This document shows, piece by piece, positions 1 through 64,000 of a stretch of 64,000 nucleotides of DNA; the stretch's first letter is position 1; each line of letters begins with the position of its first letter. Source of the stretch: Octopus vulgaris. Its lineage: Eukaryota. The DNA lies in NCBI GenBank assembly GCA_951406725.2, contig OX597831.1:744001-808000 (forward strand), given 5' to 3'. Both the position numbers and the translations under genes were made by a program. The notes beneath the pieces are model-generated. The model saw nothing but the letters and a program-made list of their open reading frames with translations. It had not been told where the DNA came from and did no database searches.

Positions 1-480
1 TTGCTCTTTGCCATAGCTCCATATTGCTTATGTGTTCATGCCATCTAATTTTAAGTATACTACGCAAGCATCTGTTGATGAATGATTGTATTTGCTTATT
101 TGACTTAACTGTTGTTCACCATGTCTCGGCCCAATACAATAACACCACTTTTACGTTAGTGTTAAAAATTCTTATTTTGTTCTTTATTGAAATTACACTT
201 GTGCTCCATACTTTCTTTAACAGGTGAAAAGTGGTCCTTGCCTTACTTATTCTCGTCTTAATACCTTCATTAGTGCTGCCTGAAAACGTTATCTTACTAC
301 CTAAATACGTAAACTCGGCTACATTCTCTAGTTCACCGGTTTCGACTTTAATACGTTCGCTGCTTTCTTCATTAATGCGCATAATTTTTGATTTGTCACG
401 GTTGACTTTCAGTCCTAGTTTGGCAGCTATTGCTTCTAATTTTGACGTTTTATTTTGCATTTGGCTATATGTTTGAGAAA
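1..480 (-). mobile_element. RTE-clade LINE reverse transcriptase C-terminal fragment
   Basis: GLKVNRDKSKIM...EFTYLGS...RISKARTTF..LKKVW...VLLYWAETW. Confidence 0.85.
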
Positions 481-540
481 TTAAACAAACTAGTAAACAA
501 AAACAACAATCCAAACACCCATGAAAATTGTTGATGATAT

Positions 541-546
541 TTTATT
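541..546 (-). promoter_or_regulatory. Candidate polyadenylation signal of the chitinase (another AATAAA overlaps the stop at 712-717)
   Basis: AATAAA on minus strand ~170 nt after stop codon. Confidence 0.4.
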
Positions 547-716
547 TCTTTAAGTCGTATGACAATAATGAGAAAATTATAGATGTTACAGAGTGTATAT
601 TTGTTGTCAATGTGTTGGGAATATTTGCTAGTTTCTCTAGTAACCACATATACAAACACCTCTATGTTGTCTCTACAGGAATTGTTTGTCCATTTTAGAA
701 TTATCCTCCAGTTTAT

Positions 717-732
717 TTAGGATCTTGTTTCA
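717..732 (-). CDS. Chitinase terminal coding exon ((S)ETRS*)
   Basis: Very strong acceptor ttttcttttttgtctttacttttcgcag; AG|T GAA ACA AGA TCC TAA in correct phase; AATAAA downstream. Confidence 0.75.
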
Positions 733-1840
733 CTGCGAAAAGTAAAGACAAAAAAGAAAAGAATATTTTAATGCAAGGGACAGGTGGAGCATTTGTAGTC
801 TCTCATGGTGTATCTTCTCATTTATGGTGCGAGCTTTACAGTTACACGGCTTAAGCTTTAAGATAAGTATATTACTGCTGGTGGGATAAATCAGGTGTAA
901 CAGGATGTGAAATTCCCGCACTGGATGGGTGCTGCTCGCATCCTTTACATCAAATATTAATTGAAGAATGAGTCAAGATTTTCCGTCAACTTCAACAGTA
1001 TAAATATTTATTCTTTGATTCGCAATATAAACATTTCCTTCTTCTGGGCGAATCAGCAACCTAGGAGCTTAGTGGCAGTAGTCTAGTGGCGTGAGTCAAT
1101 CCTTCCTGTTCAAGCATAGTGGGGATGCGCCACGAGGTAGCAGCTCAAGAGAGCTGCTGGAGACACGTCTGTATCGTTCAGCTGCTAGCATCAAAAGAGA
1201 GAGATACAAGAGAATTTCGCTGCTGCTAGTTTTCTGCGCATGCTCACGAGGGAACTTCCGGCAGGCCTTCCAGAAGATTCCAACCCTGCGCATGCGTGCT
1301 GGAGATTTCCAAGATGGCGTCACTACACAGGTAACAGTTAACAGTTGTGAAGATAAGTGTGAGCATGATTGTTATGTGATGGCCACAAGTGAAGGTAGCA
1401 ATAAATGATGACAAAGAAGGGAGAAACAAATGAAGTGGCAGCAGCAGCTCTGTTGTTTGTCTCTCTTACTTCTGGTCTGAGAGCAACAGTGGCAGTGGCT
1501 GTGGTGGTGGTTGTGGAGGTAGCGGCAGTGGTGGATGATGATGAGAAGGAGGAGGAGGAGGAGGAGAAAGAACAAGAGGTAAAATAAACGAAAGAGGAAA
1601 AAGAAGGGCAGGGGAATAGAGTATGTTGCAGGTTGTTTACTGCTTGGCTGACAGTAAAAAGAAGTGACTGACTTACCTCATCAATATTTTATTAATCTGT
1701 CTCAGCAGTGGATAATCACCATCACCACATAGATTATTGAAGTCGTCCATGTCTAATGTCCACACACTCACACCACCAAACCCCATCTTCTTCATCCATT
1801 CAGCCTAAAACAAAAAAAAAATGGACAACATAAAAGAAAA

Positions 1841-1879
<39 letters not shown>

Positions 1880-4343
1880 CACATCAGAGGCAACTCCAGG
1901 TCGTCATCATCATCGTTTAACATCCGCTTTCCATGCTAGCATGGATTGGACGATTTGACTGAGGGCTGGCGAACCAGATGGCTGCACCAGGCTCCAATCT
2001 GATCTGACAGAGTTTCTACAGCTGGATGCCCTTCCTAACGCCAACCACTCCGAGAGTGTAGTGGGTGCTTTTACATGCCACTGGCACAAGGGCCAGTCAG
2101 GTAGTGCTGGCAACAGCCATGCTCAAATGGTGTTTTTACATGTCACCTGCATAGAAGCCAGTTAACACTGGTAACGACCTTGCTCAAATGTTTTCTCACG
2201 TGCCACTGGCACAAGTCCCAGTAAGGCATTTTATTTCATTCCATTCATATATTAACCATTTCAGGGTTAAGTTATTTTTGGAGTATTTTCCCATTATGTA
2301 CCGTTTTGGGTATTTATACCCCAAAACCCCAAATATCTCATTAACTACTGGTCCGATTTACATGAAATTTGTTTTATTCCATTCATATTCACATTTCAGG
2401 GGCACTTTCCTTTCAAATTATTTTCTCTTTATGCGCCAGTTTGGCTGTGTAACATTGCTAGCAAGCAATGATCACAGGACTTATTCTTTGTCAACCCAGT
2501 ACTTATTCTATTGGTCTCTTTTGCCAAACTGCTAAGTTACAGGGGCATAAATACACCAACATTGGTTGTCAAGCAATGGTGGGGGACAAGCACATATACA
2601 AAGACACACAAACATAAATATATACACACACATATATATATAAATGATGGGCTGCTTTCAATTTCTGTCTACCAAATCCACTCAAAAGGCTTTGGTCAGC
2701 CTGAGGTTATAGTAGAAGACACTTGCCCAAGGTGCCATGCAGTGGGACTGAACCCAGAACCATGTGGTTGGGAAGCAAGCGTCTTACCACACAGTCACAC
2801 CTGCAACTTATTATATATATAATAATTTATCTAAAATATATATATATATATGATGTATTTTATATATATATATATATATATGTCCTCTTTCTTGTACCTC
2901 TCTCCCCCTCCCTCTCTCTTCTCTCTTTTTCTCTTTCCCTGGCCAGGTAACCGTGTACCTCCTCTATAGCATGATACCTATTTCTGCCTCTCTGTCTTTC
3001 TCTGTCACACTCTAATCTTTCATCATCCGACACAAGATCCACTTCTCCACAGCCCTCACCCCTCTCAAAATTCCATGCCTAGCAAGTTACTTAGTGACCC
3101 TACTGGTGCTGGTGCCATGTAAAAAACATTCAGTTCTCACTGTAAAGTTGTTGGAATTTGGAAGGGCATCCAACTGTAAAAATCATGCCAAAACTGACCT
3201 TGCCAATGCTAGTGCCACATAAAAACCACTAAGTCCACTTTGTACAGTGGTTGGTTTTATGGAGGGCATCCAACAGTAAAAACCCTGCCAAAACTGACAC
3301 AGTAGCCTGTGCTAGTCTTCTACCTGGCTGTCAATCATCCTACCCATGATGATAATGATTATGATGATATGTATGTATGTATCAACATCATCGTCATCGT
3401 CCTTTAATGTCCGCTTTTCATGCTGGCATGGGTTGGACTGTTTGACTGAGGACTGGTGAGCCAGAAGGCTGCACCAGGCTCCAATCTGACAAGTTTCTAC
3501 AGCTGGATGCTCTTCCTAATTGCCAACCACTGAGAGTTTAGTGGGTGCTTTTTATGTGCCACCGGCACAAGGACCAGTCGGGCAGTACTGGCATCGACCA
3601 AGCTTGAATGGTGCTTTTTACGTACCACCAGCACAGGAGCCAGTCAGGCGGCACTAGCAATGACCACACTTAAATGGTACTTTTTATGTGCCACTGGCAT
3701 GTATGTATTATATATATATATATATAATGCATATATATATAAATCAGAAATAGAAAAACAAAACAATAACAATAAATTGAACGATTATAAATTCAATTCA
3801 ATTTAAATATCTTATACAAACAAATGACACATCTCATAAATTACAGCTGTTTTCGCTTCATTAATAAAATGAAGTTTTTCAAGACTAATCAAATCCGTTT
3901 ACATATGTAATATGCCTTAGGTGTATTTTACACCTAGCTAAACTGTTATTTGAATTGATACATATATATATACATATATATAATATGTAAATATAATATA
4001 GTCCAACCCATGCTAGCATGGAGAACGGACGTTAAACGATGATGATGATGATGATGATGAATATATATAATACATATTATACATTATATATAATATTTAT
4101 AATATATATATATGTGTGAGGGCGGTGAGCTGGCAGAAACGTTAGCGCGCCGGGCGAAATGCTTAGCTGTATATCGTCTGTTGTTACGTTCTGAGTTCAA
4201 ATTCTGCCGAGGTTGACTTTGCCTTTCATCCTTTCGGGGTTGATAAATAAAGTACCAGTTTCGCACTGGGGTCGATGTAATCGACTTAATCCATTTGTCT
4301 GTCCTTGTTTGTCCCCTCTATGTTGTGGGCAGTAAAGAAATAA

Positions 4344-4377
<34 letters not shown>

Positions 4378-4388
4378 ATGCCAATATA

Positions 4389-4433
<45 letters not shown>

Positions 4434-7142
4434 TATCTACTTATATATACATTCCTTCACACATACATATGTATATGAATGTATGTATATATATATGTAT
4501 ATGTATATATATACACACACACATACACATGATGATAATAATTTCATTGGGGTATGTAACCCTGGTATTACCATATTAAACTGATCCATGGATATTGGCA
4601 ATCAGACAAAGCTATAAACTGGATATCATTTGCTCTACCAAAGAAATGCTTGAAAATCCACAAGAATCTGTTTTTTTATAATGACAGACAAGAAGAAGAG
4701 AGTGCACAAGTCATTTTACTATTTCAATCTACAACCTTGCAATATTATGTAATTGTTCATACAATTATGGATTACTTACCATTTGCTATTTGGGGTAATT
4801 TTGATTATACATGCTAAATAAGATTGTTCAGAATTATGTGTAAAATAACATGCTGAATGAACTGAAAGAACACTGAATATATGCAGTCTGAGTTGGGCAT
4901 ATCCATATGAAAATATTTATATTGGGTTTTCCGGAAAGTTCGTGCTGATTTATAGTAGCTTACTTTTCGACTTATTTTAGAACATGGTTGAGTCCATAAA
5001 ATAGGACTTGACTACACCTCCATTTAGAGCACAGTTTAAGCTATCTTTTTGTGGAAGAAGGTTTATGTTCCTATAACCCGTTTTAATTCTGTAACCCTTT
5101 AAAATGGAAGATAAGAAAGTTCATATTTGGCACTTGATGCTTTGGGAACCAGACAAAAATTGCTGCAGCTCGGCTGGGATGTGTTACCCCACCTTCCATA
5201 TTTACCAGATATTGCTCCTTCGGATTTCCACTTATTCAGGTCTCTGCAGAATAGTCTTAATGGTAAAAATTTCAATTCCTTGGATGATGTAAAAAGATAC
5301 CTTTGCCATGAAACCACCTCAATTCTGGGAAGAGGGTATTTTCAAGTTAAAGGAAAGATGGAGATGCATTGTGCAACAAAATGGTTCATATTTGGTTGAT
5401 TAAAGGTGTAATGGCAAGTATTTATTGACCTTTTTCTTTCCTTTAAAAATCAGCACAAACTGTCCGGACAACCCAATATAAAACAAATAAATCAGTGCCA
5501 AAAACTGGATTGGTCAAGGAAATTTCTTTTTGCTGAGACATGATAGTTAATTGCATTATCTTTTGGTTGTTAAGTCAGATACTAGCAACATAGAATTTTA
5601 TACTCATTTGTCTCATTAAAGAAGATATGAAGATTTTATGACCTTATAAGTAGAATTTCATTGAAAAGTTAGGTAGATGAATGTTTGGACATTAGGCTTA
5701 GATTAGTTGGTTGTCAAGTTTGATCTCTTCATTTCAATTTTGAGTTGTTTCTCTTGTCTTTGATTTAGTAAAGCCTTATTCAACAATATTTATCAATCTT
5801 TTGATGGACAGCTGTTGTGCTGGTGAGACCTACCGAGGCAGAAACACCTATTTACAGCTGTTCTCTTGGCTTCAGACAATCAGATGGTCTTTTCTTTACA
5901 ATGGCATAGTAAACACACACACTGGTTCTATTTCACTTCTTTATTATTTATTTGTCAATTGGTTGACTATAAAGTCAATAAACTAATCATTTAAAGACAC
6001 AAGTTTACATCAGTAATGTTGTAAATCAAATACAAAAATGAAATTATACTTGTGCCTGCTTTATTGAAAAGGCAAATATCAACAATTAATCCATATTTTT
6101 TGCATGAGGTCTTTTACAGTGTTCAAATTGAAATGTAGCCTTATTAATCTGCTAGCAATTTGATACCCTATCAACACACCCTGCATCCTCACTCCCCAGA
6201 CATGTTCAGAAAACAATTACCTTAAGTTTCATGCTCTTCTGGTCATCATAACCAATCCATTGGTCCCCATTCACAATGTAAGGTACTTTAGAATCATCCA
6301 TCCAGTAGTAAGTGGTTTTGTTTTTCAGGTGGCAATGCTAAAGATGAGAGAAAGAGATTGATTAAAGGAAGTGTCTATGGTGTACATATATGCATGTCTT
6401 ACATATTATATATATGTACACCCCCCGTACACATACAAACACACACATACGCATATATATGCATAAACATATATACACACATATATAAAGGAAAGGAGCA
6501 TTCCATGGGTTACAATGACGAGGGTCCCAGCTTATTCGACCAATGGAACAGCTTACTGGTGAAATTAAATACAAGTGGGTGAGTGCTCCACGGATATGTG
6601 TACCCTTACACACACACACACGCAAACGCACGCGCACACACATGTATGTATATATTTGATGTAAGGCGGCGAGCTGGCAGAGACGTTAGCACACTGGGCG
6701 AAGTGTTTCGCGGTATTTCGCCCGTCGCTACATTCTGAGTTCAAATTCCGCCGAGGTCGACTTTGCCTTTCATCCTTTCGGGGTCGATAAATTAAGTACC
6801 AGTTACGCACTGGGGCCGATGTAATCGACTTAATCCGTTTGTCTGTCCTTGTTTGTCCCCTCTATGTTTAGCCCCTTGTGGGCAGTAAAGAAACATATAT
6901 TTGATGATATATATTTGAAGTCACTGTCAACAAGATTCTTGAATGACAAATTTGTACTCTACAAAAGTATAAGGATAAACATTACTTTAATGTAAAAGTG
7001 TTCTTATTTTAACTGAACATAAAAACAAACAGTAATATATATATATGTGTGTGTGTGAGTATGTGTGTATATATATATAAATATACATATATATATACAT
7101 ACATATACATATATATATACATATACATACATATATATATAC

Positions 7143-7230
<88 letters not shown>

Positions 7231-7861
7231 TTAATATTCAATTGAATTAGGTACCCAGATTGAGGTATTGACCACACAGCTCCAAGTTAGGTGAACAGAA
7301 TGTATATCCTTGTTACTTACTTACACACTCTCTCTCTCTCTCTATATATATATATCATAATCATCATCATCATCGTTTATATATATATATATATATATTT
7401 GCTTATTGAACAACATAACGAGTAAACTTTTGAATTGTTTTGAATTATAAATTTACTTGTTTCAGTCATTTAACTGTAGTCATGCTGGGGCACCACCTTT
7501 ATTGAGCAAGTTTAGTACTTATTCTATAGGTCTCTTTTGCCGAACCGATAAGTTATGGGGATGTAAACACACCAGCATCAGTTGTCAAGTGATGTTGGGA
7601 AGACACTGTGACTATGTGCATGACATTATTATGATTTATTCTTGAATATTCCACAGGGAAATATATTTATTTATTTATTTATCAACAGATAGGCGTAGGA
7701 GTGGCTGTGTGGTAAGTAGCTTGCTTACGAACCACATGGTTCCGGGTTCAGTCCCACTGCATGGCACCTTGGGCAAGTGTCTACTACTATAGCCTTGGGC
7801 CGACCAAAGCCTTGTGAGTGGATTTGGTAGAGGGAAACTGAAAGAAGCCCGTCGTATATAT

Positions 7862-7895
<34 letters not shown>

Positions 7896-10800
7896 ATATG
7901 TTTGTGTGTCTGTGTTTGACCCCCCCAACATCGTTTGACAACCGATGCTGGTGTGTTTACGTCCCCGTAACTTAGCGGTTCGGCAAAAGAGACCGATAGA
8001 ATAAGTACTAGGCTTACAAAGAATAAGTCCTGGGGTCGATTTGCTCGACTAAAGGCGGTGCTCCAGCATGGCCACAGTTAAATGACTGAAACAAATAAAA
8101 GAGTAAAAGAGATATATAAACATGCAGACCTTCAACCTGTAATTTGTTTGATAAGTGCCAACACACGAAACTCTTGGACCTTGAGTCACTCTGTTGCTTC
8201 TACTAAATATTAATAAAAATATACATATCTTTTTTACTTGTTTCAGTCATGTGATTGTGGCCATGGTGGAGCACCGCCTTTAGTTGAGCAAATCGACCCC
8301 AGGGCTTATTCTTGTAAGCCTAGTACTTATTCTATTGGTCTCTTTTGCCGAACCACTAAGTTACGGGTACGTAAACACACCAGCATCGGTTGCCAAGCGA
8401 TGTTGGGGGGACAAACACTGACACACAAACACACACACATATATATACATATATATACGATGGGCTTCTTTCAGTTTCTGTCTATCAAATCCACTCACAA
8501 GGCTTTGGTTGGCCTGAGGCTATAGTAGAAGACACTTGCCCAAGGTGCCATGCTGTGGGATTGAACTCGGAACCATGTGTTTGGTAAGCAAGCTACTTAC
8601 CACACAGCCACTCCTACGCCTATTTTGAGTTCTATTTTTCCTGTCTGCACTAACATACCTGTATATATCTCTTATGATAAAAGGCAGATTTTCTTGCCTC
8701 CCACATAGTTTGTTTTTAATACAATTGTACAATATAGAAATTCTTCAATTGGAATTTACCTATGATATTTCGAAGTAGACTCGATTGGGTCATGGCATAT
8801 ACATTATTTTCAATTTCACCCCCAATTCAGCAAAAATTCGAGAAAACTCAATATTTTACGATTTGCCTCTCTCATTTCAAATGCTTTACTCCTGCTATTA
8901 CCACACTTTCTCCTACAGATCACACATTCTGCTACTTTCACTTTTATATTGTCAAATTTATTTCCAATGTTTTCAGATCTTTATAGCCCCATCTCAAGAT
9001 GAAGTTATGTTGGTGTGTATTGCTGCCTCTTTATATAAGGCAATGGCAATGTGATTGATATGGACAGTATTGCTGTACTGGAATCGATGGCATAAGCTGA
9101 CCCCTTCCCTGGCCTTATGCATTTATTAGAAACAATTATTATTATAACTATTAAAAGAAAACATCCTCCTCTTCATCATCATCATCATCATCACAATGAC
9201 CACCACTACCACCATCCTCATCAACATGTTGATCATCATCATGATTATAAGGGGCAACACATGGCAGAACCAGTAGAGCATCGGAAGAAATGTCTGTCAG
9301 AATTATAACATACTCTTTGCTGCTATGAGTTCAATTCTCACAAGTTCTTGGTGGAATTGACTTGGCTGTATTCCTCCCAAAGGTTAATAAAATACACACC
9401 AGTAATATACCAGTGACATATATCGAAGTAAATTTACCTCAAAGTAAGCAAGAAATCCACGTTGACCCAAATATTGTCCAGCTTCACAGGATCCTTTGCT
9501 TTCGGCTCCAGGAAATGAGTTCTTTGGGTCTGCTAGTTGAAAACCTCGTCCGTAGGTTGCTAAACCGAGATTGAGCTTAACCTTTGGTGCTCCCTTTGAA
9601 GCCCAGTACTGCATGGTCCAAACCTAGAAGTATGTGTGTATGTGTATATATGTTTGTGTGTGTGTATGTGTGTAAGAGAGAGAAAAAGAAATATAGAGAA
9701 TGACATTTAAATTATTAAACTTATAAAAAAGATATAATTATTTAATGAAAACAAAATGAATAAACATTAATTAACATGGCTTAATTGATAATCAGTTCTC
9801 TTGAGCACTGTCCCTTTCCTTCTCACACGCTAATCTCTCAAAAACCGCATTCTATCCTTCACTAATCTCTCAAAATATTTTACTTTACTTTCAGCTATTT
9901 GGTTAAAAAAAGTTCCAATTTTACCATTTCTTCAGCAAAACATAATATCCATTTCTTCAGTGTACAATGAATTAGCTTTCATTTAGCCATTTTACAGAAT
10001 GCTTAGATTTTCTTAATAGTTACACAGGAAATAGAAGAGTTTTCAACAAGTGAATCTGCTTTACACACACACACACACAGACACACATATCTTTTATCCA
10101 TTACCTTTTACTTGCTTCTGTCATTAGACTGTGGCCATGCTGGGGCACTGCCTTGAACAATTTTTTTTTTTTTAGTTGAACAAATCGACCCCAGTACTTA
10201 TTTTTTATGTTAAGCCTGGTAATTAGTCTATTAGTCTCTTTTGCTGAACTGCTGAGTTATGGGGACATAAACACACCAATACCAGTTGTTAAGTGGTGGT
10301 GGTGGGGAGACAAACACAGACACAAAGACACACACACACACACACACACAATATATACATATGCGAGGGTTATACCGAAAGTAATCCAAAAGTGGGCATA
10401 ACTTTTTTTATAAACTACTGTAGGCCTTTCAGCTTTCTTATGTTGGCAGAGTAATGCTTCCTCTATAGTAACTCTTCTTTCTATTCTTTTTCATTGCATG
10501 CAAATAATGAATCCCAAATAGAAACAATATGCTGTCATTGAGATCTTGATGAAGGAACGTGTAGGATATCTGACATTCACAAAAGGCCACCAGATTATTT
10601 ATGGACACGACAAAATATGAAAGAGCTTTTTTCTGTTTAGCAGGTGATATCTCCAGGTGAGCAGAAGAGTATATTGTAATGGTATGATATTGTATATTGT
10701 ATGATATTATATACTGAATAGAGTATATTGTATGCTGTAAAGGTATATTACCACATTCAGCTGTTTTTGGTAAGGAAATCGTTCGTAAGATGCTGGAAAC

Positions 10801-12764
10801 AAAGGAGCATTCATCCCTGTCACATTGTTCCATGGTCCATGGAAATCATATGCCATGACAGAAATGTAGTCCATCAGTCTGGAACAAACCATGGTAAAGA
10901 GAAAAAGGTTGTTATGGAATTTAAAAATGAAATAATAGAATTCTACACCGCCGTTGCCGCCGCCGCCACCACCAACAACAACAACAACAATGAAAACAAT
11001 AAAGAAGTTAAATAAAGCAAACTTTCAATTGATGATCTAGAAGCTGACCATGGCTATGAACAATTGGTGAAAGAAACTGAATAGACTTAGAAGAAGAAAC
11101 AGATCTGGATAGAAACACATGGTATCAGTTAACAAGAGTAATTATGTATGTGTATCTGAGTATGCTGAGGGGAACGATGATGATGATGATGATGATGAAT
11201 TCATCACCCTTTTCAAACCTAGCCAGGCTCATGGGCCTGGTTTCCTGGTTTCTGTGGCGTATGTGTTCCCCCCAGCTGGACGGGACGTCAGTCCATCGCA
11301 GCGTTACTCAAGAAACAGGAAGAGAGAGTGAGAGAAAGTTGTGGCGAAAGAGTACAACAGGGATCACCACCACCCCCTGCCAGAACCTCATAGAGCTTTT
11401 AGGTGTTTTCACTCAATAAACACACACAACGCCCAGTCTGGGAATCGAAACCGCAATCCTCCAACCGTGAGTCCGCTGCCCTAACCACTGGGCCATTGTG
11501 CCTCCACATAGTGTAATGTAATAGTGTAGACATAATTAGGTATCACTTTGTGCCTTTATATCTCTATGACTTATTTATGAATTATCATTATATCATTAGA
11601 GACATCTTTCTACAATAGTGTTGTTAACAGTTTGTCCTCACTTAGCAACCGTATTTTTTCCATACTTGCTAAGTGTTAGATAGCTACTCTGTTATATCGA
11701 TGCCAAACTGATTAGTAAGATCAGCTGTAATGGTTCTATAATACTTTATACTTTGATTAATTTATTAATAGTTTATCATCATCTATATATAGGCTTTCTA
11801 TATTTCTTTGTGATTGGGATGCTGTGAGCATGCACTCATGTGCATGTGCATGTGTGCATATGCATGTGTGCACATGTGTGTGAGTATGCGTGTGTATGTA
11901 TGTGTGTGTGTGTTTGCGTGTGTGCATGTGTGTAAAAGCCAGTTGTCATACAAAAGGCAATGTATCTCCACTTACTTGGCTAAGTTGGCCACATCATAAC
12001 CAGCATCAATCTTGTTCTTGCCTGCAGCCACTGCACAGGTCAGCAACAGAGGTTCTTTCTTAGTTCTTTTGGCTTCTTTGTCAAAACTCTGACGGAGTTC
12101 CTAAGAAGTTTAAGAGATTTATGTATCAAGCACCTACTAAAAATATTTCACCTTCAGTTAAATAACTCATTTTTACCCCATTTTTAGTCAGTGAAGAAAC
12201 CCCATGGTTAAGTGGTCAAGTGGTTAGGGTGTGGTATTCAGTGTCATAGGATCATGGTTTTGATTCCTTGACTGAGTATGCTTTCTGTTCTTGAGCAAAA
12301 CACTCCATTTCACATTGCTCTAGTTTACTCAAGTGTAAAACTGTAACCTTGCAATGGATAAGCATCCTGTTCAAAGAAAATCCTGTGGTTTCGGTCACTT
12401 ATATACCAAGGAAACTAACTAACCAGCCCTATGAAATTCAGGACTTAAGACAGTAATATCCATAGGTTGATGATGATAATGATGGAGGTAGTGTCCATTA
12501 CCCTTTAGAAGACCCTAAGGTGCCAGGTGGTGGTGTTAAACTGGGTGAGTGATTATGGCTGCCATCCAAGGAGACCATGTTAGGATTTGAACTCAGAATA
12601 CAAAAAGCAAGGGCAAATACTGCAAAGACATCCTGTTTGTTGTTCTTACAGTTTCTCTGACTTTGGGCGGATTTGAACTAAAAATGTAATGAATCCGAAT
12701 AAATAACACTTAAGATTCTATTCAATGCTCAAATAACTTGGACAAATGCATATATATACATGTG

Positions 12765-12821
<57 letters not shown>

Positions 12822-13226
12822 TACCTCTGCTGGTGACAAAGGGCCTCTTGCTCAGAGTAAAAGGTAGACTGTATGATGCAAGTGTACAAACAGCCATGCT
12901 ACATGGCAGTGAAATATGGGCCATGACTGCTGAGGACATGCGTAAGCTCGCAAGGAATGAAGCCAGTATGATCTGATGGATGTGTAATGTCAGTGTGCAT
13001 ACTCAACAGAGCGTAAGTACCTTGAGAGAAAAGTTGGACCTAGCATGGGAAACAGATGTTAAACGATGATGATGATGATGATAATGCATGTATATATGGG
13101 TATATATATATATAGAAAATAGTAAAAAGTGAAAAAACTACAGAAGGCTTGTTTTAAAAGGTTAAAAAATATATATTTGAGTCAATATGTCTGAAGAATG
13201 TTATAAATTTTTTTCATACATATGGG

Positions 13227-13258
<32 letters not shown>

Positions 13259-16200
13259 CATTTGGGTGTGTGTGCATGTGAGTGTGTTTATATACACAAA
13301 ACCAAAATATTTTTAATTGTTTAGTCAGAAGAGGAAGAGCAGTAGCTATGTTTTTACAAGGCCTCTGAAACTGTTGGAAGAAGGAAGGGAGCCATTATGC
13401 CCACCACCCTGAAACAGACTCTACCAAAGCTACCAAGGGCTAAGTAGCTGCCTTAGATATCCCTCCAGTCACATCCCACAGTATTAAAAAGAAATACTTG
13501 AGGAACAGATTGGATAATGTACTCCTAGATACTTTTAGCTACAAAGTAAAAGATGTCATTGTCATAGACAAAAGGTATTTGGCCATTGGTCCACTCAGAC
13601 AATGAGAAGATGGTGATAGATAACTCCACTGACGTCTCCAAGACTACAGCACCGATGATGACAATGACAACAACGATGACTACCACCACCACCATCACCA
13701 CTATCACCACCACCACTATTTCACTATAGAAAGTGTTCATTATTCACACTAAACCTTACCCAAACAAGTTTGACAAATTTCTGTTTGTCACTGGCTGTCG
13801 GATACTCCCAGTCAATGTCCAAACCATCGAAATTGTGGTGTCTTAGGAAGTAAACCGCTTGAGATGCAAACATCTTCCTTGACCTCTTTGTTGATGCCAA
13901 ACTTCTGAAGTTTAAACTTCCTTCGTTGTACCCTCCGACGGATAGGACCAACTTCAAATCATTATTTTTATTTTTCAGATCGGAAATCTTCTGGTACCTT
14001 AAGAAAAATAGAAAAAAAAAAGGAAAACAAAAAGGGAATAAGAAATCCCGGAAGAACCTGTATCTATATAATCTACTTAATGTATGTCTAAATGAGATAT
14101 TTATCTATGTATCAAAAAGCTAGAAGCTGCAGTTTTTCATCTGGGGAAGAAATCTCTTTATAGACTCAATGCATTAAAAAACATGATATACTTCAGAGAT
14201 AAGTGAATTGAAATCACCCTTGAAACGACCATAAGAATGGCTTTTTTTTGCTGTCATAATGGTTTGTCAATGTCATGTACTTGTGTTAATTACAAAATGA
14301 GGTTAAATCAGCTTGTTTGAAGTATATAAGGACAGTGTATAATCTATATACTAGTTTGCAATGTTGCCACATAAACAGAATAAAATTTGAGTAATGCCAT
14401 AGAAGCAGGTCTGGAGTAAAATCTAATCTATCTAACATACATTATATATGCATGTTATATTAAAAGAAAGTGGGGAGAGGCATTGAGTAGTATAGTTCTG
14501 GATGTACAAAAAATGCAGGATGGTCTTGGCTGTGGATATAGGCTAAGGTACCTTAGTCTATATCCACAAGAACATCACCTAACTGATTGGTATGGAGTCA
14601 CTGACCAACACACTCCAAACTGTCTCACAGATCTGTTGTATCACTGCTGTCTGTCTCGTTCCACCTCTATCCAGCCTGTCTGACTCAGTGACCTTGGCTG
14701 GGACATCTTTGATCATAGGCATGGCTGCTGTTACACCATGATGCTAGGTGATAGCCTAGACAAGCTTGACGATCGTCTAGTGTGTGCCAAACAAATCTTG
14801 AACCACTTGGATGAAATGCCTTGTTGTATTTTTCCAGCCCTTTGCATTCTGAGTTCAAATCCTCACATAACCTTCTTGGATGGTAGACTTCACCTTGGGT
14901 GGTAGACATAATCTTGGGCGGTAGACCTTATGTGCCTTTAGCAGAAACCACTCTGTTGCAACATTTGGGCCAGGTTTCTAATTTGAGCATACCTCCTTCT
15001 CTTCTTCTCCCTTCCTAATCTCTTAATCTTACACAATGTAAGCAAGGCCTAGGACACTGAAAGGGCAAAGGGTTGTGCACTGTTGAACTAGTCTAGGATG
15101 CTGGAGGGGCAAAAGGGGTGCACATTATAAGTCTGGCCTAGGCCACTGAAGTGGTAAAGAGGGGGCACATTATAGAACTGGCCTAGAATGCCAAATACCA
15201 TGATAATCATTGGTCTACTCTATCAGGATTGACCTACAGCTAATCAAAAACATTGAAGACTACACACACACACAGACACACACACACACACAGGTGTGTT
15301 TGCGTGCGCACACGCAGAGGATAAATGTTAGTGTAAAGTAGCAGTGAGACTACTTACATAAGCACATCATTGTCTTCAATTGGTGCAAGTTTATTGTTGA
15401 CCAGTTTTGCAAATGCAAAGTGAATGTGTGAACACAGATTTGGAGCAATATTGGCTGGGGTGAATTTTGCCTGACCCATTCGGTACTGAGACCAATTTGT
15501 GTAGTAACACACACGGCGGTAGCTGGTGGCAGCAACTGGAAAACAAGAAAACAGGAATACTTGATTATATTAATATGTAATCTTTCATCTTAACTCCATC
15601 TTTTCCTTCCCTTTCCTCTCATTCATTCCTCTTTACCATCATCCCTCCCACTCTTTCATCACTCTTGTAAGAACTGAAAAATGTCAAGACCACTGGCCTT
15701 AACTCCTGAATGAGATTGACCTGGATGATGGACACAGTACAGCAATGACACATAATGGAGAGCTTTCAGTGACTTTGAAAAATTAAAAACAACAGTTCAG
15801 TGATCTGTCATGTCAAGTGGCTGCTCATATAAAATTTGTTGCTATTTAACCCCTGGTCAGTCCTGATTGAATATATTGGGTCCCATATATAATGCGGTAT
15901 TTTTATTTGCATGAACTACAAGTTGGAGGGGAACAAGATAAACTACCTGCGTCAACTTGCTATAATTTTACCTTCTCTTTATTCTTAGTGCAAGTTTTTT
16001 TCATTTTTTCAAAGCTATAATGGAAGTAATAAAGGAGTATATTCAGCATATTTTGCTTTATGAGTTCAATAAAGGCAACAACACAACAGAAAGTGTGAGG
16101 AATATTAATGCAGTGTATGGGGATCAGACAATAAGTGTAAGCCAGTGTCAACGGTGGTTCCAGAAACTACAGCCTAGAAGATGAGCCTCATCCTGGAAGA

Positions 16201-16412
16201 TCTGTAGAATTTGACAAGGACAAACCCTGGTGGAACAAAATCCCATTGTAACTGTTGAGGAAACTAGTATAGAAGCTTAGGTTTGATCATTCAACCATTC
16301 ACCGACACTTGCGTGCCATCGGAAAAGTCAGCAAATTGGGTGATATTATATACTCACGTAGTTGCCCGAAAGCCATCAGTAGAATGGTGGTGAATGTAAT
16401 CATTGAGCACAT
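717..16412 (-). CDS. Secreted glycoside hydrolase family 18 chitinase (chitotriosidase/AMCase-like), complete spliced CDS, 9 coding exons, 389 aa, no CBM14
   Basis: join(complement) 16358-16412, 15358-15535, 13760-13997, 11976-12100, 10752-10878, 9438-9623, 6221-6337, 1677-1804, 717-732 = 1170 nt, all GT-AG, phases compatible. Protein: [37 protein letters not shown]...LSVGGY...[11 protein letters not shown]...MAYDFHGPW...GLATYGR...VPY...WIGYDD...[15 protein letters not shown]...LMSETRS*. Confidence 0.95.
906..1327 (-). mobile_element. Putative solo LTR in last chitinase intron
   Basis: TGT...ACA termini, flanks cagga/caggt (5-bp TSD, 1 mismatch), GC-richer body, AATAAA on minus strand. Confidence 0.55.
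1677..1804 (-). CDS. Chitinase coding exon 8 ([42 protein letters not shown])
   Basis: ttttag acceptor, gtaagt donor, GGxxxWxLDxDDF motif. Confidence 0.95.
1903..2220 (-). mobile_element. Interspersed retroposon family with AGGAAGGGCATCCAG core and (GAT)n tail; further copies ~3060-3350(+), 3385-3700(-), 55487-55950(-)
   Basis: Recurrent catcatcgtttaacgtccg...ctacagctggatgcccttcctaacgccaacc across copies. Confidence 0.75.
4121..4342 (+). mobile_element. tRNA-headed SINE family A (Meta-type central domain); other copies ~6665-6893(+), 23208-23430(-), 24568-24760(+), 26815-27120(-), 27881-28082(+), 30160-30310(-), 41430-41630(-), 54355-54560(+), 63300-64000(-, several)
   Basis: A-box GAGCTGGCAGAA, B-box GAGTTCAAATT, core GCCTTTCATCCTTTCGGGGTCGATAAA; many near-identical copies in window. 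Confidence 0.9.
4922..5476 (+). mobile_element. Internally deleted mariner element
   Basis: TIRs ttgggttttccggaaagtt / aactgtccggacaacccaa, TA flanks, transposase remnant [28 protein letters not shown]. Confidence 0.9.
6221..6337 (-). CDS. Chitinase coding exon 7 ([39 protein letters not shown])
   Basis: ctttag acceptor, gtaatt donor, VPY..WIGYDD motif. Absent from ORF track. Confidence 0.95.
7692..8110 (+). mobile_element. tRNA-headed CORE-type SINE family B with internal microsatellite; other copies ~2476-2800(-), 7450-7600(-), 8232-8620(-), 10105-10330(-), 46855-47190(-), 47745-48293(-), 52965-53150(-), 53208-53632(+), 57840-58152(+), 58170-58510(+)
   Basis: A-box GTGGCTGTGTGG, B-box GGTTCAGTCCC, CORE-like GCACCTTGGGCAAGTGTCT; repeated across window. 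Confidence 0.9.
8146..8189 (+). ncRNA. Hammerhead-like motif, U3:A8 core variant, weak stem I
   Basis: TTGATAA-GTG(ccaaca)CAC-GAAACTC(ttggacctt)GAGTC. Confidence 0.4.
9438..9623 (-). CDS. Chitinase coding exon 6 ([13 protein letters not shown]...GLATYGRGF...GFLAYFE)
   Basis: tag acceptor, gtaaat donor, start of chitinase insertion domain. Confidence 0.96.
10752..10878 (-). CDS. Chitinase coding exon 5 ([16 protein letters not shown]...QLNV)
   Basis: MxYDFHGxW motif; cag acceptor, gtaata donor. Confidence 0.96.
11190..11507 (-). mobile_element. tRNA-headed SINE family C with V-domain-like 3' part
   Basis: Head tggcccagtggttagggcagcggactc...ggtttcgattccc; CTGCGATGGACTGACGTCCCGTCCAG segment; (CAT)n tail. 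Confidence 0.75.
11976..12100 (-). CDS. Chitinase coding exon 4 ([10 protein letters not shown]...[24 protein letters not shown])
   Basis: tag acceptor, gtaagt donor, typical GH18 LLLTxAVxAG..IDxGYD. Absent from ORF track. Confidence 0.95.
12820..13045 (+). mobile_element. RTE-clade LINE fragment
   Basis: [25 protein letters not shown]...RNEASMI*WMC. Confidence 0.8.
13760..13997 (-). CDS. Chitinase coding exon 3 (catalytic [11 protein letters not shown])
   Basis: KLVLSVGGY and DxxDxDxE motifs; aag acceptor, gtaagg donor. Confidence 0.97.
15358..15535 (-). CDS. Chitinase coding exon 2 ([18 protein letters not shown]...CSHIHFAFA...EDNDVLM)
   Basis: ttttccag acceptor, gtaagt donor, GH18 N-terminal motif [11 protein letters not shown]. 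Reading frame differs from the ORF-track call. Confidence 0.95.
15876..16342 (+). mobile_element. Mariner 5' fragment (TIR plus N-terminal HTH), in chitinase intron
   Basis: TA-ttggg TIR start; from 16020 [34 protein letters not shown]...CQRWFQK. Confidence 0.85.
16358..16412 (-). CDS. Chitinase coding exon 1 (signal peptide [18 protein letters not shown])
   Basis: Polypyrimidine acceptor tttgtttcaag directly before ATG, hydrophobic 18 codons + 1 nt, donor gtgagt. Phase 1 matches next exon (C|TT). Confidence 0.85.
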
Positions 16413-16495
16413 CTTGAAACAAAGACAAAACAACATGAAAGTATGATATTAATATAGATATAAATACATATGTACATATATACATGTATATATAC

Positions 16496-16560
<65 letters not shown>

Positions 16561-16561
<1 letters not shown>

Positions 16562-17194
16562 GGTTAAGTAATTGAGATTCAAGTGAATTCTAAAGAATTC
16601 ACATGAATATGGTCCTTAACTAGGATGCACCGGAAATCTATATGGTGTTAACCATACGACAAGTGGGGTGATTACAAATAGGAAAAAAGCAACAAGAATG
16701 GATTAAAATCTCGGTACGATCGTTTTGTACGAGGACATCTTTAATAAGCTACAAAAAATGCAGTGAATACAGATGGCTCGTACTCGTCAGCCGAAAAAAC
16801 ATCAGAGAATTCCCAAACATCAAAAGGGGTAGATACAAAAGAGGTTGTAAGATTAACTGCATTGAAGAAAGTTCGATTCATGGAGATCCGATGAAAGGTT
16901 TTAAACCTATAGAATTTATGCATGTCTACATATGAGCTATATGTAGACATGCATAAATTCTATAGGTTTAAAACCTTTCATCGGATCTCCATGAATCGAA
17001 CTTTCTTCAATGCAGCTAATCTTACAACCTCTTTTGTATCTACCCCTTTTGATGTTTGGGAATTCTCTGATGTTTTTTCGGCTGACGAGTACGAGCCATC
17101 TGTATTCACTGCATTTTTTGTAGCTTATTAAAGATGTCCTCGTACGAAACGATCGTACCGAGATTTTAATCCATTCTTGTTGCTTTTTTCCTAT
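16561..17194. mobile_element. Fold-back PLE-derived cassette: 256-bp inverted arms (16678-16933 / 16939-17194) plus one-sided tail, in (TA)n
   Basis: Near-perfect palindrome with 5-nt loop gagct; each arm carries a hammerhead motif; flanked by TA microsatellites. Confidence 0.85.
17076..17163 (+). ncRNA. Type I hammerhead ribozyme (intact core)
   Basis: Stem I TTTCGG/CCGAGA; CTGACGA 17082-17088; stem II GTACGAG/CTCGTAC; GAAAC-GATC-GTA, predicted cleavage after 17157. Confidence 0.85.
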
Positions 17195-17229
17195 ATATAT
17201 ATATATATACATGTATATATATATATTTT

Positions 17230-18639
17230 ATGTATGTATATATAATAATAGGGAATATAATTCTAAAACTTACAGGGAAAAATTCAATTTAACAATTTTA
17301 AATAAAATTTCACAATATATAATATATGTATATAATTTAGAGAAAAACCACTATTAAACAATTCAATAAAGAAAGATGTTATTCACATCATATAGAAAAC
17401 ATATACTATAAAAAAAACTTATTTTAAATCAATAAAGTACAATAAATAGTAAATACTAGTAAAAAGACTACGCACATTTCATGGCTATATTTTCAAATAG
17501 ATAATAATAATAAAATCAATTCAATTCAAAATTAAATCGAACTAAAATTAATTCTATTTAAAAATATAGTCACTCATCAGGTCTACGATAATAAATAATA
17601 AAAAAAAAAAAAATTAAATAAATGTACTTATCTTAACTTATGCTAATTATCAAATAAATATATAAAAAATACGTATATTAACTATAAACAATCGAAAAGC
17701 ATTTAACAATATTTCTTAAAATAAAAATATAACTTATCTTGTCGAAGGATTTTGGTTAACTAACAATTTAAACGTAAAACGTCGAAGTTAGCGTTTATAA
17801 GAAATATAAGAAATATATCGTGTGAAAATATGGCGTAAATAGAATTTATAGAAGAAATCGATAAAAATATGTATTTAAGCTATTAAAATTACAAATGTAT
17901 TTTAGCTGTAAGAACAAGGAAAAAAAATTAAACTCTAATATACTATTAACTGGAAAAATTATAAAGTCTTAATAATTTAAATACTAAATACGTGAAATAC
18001 ATAATATAATAAACATAAATTAAGCTAAAATTCTATAATTTAATCTATTTTCATTAATTAATTAATTTTATAAACATCTAATTTTTAACTTATTCTAATT
18101 ATGTAATATAGACTATATAATCACGTGCTAATTTTTACACATTTTACTACTACAAATTATAACTATTACAATTAGTAACATAAAACATATAGACACAAAT
18201 TAGCTAAACTTATATAAGTAATTTAATTCATGTCTACATTTAATTTTTCGTTCGTCGAGAATATTAAACCAAATTATTATTATAATGATATTTCCATAAA
18301 TTCGTTAGTACATCATAAACAAAAATTACTACCTATTCGATATGATTTTGCCTTACAAACTATCTCCCAATTTAAATTGTACTTAATATTTTTAGATTTT
18401 AGTTCCCATATATATTTACTAAGGTCAGTAGAATTAATTAAATTTTTATTCTTAAAAGAATTCATGAGCCATCCGTAATTTAATTTTATTAGAAGTCGAC
18501 CCTATGTAAATGCATTTAAATTATAACCATTCCTATTATTATCATCAATCAAAGTCACTACACATTTATATACTACATCATCGAAATTACATTATTAAAT
18601 TTACATTTAGTGTTATTTCTACACGTACAATTAATTATA

Positions 18640-18701
<62 letters not shown>

Positions 18702-18960
18702 TGATTTGTTTTTGTAAAACTTATTAAAAGAAGAAATAATGTTATCTACATTATTAGTTGTAGAATAACCAACTCCAAAATTATTACTAGAAAAAATATT
18801 ATTATATCTTTATTATTTCTAGTGAATACTTCAATTATAATTAAAATCTCTTTAATAATGTTTGTTTTAACTTGAGCACCATAAGGAATAATTAACCAAA
18901 TTTTGTTCTTATTATTATTATACTTATTTTTTATAGTATTAAATTTATTATTATCATTTA
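17230..18960 (-). mobile_element. Penelope-like element 3' fragment (linker, GIY-YIG endonuclease, 3' region), decayed
   Basis: Minus-strand translations IWLIIPYGAQVKTNII...GYSTTNNVDNII; NVVYKC...YIGST; YIWELK; WEIVCKAKSY..C; KCRH. Confidence 0.8.
17465..17584 (-). ncRNA. Hammerhead motif in PLE 3' region (long stem II, CpG-decayed)
   Basis: AGAC-CTGATGA-gtgactatattt...aaatatagccat-GAAATGTGCGTA-GTCT. Confidence 0.65.
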
Positions 18961-19081
18961 CTACAGCATCCAGGATATGCTCTCCGGTTTGCTCTGGTTA
19001 AAACTTTCAACCCATGCCAGCATGGTAAACGAACTTTCAGTAATGATGATGATGATTATGACGATGTATGTATGCATATAC

Positions 19082-19129
<48 letters not shown>

Positions 19130-19339
19130 ATAGGGCAATAAGAAATTATTATTACCAGTGGCCAAGCACAAAAACGAATTAGTCATTAGACTATATATTA
19201 TTCACATAGAAATACAATAAGAGGCTTCCAAATAGGAAAGCCTTGTGCTAGAAAGAACTGTAGAAAAAACTCAAACCACCAAATAAGGATAAATTTTCGA
19301 AAGGAATGAAAATTAAAAACGTTTACCATCTCATTTATT

Positions 19340-19408
19340 TCCCAGACCATGGTTTCTAACTATTTCCATCAAAAAAATATTTGCTGAAGGCCAGTTTCAT
19401 CAGTGGGA
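19340..19408 (-). ncRNA. Type I hammerhead ribozyme in a ~370-bp pLTR-like segment (19126-19495) between TA runs
   Basis: TCCCA-CTGATGA-AACTG...TAGTTA-GAAAC-CATG-GTC-TGGGA; predicted cleavage between 19345 and 19344. Confidence 0.8.
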
Positions 19409-19491
19409 CAGCCTTTCAATTTCAAATACACACACAGCCAGATCCACATGTAAAACTAACTGCTTGTATATTCTAACTTTTCAGACCACTT

Positions 19492-19545
<54 letters not shown>

Positions 19546-19546
<1 letters not shown>

Positions 19547-20832
19547 GAGGCGACTTCAATAAGAAATGCCCCTGATCCACTTGAAGTTGTTCGATCTAGC
19601 TGAAATTTTGCATGTGCACTTATTTATATCTCTATAGATTAAGTGGCAAATTACAGCTCTAAACTAATTGTGGTTTCTGATTTACAGGTGTTTGAACTGA
19701 GTCAAGTGTGAAATGGAGTCTGTTGAATATCGAGCAGTGATCCGGTTTTTGTATTTGAAAGGACGCACACCACGGGAGACTTTTGATGAAATGAAAGTAA
19801 CTTATTGTGATAATGCCCCATCATATGACCTTGTAAAACGCTGGCATCGTGAATTCAAACATGGTTGGAACTCTGTGGAAACAGCTCCCAGATCTGGTCG
19901 CCCCCTTTTGCCATTGATGAGGCATCTGTCCATCAAGTTAAGGCTGCCATTTTGGAAGATCGACGCATAACTATTCGCGAAATAGCCCATGAGGTCAAGA
20001 TTAGTACCGGGTCTGTGGAAACTATCATTCATGACCATTTGCATATGCAAAAGGTGTCTGCCAGATGGATCCCCAGGTTGCTCACATCTTTCCAGAAGCA
20101 AGAACGCGTCGAGTGCTCGAGGATGAATTTGGAGATGTGCCAAGAGGATGAGTCAAAATTTTTCAAAAGACTGATTACACAGGATGAAACCTGGGTCCAT
20201 CACTATGATCCAGAGACCAAAGCCCAGTCAATGCAGTGGAAGCACCGTGACTCCCTCCTCCAAAGAAGGCAAGGGTGCAGCCCTCCGCTGGCAAGGTCAT
20301 GCTCACAGTCTTCTGGGACCAGGACGGAGTAGTGATGACAGATTTCCTGGCAAATGGTGCCACAATTACAGGAGCCTATTATGCTTCACTTTTGAGGAAA
20401 TTAAGAGAAGCTATCAAAATCAAGAGGCGGGGCAAGATCAGCAAAGGCATCCTCCTCCTGCAGGACAACGCTCTGGTCCACAACTCGCGTGTCGCCAGAT
20501 CAGAAGCACAGGCGTGCGGCTATGAACCCCCCCCAACCCCTACTCTTCTGACCTTGCACCTTCTGATTTTCACCTCTTCCCAGCCATGAAGTTGTTTTTG
20601 AAAGGAAAGCGTTTCCCAGATGATGCAGCCTTGATTTCTGAAGTCACGTCGTGGCTGGAGGACCAAGCTGGTGTCTTCTACAGAAACGGTCTTCAGAGCT
20701 GCATCAAACGATGGGAGAAATGCGTAACTCTGGGTGGTTCCTATGTAGAAAAAGACTAATAACTGTGCCAAGTTTCGTTGCTCTACTGCTATGGGAAGTG
20801 GGTCAGGGGCATTACTTATTGAACGCCCCTCG
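19546..20832 (+). mobile_element. Full-length mariner (DD34D-type) element, 1287 bp
   Basis: ~37-bp imperfect TIRs cgagg(c/g)..ttcaataag.aatgcccctga.ccactt, inserted in (TA)n. Confidence 0.95.
19713..20759 (+). pseudogene. Frameshifted mariner transposase
   Basis: MESVEYRAVIRFL..., [32 protein letters not shown] spread over several frames. Confidence 0.92.
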
Positions 20833-21000
20833 TATATATATATATATATTTCGTTTTTGGATTTAGTTTGTAAGGTTCTTTATGTGAGTTCGTGTGTTGA
20901 AGCATATTCTGTTGTGTCTGGGGAGAGCCATTCTCTTTTAGTGCCTTTTAATTTAACACACTCACCAGTAAAATTTCCACTCACTTCCTTCTTCATTTTT

Positions 21001-21037
21001 CTAAAATTTTCGCTGCGTTTTGCAACCTTTTCAATAG
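21001..21037 (-). ncRNA. Minimal hammerhead-like motif, U3:A8 variant, short stem I
   Basis: CTA-TTGAAAA-G-GTTGC(aaaac)GCAGC-GAAAATTT-TAG. Confidence 0.45.
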
Positions 21038-21769
21038 TCTTGACTCTGTCCGTTATTCACACTGCGTTCGTTTTGTTTGTTTGTGCACATGTGTGTGGGT
21101 CAGAGTGTGTGTACATACACATGCATGTATGTATGCATGTATGTATGCATGCATATGTGCATATGCATGTATATATGTGCATATGTATATATATATGTAT
21201 GTGTGTATATTTGTACGTATGTATTCTGCATATTCCTGTGTCTGCTTGTCCGTGTTTGTGTGTTTTTATAAGTGTGTGTTTGTGTGTTTGCATGTGTGTG
21301 TGTTTATGTGTACCTCTGTGTCTTTGTGTGTGTGTGCGTGCGTGTGTGTGTGTGTTTTGCAACTAAGTACTGTGTTTGCATCAATGGATGTTTAAATAGG
21401 AAATATACATAGTAGATATCATACCCCTATACCCACAGTTTATACAGGTAGAGTAGAATAGTTAGGGGGCTATTATGTAGATAGATGTATGTATGTGTGT
21501 GAGTGGGTGTATGTATATATGTATGCACATACGTGTAAGCATATGGATATGAAAGTAAACAGATTAACAAACAGACAGATAGGTACATAGGTTATATGAA
21601 CAGACAAACACACATATATACATACACAAATGAAGACTGAAACACGTGTCCATATATACACACACACACACACACATATAGAGACACACGTCCACACATA
21701 TAGATATACACATCCATACATCCAAATGTACAAACATACATACATGTGCATATATATATATATATATAT

Positions 21770-22094
21770 ACAATTGCAGCGTGGAAGGTGTTTATAAGCC
21801 ATTTAAGAAACACACAAAAGCCGTTCGATTCACTTCAACATTTAAGTTTAATTTGTCAAAATATTTTCGTCGCTAAAATCCGCGACCTGTTCACTGACAA
21901 AGTCCGTGATGCATCAGTGAACAGGTCGCGGATTTTAGCGACGAAAATATTTTGACAAATTAAACTTAAATGTTGAAGTGAATCGAACGGCTTTTGTGTG
22001 TTTCTTAAATGGCTTATAAACACCTTCCACGCTGCAATTGTTTTCGTTTCAGCACACGATCTCAGATCAAATTACTTGCTATGCGAGTACATCT

Positions 22095-22098
<4 letters not shown>
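21770..22098. mobile_element. Fold-back PLE-like cassette: 128-bp inverted arms (21770-21897 / 21914-22041) plus one-sided tail, in (TA)n
   Basis: Arms appear identical by eye, 16-nt spacer, hammerhead-like motif at inner ends. Confidence 0.8.
21852..21901 (-). ncRNA. Hammerhead-like ribozyme with G3:C8 swapped core
   Basis: TTTGTCA-GTGAACA-G-GTCGC(ggatttta)GCGAC-GAAA-ATAT-TT-TGACAAA: 7-bp stem I, 5-bp stem II, palindromic loop III. Confidence 0.6.
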
Positions 22099-22134
<36 letters not shown>

Positions 22135-22665
22135 CAATGCATACATACATACATACCCCCCCACACACACATATATAAATAAAAGAACAGAGATTTAGAA
22201 TTTGGGCCGGTACCTTACTATCACTCTGATACAATCCAGGTTCTGGCTAACCGCGTCAAACGATAGGGAAGACAAGATTGCTTAAGGTATATAATCACGT
22301 AGTATGTAACTCTAAAGGTAAATTCTGAGTCCATTTGTCCATTTTATACAGCATACCGAGTATATCTCCAAAACATCATACTAAAAATAGAGAACAATAC
22401 ATCTTCGGAACCCGTTTATTGCGATAAATTCACAATACATTCATGTTAAATTTAATGTAAATGTAGTGTGAATTATTGTAATAAACAGGTTTTAAGGATG
22501 TACAATTAATTCTCCATTCTTGATGTCTTGAATGAACATACACACACATATATAAGTGTGTGTGTGTGTGTGTGTATGTGTGTGTGTGTGAATGTGTGTG
22601 CATGTGTGTGAATATTCAAGACATCAAAGTAACTCTTCGTTTTTTTACCATTGGGTGCTTTATTG

Positions 22666-23020
22666 TTACCTCATCCTTAGCGAAGGCGGAGGTATATTTG
22701 TCAGTCGTGCTTGTTTGTCTGTGGACAAGATATCTCAAGAACCGTCGAATGGATTCAGATGAAACTTTCAGGGACGTTTAATCTTGCGACTGGCACAAAT
22801 TGATTAGATTTTGGGATCAATTTGGTACCGGACAAAGATTCTGGATTATTTTTCTGCTTTTTTTAAATTTAATTTTTGAGAGTGGTCGGGTTCATTTTTA
22901 GTATTCTCGTTTGTGAGAGCAGTCGAGTTTATTTCAGATATTCTCATCTTGAAAATCATCTCTGGCTAATTATTGAGAGGATGTTGATGAGGAGGTTTGC
23001 ACTCTCTGAGTGCTCTTGTT
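22666..23020 (+). mobile_element. Non-autonomous Helentron/DINE-1-like (HINE) element
   Basis: 5' ttacctc..ggcggaggt sub-TIR, gtttgtctgt segment, 3' ggaggtttgcactctctgagtgc hairpin followed by ttgtt. Confidence 0.65.
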
Positions 23021-23559
23021 TTAATATATATTTATATTCGATTTTTGATAATATCTTGAGATATCTCCCTAATTTTGTAGTCACTGCTGTTCTTTAGAAA
23101 CAACAATATATATGTGTGTGTGTGTGTATATATGTATATGTGTATACATATACATATTATATCTATATATGTGTGTAGATAAATGGATATGTAAGTAAAA
23201 AGATATGTTTCTTTATTACCCACAAGGAGCTAAACGCAGAGGGGACAAACAAGGACAGACAAACGGATTAAGTCGATTATATCATCCCCAGTGCGTAACT
23301 GGTACTTAATTTATCGACCCCAAAAGGATGAACGGCAAAATCGACCTCGACGGAATTTGAACTCAGAACATAACGGCAGACGAAATACGGCTACGCCTTT
23401 CGCCCGGCGTGCTAACGGTTCTGCCAGCTCAGACGAGCACGCACACGCATACACAAACACAAATGAAGACTGAAACACCTGACCATATTCACACCTGCAC
23501 ACTTCACACACTTACTGACTCTATTCTTACCGTTCAGATTTTCCCCATCATTATACATA

Positions 23560-24560
23560 CTAGTTTCTATTCTACTAGATACTTTTCTATTCTTAGTTAC
23601 TGTTTTTTTTATTGTTATATTTTTTATTCTTAATTATAATATGATTATTATGTGCATTTTTATGAGGTTTATATGCCAGGTTAGACGGGCTATTGGTTTT
23701 GCTTTCGCTTTTATTATTTTTATTATATTAAGCGGATTTTAAACTTTCTGAGTTAAGGAATGCAATCTCCCGATTGCCTCCCGCCTTCAATAAAGCAGAG
23801 TTATAGAAGCGAGAATATGAGTTAAATATATTAGCCGATAATTGTGCAATTCTCTTTGAAATTCCTGTTACTATTGATATTATTATACCTAGTAACTACG
23901 TCTGATTTCCTATAGGGGTAATATAACCCAAAGTTTATATTTAGTGTAGAATCTAAGAAGTTAACTACCTTAATGCAGTGCTTTTCAAACTTTTTGCTGG
24001 AGCGGAACCCCAAGGAAACATTCCACTGGCTTGAGGAACCCCTGTGCAATAATTTAATAGTCTTATGCACACATATCTGCACAGGAGAATTAAAAATTAC
24101 TGCCGATTTTAGCAGTTTTGTAACTTCTTGCGGAACCCCTGGACTGTACTGGCGGAACCCTGGTTGAAAACCACTGCTTTAATGTCATATTCAAAAATGA
24201 GCCCTAGGTTAAAACTTTTGAAGAATTTTCTGATTTTCTTCCGCATTCTTTCTATTACGGTTTTACTATTACTAGGTATAATGAATAATGCATCATCCCT
24301 ATAGAGAACTCAAGGAATTCATTACTAAGACATTTTTGGGGATATGCTCTCCAAGTAAATTCGTATTAGGGGAAAAAATTCTGCATAGAGTTTGATACTC
24401 ACCTGATATTGTCTGAGTGTGCAAATTAATTCTTCCTAACAAGGTGCCTCAATTTAGTATCTAATTCAACTGAATCTCTATTATAATTTTTTAATATATT
24501 ATAAAATTTTATTGATTTGCCATATAACGGCATTATTGCTTACTGGTCACTAATATTATT
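23560..24560 (-). mobile_element. Penelope-like reverse transcriptase fragment, interrupted by hAT MITE
   Basis: Minus-strand LYRDDALF...ERMRKKIRKFFK..L...VVNFLDSTLN..G.YYPYRK..Y..INSN. Confidence 0.8.
23976..24176 (-). mobile_element. hAT-type MITE (copy 1)
   Basis: CAGTG..TTTCAA TIRs; 8-bp TSD ccttaatg/ctttaatg. Confidence 0.85.
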
Positions 24561-24762
24561 GTTATTTAGGCGACGAGCTGGCAGAAACGTTAGCACACCG
24601 GGCGATATGCTTAGCAGTATATCGTCTGTCTTTATGTTCTGAGTTCAAATTCTGCCAAGGTCGACTTTGCCTTTCATCCTTTCTGGGGTTGATCTAATCG
24701 ACTGGCTCCCTTCCCCAAAATTTCGGGCCTTGTGCCTTGAGTAAAAACGAATATTATTGATA

Positions 24763-25151
24763 ATAAATCTCTGAACGAGGAATAAACAGTAACTGCACGA
24801 CAATGTGAGGTATATTTGCCATCTCAACATGGCTAACCACTAAGGGTGGGTGTTACTGTAGTTGTAGCCCCAGGAGAGCATCTCCTCCAGCTGGCTATAG
24901 GCACACTTTCTGTGTCCTAAGGTATTTGCAAAGGGAGGTCATCCTTCCCTCGTCAACCTAAGTGATACGCACGGGCTGCAGTTTCTAGGTATTGACCCGT
25001 CATCAGTGTACGACAATCACCGGTTTTCGATGAAAGGGGTCCCAATGCAAATACTTATATCCTTTTTTCAGTAGTTCTCCTGGGGCTACAAGCTACAGTC
25101 ACACCCACCCTTAGTGGTTAGCCATGTTGAGATGGCAAATATACCTCACAT
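24763..25151. mobile_element. Inverted-arm PLE-like insertion with 15-bp target duplication
   Basis: ~75-bp arms 24803-24877 / 25076-25151; cgaatattattgata at 24748-24762 and 25152-25166; decayed hammerhead in spacer. Confidence 0.75.
24968..25012 (-). ncRNA. Degenerate type I hammerhead
   Basis: CGTACA-CTGATGA-CGGGT(caat)ACCTA-GAAAC-TGCA-GCC-CGTGCG (expected GTC reads GCC). Confidence 0.55.
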
Positions 25152-25194
25152 CGAATATTATTGATATTATCATTAATTATTTATAATAATAATA

Positions 25195-25640
25195 ATAGGA
25201 ACTTCACCATTCAAACTGACAGAAAGATAGATGCAAATAGGCCAGACATTATATTGAAAGACTTCAGACAAAAATCATGTCTCCTCCTTGATATGACTAT
25301 CAATATAAATGTATCTGTCAAGACCTACCAAAAATTGAGCAAGTATAAAGATCTTGAAATAGAAATTAGTAAAAAGTGGAACCTGAAGACTAAATTAATA
25401 CCTGTTGGCATAGGTGCCCTGGGGATGATAGCAAAAGGGGCTGATTGCTACCTAGCTCAGATATCAGGGAACCCCAAAATGGCAAAAATTCAAAAGATAG
25501 TGCTCATGGGAACTGTCCATATCCTACGTAAAATACTGACTAATTTTCTTATGGTTTCTTAAACATTCTCTGGGTGAGACTTGGAGCCAACTTGTACAAA
25601 TGCAAAGCAAGAGTCAAACATAAAATAACAATAATAATAA
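25195..25640 (+). mobile_element. R4/Dong-clade LINE 3' fragment (restriction-like endonuclease)
   Basis: IQTDRKIDANRPDII...KLSKYKDL...W....IPVGIGALG; (AAT)n tail. Confidence 0.85.
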
Positions 25641-25714
25641 TATCTATATGAATATTTACTCATATATATAATACATACATACGTACACACACATACATAC
25701 ATAGATAAAGACGA

Positions 25715-25955
25715 AGGCACGTGGCTTAGTGGTTAGGGCATTCGGCTCACGATCGTAAGGTCGTGAGATCAATTCGCGGCGACGCATTATGTCCTTGAAA
25801 AGACACTTTATTTCACGTTGCTCCAGTCCACTCAGCTGACAAAAATGAGTAGTACCTGTATTTGAAAGGATACACGTGTCTGTGGAGTGCTCAGCCATTT
25901 GCACGTTAATTTCACGAGCGAGCTGTTCCGTTGATCGTAACCGACGGAGTGCTCC
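25715..25955 (+). mobile_element. tRNA-headed SINE sharing its 3' module with the 33640-34026 SINE
   Basis: gtggcttagtggttagggc head; acacgtgtctgtggagtgctcagcc...cgtaaccgacggagtgc tail. Confidence 0.7.
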
Positions 25956-28187
25956 TACTATAGATAAAAAAAAGATACGGCTGGTCTATGGGATTACCCT
26001 GGGTTTCACGTCCATAAAGCTCTTAGCTTTACAGCGTATCATCAGACCCTAAACCTGCTGGCCTCTCTGGCAAGTCTGTGTTTGTATGTATGTATATATA
26101 TATACACACACACACATACTTAATCATATCAAAGGGAAATGGAAATTAATTAAAATTTTCATTTCCAGTGGACCTAACGAGTAAAAATTTAGTCCAAAGA
26201 CTATTAATCATAAAATACAGTGTACATTTAAACACATGAGGAATTCACTCGTGGGATTCAACACACTAGAAAGAACAGCTAGGTTCTATAACCACAAAAT
26301 TTGGGATAAAATTTGACAGGAACGAAATGAAAAAATAAAAACATTTTACCATCTAGTTTCCTGGACCCGAACACTAACGATAGCAGCTGCTAGCCCAAAC
26401 CCTTAGCGACGTCCTCACACGTCTTGTCACCTGCACGACCCACGTTGGAAAGGGCGCAATTCCCCGCCCCTTGCGCACGCCTGACGGCTGACCCCTTCCG
26501 GTTGCCCGAGCTTCGGGTCAACGCACTCGGCTGCTGACGTCCAGCTGCTGATGTCATCCCACACCCACTGCGTGGCGCATTGGGTAAGTGTCTTCTACAG
26601 TTACGTCGGGTCGATTAAAGCCTTGTATGAGCGAATTCGGTACATGGAAACTGTGGCAGTCCGCTCTGCTTGCCTACTTGTCTTGTGTGTATGTATATAT
26701 ACATATGTATGTATGTATACATGTATGTATGTATGTAACGGGAAGCTTTATGAAAATAAACAAAAGACGAAGGCAGGTGGAGTACAAACAAACAAATGTA
26801 TTAGTATGGTGCTCGTATCCTGAAAGGATGAAAGGCAAAGTCGCCTTTGGCGGAATTTGAACTCAGAACGTAAAGACAGACGAAATACCTATTTCTTTAC
26901 CACCCACAAGGGGCTAAACACAGAGGGGTCAAACAAGGACAGACAAACGGATTGAGTCAATTATATCGACCCCAGTGCGTAACTGGTACTTATTTAATCA
27001 ACTCCGAAAGGATGAAAGGTAAAGTCGACCTCGGCGGAATTTGAACTCAGAACGTAGCGGCAGACGAAATACGGCTACGCATTTCACCCGGCATGCTAAC
27101 GTTTCTGCCAGCTCGCCGCCTTTGAAAACTTATATTTTGTTAATTAAATTGTTTAACAGTATGAAAATAGTTTTTGGTGATGCAGTCTTGCCATGTAGAA
27201 GTTAACTTCAGTGCGTTCTTCCGGCAGAAATGAGTTCCCCGCCTCTGTTTGAAACCTACATGAATTTCGTCTTCAGATTTCAAAAATTAGTAAAGGAGCT
27301 TAAGACAGATTTCTTCAAGATATTCTTACTGGTATTTTATTTACAAACACTTCGAGACAAGAAAAAAGTTACCCAGTGCTGGATTTGAACCCAGAACCTG
27401 TGAAGCATCGATTTATAGTCTCGCAGCGGACTTCAGAAAGCAAGCTAAAACAAATGCTTTACATCAAGGGTTCTCAAACCAGAGTATGTAAGAGAAGGGT
27501 ACGAGGGATTTGCAAAAACACAGGAATTTTGAATTAATCACAGCCCACTAAACGCAGCTTGTTAAGAAAACGTGTGGAGAGTCCTTATCTGTTACCTCCC
27601 ACTTATCATTGTGAACAAGGGTTTCAATAATGTTTCATAGAAATAAAAATTCATGCCAGACTGTCAATCGAGAATGACATGTGGGTGTATCTCTGAAATT
27701 ATACGGAGGATTGAATTATTTGTTAGAATCCATCTCATCTATTTAAGTAAAACCGAAATCTTAATTTATCAAAGCTAGAAATATTACTATTAAGGAATGG
27801 AACAGTCGACCCCATTACATGATTGATAATTTATTTTATCGATCTCGGAAGCTGATCACAGCGGGATTTGAACTCTTTATACGGGCGAAATGCGTAGCCG
27901 TATTTCGTCCGCCGTTACGTTCTGAGTTCAAATTCCGCCGAGGTCGACTTTGCCTTTCATCCTTTCGGGATCGATAAATAAAGTACCAGTTACGCACTGG
28001 GGTCGATGTAATCGACTTAATCCGTTCGTCTGTCCTTGTTTGTCCCCTCTATGTTTAGCCCTTTGTGGGCAGTAAAGAAATATATATTAAATTGAATTAA
28101 TAAAAAAACTATATAAGCCTATTATCAGTTCACTGGTATCCAGCTATTTTACACGAAATTCTTCATTCAGGATACACTAACACAACA

Positions 28188-28609
28188 GGCAATCTTTCGT
28201 CTCTAGTAGACCTTTCCGTCGATTTCCGTAAAAAAATTTTTTTTTTTACATATGGGCTTGCGGGAACTTTTGAAGTAATGAGAGCGAAAGAGACTAAGAG
28301 AAAGCGATTGTATGATGAGGGAAGTTCTTTTGAAGTTACCATGCATGTGAAGCATTGATGTATATGTGTGTGTGTGTGTGTTTGATGGGGTGTGGGAGAC
28401 AGACAGTATGTTGTGTAAGTGAAGTGCTTCTGTTAGTGTGTGTGAAGAGACAGAGTAATGTGTGAAAGAAGGAGATAACTGAAATTTTTTAGTCGGTGTA
28501 TGTGTATATGTATGTATATTACTTCAAAAGTTCCCGCAAGCCCATATGTAAAAAAAAAAAATTTTTTACGGAAATCGACGGAAAGGTCTACTAGAGACGA
28601 AAGATCGCC
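28188..28609. mobile_element. MITE with ~90-bp TIRs, Merlin-like
   Basis: GGC(a/g)ATCTTTCG termini; perfect 8-bp TSD acacaaca. Confidence 0.85.
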
Positions 28610-29211
28610 ACACAACACTTCTGGATAAGATAATGGAGTACGCTAGAGGAAAAAAGCTTAGGAACCTTTGCTTTAACACATATTAGCAGAAAGGAGCGAC
28701 AATGTGAAACAAGAACTCACCGTTTAGCTGTAATTCCTTTGTGGGGTGTAAAGCAAGTTCATACATGCAATGACATGGAACGAAATGAGGAAGGCACCCA
28801 CCCCACCCCACCACGACCATCACCCCTACCACCGTCGTCGTCGTCATCATTCCCGTGACAGGTGAGAAGGTGGCGGTGGAAACGGGTGTAAGTAAACAAA
28901 GTAGTTACAGCCAGGTCTATTGTCTTTCGTACAAGATGTTGGGGGACATTAGATCAATGGTCCGAGGAGGCACCAAGTACCAAACGGTATCTTTTGTTGT
29001 GTCTGGATTTTTCAAATGCCAAAAACAAATATGTGCATTTGTGTGTATGCAGATGTATGTATGTGTATGTACCACTACGCTAATGCACACACAAACACAC
29101 ACACATGCATACACATATATATGCACACGTACACACATGAATGTATATGTGTTTATGAATTGGACATATACTTGTTTAAGCGTACACAGACACCTACTAG
29201 TATACATGGAT

Positions 29212-29254
<43 letters not shown>

Positions 29255-29404
29255 CTATATATACATACATACATACATACATATACATGCAAACACACGT
29301 ATGTATGTATGTGTGTATACATATCTACGTGGCATGCATTTACATATGTATGCTTGTGTGCATATATATATGTGTGTGTGTGTGTGTGTGTCTGTTTGTG
29401 TGTG

Positions 29405-29435
<31 letters not shown>

Positions 29436-29940
29436 CTGTGTGTATGTGTATGTATGTATGTATGTATGTATGTATGTATACATGTATGTATGTATGTATG
29501 TAAGTATGTGTGAGTATATGTGTGTGTGTGTGTGAGTGTATGTAGTTTGTCAATCAAGTATAATGCAGAAGTTGTGCCAAAAAAAAAAGGCTGCCACCAG
29601 TAAAATTCCTTTCCTTCTCCCTTTCTTTCCCCATTCCTTAATCCTTCTATTAATGCACTGTACACTCACCAATCCCTCATTTGGCAGAAAGACACACAAC
29701 ATGTAATCCCACCGTACCCCCACTTCACGCCCACCTCACCCCCATCATTTGTCTCCACCGTTGTTTCCCGCCAGCTCTTCTAATGGAAACAGAGGGGGCC
29801 AAAACGGAAATAGCAGAAGTTGCTTCTTTGCTGTTGTTGTTGTTGTTGTTGTTGTTAAGCAACAAGACGGGTAAGGGTGATTAGGTGATGGTCTAGGGCT
29901 TAGGGGCGGGAGACCCCAGACCTTGGAAAAAAAAAAAAAC

Positions 29941-30050
29941 TTTGGTCGTCTTGTTGTAGTCGAGGGCTCTTCGTAGACGCCCGACATCACTGGGAGGTGG
30001 CCCTCGAAGTCGCTGGAAATGGAGATCTCCAGGTCCAAATTCTTGAACGG
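29941..30050 (-). other. Possible isolated coding exon (PFKNLDLEISISSDFEGHLPVMSGVYEEPSTTTRRP), gene unknown
   Basis: Marked G/C bias at third codon positions after a cagcag acceptor; donor gttttt is weak; no recognised domain. Confidence 0.25.
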
Positions 30051-33000
30051 CTGCTGTTGTTGGTGGTGACGGTGATGATGTTGATGTTAATGTTGCTCAT
30101 GTGATTGAAATTCTTATGATTGATAGTGTTGTTGTTGTTCGTGTTTAGTTTCTTGCATAATATTGGTTCGGAAATTTTGGGACAGGACCAGAAATTTCGG
30201 TGGAAGGAGTATGTCGATTAGATCAACCTCGGTGCTCAACTGGTACTTATTTTATCGACCCCGAAAGGATGAAAGGTAAAGCCGAGCTCAGCGGAATTTA
30301 AGCTCAGAACGCCAAGTGGATTTCGGCCCCATTTTCGACCACGTGGAAATCTCGATTTTATCGTGCGTGCGGATCCCATTTCAGCAAATCAGAACTTTTT
30401 GTTCACATGATAGTCTGGTGAAAATCGCAATAACTTTCTATGAACGGAGGCTACAAGTACAGCGGTTTTATCACGAAAAAAGCCTGAGTGAATTTGGACC
30501 ACGAGTGAATTAGGTCCCTAGTGCATTCTTCTCACTTAAAGCTATATACTCAACCCAGCACGACTCGGACTAACAGCTGTTTTTACAACTCCATACTCAA
30601 CCCGGCGAGATTCAACACAGCAACACGAATGTGCTTCGATGTGAAAGAATCGAATATGCTTCGATGTGAAGAATCAACTCAGCAACACGAATATGCTTCG
30701 ATGTGAAAAATCAGCTTAATTATTGAATTTCTGATGAAGATCTGCGTCTGTACAATACATCGTTCATATAAGAATAACTCTTCTTGTATTGCATGAACAC
30801 CTTTGTAATAACGTAGCAATAAGCAATGTATATAAACTGATAACAAGTCTTTCATCATAACAACAATTGGTAACCCCGACGCAGAAATACAACCAGCACT
30901 ACAACAATTGGTGTCCGCCGGCGATTTCTATATATATATATAAATACAGTTGACACGCTACGTCTAACAACAAGCCAACAACAATTTACCTATAAATATC
31001 ACCGACGACGTTAGACGTGACGTGCTGAATTTCTAGTTTTCTCAAAATAGCAGTTAAATCTGTCTGGCAGTTGATTCTGTAAAGATGCAAGCAGCACTAT
31101 TTCATCAATATCTTCAGAGATAGTATAATTTCGTAATTCCACTGATGAGAAGATACAGGCTCTTATAGACAAGCTCCGACGTTTGGATTTCCCAAGATAT
31201 CGTCAGTGCGAAATCCGGTGGCCGTAGAAATACAAGACGATCTTCCAGTGCCGAGTGCCAGGAAAACCAAATTACCAGAGGTTGAATGCGACGAAATCTC
31301 TGGTTGAATCATCATCGCAGCCCTACCATATCCTTATCCTTAGAGCTGACTTCTTGCACCAGTTTAGTCTTTTAATCGATTTAAGGCACAAGCGGTTTGT
31401 AGCGTATCTGATATCCTCACTGCTTGAGAGACAGACACAATAAGAATGATCTCGTTTGAGATTACAACCATCTTTGGCTAGTTTGACCCTGTTGTGTCCA
31501 CTGTTCTGATTGGCTGGCATTTGGCACGGTTTGTCTCTCTATTTATTTCGCGCCAGAGTGTAAGCCAACCAATCACGGCCTTTAGATAAGGTCTCGTGAC
31601 ACTGTTTCAGATGCCCTTCTTTGAGCCAGTTTAACTCCTTAAATAAGCTAGCATTTTCACTATTCACCGTCTTTCGGCTTTAGACTTTTATGGTCTAGTC
31701 ACTGACCACAGAGCTGCTCAGGCATGTCCAGTTCCAGCGACAGACGACCAGCCAGCCAGCCAACCATGCTATTGTTCCAGCTATGAAGACGCTATTATAT
31801 ACCAGCGACAGACAGAACGTTCTCTATCTCCGCCGCCGTCATCACCATCGTCGTCTCCATCTCCGTCAACTTCAACAAGTACACATCAACACCGACCAGA
31901 TTCATCTCACGCTGTTTGTGTGAATCTTTCACCAAGGAAAACAGTCTACCTAAAGAACTTACTATATCAAGAGACTCGGCTCGGCGTTGAGGCTCCAACC
32001 GCTGCACATACGCTCAACTGGCCTCCGCCTCGAGACCCCCAACATCTTGTTATAGAACTTACTATTGTGTACCTTATGAACTGGTAAACTCATTCCAATC
32101 TTAACTCAATATGCTGAGACATATCTTATACTCTGTTCTCTGTTATATGAATGCACCTTTATTTGTACCTTCTGTCGCACACACGAACACACAGACACAA
32201 ATACTATGCGCACGCATTCATGCACAACACTATGCTAGCACTCACACACTCGCTCTCTGTACACATTGTGAATAGTCTTCTTCTCTCTCAAACTTTTATT
32301 CCTTTTGGCACTGTATTCTATATCATGTATTTCGCTCTCTTATTTTGTTAGGAATGACCGTGCGGCGTTAAAAAGGAGACGTTTGCCACCAACTCCTTAC
32401 GTACGGCCGTATTTCATACAGGTTAATTGATACCAGAACCGAGTTATCAGCACAAGGTATTCTTCAGGGACTTTTATCGTCAGTCCACTTGTTTTTGTTC
32501 CGTCTTTTTCCGACCGTTTCCACGAAATTCTTCAGCGGTTTCCGAGCATTACTCGTACTATGTTCCATAAGAATCCAGTGCACTCGGTTACTCATCATAT
32601 CATCATATCATTACAAAAGGTCCCCCTGTTTGATCTCGTCCCAGACATCTTGCCATAGACAAGCTAAAAATTTCTAAGGAAGAGTTCGGTCATATGTTGG
32701 ACCTTGGTATATTTCGACCTTCTAGCAGTAATTAGTCCTCTCCGCTTCAGCTTATCTCTTAAAAAGGTGAGGGAGTTGGCGCCTGTGCGGGGACTACAGG
32801 CAGCTAAATGCTTTGACAGTACCATACAGATATCCCATCCCACACATTCACGATTTTTCAGCATCTTTACATGGTTGTACTGTCTTTCCGAAGATCGATT
32901 TAATACATGCCAATTAAAGATATCTTGTCTCTCACCGTTGCAAAGGCCTTCATGGCCGAATGGATTTCACGTTTTGGAGTTCATTTGACCACAACGACTG

Positions 33001-33639
33001 ACAGAGGTCGTCTGTTTGAATCCTGCCTATCTGTCGACCTTTCTAACATCCTAGGCACCCGACGCATCCGCACTAGAGCTTATCACACCATATCTGACGG
33101 AATGACTGAGCCTTTTCATCATCAATTGAAAGCAGCTCTTCGTGCTTATTCCGAGTCAGAACGTTAGTTGAAAGGTTTACCTGTTGTTTTATTAGGTCTT
33201 TCAGTCTGCTGCTAAGGATGACTTGGGATATTCGCAGAACTATCTTACGGTTCCCCTCTCACTCTACTTTGTCAAATGGTTTCAGCTACAGCTTCAGACA
33301 ATCAACATTTTGGATCTAGCAGATTATGTTCATCGATTGCGTAGATACATGACGGAGCTACCTCCGTCGGTAATGAGGCCACAATCTACTAAGACTTTCG
33401 TTCTACCAGATAGTCATATATGGACTCATGTATTTATACATAATGACGCAATTAAAATCCTCTTCAGACATCGTGTATTGAAAGTGAAACCCAAATTTGT
33501 GGCGTTGGATATACCAGGAAAGCACCAGACAGTGAGCACTGATCGATTCTAGCAGGCTTTTACCGATTCGTCTCCCTGTCAGCAAGACTACTCCTTTTTC
33601 TACCACATTCAAACCTCCTACGCATACATGTGGCACTGG

Positions 33640-34026
33640 GGGGAAGCACTCCGTCGGTTACGACGACGAGGGTTCCGGTTGATCCGATCAACGGAACAGC
33701 CTGTTCGTGAAATTAACGTGTAAGTGGCTGAGCACTCCACAGACACGTGTACCCTTAACGTAGTTCTCGGGGATATTCAGCGTGACACAGAGAGTGACAA
33801 GGCCGGCCCTTTGAAATACAGGTACAACAGAAACAGGAAGTAAGGATGAGAGAAAGTTGTGGTGAAAGAGTACAGCAGGGATCACCACCATCCCCTGCCG
33901 GAGCCTCGTGGAACTTTAGGTGTTTTTCGCTCAATAAACACTCACAACGCCCGGTCTGGGAATCGAAACCGCGATCCTACGACCGCGAGTCCGCTGCCCT
34001 GACCACTGGGCCATTGCGCCTCCACC
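33640..34026 (-). mobile_element. tRNA-headed SINE family C inserted in the Gypsy element
   Basis: Same head as 11330-11507; CpG-rich, little decayed. Confidence 0.8.
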
Positions 34027-34572
34027 ACATGTGACACACCGTCCACTGTCACCACACCTGTAAGTACACCTACTTCTGACGGAATTACACGAAGCGACAG
34101 AAGGGTGCATTGGCCGACAATATATACACACAACACCTATTACTTGTAGCCTCCGTTCACAGAAAGTTATTGTGATTGTCACCAAACTATCTTGTGAGCA
34201 AAAATTTTAGTAAACTTTAAAAGCAATGCACAAACAAATGTAAAAAGAAAAAAAAAAACCGCAAACAAGACAAACATCTGCAATAACATAAACTGAGTTT
34301 TAATTCCAACGTAGACTGTCGTGAACTTTTTCCTTCCACAGACAATTTTTTGGCATTGGTTAAATATTCGTTTTGCAATTGTGTTGTTCTGCTGTTCATT
34401 TTTCTCTCTTTTCCTCATAGTTTATTTTTCGTCTTCTTAGTAGCCCCATAAACTCGAACGACAGGGGACTGACATAACAGTTGATTTCGTCCACATGTAA
34501 CTCACGAGTTTATCATGTATGCGGACCCCATTTCTACGAATCAGAACTCTTTGTCCACGTGATAGTCTGGTG

Positions 34573-34791
34573 CGGTGGTTTTCAACCAGGGTTCCGCGGG
34601 ACCTTAGGGTTCCGCCAGTACAGTCCAGAGGTTCCGCAAGAAGTTACAAAACTGCTAAAATCGGCAGTAATCTTTAATTCTCCTGTGCAGATATGTGTGT
34701 ATAAGACTATTAAATTATTGCACAGGGGTTCCTCGAGCCAGTGGAATGTTTCCTTGGGGTTCCGCTCCGGCAAAAAGTTTGAAAAGCACTG
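34573..34791 (+). mobile_element. hAT-type MITE (copy 2) inserted in the 3' LTR
   Basis: TSD gtctggtg/atctggtg; empty site gatagtctggtg visible in 5' LTR. Confidence 0.88.
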
Positions 34792-35196
34792 ATCTGGTGA
34801 TAATCACAAGAGCTTACCGTGAATAGACGTTACAAATACTGTATTTAAAGTGCGAAAAAAGGCCAGAGTGAATTCGGTCCCTGGTGAATTCTCCTCACTA
34901 ATAGCTGTTTTTTTTTTCACAGCTACATACGAAACTCAGCATGACTCGGACTAACAGCTGTTCTCACTGCTCCATATTTTCAACGCGGCGAGAAGGAAGA
35001 AGAATCAAAACGGCAACATGAATATTCATCGATGTGAAAATCAACCTAGTTATCGAATTTCTGATGAAGATCTTCTGAACCCGTAAAATACGTTATTCAC
35101 ACAAGATTAACTCTACTTGTATTGTATAAACACCTTTGTAATAACGTAGCAATAAATGATGTACATAAAATGATAAGTCATTCGCCATAACCACGC

Positions 35197-35250
<54 letters not shown>

Positions 35251-35988
35251 AACTCTCTTTTATATATGTCTTGCAAATAACTTGCACATGCAAGTGTTAC
35301 CAGTCAAAAACTCCGCATACCCATGTGAATGTCTGACCAGTGTATTTCTTTTCATCATCTGAGAACACCTCCTCTCTTTAGACAATGCATTTCGAAGTCC
35401 CTTTACACCAGTGAATCATGTGTTTTTTGAACACACGTCAATAATAGTATTTTTGAGACTGATTTCTATAGACAGGAGCTCGTGATCTTGTTAGTTCATC
35501 AGTCCGGCAGAGTTAGGGTTAGGGTTTCGACTGAGAAGACACAACGAAGTCGAAACTACGCGGTGTCTGAACGTCCTCTTACACCAGTGAACTGGTAAAC
35601 CGTGTGTTACAAATATACAATATCTAAAGGGAAGAAGTATTCTCCGTTAATGAAAACCACCAGTGGCCAGATATTCACGCTTGAATCTGCCAGAATTATT
35701 AAGAATGAATAGATGCGCTATTGTTTGGATTGTCGCTGTTCTGTGGGCACCCCATGAATTATTTATGTCATAAAATAGACTTCCTAAAACATACACACCT
35801 ACATACATGCACAAACTCATTCAAACACATACAAACACAAATACATGCACATATGAAAATATATACACTTACACATAAACACTCACACACGTAAAGGCAT
35901 GCACAAATACACACAGAATTACATAAGAAAAAAATACACATACATCCGAGTGCATGTGCATATTCAATTCCTAAACTCACGTATATTT

Positions 35989-38900
35989 TCACGTAATAAG
36001 TGTCACACATACATCTTCCTACATACATATATAACTCCCCTATATGTACATATATTCAAATGAACCAAATACCCCACCTCACGTAATAAGTGTCACACAT
36101 GCATCTACCTACATACACATATACATATACAACTCCCCTATATGTACATATATTCAAATGAACCAAATACCCCACCTCACGTAATAAGTGTCACACATGC
36201 ATCTACCTACATACACATATACATATATAACTCCCTTATATGTACATATATTCAAATGAACCAAATACCCCACCTCACGTAATAAGTGTCACACATACAT
36301 CTACCTACATACACATATACATATACAACTCCCCTATATGTACATATATTCAAATGAACCAAATACCCCACCTCACGTAATAAGTGTCACACATGCATCT
36401 ACCTACATACACATATACATATACAACTCCCTTATATGTACATACATTCAAATGAACCAAATACCCCACCTCACGTAATAAGTGTCACACATGCATCTAC
36501 CTACATACACATATACATATATAACTCCCTTATATGTACATATATTCAAATGAACCAAATACCCCACCTCACGTAATCAGTGTCACACATACATCTACCT
36601 ACATACACATATACATATACAACTCCCTTATATGTACATATATTCAAATGAACCAAATACCCCACCTCACGTAATAAGTGTCACACATGCATCTACCTAC
36701 ATACACATATACATATACAACTCCCTTATATGTACATATATTCAAATGAACCAAATACCCCACCTCACGTAATAAGTGTCACACATACATCTACCTACAT
36801 ACACATATACATATATAACTCCCTTATATGTACATATATTCAAATGAACCAAATACCCCACCTCACGTAATCAGTGTCACACATACATCTACCTACATAC
36901 ACATACATATACAACTCCCTTATATGTACATATATTCAAATGAACCAAATACCCCACCTCACGTAATAAGTGTCACACATGCATCTACCTACATACACAT
37001 ATACATATACAACTCCCTTATATGTACATATATTCAAATGAACCAAATACCCCACCTCACGTAATAAGTGTCACACATACATCTACCTACATACACATAT
37101 ACATATACAACTCCCTTATATGTACATATATTCAAATGAACCAAATACCCCACCTCACGTAATCAGTGTCACACATACATCTACCTACATACACATATAC
37201 ATATACAACTCCCTTATATGTACATATATTCAAATGAACCAAATACCCCACCTCACGTAATAAGTGTCACACATACATCTACCTACATACACATATACAT
37301 ATACAACTCCCTTATATGTACATATATTCAAATGAACCAAATACCCCACCTCACGTAATAAGTGTCACACATGCATCTACCTACATACACATATACATAT
37401 ACAACTCCCTTATATGTACATATATTCAAATGAACCAAATACCCCACCTCACGTAATCAGTGTCACACATACATCTACCTACATACACATACATATACAA
37501 CTCCCTTATATGTACATATATTCAAATGAACCAAATACCCCACCTCACGTAATCAGTGTCACACATACATCTACCTACATACACATATACATATACAACT
37601 CCCTTATATGTACATATATTCAAATGAACCAAATACCCCACCTCACGTAATAAGTGTCACACATGCATCTACCTACATACACATATACATATATAACTCC
37701 CTTATATGTACATGCATTCAAATGAACCAAATACCCCACCTCACGTAATAAGTGTCACACATGCATCTACCTACATACACATACATATACAACTCCCTTA
37801 TATGTACATATATTCAAATGAACCAAATACCCCACCTCACGTAATAAGTGTCACACATGCATCTACCTACATACACATATACATATACAACTCCCTAATA
37901 TGTACATATATTCAAATGAACCAAATACCCCACCTCACGTAATCAGTGTCACACATACATCTACCTACATACACACATATACATATATAACTCCCCTATA
38001 TGTACATATATTCAAATGAACCAAATACCCCACCTCACGTAATAAGTGTCACACATACATCTACCTACATACACATATACATATACAACTCCCTTATATG
38101 TACATATATTCAAATGAACCAAATACCCCACCTCACGTAATAAGTGTCACACATGCATCTACCTACATACACATATACATATACAACTCCCCTATATGTA
38201 CATATATTCAAATGAACCAAATACCCCACCTCACGTAATAAGTGTCACACATACATCTACCTACATACACATATACATATACAACTCCCCTATATGTACA
38301 TGCATTCAAATGAACCAAATACCCCACCTCACGTAATAAGTGTCACACATGCATCTACCTACATACACATATACATATACAACTCCCCTATATGTACATG
38401 CATTCAAATGAACCAAATACCCCACCTCACGTAATAAGTGTCACACATGCATCTACCTACATACACATATACATATACAACTCCCTTATATGTACATGCA
38501 TTCAAATGAACCAAATACCCCACCTCACGTAATCAGTGTCACACATACATCTACCTACATACACATATACATATACAACTCCCCTATATGTACATATATT
38601 CAAATGAACCAAATACCCCACCTCACGTAATAAGTGTCACACATGCATCTACCTACATACACATATACATATACAACTCCCTTATATGTACATGCATTCA
38701 AATGAACCAAATACCCCACCTCACGTAATCAGTGTCACACATACATCTACCTACATACACATATACATATACAACTCCCTTATATGTACATGCATTCAAA
38801 TGAACCAAATACCCCACCTCACGTAATCAGTGTCACACATACATCTACCTACATACACATATACATATACAACTCCCCTATATGTACATGCATTCAAATG

Positions 38901-40790
38901 AACCAAATACCCCACCTCACGTAATAGTGTCACACATGCATCTACCTACATACACATATACATATACAACTCCCTATATGTACATCATTCAAATGAACCC
39001 CACCTCACGTAATAAGTGTCACACATGCATCTACCTACATACACATATACATATACAACTCCCTTATATGTACATGCATTCAAATGAACCAAATACCCCA
39101 CCTTATCATGTCACGAACCAAATCACCTAATAAGTGTCACACATGCATCTACCTACATACACATATACATATATAACTCCCTTATATGTACATATATTCA
39201 AATGAACCAAATACCCCACCTCACGTAATAAGTGTCACACATGCATCTACCTACATACACATATACATATACAACACCCCTATATGTACATGCATTCAAA
39301 TGAACCAAATACCCCACCTCACGTAATAAGTGTCACACATGCATCTACCTACATACACATATACATATATAACTCCCCTATATGTACATATATTCAAATG
39401 AACCAAATACCCCACCTCACGTAATAAGTGTCACACATGCATCTACCTACATACACATATACATATATAACTCCCCTATATGTACATATATTCAAATGAA
39501 CCAAATACCCCACCTCACGTAATAAGTGTCACACATGCATCTACCTACATACACATATACATATATAACTCCCTTATATGTACATATATTCAAATGAACC
39601 AAATACCCCACCTCACGTAATAAGTGTCACACATGCATCTACCTACATACACATATACATATATAACTCCCCTATATGTACATATATTCAAATGAACCAA
39701 ATACCCCACCTCACGTAATAAGTGTCACACATGCATCTACCTACATACACATATACATATATAACTCCCTTATATGTACATATATTCAAATGAACCAAAT
39801 ACCCCACCTCACGTAATAAGTGTCACACATACATCTACCTACATACACATATACATATATAACTCCCTTATATGTACATATATTCAAATGAACCAAATAC
39901 CCCACCTCACGTAATAAGTGTCACACATGCATCTACCTACATACACATATACATATATAACTCCCTTATATGTACATATATTCAAATGAACCAAATACCC
40001 CACCTCACGTAATAAGTGTCACACATGCATCTACCTACATACACATATACATATATAACTCCCTTATATGTACATATATTCAAATGAACCAAATACCCCA
40101 CCTCACGTAATAAGTGTCACACATGCATCTACCTACATACACATATACATATATAACTCCCTTATATGTACATGCATTCAAATGAACCAAATACCCCACC
40201 TCACGTAATCAGTGTCACACATGCATCTACCTACATACACATATACATATATAACTCCCCTATATGTACATATATTCAAATGAACCAAATACCCCACCTC
40301 ACGTAATAAGTGTCACACATGCATCTACCTACATACACATATACATATATAACTCCCCTATATGTACATATATTCAAATGAACCAAATACCCCACCTCAC
40401 GTAATAAGTGTCACACATGCATCTACCTACATACACATATACATATATAACTCCCTTATATGTACATATATTCAAATGAACCAAATACCCCACCTCACGT
40501 AATAAGTGTCACACATGCATCTACCTACATACACATATACATATATAACTCCCTTATATGTACATATATTCAAATGAACCAAATACCCCACCTCACGTAA
40601 TAAGTGTCACACATGCATCTACCTACATACACATATACATATACAACTCCCTTATATGTACATACATTCAAATGAACCAAATACCCCACCTCACGTAATA
40701 AGTGTCACACATGCATCTACCTACATACACATATACATATATAACTCCCCTATATGTACATATATTCAAATGAACCAAATACCGCACCTC
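35989..40790. repeat. Tandem array, 98-bp unit, ~49 copies
   Basis: Unit cctcacgtaataagtgtcacacatgcatctacctacatacacatatacatatacaactcccctatatgtacatatattcaaatgaaccaaatacccca; period 98 (36061 to 36159). Confidence 0.98.
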
Positions 40791-42140
40791 TTCCCCAGTT
40801 TTATTTACATTTGGTAGAGAATAGAAGTGGAGATTAAGACAGTAGAGGAGCTGAAGGCAATGAGTGGAAAAGAAAAGGTGGAAGAAAATAGTAATGAAGA
40901 ATGCAGACGGTAAAGGTGGCGGAAGAGATGGAAATAAAGGAAGGAAACAGTGGGGGGAAGGGCGAAGCTTGAGGCTGGCAGTTGGTTTTGTCTTTGTCTT
41001 TCCAGATTTCGTTTGATTTTCAAAACTTTGGCCTTGGATTACATGGTGAATGGTATGTTGTTGACTGGGCTGTAGCGCAGAAGGTAGGAAGGGGTTTATG
41101 TTTGGTTTGTCAAACACTATTGACTTCGAAGGGGCCTGGTAGTGAAGTAGTTACAGTAGTTATAGTGGTGGTGGTGGTGGTCGTCGTCGTGGTAGATGTT
41201 GTGGCAATAGTTATAGTGGTGTTGGCGAAGGTTGTTACTGTTTGGCTCCATGACAGAGCTGACAATGTTGGAAGACGTTCCACCCATGATTATCCAATCT
41301 TTATTTAAGACTGTCTAGAAGGAAATTATCTAATATTCACCCTTACCTTTTTTCTTATGAAAATAGAGTAATATGATTTGAGAGCAGTTTGGAGACTATT
41401 TCTAACAGGTCGAGCTACCAGAAAATATTGGTTTCAAATTTTAGTACAAGGCCAGCAGTTTCGGATGAGAGGGCAAATCGATTACATCGACCCCAGTGTT
41501 CAACTGGTACTTATTTTATTGACCCCGAAAGTATGAAAGGCAAGGTCGACCTCGGCGGAATTTGAACTCAGACGGACAAAATACCGCTTACCGTTTTGCC
41601 CGATGTGCAAACGATTCTGCCAGCCCACTGCCTTAGAGCTCTAAGAGAAGATTACGATGTTGATTGCAATAGTTCTGGTGGTGAACTAGTTGTATTGGTG
41701 TTGCGACGGAGTAGCACTGGTGGTTGTGTTGGTGGTGGTTGTACTAGTGGTAGGGCTGTTTTAGTAGCATTATAAACACCCGGGCAAATCAATGCCTCGG
41801 GAAAATCAATGCTCTGGGCTCTATGATATTTTTTTATTGACAGCAATACATAGATTAGAATTGGGACCCCTAGACCCGTGAGGGTCCCTAGGCAACTGCC
41901 CAATGTGCCCATCCGTTAAGACAGCCCTGAGTGGTGGCGATGGTGATTGTTATGATATTCTTAATGCTTTTCTTTATGTGATTTGATCATGAAAGAAGAA
42001 GAGACTGTGTCCATAGCTTTTGCAGGACCCCAACCTAGCCTCCAAGACCAACGAAATATTGTAGAAATATAGGTTGATGGTCAAAATTCTGGGATGAAAA
42101 GATTGGGAGTAAATTGAGGCCAGCTCTGATCAGTCTAACC

Positions 42141-42341
42141 CAGTGGTTTTCAATCAGAGTTCCGCCAGTACAGTCCAGAGGTTCCACAAGAAGTTACAAA
42201 ACTGCTAAAATCGGCAGTAATTTTTAATTCTCCTGTGCAGATACGTGTGCATAAGACTATTAAATTATTGCACAGGGGTTCCTCGAGCCAGTGGAATGTT
42301 TCCTTGGGGTTCCGCTCCAGCAAAAAGTCTGAAAAGCACTG
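42141..42341 (+). mobile_element. hAT-type MITE (copy 3)
   Basis: CAGTG...CACTG termini, perfect 8-bp TSD gtctaacc. Confidence 0.9.
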
Positions 42342-42529
42342 GTCTAACCCATGACATCCACGTGTAACGCACAGAACAGTTTTTCTAGATTGGTAAGTAT
42401 ACCTAGTAACCAGATTGGTTACTCTGGTATATTTACTACGTATGCTATACTTACTCTGATATACTTCTACTGGATTACTTACCATGTGGTATAGGAACTA
42501 TATGGTATTCTTACAACGTAGTATTCTTA

Positions 42530-44163
42530 CGAGGTTGGGCTGAAAAGTTCAGGGGCTAAGTTTATTTTCCAACATAGTCTCCCTCGGTCTTGCAGTGCAT
42601 GGAATTTTTGAACGGCCTGGGCGACCGAGGCCGTAGGTACTCGGAGTGCACAGGCAGTCCAATATGGCCTCCGTAGGTGGCTGCGGAGGTAATAGAACAT
42701 AAAAATTCCGTCAAGGGTCACAGCGACCTTTGATAAGAAAGAGTTTGCTTTCCTCTTCACGGGCCCCGACTTGTCGGTACAGAGTTGTCTGCAGGCAGCA
42801 AGTCGACTTGCTTGGGGGCTTCGATGAGGAGGATTTATTGATGTGTATTGATATTTTTTGAATTTTTGCATTGATATCTTGATATTTGTATTCGAGGGTT
42901 TGTTGGTCGGTGGGCGCCGACATCCCTCTCATTTTTCTCATTATGTTTTCATTTCATCTCATTTTGTCTACGTCCAGCTTACAAGCTTCTTACTATGTGC
43001 AATGCCCTTGTGGCAAATTATATGAAATAAAGAAGCTATCATCATATTGATAAAAGAAAACCAACAGCAGCAGACATGACGTCATCATCACTGTGATACT
43101 GGTTCCCAGCCAAGTGCTTTTTCATCTTGTGGAGAAGATGATAGTCTGATGGGACGAAATCAGGAGAATAGGAAGCCTGATCGACCAGTTCAAAGCCACA
43201 GTCACGCACAGCAGCAACTGAAAGCAAAGACTCGTGTGCTGGAGCATTGTCCTGATGAAACAAGATTCCTTTCGTCAGATTTCCTGGCTGCTTGGTCGTG
43301 ACAGACTTCCGTAACTGCCTCAGAAAGTTGGCATAGTCCTCTCCATTGATGATGTGGCCCTTTTGAAGATAGTCAAATACAATACCTTTTGCATCCCCAA
43401 AATTGAGGTCATCACCTTTCTTGCGTGTGAAACGACCTTGGACTTCTCTGGAGCAGGTGAGGAGTGGTGTTTCCACTGCATGGATTGTCCCTTTGTTTCT
43501 GGCTCAAAGTGATGGAGTCAACACTTATCCTGGGTTATGAAACATTGAAGGGAATCAGCTGGATCTGCTTTAAAAAATGACAGATTTTGCCATGGTGTGA
43601 TCAGCTTGGTGCGCCCTTGATTTGCTGTCTGAATTTATGACGTCCACTGAGCAGAAACGTTCGTCATATCACGTTCGTCGTGCAGAATATTGTCAACTCT
43701 CTCACAGGATATGCTTATTAGCATTGGCTATTTGATTTATAGTCATCAATTAGCTTGTCATCCATCAGCATGTGGTGAACATGATCAATGTTTTTCTTGG
43801 TGGTGGCAGTTGTAGGACTTCCAGACGTTGAGTTGCCTTCAAAACTTTCTGTTCCCTCGCAAATTCAGCTGCCCACTTTCGCATTATTGATAAAGCTGGA
43901 ACATCATTCCCTAATGTAGCCACCTTGTCATCATGAATGTCGTTGGGGGCTAAACTCTTTTTTTTTTTTTTTTGCAAGTACTTGATGTCCATTTTCAAAA
44001 GAAGTCGCCACTAGTTACTTTTGAAGCCTTCTTTGAACATTAAGATGTGAGTTTACCCAGAAAGAAACAATGCAGTTGTTAATAAGAAAGGTTGAAATTA
44101 ATACATGAAACATTTCACAGCTCTAGCGTCACTCCTTCATAGTAACTTTTCAGCGAACCCTCG
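42530..44163 (-). mobile_element. Decayed mariner element carrying a non-mariner internal segment
   Basis: TIRs cgagg(tt/gt)..gctgaaaagtt, TA flanks; GILFHQDNAPAH, YSPDFVPSDYHL, C-terminal GDYVGK*. Confidence 0.9.
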
Positions 44164-44670
44164 TACTCGGGTATACTTACTATATTGAATACTGACAATG
44201 TGGCATACTTACTCTGGTATATTTACTCCGCAGCATACTTACTCAGGTATACTTATTATGTGGTATTCTTTCTTTGGTATATTTACTTCATGGTATTCTT
44301 TCTCTGATATACTATGTCGCATACTTACTCTGGTATACTTCCCATGTTGTATTCTTTCTCTGGTATACCTACTATGTGATATATTACTCTGGTATATTTA
44401 TTATGTGGTATATTACTCTGGTATACTTACTACGTGGTATACTTATTCTGATATAATTACTATGTGGCGTAATTACTCTGGTATACATACTATGTGTTAT
44501 ACTTATTGTATAGTACACCTACTACAGTATACATATTATGTGGTACACTTACTATATAGTATACTTACTATGTGATATACTCATCCTGTGGTATACTTAC
44601 TATGTTGTATATCTATTATAGTATACTTAATATATGGTGTACTTATTATGGTTGTGTTACTGTGTGGGAT
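44164..44670. repeat. Degenerate minisatellite (tggtatacttac-based), continuing at ~42390-42529 on the other side of the mariner
   Basis: Repeated tggtatacttactc/tatg variants on both flanks. Confidence 0.75.
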
Positions 44671-45502
44671 ACTTTTATGTTTTCGTCTATCTAGAAAGCA
44701 CAATACGCACTGTTATGCAGTGGCAAGTCCGAAGAGAGGCGACATGACAGTCTGAACGTATTGCATATACCACATATGCAAGTAATGGCATTGAACATTT
44801 TCGGGATCTTTTGCTTGTGCTTGAGATCATGGCGATCCCACACTCCCCAGCCAGTAACCTATATTTACACTGGATATCTAGCCTTGGCTTGTCTCTAGCT
44901 CAGTTCACTAGGGTGGAGAGGGATTCTGAGGTTCTATGTAAGTCTTGTTGGACCTAGAATTTTAGGTTGTGCAATCGCCAGCGAGGCGACTATGCGATGA
45001 TGCCCGTTTGAGCAGAAAGACACCGCGGCGAGCATAGAAGCACGGGTATTGGCTAACATTTCACGTGTACAATGGTCAGTGGTCGCCTTCCTCGGTCGAC
45101 CGCTGCATCTACAAATGTTTGAAAATAGACTGGAGACTGTAGAGAATGCAATACGTTCCGACTGTCAATTCACATCTCTTCGGACTTGTATGTTAAGCAT
45201 TTTGCCCGGGACACGGTAAAGATTCTGCCTACTTGCCACCTCATACTAGTACATACAATGCAAAAACGATCTGCAGAATACGATATTTAATAAAATTCTA
45301 GAATGTATTCTTTCTGTGTGGCCCAGACGACGTTGGCTCCCTCTGCCCGAAAAAGCATTGCTGTCAGCAATGTCACATTCAAATAATTGACACCAGCAGA
45401 TAATGGAGCATTTTCCTACATGAGTTATTTCCCTTTAACTACATCAGCGAGTTGCGTCAATGATGGCTGTCAACGGTCACACACGCACGCACACACACAC
45501 AC

Positions 45503-45549
<47 letters not shown>

Positions 45550-46997
45550 CAAGCTAACACAAGGGCAGCGTAACAGGAGCAGAGTATAATAAGTGATAAA
45601 GGCAGCGAACTGACAAAATTGTTTGACTGTCAGGGTATTATAGTATTTATTCCGCCGATCTGTGTTCAAACCCACGGGGTTAACTTATATCATTGATCTT
45701 TCTGCCGTAGGCACGAGGCTTGTAGTTCTGGGGAAGGGGGTACAATCAATTACCTTGAACCCTAGGATTCGACTGGTACTTTTATCAATTCCAAAAGGAT
45801 GAAAGGCAATGTCGACCTCCGAGGAATTTGAACTCAGAAGGAAAAGCTAGAAGAAATGTCGCAAAGCATTTTGTTATAACGACACCGAAATGGCGAAAGG
45901 GAAGGTACAAGCCTCGAGGTCGATCCCTCTTTTTATCTACTAGGTTTTTCCGGTTGAATGTATTTAACAAAAAGGCAATCAAGGGGCAGGTCAAATAAAG
46001 CAAGAAAAATATTGTGTGTGTGTGCGTGCGTACGTGTGTGTGTTTGTGCGTGTGTGTGTCTGTGTGTGTGTGTGTGTGCTGCAAGCCTTAACAGCTTTCT
46101 GTTTCCTTCCTTCTCTATTTAGTGAGTTAATGTCCCAGGTTGTAAGCAACGAAATTCATTATTCTTCACATGCTTTTGTAACCACTGAGACGAAGCAAAA
46201 ATGGGACCTGAGACGAACTGCTTTTGTTGTTCAGCTGACGATCTATAACAAATACAATAGACATTTTAAATCAAATATCGATAAATCTATTTTATTTTAT
46301 AATTCAAACAATAATATTTCAAAGAGTAGTCAACGATGAACAGCAAGGACTAAGTTTCTGGCTGGTTAAGAACTCGCTCTAGTTCCTTTCTTTTACAATT
46401 CATTTGCAACGTTAATTAGCTACATAAGGACATTAGATGTCCCAATATCACATTTCCTTCGTTGTTGAGCCGTGATTTACGTGTAATAAAAAAAAATTAT
46501 GAATTTCTTACAAAACGTCTTAAAACCTATTTGCTCTGAATAGGAAATGTTTATTAAAAAGATATTAAAACCCGATGTTGGATGCTTTTCGTCCGCTACC
46601 GATATACTTCTGTACTTTTTAGCACTAAACATCAATATGAAATGCTTTTTCAAGACGAATACCGCAGTGCTGTGGCTTTTTATAGTATGTCTATGTTAAG
46701 TTAGATATACAAAATGCTATTCTGTTGCTAATGAAATAAAATCCTAGCTTATGCCAAGTAGAGTTACTTTTCTTAGATCCTTTGCAGCGCAGGCATCTAA
46801 GGGAAACAACTCTGAATATTTTCCGACTAATTTACTTCCTTCTCGTACTCCTTTACTCTTTTATTTGTTTCAGTCATTTGACTCTGGCCATGCTGGTGCA
46901 CCGCCTTTAAGTCGGTACTTATTCTATCGGAGACGTAAACAAACTAGCATCTGTTGTCAAGCGATGTTGGGGGGGGGGGACAAACACAGACACACAA

Positions 46998-47029
<32 letters not shown>

Positions 47030-48073
47030 ATATGTATATACATACATACGACAGGCTTCTTTCAGTTTCTGTCTACCAAATCCATTCACAAGGCTTTGGT
47101 CGGCCCGAGGCTATAGTAGAAGACACGCAGTGGGATAGAACCCCGAACCATGTGATTCGTAAGCAAGCTACTTACCACACAGCCATTCCTACGATATGAT
47201 AAGAAGCAAGCGATAATATATATTATTTTACAGATTTGACTTACGGTGATGCGCACTACCTTTGAGTTTTATTCAATTCTAGGACAGCCAATGCTCGATC
47301 ATCTGTGTAAGCGTTTGATCTTCTAGAAATAGTAAAAAAATCTCCTTCAAATTACATCCTGCTGTTTTAATTATAATTATTTATTGTTGTTAGCGGCTTG
47401 GCAGAATCATTAGAGCAAAGGAAAAAATTGCCTTGCGGTATTTGTTTCCACTCTTTACATTGTGAGATCGAATCTCGCCGACGTCAAATTTGCCCTTCAA
47501 CCTTTCAAAGTCAACAAAAGAAACTACCAGACGAGTGCTGAGGTCGATGGCATCGTCTTATCCGTCACCTCAAAATTACTGCCTTGTTTCTAAATTAAAA
47601 ATCTATATTATTATTTCTCATAAAGGGACATTTAAATAAAACATTAGTTATATTCAGATCTACATGCTCGCGCGTGTGTGCAAATATAAACAAATATGTA
47701 TGTATGTATATGTACATGTGTGTGTATATAGATATATATATATTTTACTCTGTTACTTGTTTCAGTCATTTGACTGTGGCTATGCAGGAGTACCGCCTTT
47801 AGTCGAGCAAATCGACCCCAGGACTTGTTCTTTGTACACCTAGTACTTGTTCTATCGGTCTCTTTTGCCGAACCGCTAAGTTATGAGGACGTAAACACAC
47901 CAGCATCGGTTGTCAAGCGATTTTAGGAGGACAAACACAGACACACAAACATATGCATGCATGCATGCATACATACATACATACATACATACATACATAC
48001 ATACATACATACATACATACATACATACATACATACATACATACATACATACATACATACATACATACATACA

Positions 48074-48136
<63 letters not shown>

Positions 48137-48297
48137 ATACAACAGGCTTCTTTCAGTTTCCGTCTACCAAATCCACTTACAAGGCTTTGGTCGGTTCGAG
48201 GCTATAGTAGAAGACACTTGCCCAAGGTGCCATGTAGTGGGACTGAACCCGCAACCATGTGGTTGGTAAGCAAGCTACTTACCACACAGTCACTCTA

Positions 48298-49175
48298 CAG
48301 GGTGTTTAAAAAAAAATTGATATCATTTGAGATGTAAATATCACAGAAACTACATAGTCAAATCAAATGAAATTAAATTGGCTTAATGTTGAACAACATA
48401 AGATTTATTCCTCCAAATTTGAATGAGAAATTCAAAGGTATGTGGATTCCATGAATGATTTCACAATTAAACAATATGCGCAATGCCTGAGACACGGAAC
48501 ACATCAAGTCAGTAGTCCAGCTCCTCTCAAACATGCTGCAGTATGTATTGGGTAACAGTCTCCAGTGCAGTAGTGATTCTCTGCTTGAGTTCCTCTAGGT
48601 TTGCAGGAAGAGGTGGAACATAGACCAGGCCCTTCACATAGTCCCAGAGAAAAAAATTGCAAGGTGTCAGGTCAGGTGAACATGGCGGCCATTTCAACAA
48701 CACATTTCATGAGGATGTGCCAAACTGTCATTGGAGGAATCTGGGTTTCCAGACTTGATCTTCTTATGGACTTCTTGGGTGGGGCTTCACAAGAGTTTTT
48801 GCCGAACCCACTTGACCATCTCTTCTAATGTTAGTAGTCATCCAGATCCTTTTGCCCTGCACAGACAGCCTTCCTCTTTGAATTTTTAGTGCCATGTCCA
48901 AATCTGCATTGCTGTTGGTGACTTTTTAGAGAACTCTCTCACAAATGCCTGCTGCACAGTCTTGTTTGACTGTGTTCGAGCATACTCCAACACACGAAAC
49001 GTCTTTTCTCTTCCAGTAAATGCCATTTCTATACCTGAAAAGATAAAGAGATCAAACATTAAACATAAAATTTTGACCTGTTTCTACACATGCTGTTAAA
49101 ATTTGAAGTCATTTGAACAAGAACTGGCAAAGTTATTAGATTGTGAAATGATATCAAATTTTTTAAAACATCCTG
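48298..49175 (-). mobile_element. Internally deleted Tc1/mariner-superfamily element (rosa/DD41D-like)
   Basis: TIRs cagggtgtttaaaaaa.ttgatatcattt; from 49026 MAFTGREKTFRVLEYARTQS..VQ..F..; WPPCSPDLTPCNFFLWDYVK. Confidence 0.85.
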
Positions 49176-49672
49176 TGTATATATATGTATGTATGTATGT
49201 ATGTGTACATATGGAGGCATATAGCATAGTGGTCCATCTGTGTTGTGTCATATCTTCCACTGCGTGTAGTTTGACTCCTCGACGCCACTGATATAACGAT
49301 ACAGTTATACAGTGGGAGGTATCCTTGTTACCACTGATATGTCCCACATCATGACAAAGTATTTTGTCACATGTTTGACTGGCCCAAAGCAACGTACCTC
49401 ACTGACTGACACTACTTGCTGTGTCTATTCACTATTCATTAGAAGTGGACCAACCCACTTCTCATTTGGGGGTGTTTGCGACAACATATATAACTTTAGC
49501 AATGTAACTACACGTGCTGTTGTGTTTTCTTTTCCTCCTTTGAACTTTTCCCTTTCTCCTTGCTGATGAAGAGCTATGCTCAAAACATCAAACTCTCTCT
49601 TTTCACTGAATGTTAAACTAATATATTCCTTGTGCACGTCCTCTTGTCTGTTAATTTTATTTGTTTATTTGA

Positions 49673-49714
<42 letters not shown>

Positions 49715-49716
49715 AT

Positions 49717-49856
<140 letters not shown>

Positions 49857-49914
49857 TATATGTATGTATATATATATATATATTTATATATAATTACATA
49901 TGTATATGCATGCA

Positions 49915-51180
49915 CAGTCAGTGGATACCTACTGTTAATGAGGCACAAAAACAGACCAATTTCACATGATATAGTAGTTCCACTACTGCTGTTTGAAGTT
50001 TCTCATCTGCTACAGATATTTGTGTGCTTGTATGCACTAGACGTGTATAAGGTAGACTTTCTCAGGACAAATTCTGCAGTATTACAGCATTCTCATAATA
50101 CATTCCCATTAAGTAAGGTAGAAAGACTGTCATAGCAGCATTCCTTGTCTGATAACCTTAAATATATACCCAAAGAAGTTGTACAACTCTATTACAACAT
50201 ATCGTCAGATGAAACGATGAGCGTATATGAGCAGGAGACCATGCATATATATGTTAGTAGAAAGCTCCAAGATGATAGTAACATTGATCTTCAAAGCAGT
50301 CTATCATGTTCCAAAAATCAGATGACTACCTCCAACTGTGAAGGGAACAGGAAATATCAACCAAATATCTAATGCACAAAAGGGACAGAGATGCTGGAAA
50401 AGCAGTAAAATGTGATAACTGATGTAGACTTTGTGGAGTTGACACTGAAACTTATCACCTACATCATAAGCAGTTGTCCAAAAATGTCATCATGGTACTA
50501 TCTGCCTATGAGACATGATGTTGTAGCTCGGAGACTGTATAATGAGATCTGTTGAAAGGATAACTCCGAGGATAAAGAAATAAGGACCCATAGTATGTTG
50601 GAAGCCGTATCCACTCATAATATAAAGGAGTACTGGTGGAATGTCCCAGTGAAAACTTCTATAAAATGTAAACACAATAGATCTGATATAATGATTTGGA
50701 ATAGAGAAGATTGTGGAAATCAGCTGCCCAATGGATGTTAGCATGAAGCTGAAGATCAGTGAAAAAGAAAATACCTACACTGAACTATTGAGAAATCTGT
50801 TGTTACTCTATCTGCATTACAAGTCTGAGTTTATACCTGTAATCATTGGGGCACTGGGATATGTAACACACTGCCTAAATGCCAATCTAGAAAAATTAGG
50901 TTTCTCAAAACCAGAAAGGAGAAAGCTAATTTGAAGACTACAGATCCAAGCTATCACTGGAACTGTAAAAATCTGTAAAACTTTCTAGAAGTTTATCATT
51001 TGAGTATATATGAGTGTGTCTAGATATGCAAGTATATGCATCAGAAGACATGCATAAAACAAAACATACAAATATGCACGAATACATACATACACACATA
51101 CACACATACATACATACATACATACATACATACATACATACATACATACATACATACATACATACATACATACATACATA
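49915..51180 (+). mobile_element. R4-clade LINE 3' fragment with (TACA)n tail
   Basis: CRLC...H..SSC..M...Y..RHD zinc knuckle; HNRSDI; VEISCP; IPVIIGALG. Confidence 0.8.
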
Positions 51181-51384
51181 CCCTGTTGTTGATGTTGAAA
51201 TTCTAACGAAGGAGCCTTGGATCTAGGTTAGATCCTGGCTCTTCCTCTAATGGCAAGAAATCTTGAAATAAAACTGAATAATGACATCCATCCATCCATC
51301 CATCCATACATACATACATAATACATACACACACATACATACATACATACATACATACATACATACATACATACATACATACAT

Positions 51385-51865
51385 ACATTATGGCTGCCCC
51401 CTCGTTATCGAGTATGGCCATTGCATGAAGCTTAACTGTTACTGGTGCTGTGATCGAATGTGACTTTTTAGCCCAGCTAAAGTTCTACAATGTCTTGTAC
51501 AAAATTGGCAACTAAAACTTTTACCGGTAATAGCCTGATGTAGTTGTAACTGGGCTTCATGTACCTTTGCATGTTATTTAAGTCCTCCTGCCGAATTACA
51601 CTCTCTTCCACATGCCCGACAGATATGATTAGTATGGTGTGTTACACCACCACCAGTGGCCAGGTTGTCACTCATCTGTCTCGTTTTATGACTACGAAGA
51701 TGACTCATGAGTCCAGCTTTACTGAGGCAGGGTCTTGCACAGACATTGCATGTCAGAATCAAAGGAAGATCCTTCCCTTCTGGAAGTGTAACAGCGATGC
51801 CCTTCCTGACATCTCTCCTTGCTTTCTCATGTGCAACTCAAGATTTCTCAAACGTGGCTCAAACA
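51385..51865 (-). mobile_element. RTE-like LINE 3' end with C2H2 fingers and (TATG)n tail
   Basis: CNVCARPCLSKAGLMSHLRSH and CRACGREC..AGGL..H; 3' ctcgataacgag hairpin before microsatellite. Confidence 0.75.
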
Positions 51866-51959
51866 TACGTACATACATACATACATACATACATACATAC
51901 ATACATACACACACATATGCTTATATAAACAACCATCTATTGATCTATCTGTCCATCTA

Positions 51960-52022
<63 letters not shown>

Positions 52023-52049
52023 TTTATTGTATATCTCTCCTGCCTTTGT

Positions 52050-52340
52050 TCCTAAGAGTAATTCTTTCAGCCTCTCTGAGTAGTTGAAGTGTTTCATTGA
52101 TGCAATCTTCTTGATGTAACACCATTCAACTGCCTCAAGTTCTGCTATTAGCTTGACACTGCGGGAGAAATCTAAACAGCTGAGGACAAATGTCCTCCAT
52201 AGGACTAGCATAGTTTCCTTGTCCCTTGTTCTGAAAATTTTCAGAATCCATCCTGCCATTTGCCCTTACATTGCCATCATCTTAGTGATATAAACATGAA
52301 ACAATGCATGGTTGCTCATATCAATCCCCAGATCCCATGC
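52050..52340 (-). mobile_element. CR1-like LINE RT C-terminal fragment
   Basis: MAGWILKIFRTRDKETMLVLWRTFVLSCLDF...LEAV...NYSERLKEL. Confidence 0.75.
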
Positions 52341-52918
52341 TGTCTTCAAACCTATTGACTCCCACCTATACTTCCATTTTCCTCCTGCCACCCCTCCCAC
52401 ATCAAATGGGCCATCCCCTACTCCCAATTTCTCCATCTCCAGCATCTGTGCAGCTGAGACCAGGATTTTGAGATTCACTTTCAATACTTGGCCTGTTTGT
52501 TCACTCATTGAAGACATCCCTCCACCCTTGTCCACACTGATCTTACCCATGCTTGTCAAACTGATCACACCTCCACCTTCTCTTCTTACCCGCACCTGTC
52601 TCCCAACTGCATCCCCATCAACATCGTTTAACGTCCGCTTTCCATGCTAGCATGGGTATATATATATATTTAATTTCAAGAGAGTTAGAGGTTGTGAATC
52701 CAACCAACTAAGGAATAATATCTATCCAATATACTGCTGGTAGAATACCCAATTATTAATACACAAATGTTTTTTCAATGCATGGCAATTACATTACCAA
52801 ATGTATTTATATTTATAACTTAACCTTATGAACTTTCTAAACTTTCTGACGAAGCCCAGAGACACACCCAAGTACTTTAATATTATATATATAATAATAA
52901 TGGTTTTATCTCTCATTC

Positions 52919-52957
<39 letters not shown>

Positions 52958-53354
52958 TTTTTTATTTTACTTGTTTCAGTCATTTGACTGTGGCCATGCT
53001 GAAGCACCACCTTTAGTCGAACAAATCAACCTCAGGACTTATTCTTTGTAAGCCTACTACTTATTCTATCAATCTCTTTCGCTGAGTTGCTAAGTTACAG
53101 GGACGTAAACACACCAGCATTGGTTGTCAAACGACGGTGGGGGACAAACATATAACCTCTCTACAACTGGAGGGCGGAAAATATCATGGTCTGTTAGTTT
53201 TGTAAACAATTGCTGTGTGGTAAGAAACTTGTTTCCCAACCACATGGTTATGGGTTCAAACCCACTGCGTGGAACTTTGTACAAGTGTCTTCTACTGTAG
53301 CCAAGCAAAACCTTGTGAGTGGATTTGGTAAATGGAAACTGATGGAAGCCTGTC

Positions 53355-53400
<46 letters not shown>

Positions 53401-53769
53401 GTCTATGTGTGAGTGAGACTATGTCTGTGCTTGTCCCCCCCCCTTACCACTTGACAACCAGTGTTGGTGTGTTTACATTCCCATAACTTAGCAGTTCAGC
53501 AAAAGAGTCTGATAGAGTAAGTACTAGGCTTAAAAATAAGTCCTGCAATCGATTTGTTCTACTAAGACCACCCTCATTGTGGTGCTCCAGCATGGCTGCA
53601 GTCAAGTGACTGAAACAAGTAAAAGAATAAAAGAATCTGGAATGAACCAGTTCTAGAGAGGTCATGTGCTTCCGGTCATTTGAGTCTGATGAATCACCTA
53701 CACAACAAAGCACTTTATAGGGGCAAAACCAAAGGTCACTCTCTGACCAGCCATAACAATCAACCTTCT

Positions 53770-53815
<46 letters not shown>

Positions 53816-55951
53816 TGTTGGCTTTGTTTAAACATTTGTTCCCCAACCCAGAATGTTGCGACTCATTGCCATTCATCCTTTAAGCAGCCCCTTCATAACA
53901 CCCATCCTTTTCAGATTTACCTTCACCACTTCCACAAGTTTCTTCCACTTGGATTATTTAGTCCATTTTCTGTAGTGGATGGTAGCTAGAGTAGAGATGT
54001 GTGGTGGTGGTATGAACATGTGATGTTAGTTGATGGCAGCTAGAGTAGAGGAGGGTGATGCTGATGGTACGGACATCATATGGCATGTACAGGAGGTGGC
54101 AATGTGGTATGCCCATGCAGCAGCAAGTGTTACTGATGTGGATATGAGAATGCAATGGGTTATGATCTTTTCTGTTGACTTTAGAAGACAGGAGTCATAT
54201 GTTGCAATGTTCATCAATTGCTGATATGATTATTTGGTGTAGGTGAAGTGAGAATGTGGCCACTGGGATTGCAAACTGATTTATAAACTCTTTCTGTAAT
54301 GAGCTCACTCCATGTACCTCTGGTGACAAGTTTATCCTATTATATTGTTAAAGTATGGTGACAAACTGGCAGAATTGGTAATATGCTGGACAAAATGTTG
54401 AGAAATATTTCCTCTGGCTTTACATTCTGAGTTCAAATTCTGCTGAAGTTGACTTTGCATTTCATCCTTTCAGTACCAGTTGAGCGCTGCATTCAATGTA
54501 ATTGAGTAGCCCCACCCCACTCCCACAAAATTCCAGACTTTCTGCCTACAGTAGAAAGAATCATACAGTCAAAGTCAGGACGCTGTGTTGGAAAAGATAA
54601 TAAAAATTTGATACTTTTTAATGGAAGATTTCTTTACACCTCTGATGTAAGCATCTCTACTCCCCCTTACTCGGTTTGATCATACTCTACCCATATTTCA
54701 TGATTATAGTTCTGTTTAGATAACACAATGCTTTAGTGAATAAACAAAAGAAATCAACAAATTGAAGTTATTTTGTAAAAATAACTTTCCATTATTAAAT
54801 TCAGTGTTTGCAAAATAGCTTAGGTCCTTATATATAATTATTATGGCTTTAATTAAAAATTAAGGTTTTAATTAAAATATGAAAACTTTAAAGCATAAAA
54901 ATGGTGTCAGAGAACCAGAGGTGGTCACAGGCTGTTTGGTATCAAAGGGATTCAATTATAAATTTAAAGAGAATTTATTAAATTATATATTAATTTATCA
55001 AAATTGGATCAATACTTGTCTCATAAACTGAAAATATCTGCTCCACTTGTACTGTATAGAATAGTTTACAGGTGGAATGATGGTGAAAGAGTTACCAAAT
55101 GGAAAATGTATTACTATGCTTGGCAAAAGTACAGAGATAAGAGCCAAGAATTGGCAGAAGAACTGCATCAAGAGAAATTATGTAGTTAGAGCTGAGAAGA
55201 AATGGGTACAAGCATAGAAGCGTGGGTGAGATATTAACTTCATGGTGATAAGGTTCCATTTCCAATCAAACCATGTGGGGTTGTCTTTGGCAAGGGTCTT
55301 CTACCAAAGTTTCAAATCAACCCAAATCTTGTGAATGAAATTTGGTAGATAGAAACTGTGCTGAGAGGCATCAAATGTACATATGTATGTACATACATAT
55401 GTGCATGCAAACACATATACATACATAAAGACATACATACATACATACATACATACGTATATATATATATATATATACATACATCATCATCATCATCATC
55501 ATCGTTTAACGTCCGTTCTCCATGCTAGCATGGGTTGGACGGTTCAACTGGGGTCTGGGAAGCCAGAAGGCTGCACCAGGCTCCGGTCTTATCTGGCAAA
55601 GTTTCTACAGCTGGATGCCCTTCCTAACGCCAACCACTCTGTGAGTGTAGTGGGTGCTTTTTACATGCCACCTGCACTGGTGCCAGGCGAGGCTGGCATC
55701 GGCCACGGTCGGATTGGTGCATTTTATGGAAGCCAGTCGAGGCGGTACTGGCTTCGGCTACAATTCGGATGGTGCTTTTTATGTGCCACCGACACAGAGG
55801 CGAGTCGAGGCGGCACTGGCATCGGCCACAATTTGGATAGTGCTTTTTATGTACCTCCAGTCCCAGGGCCCTGGCATCTGCCAGGTGCTAGTCATAGGAT
55901 TAGTTCAATTTCGATTTCGATTTCACTTGCCCCAACAGGTCTTCGCAAGCA

Positions 55952-55983
<32 letters not shown>

Positions 55984-57670
55984 ATATATGTGTGTGTGTA
56001 TTAGCCAGTGTTTTCAAAGCGATGAATAGCTTTTTGCTGAAACCATGGTTTGCTTTGTTCTCTTATACTTTATTATCATTTTATAATCTTCTCATAAGGA
56101 CTTTTATGACTTTTATTACTACCTCAGTCCATCTAAATGTATATATTTGTCGTTACCTGTCATAAAATGCCTTTTATTATTTGCAATGTGAATTTTCGTT
56201 GATTATTCATATTTTACCCTTACATTTCCACGTGTATTTTATATTTTCTTTTTGTAACATATTTCTACTATAAATCCTTAAATCCTTAAAAATGTTTTAG
56301 CCCGAAGGTCGTGGCCATGCTGAGGCACCATATATACATATATACATACATATATATATATATATTTTTCTGTCTCATTTGGTCTAAAGTCGTATGACAA
56401 CCACCGTTATATATATTTTTGTTTATTCATTACTGTTTTCAATTTCGTTTTCGTCTCTTGTATTTACATCCGTCTTGTGCGTTCACATTCCTGTCTTCTA
56501 CCAAGAAATCTAATGCTTACAGCTTAGTTTTTTTTCTTGGGGCTGGCCGAGTTGGAGCAAATATCAGAATTGAACAGCCGAAATTTGCTATGATGATTCG
56601 GTGTCTGACTGAAGATTGAAGGCTTCGAATGATTTGTCTGTGTTCCGTGTTCGTCCCTTCCTGTATTTCACGTTCATTATATATAAAAACATTCATTCTT
56701 ATATATATATTATATATATACATATATATATACACATACATATATATATACATACACATACATATGTGTGTGTGCATATGTATATGAATATCTTGATATA
56801 TATAAATGGCAACTTCTGTCTGTCTGTTACCATCTTGCTGCCCAAACCACCAAACCATCAAACCATCAAACCAATCTTTAGCAAACTTTGCATCCATGTT
56901 GAACTAACATCCAGTTCAATTATAGGCTAATTGGATGTCAAAAAAAATTTCTTAAGAAATAATGTCGATTACCTGTTGTTTCTAGCAAGTCGGGTTTACT
57001 GGTGGTGCTCTAATATTTTTCGTGCCTGCTATTTCAGTACAACTGAACTTTAAAAAATATATATATTACCCAGATTCATAATCGCTGTATTTTTCTACAT
57101 GGATAAAAAAATTTTGTAAAAACGTTACAAATTAAGACATTGTAGTGGGGACGGGGGGGGGGGGGGAGACTAAAATTTTGAAAACATGATTTCTGGGCAA
57201 AATCGTATTAACTCCCTTTTATACGATGGAACAATACATAGTTTGTGGTCCTTCTTAAGAACACAAAGCACTTTCATGCAAATCTATGCAAATTGTACCC
57301 TCCCCCTCTTCACTTTTAAACAAACAATAACTTCCATTATGCCGGTAATCAACTTCACTGTATATCAGTTGTGCTGATTCTGCCCATAAGAAAGGAACAA
57401 ATAATACAATGTGGCTGAAGGTCATAACACATAGGCAACGCCGGGATGTATTGCTAGTATACATATACATGGGTAAAATTAATTAATTTATTAATTAATC
57501 AATTAATTAATTAATAATTAATAATTCTAACAAGTAAAAAAGTGTGTTACTGTCTGGGAGATCTCTATGGTAGCAGAAAAGGCATTTTAACCCCTATTTC
57601 ACCATTCAATGCATGGTGAAGCAATTAACTGACGTCTGATTATAATTATGTTTATAATTATAGAATATTA

Positions 57671-57709
<39 letters not shown>

Positions 57710-57753
57710 TATATATGTATGTATAGATACATATACATATATATGTATACTGC

Positions 57754-57785
<32 letters not shown>

Positions 57786-57907
57786 TTATACACACACACA
57801 CACATATATATATATATATCATCATCATCATCGTTTAACTTCTACTATAGCCTCAGGTCAACCAAAGCCTTGTGAGTGGATTTGGCAGATGGAAACAGAA
57901 AGAAGCC

Positions 57908-57938
<31 letters not shown>

Positions 57939-58545
57939 CTTATATATGTATGTACACGTTTGTGTGTCTGTATTTGTCCACCCCACCATCACTTCACAAC
58001 CAATGTTGATGTATTTACATCCCTGTAACTTAGCAGTTTCGCAAAAGAGACCAACAGAATAAGTACTAGGCTTACAAAGAATAAATCCTTGGGTCAATTT
58101 AAAGGTGGTGCTCCAGCATGGCCACAGTCAATTGACTGAAACAAGTAAAAGAATATATATATATCATACGTGCAGGCATGGCTGTGTAGTAAAAACCTTG
58201 CGTCTGAACCACATGGTTATAGGTTCAGTTTCACTGCATGGAACTTTGGGCAAGTGTCTCCTGCTATAGCCCTGGGCCAACTAAAGCCTTGTGAGTGAAT
58301 TTGGTAGATCAAAACTGAAAGAAAACTGTTATATACATACAACTGGTGTTGTGGTGTTGGTTTGTTTACATCCCTGTAGTTTGTCGGAAATAGAGCGACA
58401 AAATAAGTTACCAGTTTAAAAAAAAATAAAATATGTCCTGAAGACAATTTGTCCTTTAAGGACAGCGCCCTGGCATGGTCACTGTCCAGTGACTGAAATG
58501 AGTAAAAGAGATTTAAAAATAAGAGAGTGAAAGAAAAATAGACGG

Positions 58546-58691
<146 letters not shown>

Positions 58692-58997
58692 TACTCATTT
58701 CAGTCTCTGCTGAGAGGAGAAATTGAAAAAACAACAACAACAAAAGAATAAAAATATTTTTTTTTAATTTTTATTATTCATTGCTTTTTTTTTTGTTTTG
58801 CTTATGCTTTATGTTTTTGTAAGGGATGGAGAAGATGAAAGAGAAGTGTTCAGGGGTTTTGTTTTTTTGGGGGGTGGGGGCTATATAATAGTTTTCTTTC
58901 TTTTCCTTTTTTTTTCTTTTTCAGGAATCCCGTGTTTTCTTCTGATGGTATTGCTTGTTGTGAAGAAATCCTAACTTGTTCTTTATTTTTGTTTCTA

Positions 58998-58999
<2 letters not shown>

Positions 59000-59032
<33 letters not shown>

Positions 59033-59120
59033 TATTATTATTATTATTATTATTATTATCATTATTATTATTATTATCATTGTTGTTGTTAATTGTTTCT
59101 ATATTCATTGTCATCATCAA

Positions 59121-59162
<42 letters not shown>

Positions 59163-59230
59163 TGCTGTTGTTATTATTATTATTATTATTACTATTATTA
59201 TTAGTAGTAGTATTTTATTATTTTATTATG
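59000..59230 (+). repeat. (ATT)n microsatellite cluster
   Basis: Two imperfect ATT runs. Confidence 0.9.
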
Positions 59231-59984
59231 ATCCTTCTTCATCTTTTTTGTTTGTGTTTGTTTCCCCTCCACCCCACACCAACTCATTCTGTAAAAACAA
59301 AAGAATGGTTGGTTGGTGTATATATTACTGTCCAAATCTTTTATGTAAATTAATCAACTAGCATTATTTTTTTTCTAATTTTTGGGGTACGAATGGGGGA
59401 ATGGGTGATATATGAGTTGCATTTTTTTTGTGTGTGTTCAGGAATGTTCTGGATCATGCAGAGATATAACAAGTAAAAGGGCCACATAATATATGTTAAT
59501 CCACAACAATTTTTAGCTACATGTTGGCAAGCTCTATACCGACAGACGACTTTTCATTTTTCTCTTTTTTTTCCAATTAAAAAATGTCCACTTTTTAAAT
59601 ACACTAATGAAATTAGAAGGACAAATATTGACTATAGATTGTTGGGTGGGGCAAGGTAAAAATAAAATAGAATTTTTTGAAATGTTTTTCTTTTCTGCTT
59701 CTTTTCATTTTTCTTCTCAAATACATTTTGAATATTTATTATCATTATTATTATCATTATTATTAAGTGCCCTCACCCACATTCAGCTCTGCCTGAGCAG
59801 AGCAATGACGTTGAGGTTTGCTACACAGCAGACATAGCAACCTCCAAGACCTGTAGGTATATATATAAGTCCAGCCTCCAAGACCTGTAGGCATACATAA
59901 GATCTCTCCCATTGGGTCTATTGTTTTGGTTGGGTGGACTATAAAATCAGCATTCCAAACTGAGGCCATCAGATGTGTATATAT

Positions 59985-59985
<1 letters not shown>

Positions 59986-60017
<32 letters not shown>

Positions 60018-60041
60018 TATATATACATGTATGTTTATATA

Positions 60042-60088
<47 letters not shown>

Positions 60089-60218
60089 GTTTATATATAT
60101 ATATATATATATACATGTTTATACATATATATATAAATATATATATATATACATGTTTATATATATATATATATATATACATGTTTATACATATATATAT
60201 ATAAATATATATATACAT

Positions 60219-60291
<73 letters not shown>

Positions 60292-60296
60292 TATAT

Positions 60297-60343
<47 letters not shown>

Positions 60344-60363
60344 TGTTTATATATATATATATA
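59986..60363 (+). repeat. Compound (CA)n/(TA)n tract with recurring acatgttt spacers
   Basis: TA runs punctuated by tacatgtttat. Confidence 0.85.
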
Positions 60364-61107
60364 AAGAATAAATATATGTGTCTGTGTGTATGTATATATG
60401 TATGTATTTGAGGGGACATGTTGTGCTAAGACATGGTACTCATAAAACATGCAGTCTGGTCCCCAATAAGTATGTGCGTGTGTGTGTGTGTGTATGAACA
60501 GTAAGGAGTTTGCTGTGTTGAACGAGTTTTGGATACCACGTTGAGCAAATTGAGTAACTGACTATTACAGATGCATTTGTTTTATGGTCCCTATTTTTTT
60601 TTAATGACATTAAGAATGTTTGATGAAGGAAATTTGGCTGTTTCGAGCAACAACTATATAGAAGTTCCCTTGCTGGTTTATGGGGTCTTTCTATCAAAAG
60701 AAAGTAGGGAATTTGAATGGAAAAAAAAAAATTAAACTTGCCACAAAATTTGAGGTGGTTGGGTGACCTCATTAGAAGCTTCCACAATAGAATTGTTATT
60801 ATTGTTGATGATGGTAACGATACATACACACACACACACACATACACACATATACACACACACACGCACACATATATGTATGAATATATATATATATGTA
60901 TGTATGAATGTGTATATATATATATGTGTGTGTATGCATGTATGTATGTATGTATGTGTGTATGTATGCATGTATGTATGTATATATATATATACATATA
61001 TATACACTGTTGTCATTAAAGATTTTGTGTTTTGTGTGAATGAATGGAGAAAAATATTAAGAGAAAAGAATTTATAAAAAGCAAAGTTTTGGTAACCAAC
61101 AGTTTAT

Positions 61108-61144
<37 letters not shown>

Positions 61145-61428
61145 TATATATATATATATATATTAATATATATGTATGTATATTTATATATATGTGAATA
61201 TATGTATATTTAAATCTATATATATATAAATATGTATGTATTATGTATATATATATTTTTGTATATGTATGTACGTATGTATGCATACACTTGACTCCAT
61301 AGAAATTATAGAAGTGTTCAGTAAATATTTATACCAAATTTATACTACCTCGGGAAAGTAACTCTGCTGGTTGAAAGTAGAGTCTTTTCTAAGACAAAAT
61401 ATATCTATTACATACTTACATACATACC

Positions 61429-61470
<42 letters not shown>

Positions 61471-61591
61471 CATATATATATTTATATATATACACACATA
61501 TATATACATACACATATATATACATGCATATATAAATATATATATACATATATGTATACATATATATAATATACATATCTATTTGTATACA

Positions 61592-61674
<83 letters not shown>

Positions 61675-62505
61675 ATACATATACGTATATAAACACTGAC
61701 GTTAGTATTATTTTCTGCGAAGTGTTCAGTTTTATTGCCTTAGTTTGCAAAGATGCATCAATCACACAAAATAGACACAGATAACAATGTCAAGGTCAAG
61801 GTTAAAATTTAAGGTCAAGGACAGATTTGATGGAGGGGTTGATGATATACAAATATACAAATATACATACAGCATAAAAAACATACACAAAAAAATAAAA
61901 AAGATACAGAGAAAAAAAAATAGGGAAGGGACTGTTTTTTTTGTGTGTGTCTTATTTTTTTACAACATTGGAATCATAGAATTAAATCACTCCCATTTGA
62001 AAAATTTTTTTGTGTTTTTTCTTCTTCAATATTTTCAATGATAATTTGTTTTTATTTTTTTTTTTTGCTCTTTTTATTGCTTATAGATGAACGTCTTGAA
62101 AACCTGCATGTTATGTCCTTTTACAGTCCCAGATATCTGCAGGTAGATATTTTCAGAACTTGTATGATAACAGAGTCATTGATTTTTAATATAGTTTTTT
62201 AAAATTATTATTATTATTATTATTGTTTTTGGTTTTTTTTCTCACAAAGACTGCATAGTTACAGTCAAAAAAAAAAAGAAAAGAAAAGAAAAAATTACAC
62301 CTGTCTCACATGTAGAAATACCTCCATTGCCTGCATAATTTATATACACTCACTTTTCTACAAGTACATTCTACATACACTCCCACCACATTCCAGGTCT
62401 ATGTCTCTGTTGCCACTGCCATAGAGTATAAGTACAACTCGTCGCTTCTTTGAACAGGTGTAAACATCTTGTTTTTGTTTGTTTTGCAGTGTCCAGAATA
62501 TGGTC

Positions 62506-62552
<47 letters not shown>

Positions 62553-63744
62553 ATATATTATATATATATATATGTATGTATGTGTATGTATGCATATATT
62601 TATATATATGTATGTACATATATATATATATATAGAAGAGAATCCATTTCTATATCTTGCATGATATATTTCATATTTTGTCTTGAAGAAAGTAAAGAAA
62701 AACAATGCTCTTGTTAGTAAGATTACAAACTCTAGAGTTCAGCTTTCCAGGGTAGAATATATACTCTGCTTCTTAGATAATGTCCACAACACATAAACTC
62801 TCTCCCTCTGCAAACAAAGATCAATGTCATGCACCAAACTGATGATGCTGATCCTGGTTTTTGTATATTTATTCATTATTTTTTTTATTATATCTTTTTC
62901 TTTTGGTGAACTGTATGTTAGTATAATAAAATAACATACCTGATTCTATGCTATCTAAAATAATTATCTTTTTTTTCTTTTAGAGGATTTTTCTATTTTT
63001 TTAATAATTTACCATTTTTAAAAATATTAACTTCCATAATTTTTATTTCTTAAAGAGTGAAACATGAAAAAACTATTAATAGGTGATATGACAGAAAAGA
63101 GAGACACTTTTATAAAAAATAGAACACAGATGCTACATAAGATTGATGATTGACTAATATCAAAAGAAAAGACCTGTTAACGCACTACATTAATTATAAT
63201 GTTAGTGCTCCAGCTTGGTCACAAACACAGTTATAAATTTTCTAACAAAACTACCTTATCTAAGTTAAATCAGACTTGGTTTTGACTGATAACAATAATA
63301 ATCCTTTCTACTATAGTTAGAAAGTCTAAAATTTGGTGAGAGAGTAAGTCATTTACATCAACCCCAGTACTTAAATGGTATTTATTTCATCCACCGCAAA
63401 TGATGAAAAGCAGGGTCAACCTCAGCAGAGTTTGAGAGCCTCAGAATGTAAAGAGCTGGAAGAAATACAGCTAAGCATTTTGCGAGACATGCTAATAACT
63501 TGTCACTTTAATAATCCTTTCTACTAAAGGCACAAGGCCTGAAATTTTGGGGGGAGGAGACTAGTCGTTTACATCAGCCCCATTGTTTCATTAGTACTAA
63601 ATTTAGTGACCCTGAAAGGATGAAAGTCAAAGTTGACTTTGGCAGAATTTGAACTCAGAATGTCATGGTGGATGAAATGCCACTAAGCATTTTGCCTGGT
63701 GTGCTAATGATTCTGCCAGCTTGCTACCTTGATTTGTCACCTTA

Positions 63745-63811
<67 letters not shown>

Positions 63812-64000
63812 CCTTTTTACTATTTGATACAAGACCTGAAATTTTGGAGAAGGGGACTAGTTGATTACATCGACCCCCAGTGCTCAACTGATAATTATTT
63901 TATCAACTCTGAAAGGATGGAAGGGAAAGTCAACCTTGGTTGACTTTGAACTCAAGAATATAAAACCAGAAGAAATGCTACAAAGCATTTCATCTGACGC

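Follow-up and report, generated by a model that had tools for sequence, protein, structure and literature searches.

Which process placed three hammerhead-bearing inverted repeats within 8.6 kb of the Octopus vulgaris genome, alike in layout and unlike in sequence? A preliminary description of the window (the whole stretch of 64 kb that was analysed) had proposed two origins, recurrent fold-back integration products of Penelope-like elements (PLEs) or retrozyme-like elements specific to this lineage. The first proposal was supported: the anatomy of the cassettes, here C1, C2 and C3, is that of the published PLE insertion unit, and other copies of the C1 sequence pass its turn point. With a probability of roughly 0.78, each cassette represents a single insertion of a heavily 5'-truncated, endonuclease-bearing (EN+) PLE, from three families, consisting of head-to-head copies with a one-sided tail. 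Most likely C1-C3 show a known PLE insertion shape and not a new self-copying RNA element.

Arm alignments and blastn confirmed three dissimilar cassettes with one layout of outward-reading arms and a one-sided tail. The best match among C1, C2 and C3 had an E-value of 0.05, with 10-nt matches. A head-to-head joined inverted copy and a tail outside one arm (117, 57 and 40 nt) were directly observed in all three. C1 (16561-17194) starts with the 117-nt tail on its left side (16561-16677, minus strand), which is predicted to form two hairpins (z -4.5). The left arm (16678-16933, minus strand), the outward-reading 3' end of a 5'-truncated element, and the right arm without tail (16939-17194, plus strand) are identical in 254 of 256 positions. 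Between them the turn point (16930-16938, without strand assignment) is formed by a 4-nt ATAT overlap and a 5-nt spacer belonging to the tail-less right arm. In C2 (21770-22098), the outward-reading arms 21770-21897 and 21914-22041 are identical in 128 of 128 positions; the left arm together with the 16-nt spacer forms a copy without tail (21770-21913, minus strand), and the right arm (plus strand) is followed by a 57-nt tail on the right side (22042-22098, plus strand). Both cassettes are flanked on both sides by (TA)n, and C3 (24763-25151) lies in the ATT-rich DNA of a SINE tail between exact 15-bp TSDs (24748-24762 and 25152-25166, plus strand), all as originally described. C3 comprises a 40-nt tail (24763-24802, minus strand), a long copy (24803-25075, minus strand) and a short inverted copy of 76 nt without tail (25076-25151, plus strand); its arms 24803-24877 and 25076-25151 agree in 74 of 76 alignment columns. 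It is not a tight fold-back, its hammerhead being located inside a spacer of 198 nt that occurs once in the cassette. In C1 and C2 the spacer is part of the arm that lacks a tail; in C3 it is part of the tailed arm. Additional cassette copies were absent elsewhere within the 64-kb window.

The PLE insertion unit has been described as containing a neighbouring 5'-truncated copy in inverted orientation and a tail at a single end, with a bias for (TA)n (Craig et al. 2021, PMC8557442); tailed pairs of pLTRs in inverted head-to-head orientation, with TSDs of 8-10 bp, were also reported for PLEs (Arkhipova et al. 2013, PMC3846280). As far as these accounts define the EN+ PLE unit, the cassettes share with it the head-to-head inverted 5'-truncated copy, the tail at one end, a short palindrome or overlap at the junction, a target that is either (TA)n or duplicated to a variable length, and a hammerhead close to the 3' end. 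They differ from it in copies too truncated for an ORF or a direct pLTR and, in C1 and C2, in tails (117 and 57 nt) longer than the 30-40 nt quoted in PMC8557442. MITEs and other DNA transposons carry their terminal inverted repeats directly inside a TSD of fixed length. This does not apply to C1-C3, in all of which a tail extends beyond one arm, so the arms are most probably not the terminal repeats of DNA transposons, an origin that the preliminary description had also considered.

Non-LTR retrozymes are, like the cassettes, short and non-coding, carry a type I hammerhead and are thought to depend on PLEs, but the accounts available describe them as head-to-tail tandem repeats giving rise to circular RNA, whereas C1-C3 are joined head-to-head with their motifs on opposite strands (Cervera and de la Pena 2020, PMC7229834; bioRxiv 10.64898/2026.07.22.740005). 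A second copy of C1, C2 or C3 on the same strand was not present within the 64-kb window. Because head-to-tail tandems are missing from the window, the cassettes are not retrozymes. The presence of three units with nearly identical arms inside 8.6 kb would fit transposition of the fold-back unit itself, whether as a retrozyme-like element bearing a ribozyme or as a MITE-like one. We regard this as very improbable in view of the missing head-to-tail repeats, the zero contig depth over the C1 junction at a summed arm depth above 100,000, and the asymmetric ends, unlike those of the symmetric MITE at 28188-28609 (8-bp TSD). The latter inverted repeat was also considered as a fourth member of the group; it was rejected as symmetric, bounded by an 8-bp TSD and free of a hammerhead match.

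The distribution of C1 was followed in public contigs of three runs from two organisms (666, 467 and 36 matching contigs). Two species carry C1 as a multi-copy family. The run X14 was guessed to be an RNA run, which is not proof of transcription. Contig depths are summed values and not copy numbers, and contigs drop rare variants. Across the tail border 16677/16678, the depth rose about twofold in all three runs (89,657 to 221,082; 114,883 to 209,484; 1,195 to 2,513), thus the border recurs in other copies of the family. Among the loose ends listed (17 of 68), three, three and two contigs per run continued past 16933 into parent sequence, and the 5-nt spacer of C1 is the reverse complement of this continuation. 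The depth at the junction (16938-16940) was zero in all three runs, which, given the loss of rare variants in contigs, does not prove a single-copy junction. Since other copies run past the turn point without folding back there, it is not the C1 fold-back unit that spreads. The two expectations of the retrozyme-like proposal, head-to-tail repeats and a fold-back unit with a turn point shared among copies, were thus not seen, the latter for C1 in the contigs of the three runs. The only joint listed for C1 was a skip of 44 nt. The decrease in depth towards the 5' end of C1 was not taken as truncation because the opposite end of the stretch showed an equal edge effect. An artefact of assembly or library fold-back is the least probable explanation of the palindromes: the inverted duplications end at element-internal borders recurring in other copies (C1 contigs), the flanks are unlike on the two sides, the two arms differ from one another in C1 and in C3, and C3 has an exact TSD of 15 bp; the only raw-read run, X22, gave 0 matching reads and is counted neither way.

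The contigs leaving 16933 mostly stopped 14 nt further, one of them in (TA)n, among the loose ends listed (17 of 68), and the parent of C1 is visible for only about 26 nt upstream of the turn point. This stop may correspond to a 5' end that is fixed. In that case the parents would be short, non-autonomous derivatives of PLEs, that of C1 measuring about 390 nt; a PLE protein would mobilize them in trans, and the fold-back would be remade at each insertion. The branch 14 nt upstream was present in all three runs, and non-autonomous PLEs with pLTRs have been described in Chlamydomonas. The right arm of C1 begins with frameshifted C-R-H..K-F codons that weakly resemble the C-terminus of the Hydra-clade endonuclease; in the contigs this remnant is out of frame, and a variant was not listed there at a threshold of at least 2%. 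The open frame of C1 had no match in Pfam, and neither the protein searches with C1 nor the contigs revealed an RT or endonuclease ORF tied to C1-C3. A single match to a repeat protein among 1.84 billion proteins (E 5e-4) was judged spurious. Nothing comparable to the Hydra-clade CRH..KF was seen in the translations of C2 and C3. We nevertheless consider non-autonomous parents unlikely: the longest contig of run X1 continues in letters other than (TA)n, an identical branch would arise if AT microhomology had joined the 5' side to (TA)n, and octopus has many active Penelope families, 30 of them recently active in O. vulgaris according to the literature.

Hammerheads were searched with a relaxed descriptor across the full 64 kb and in 20 shuffled controls. 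All four matches were inside the cassettes and all four had a palindromic helix III; the shuffles gave five other matches and none with a palindrome. All three motifs escaped a strict scan, whose loop limit was short, and were recovered with wider limits. In Rfam nothing reached the gathering score across 16400-25300, and the matches listed from an E-value search (150 of 260) were microRNA-type noise and included no hammerhead. Of the minimal type I hammerhead claimed for each cassette, the palindromic helix III was present in all; the complete canonical motif was restricted to C1 (17076-17163, plus strand; descriptor match and folding, z -3.3), with a 6-bp stem I, CUGACGA, a 7-bp stem II with a 43-nt loop, GAAA, helix III CGAUCG and predicted cleavage after GUA. 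The copy in the left arm lost G12 (G12 to A at 16726); this change is private, as the canonical base accounted for all contig depth in runs X1 and X14 and for 99.7% in X3. The C2 core reads GUGAACA instead of CUGANGA, a swap to G3-C8, with a bulged G, a 5-bp stem II and helix III AUAU; the motif of the left arm has a 7-bp stem I, and the right arm is cut within stem I with 3 bp remaining. The C3 motif (core at 25006) is defective, with helix III CUGCAG, a C at 16.1 and the first pair of stem I broken, and a hammerhead fold was not predicted (z 0.2). The motifs are located 154 (C1), 146 (C2) and 211 nt (C3) from the distal end. The fold-back layout places both hammerhead motifs on opposite strands. 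Metazoan PLEs have been described with minimal hammerheads on opposite strands 100-700 bp apart, and short helix I, long helix II, the bulged base after A9 and palindromic 15.2-16.2 with loop 3 are likewise common to them and the cassettes (Cervera and de la Pena 2014, PMC4209133).

The core variant given in PMC4209133 is U3-A8, in contrast to G3-C8 in C2, a variant invisible to a CUGANGA descriptor. G3-C8 has been given as a rescue mutant from the laboratory (PMC11167929). In the literature searched, the variant survey of Lunse et al. (PMC5785218) lying outside it, natural G3-C8 in PLEs was not found; metagenome contigs gave zero matches to the C2 hammerhead pattern. Pairing of two C1 motifs via helix III is predicted to be favoured by -6.0 kcal/mol over two monomers. 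In the C1 family a linked double change of GATC to AATT retains the helix III palindrome, with depths of 49,234 and 47,209 in X1 and equal depths in X3 and X14, natural evidence for dimer pairing of the hammerhead. Sparing of the core from variation reached only a P of about 0.07. Ribozyme activity is a prediction from folding and the one compensatory change. The hammerhead may be carried along passively with the element's 3' end, with a predicted dimer action via helix III. A more far-reaching and rather unlikely proposal is that octopus harbours short, high-copy, non-coding retroelements derived from the Hydra clade, of about 390 nt with a fixed 5' end and a structured tail of 117 nt, whose RNA dimers, paired via helix III, are reverse-transcribed at both nicks and form a fresh head-to-head pair at each insertion, C2 having a working natural G3-C8 hammerhead.

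For the preferred origin, insertion of truncated EN+ PLEs, a mechanism can be proposed from biochemical work on a PLE protein that in vitro cleaves both strands of ATT, extends each of them and initiates RT at two positions, which set the limits of the tail (PMC11167929). At the octopus locus, both strands of a (TA)n or ATT target would be nicked by the RT-GIY-YIG protein of the element. At one nick, cDNA synthesis would be primed on the element RNA from its distal RT start, giving the tailed arm; at the other, priming would be from the proximal RT start, giving the arm without tail. Both cDNAs would stop early and be joined at their 3' ends by a few bases of microhomology. The protein-coding parent and the joining of two cDNAs are what we infer; the 4-nt overlap in C1 and the parent sequence past its turn point were directly seen. 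With the spacer on the tailed arm in C3 but on the opposite one in the other two cassettes, two separately primed cDNAs fit better than a one-way snap-back. The cassettes are ordinary as PLE scars, yet they are clean minimal cases of the retrotransposition step that gives rise to the inverted copy and the one-sided tail. Spacer placement and the C1 overlap together offer an inexpensive way to tell two-cDNA joining from snap-back self-priming across a genome.

The family of C1 possibly belongs to the Hydra clade. In section 11 and Files S1, S2 and S7 of PMC8557442, this clade is characterized by a (TA)n target and by a type I hammerhead near the 3' end in which CUGANGA is followed by one additional base and helix III is palindromic, all shared with the cassettes; an inverted 5' copy is published there for the Hydra family Penelope-13_HM. 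Octopus bimaculoides has a Hydra family, Hydra-1_Obim, that carries a hammerhead and targets (TA)n (PMC8557442); its listed hammerhead motif is unlike C1-C3 in sequence. Nine short motifs of C1-C3 and one of the neighbouring remnant were unmatched in the supplement of this paper, where line breaks may conceal one; a tenth, a 7-mer, matched unrelated sequence only, and the motifs listed in File S2 included none with a G3-C8 core.

Adjoining C1, a decayed, 5'-truncated Hydra-clade-like PLE (17240-18960, borders approximate, minus strand) was overlooked in the preliminary description. It was recognized by translation and by motifs compared by eye with the published Hydra alignment; translation also ruled out that the AT-rich stretch is a mitochondrial insert. 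The copy is truncated within the thumb, so that the RT motifs RWK and DKT of the clade fall outside it, and ends within the (TA)n array of C1. A frameshifted thumb, linker and GIY-YIG-like remnant (18230-18905, minus strand) presents in three frames and in Hydra order IW..PY, VKTN, CxCX5C, VVY, YIG, LSKYIW.L, CxxC and CRH, without CCHH between VVY and YIG. By eye, this matches the diagnostic endonuclease set of the clade, the CxCX5C linker, a GIY-YIG domain without CCHH and C-terminal CxxC and CxH. Neither Pfam and the ESM Atlas nor either of two homology searches gave a significant match for the endonuclease remnant. The similarity between C1 and this neighbour was not significant when unrestricted (440 of 500 shuffles equally good), and was equalled by 11 of 2000 shuffles when restricted to 60 nt. 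The 3' region of the remnant carries a fifth hammerhead motif (17465-17584, minus strand) with CUGAUGA, a stem II of about 20 bp, a wobble-palindromic helix III and a 4-bp stem I. A Hydra-like remnant with a hammerhead of like kind abutting C1 was counted in favour of the PLE origin.

The three hairpin-shaped cassettes of the preliminary description, C1 (16561-17194), C2 (21770-22098) and C3 (24763-25151), were all present, each with paired inverted arms and a tail on one side only. The arms of C1 (16678-16933 and 16939-17194) were identical at 254 of 256 positions, with a 117-nt tail on the left side. In C2, arms identical at 128/128 positions (21770-21897 and 21914-22041) flanked a 16-nt spacer and the tail of 57 nt was on the right side; in C3, the arms (24803-24877 and 25076-25151) agreed in 74 of 76 columns, with 198 nt between them and a 40-nt tail on the left side. 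C3 was bounded by a 15-bp TSD, confirmed as an exact duplication. Pairwise comparison revealed no resemblance among the cassettes, as had been described by eye, and no additional copy of any of them was found within the 64-kb window. The hammerhead reads outward in each cassette, thus the two arms meet at their 5' ends. The observed features are arms in head-to-head orientation, tails on one side, AT-rich targets and a TSD. The initial observation is correct and well above chance, and an artefactual origin of the palindromes is very unlikely.

This type of insertion is already known for Penelope-like elements (PLEs), and the cassettes are most likely new examples. According to Craig et al. 2021 (PMC8557442), PLE insertions occur at (TA)n targets, are strongly truncated at the 5' end, where a second, inverted and likewise truncated copy frequently adjoins, and carry a tail of 30-40 bp on one end; the tails of C1 and C2 are longer. 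The unusually long C1 tail (16561-16677) folds as two strong hairpins (z -4.5). The same source presents Penelope-13_HM with an inverted copy attached, a hammerhead in Hydra-1_Obim of O. bimaculoides, and Naiads with the same inverted structures and without canonical hammerheads. Inverted pLTRs in head-to-head orientation with tail, TSD and junction palindromes have been reported (Arkhipova et al. 2013, PMC3846280). In O. vulgaris, 190 Penelope-like families constitute 6.8% of the genome, 30 Penelope families being recently active (PMC13282606). We consider C1-C3 to be PLE insertions of the ordinary truncated type, from three octopus families without a match to a published consensus here (probability about 0.78). 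That the parents are instead short non-autonomous elements is less likely; retrozymes, to which the cassettes had been likened, are defined by tandem units (PMC7229834; bioRxiv 10.64898/2026.07.22.740005). A literature search on octopus and hammerhead ribozymes gave no octopus-ribozyme title among the matches listed.

Three runs of public contigs were compared with the tail and left arm of C1 (16561-16940). With 666, 467 and 36 aligned contigs (organisms A, B and A), C1 is a member of a multi-copy family occurring in two species. In 3/3 runs the summed depth was about twofold higher at 16678-16690 than at 16665-16677, therefore the tail border is one of the family and not of the window copy. 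Among the loose ends listed (17/68), at least three, three and two contigs passed 16933, the fold-back point of the window, into other sequence; most stopped 14 nt beyond, and one entered (TA)n. Depth was zero at 16938-16940 in all three runs, in contigs that omit rare variants. The continuation past 16933 opens with the reverse complement of the C1 spacer. The C1 arms therefore meet in a 4-nt overlap (ATAT) within a parent that extends further, and it is the tail-less arm that includes the spacer. C1 thus combines a recurrent tail border with a microhomology junction. Of the alternatives proposed at the outset, fold-back PLE integration products are retained, while transposition of the fold-back unit itself is very unlikely, since C1 contigs pass the turn point into the parent. 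Further loose ends in contigs of two organisms lay at 16656-16663, from C1 subfamilies with an alternative stretch in the tail, and at 16830 and 16869, from relatives matching only part of the arm.

The spacer is on the tail-less arm in C1, according to the contigs, and in C2, where it completes a 7-bp stem I; in C3 it is on the tailed arm. Self-priming has been proposed for head-to-head pLTRs (PMC3846280). A snap-back from the tailed end as origin of the inverted copy predicts a spacer invariably on the tailed arm, as in C3, but C1 and C2 differ. Snap-back therefore fits less well than two separately primed cDNAs, on a basis of three cases only. The PLE protein would nick both strands of the target, one cDNA would be primed from each of two RT starts, and both cDNAs would terminate early and then anneal through a few bases. 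In Frangieh et al. 2024 (PMC11167929), both strands were cleaved at ATT and extended, the tail was delimited by two RT starts, and hammerhead cleavage was dispensable for insertion in vitro. Hammerhead dimerisation as provider of the two templates is speculation.

The type I hammerhead descriptor was relaxed to admit C-G, U-A or G-C as core pair 3-8, and C at position 16.1. It yielded four matches on both strands of the 64 kb, every one inside the cassettes and with a palindromic helix III (4/4); 20 shuffles of the window gave five matches, none palindromic. As the descriptor was composed after inspection of the cassettes, this control measures rarity and is not an unbiased discovery. A minimal type I hammerhead with palindromic loop III had been ascribed to each cassette; the palindromes are present in all, but only C1 has a canonical motif. 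Its right-arm motif folds as expected (z -3.3), and the predicted pairing of two C1 motifs via helix III amounts to -6.0 kcal/mol versus two monomers. The C2 core GUGAACA, a G3-C8 swap with a bulged G, occurs in both arms, at 21894 (-) and 21917 (+); stem I has 7 bp in the left copy, and the right copy is truncated within it. In C3, position 16.1 is C and the first pair of stem I is broken; no hammerhead fold was predicted. The Rfam search at the gathering score detected none of the motifs. Minimal hammerheads, opposite-strand pairs 100-700 bp apart and a U3-A8 core variant have been described (Cervera and de la Pena 2014, PMC4209133), and C3G/G8C gave partial rescue (PMC11167929). In the C1 family, a linked change at 16718 and 16721 (depths 49,234 and 47,209 in contig run X1, equal depths in runs X3 and X14) converts GATC to AATT and preserves the palindrome of helix III. 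The left-arm G12 loss is specific to the window copy. With this place omitted and loop III treated as free, 0 of 20 variant places fell in 35 core and stem positions against 2.5 expected (P ~0.07), which is only suggestive of a core and stem spared from variation.

Immediately right of C1, and ending in its (TA)n, lies a decayed, Hydra-clade-like PLE at 17240-18960 on the minus strand, which the preliminary description had overlooked. This neighbour has 19% GC, is 5'-truncated, and contains an asparagine-rich (AAT)n linker and an endonuclease remnant, without an inverted copy. Its motifs follow in three frames in the order IW..PY, VKTN, IISSFN, CxCX5C, VVY, YIG, LSKYIW.L, CxxC and CRH, with no CCHH from VVY to YIG. 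Set and order agree with those of the Hydra clade of PLEs (PMC8557442, section 11 and the alignment in its supplement), the endonuclease remnant being identified by eye; Pfam, homology searches and Atlas were blank or uninformative for the protein remnant. A fifth hammerhead motif at 17580, downstream of the endonuclease remnant and ~660 nt past the ORF end, was matched by a wider descriptor, which gave one comparable match in 1 of 20 shuffles. The C1 5' end has C-R-H codons followed by K-F out of frame, a pattern seen nowhere else in the window; the best local match of C1 to the neighbour coincides with the CRH there. This match was non-significant when unrestricted (equalled in 440/500 shuffles) and reached 11/2000 only when restricted post hoc.

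A chitinase exon at 13763-13996 (-) (Pfam GH18) had 90% identity to an Octopus bimaculoides protein, the only one of 57 candidates to reach E <= 1e-20; the cassettes may be intronic in this gene or upstream of it. The surroundings are a mosaic of microsatellites, SINEs and transposon remnants. A frameshifted Tc1/mariner-like transposase copy is located within (TA)n at ~19548-20773, a second remnant at 43042-43503 and another, likely, at ~16000-16400. Adjoining C3 in (TAA)n, ~25190-25560 is presumably a 3' fragment resembling a restriction-like-endonuclease LINE, judged by a motif; the Pfam search of this fragment gave no match. A symmetric MITE-like element at 28188-28609, with 92-nt inverted ends and an 8-bp TSD, had no match to the hammerhead descriptor. 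Strong GC skew (-0.65 to -0.68) extends across 4 kb at 36001-40000, probably a simple-repeat or satellite tract.
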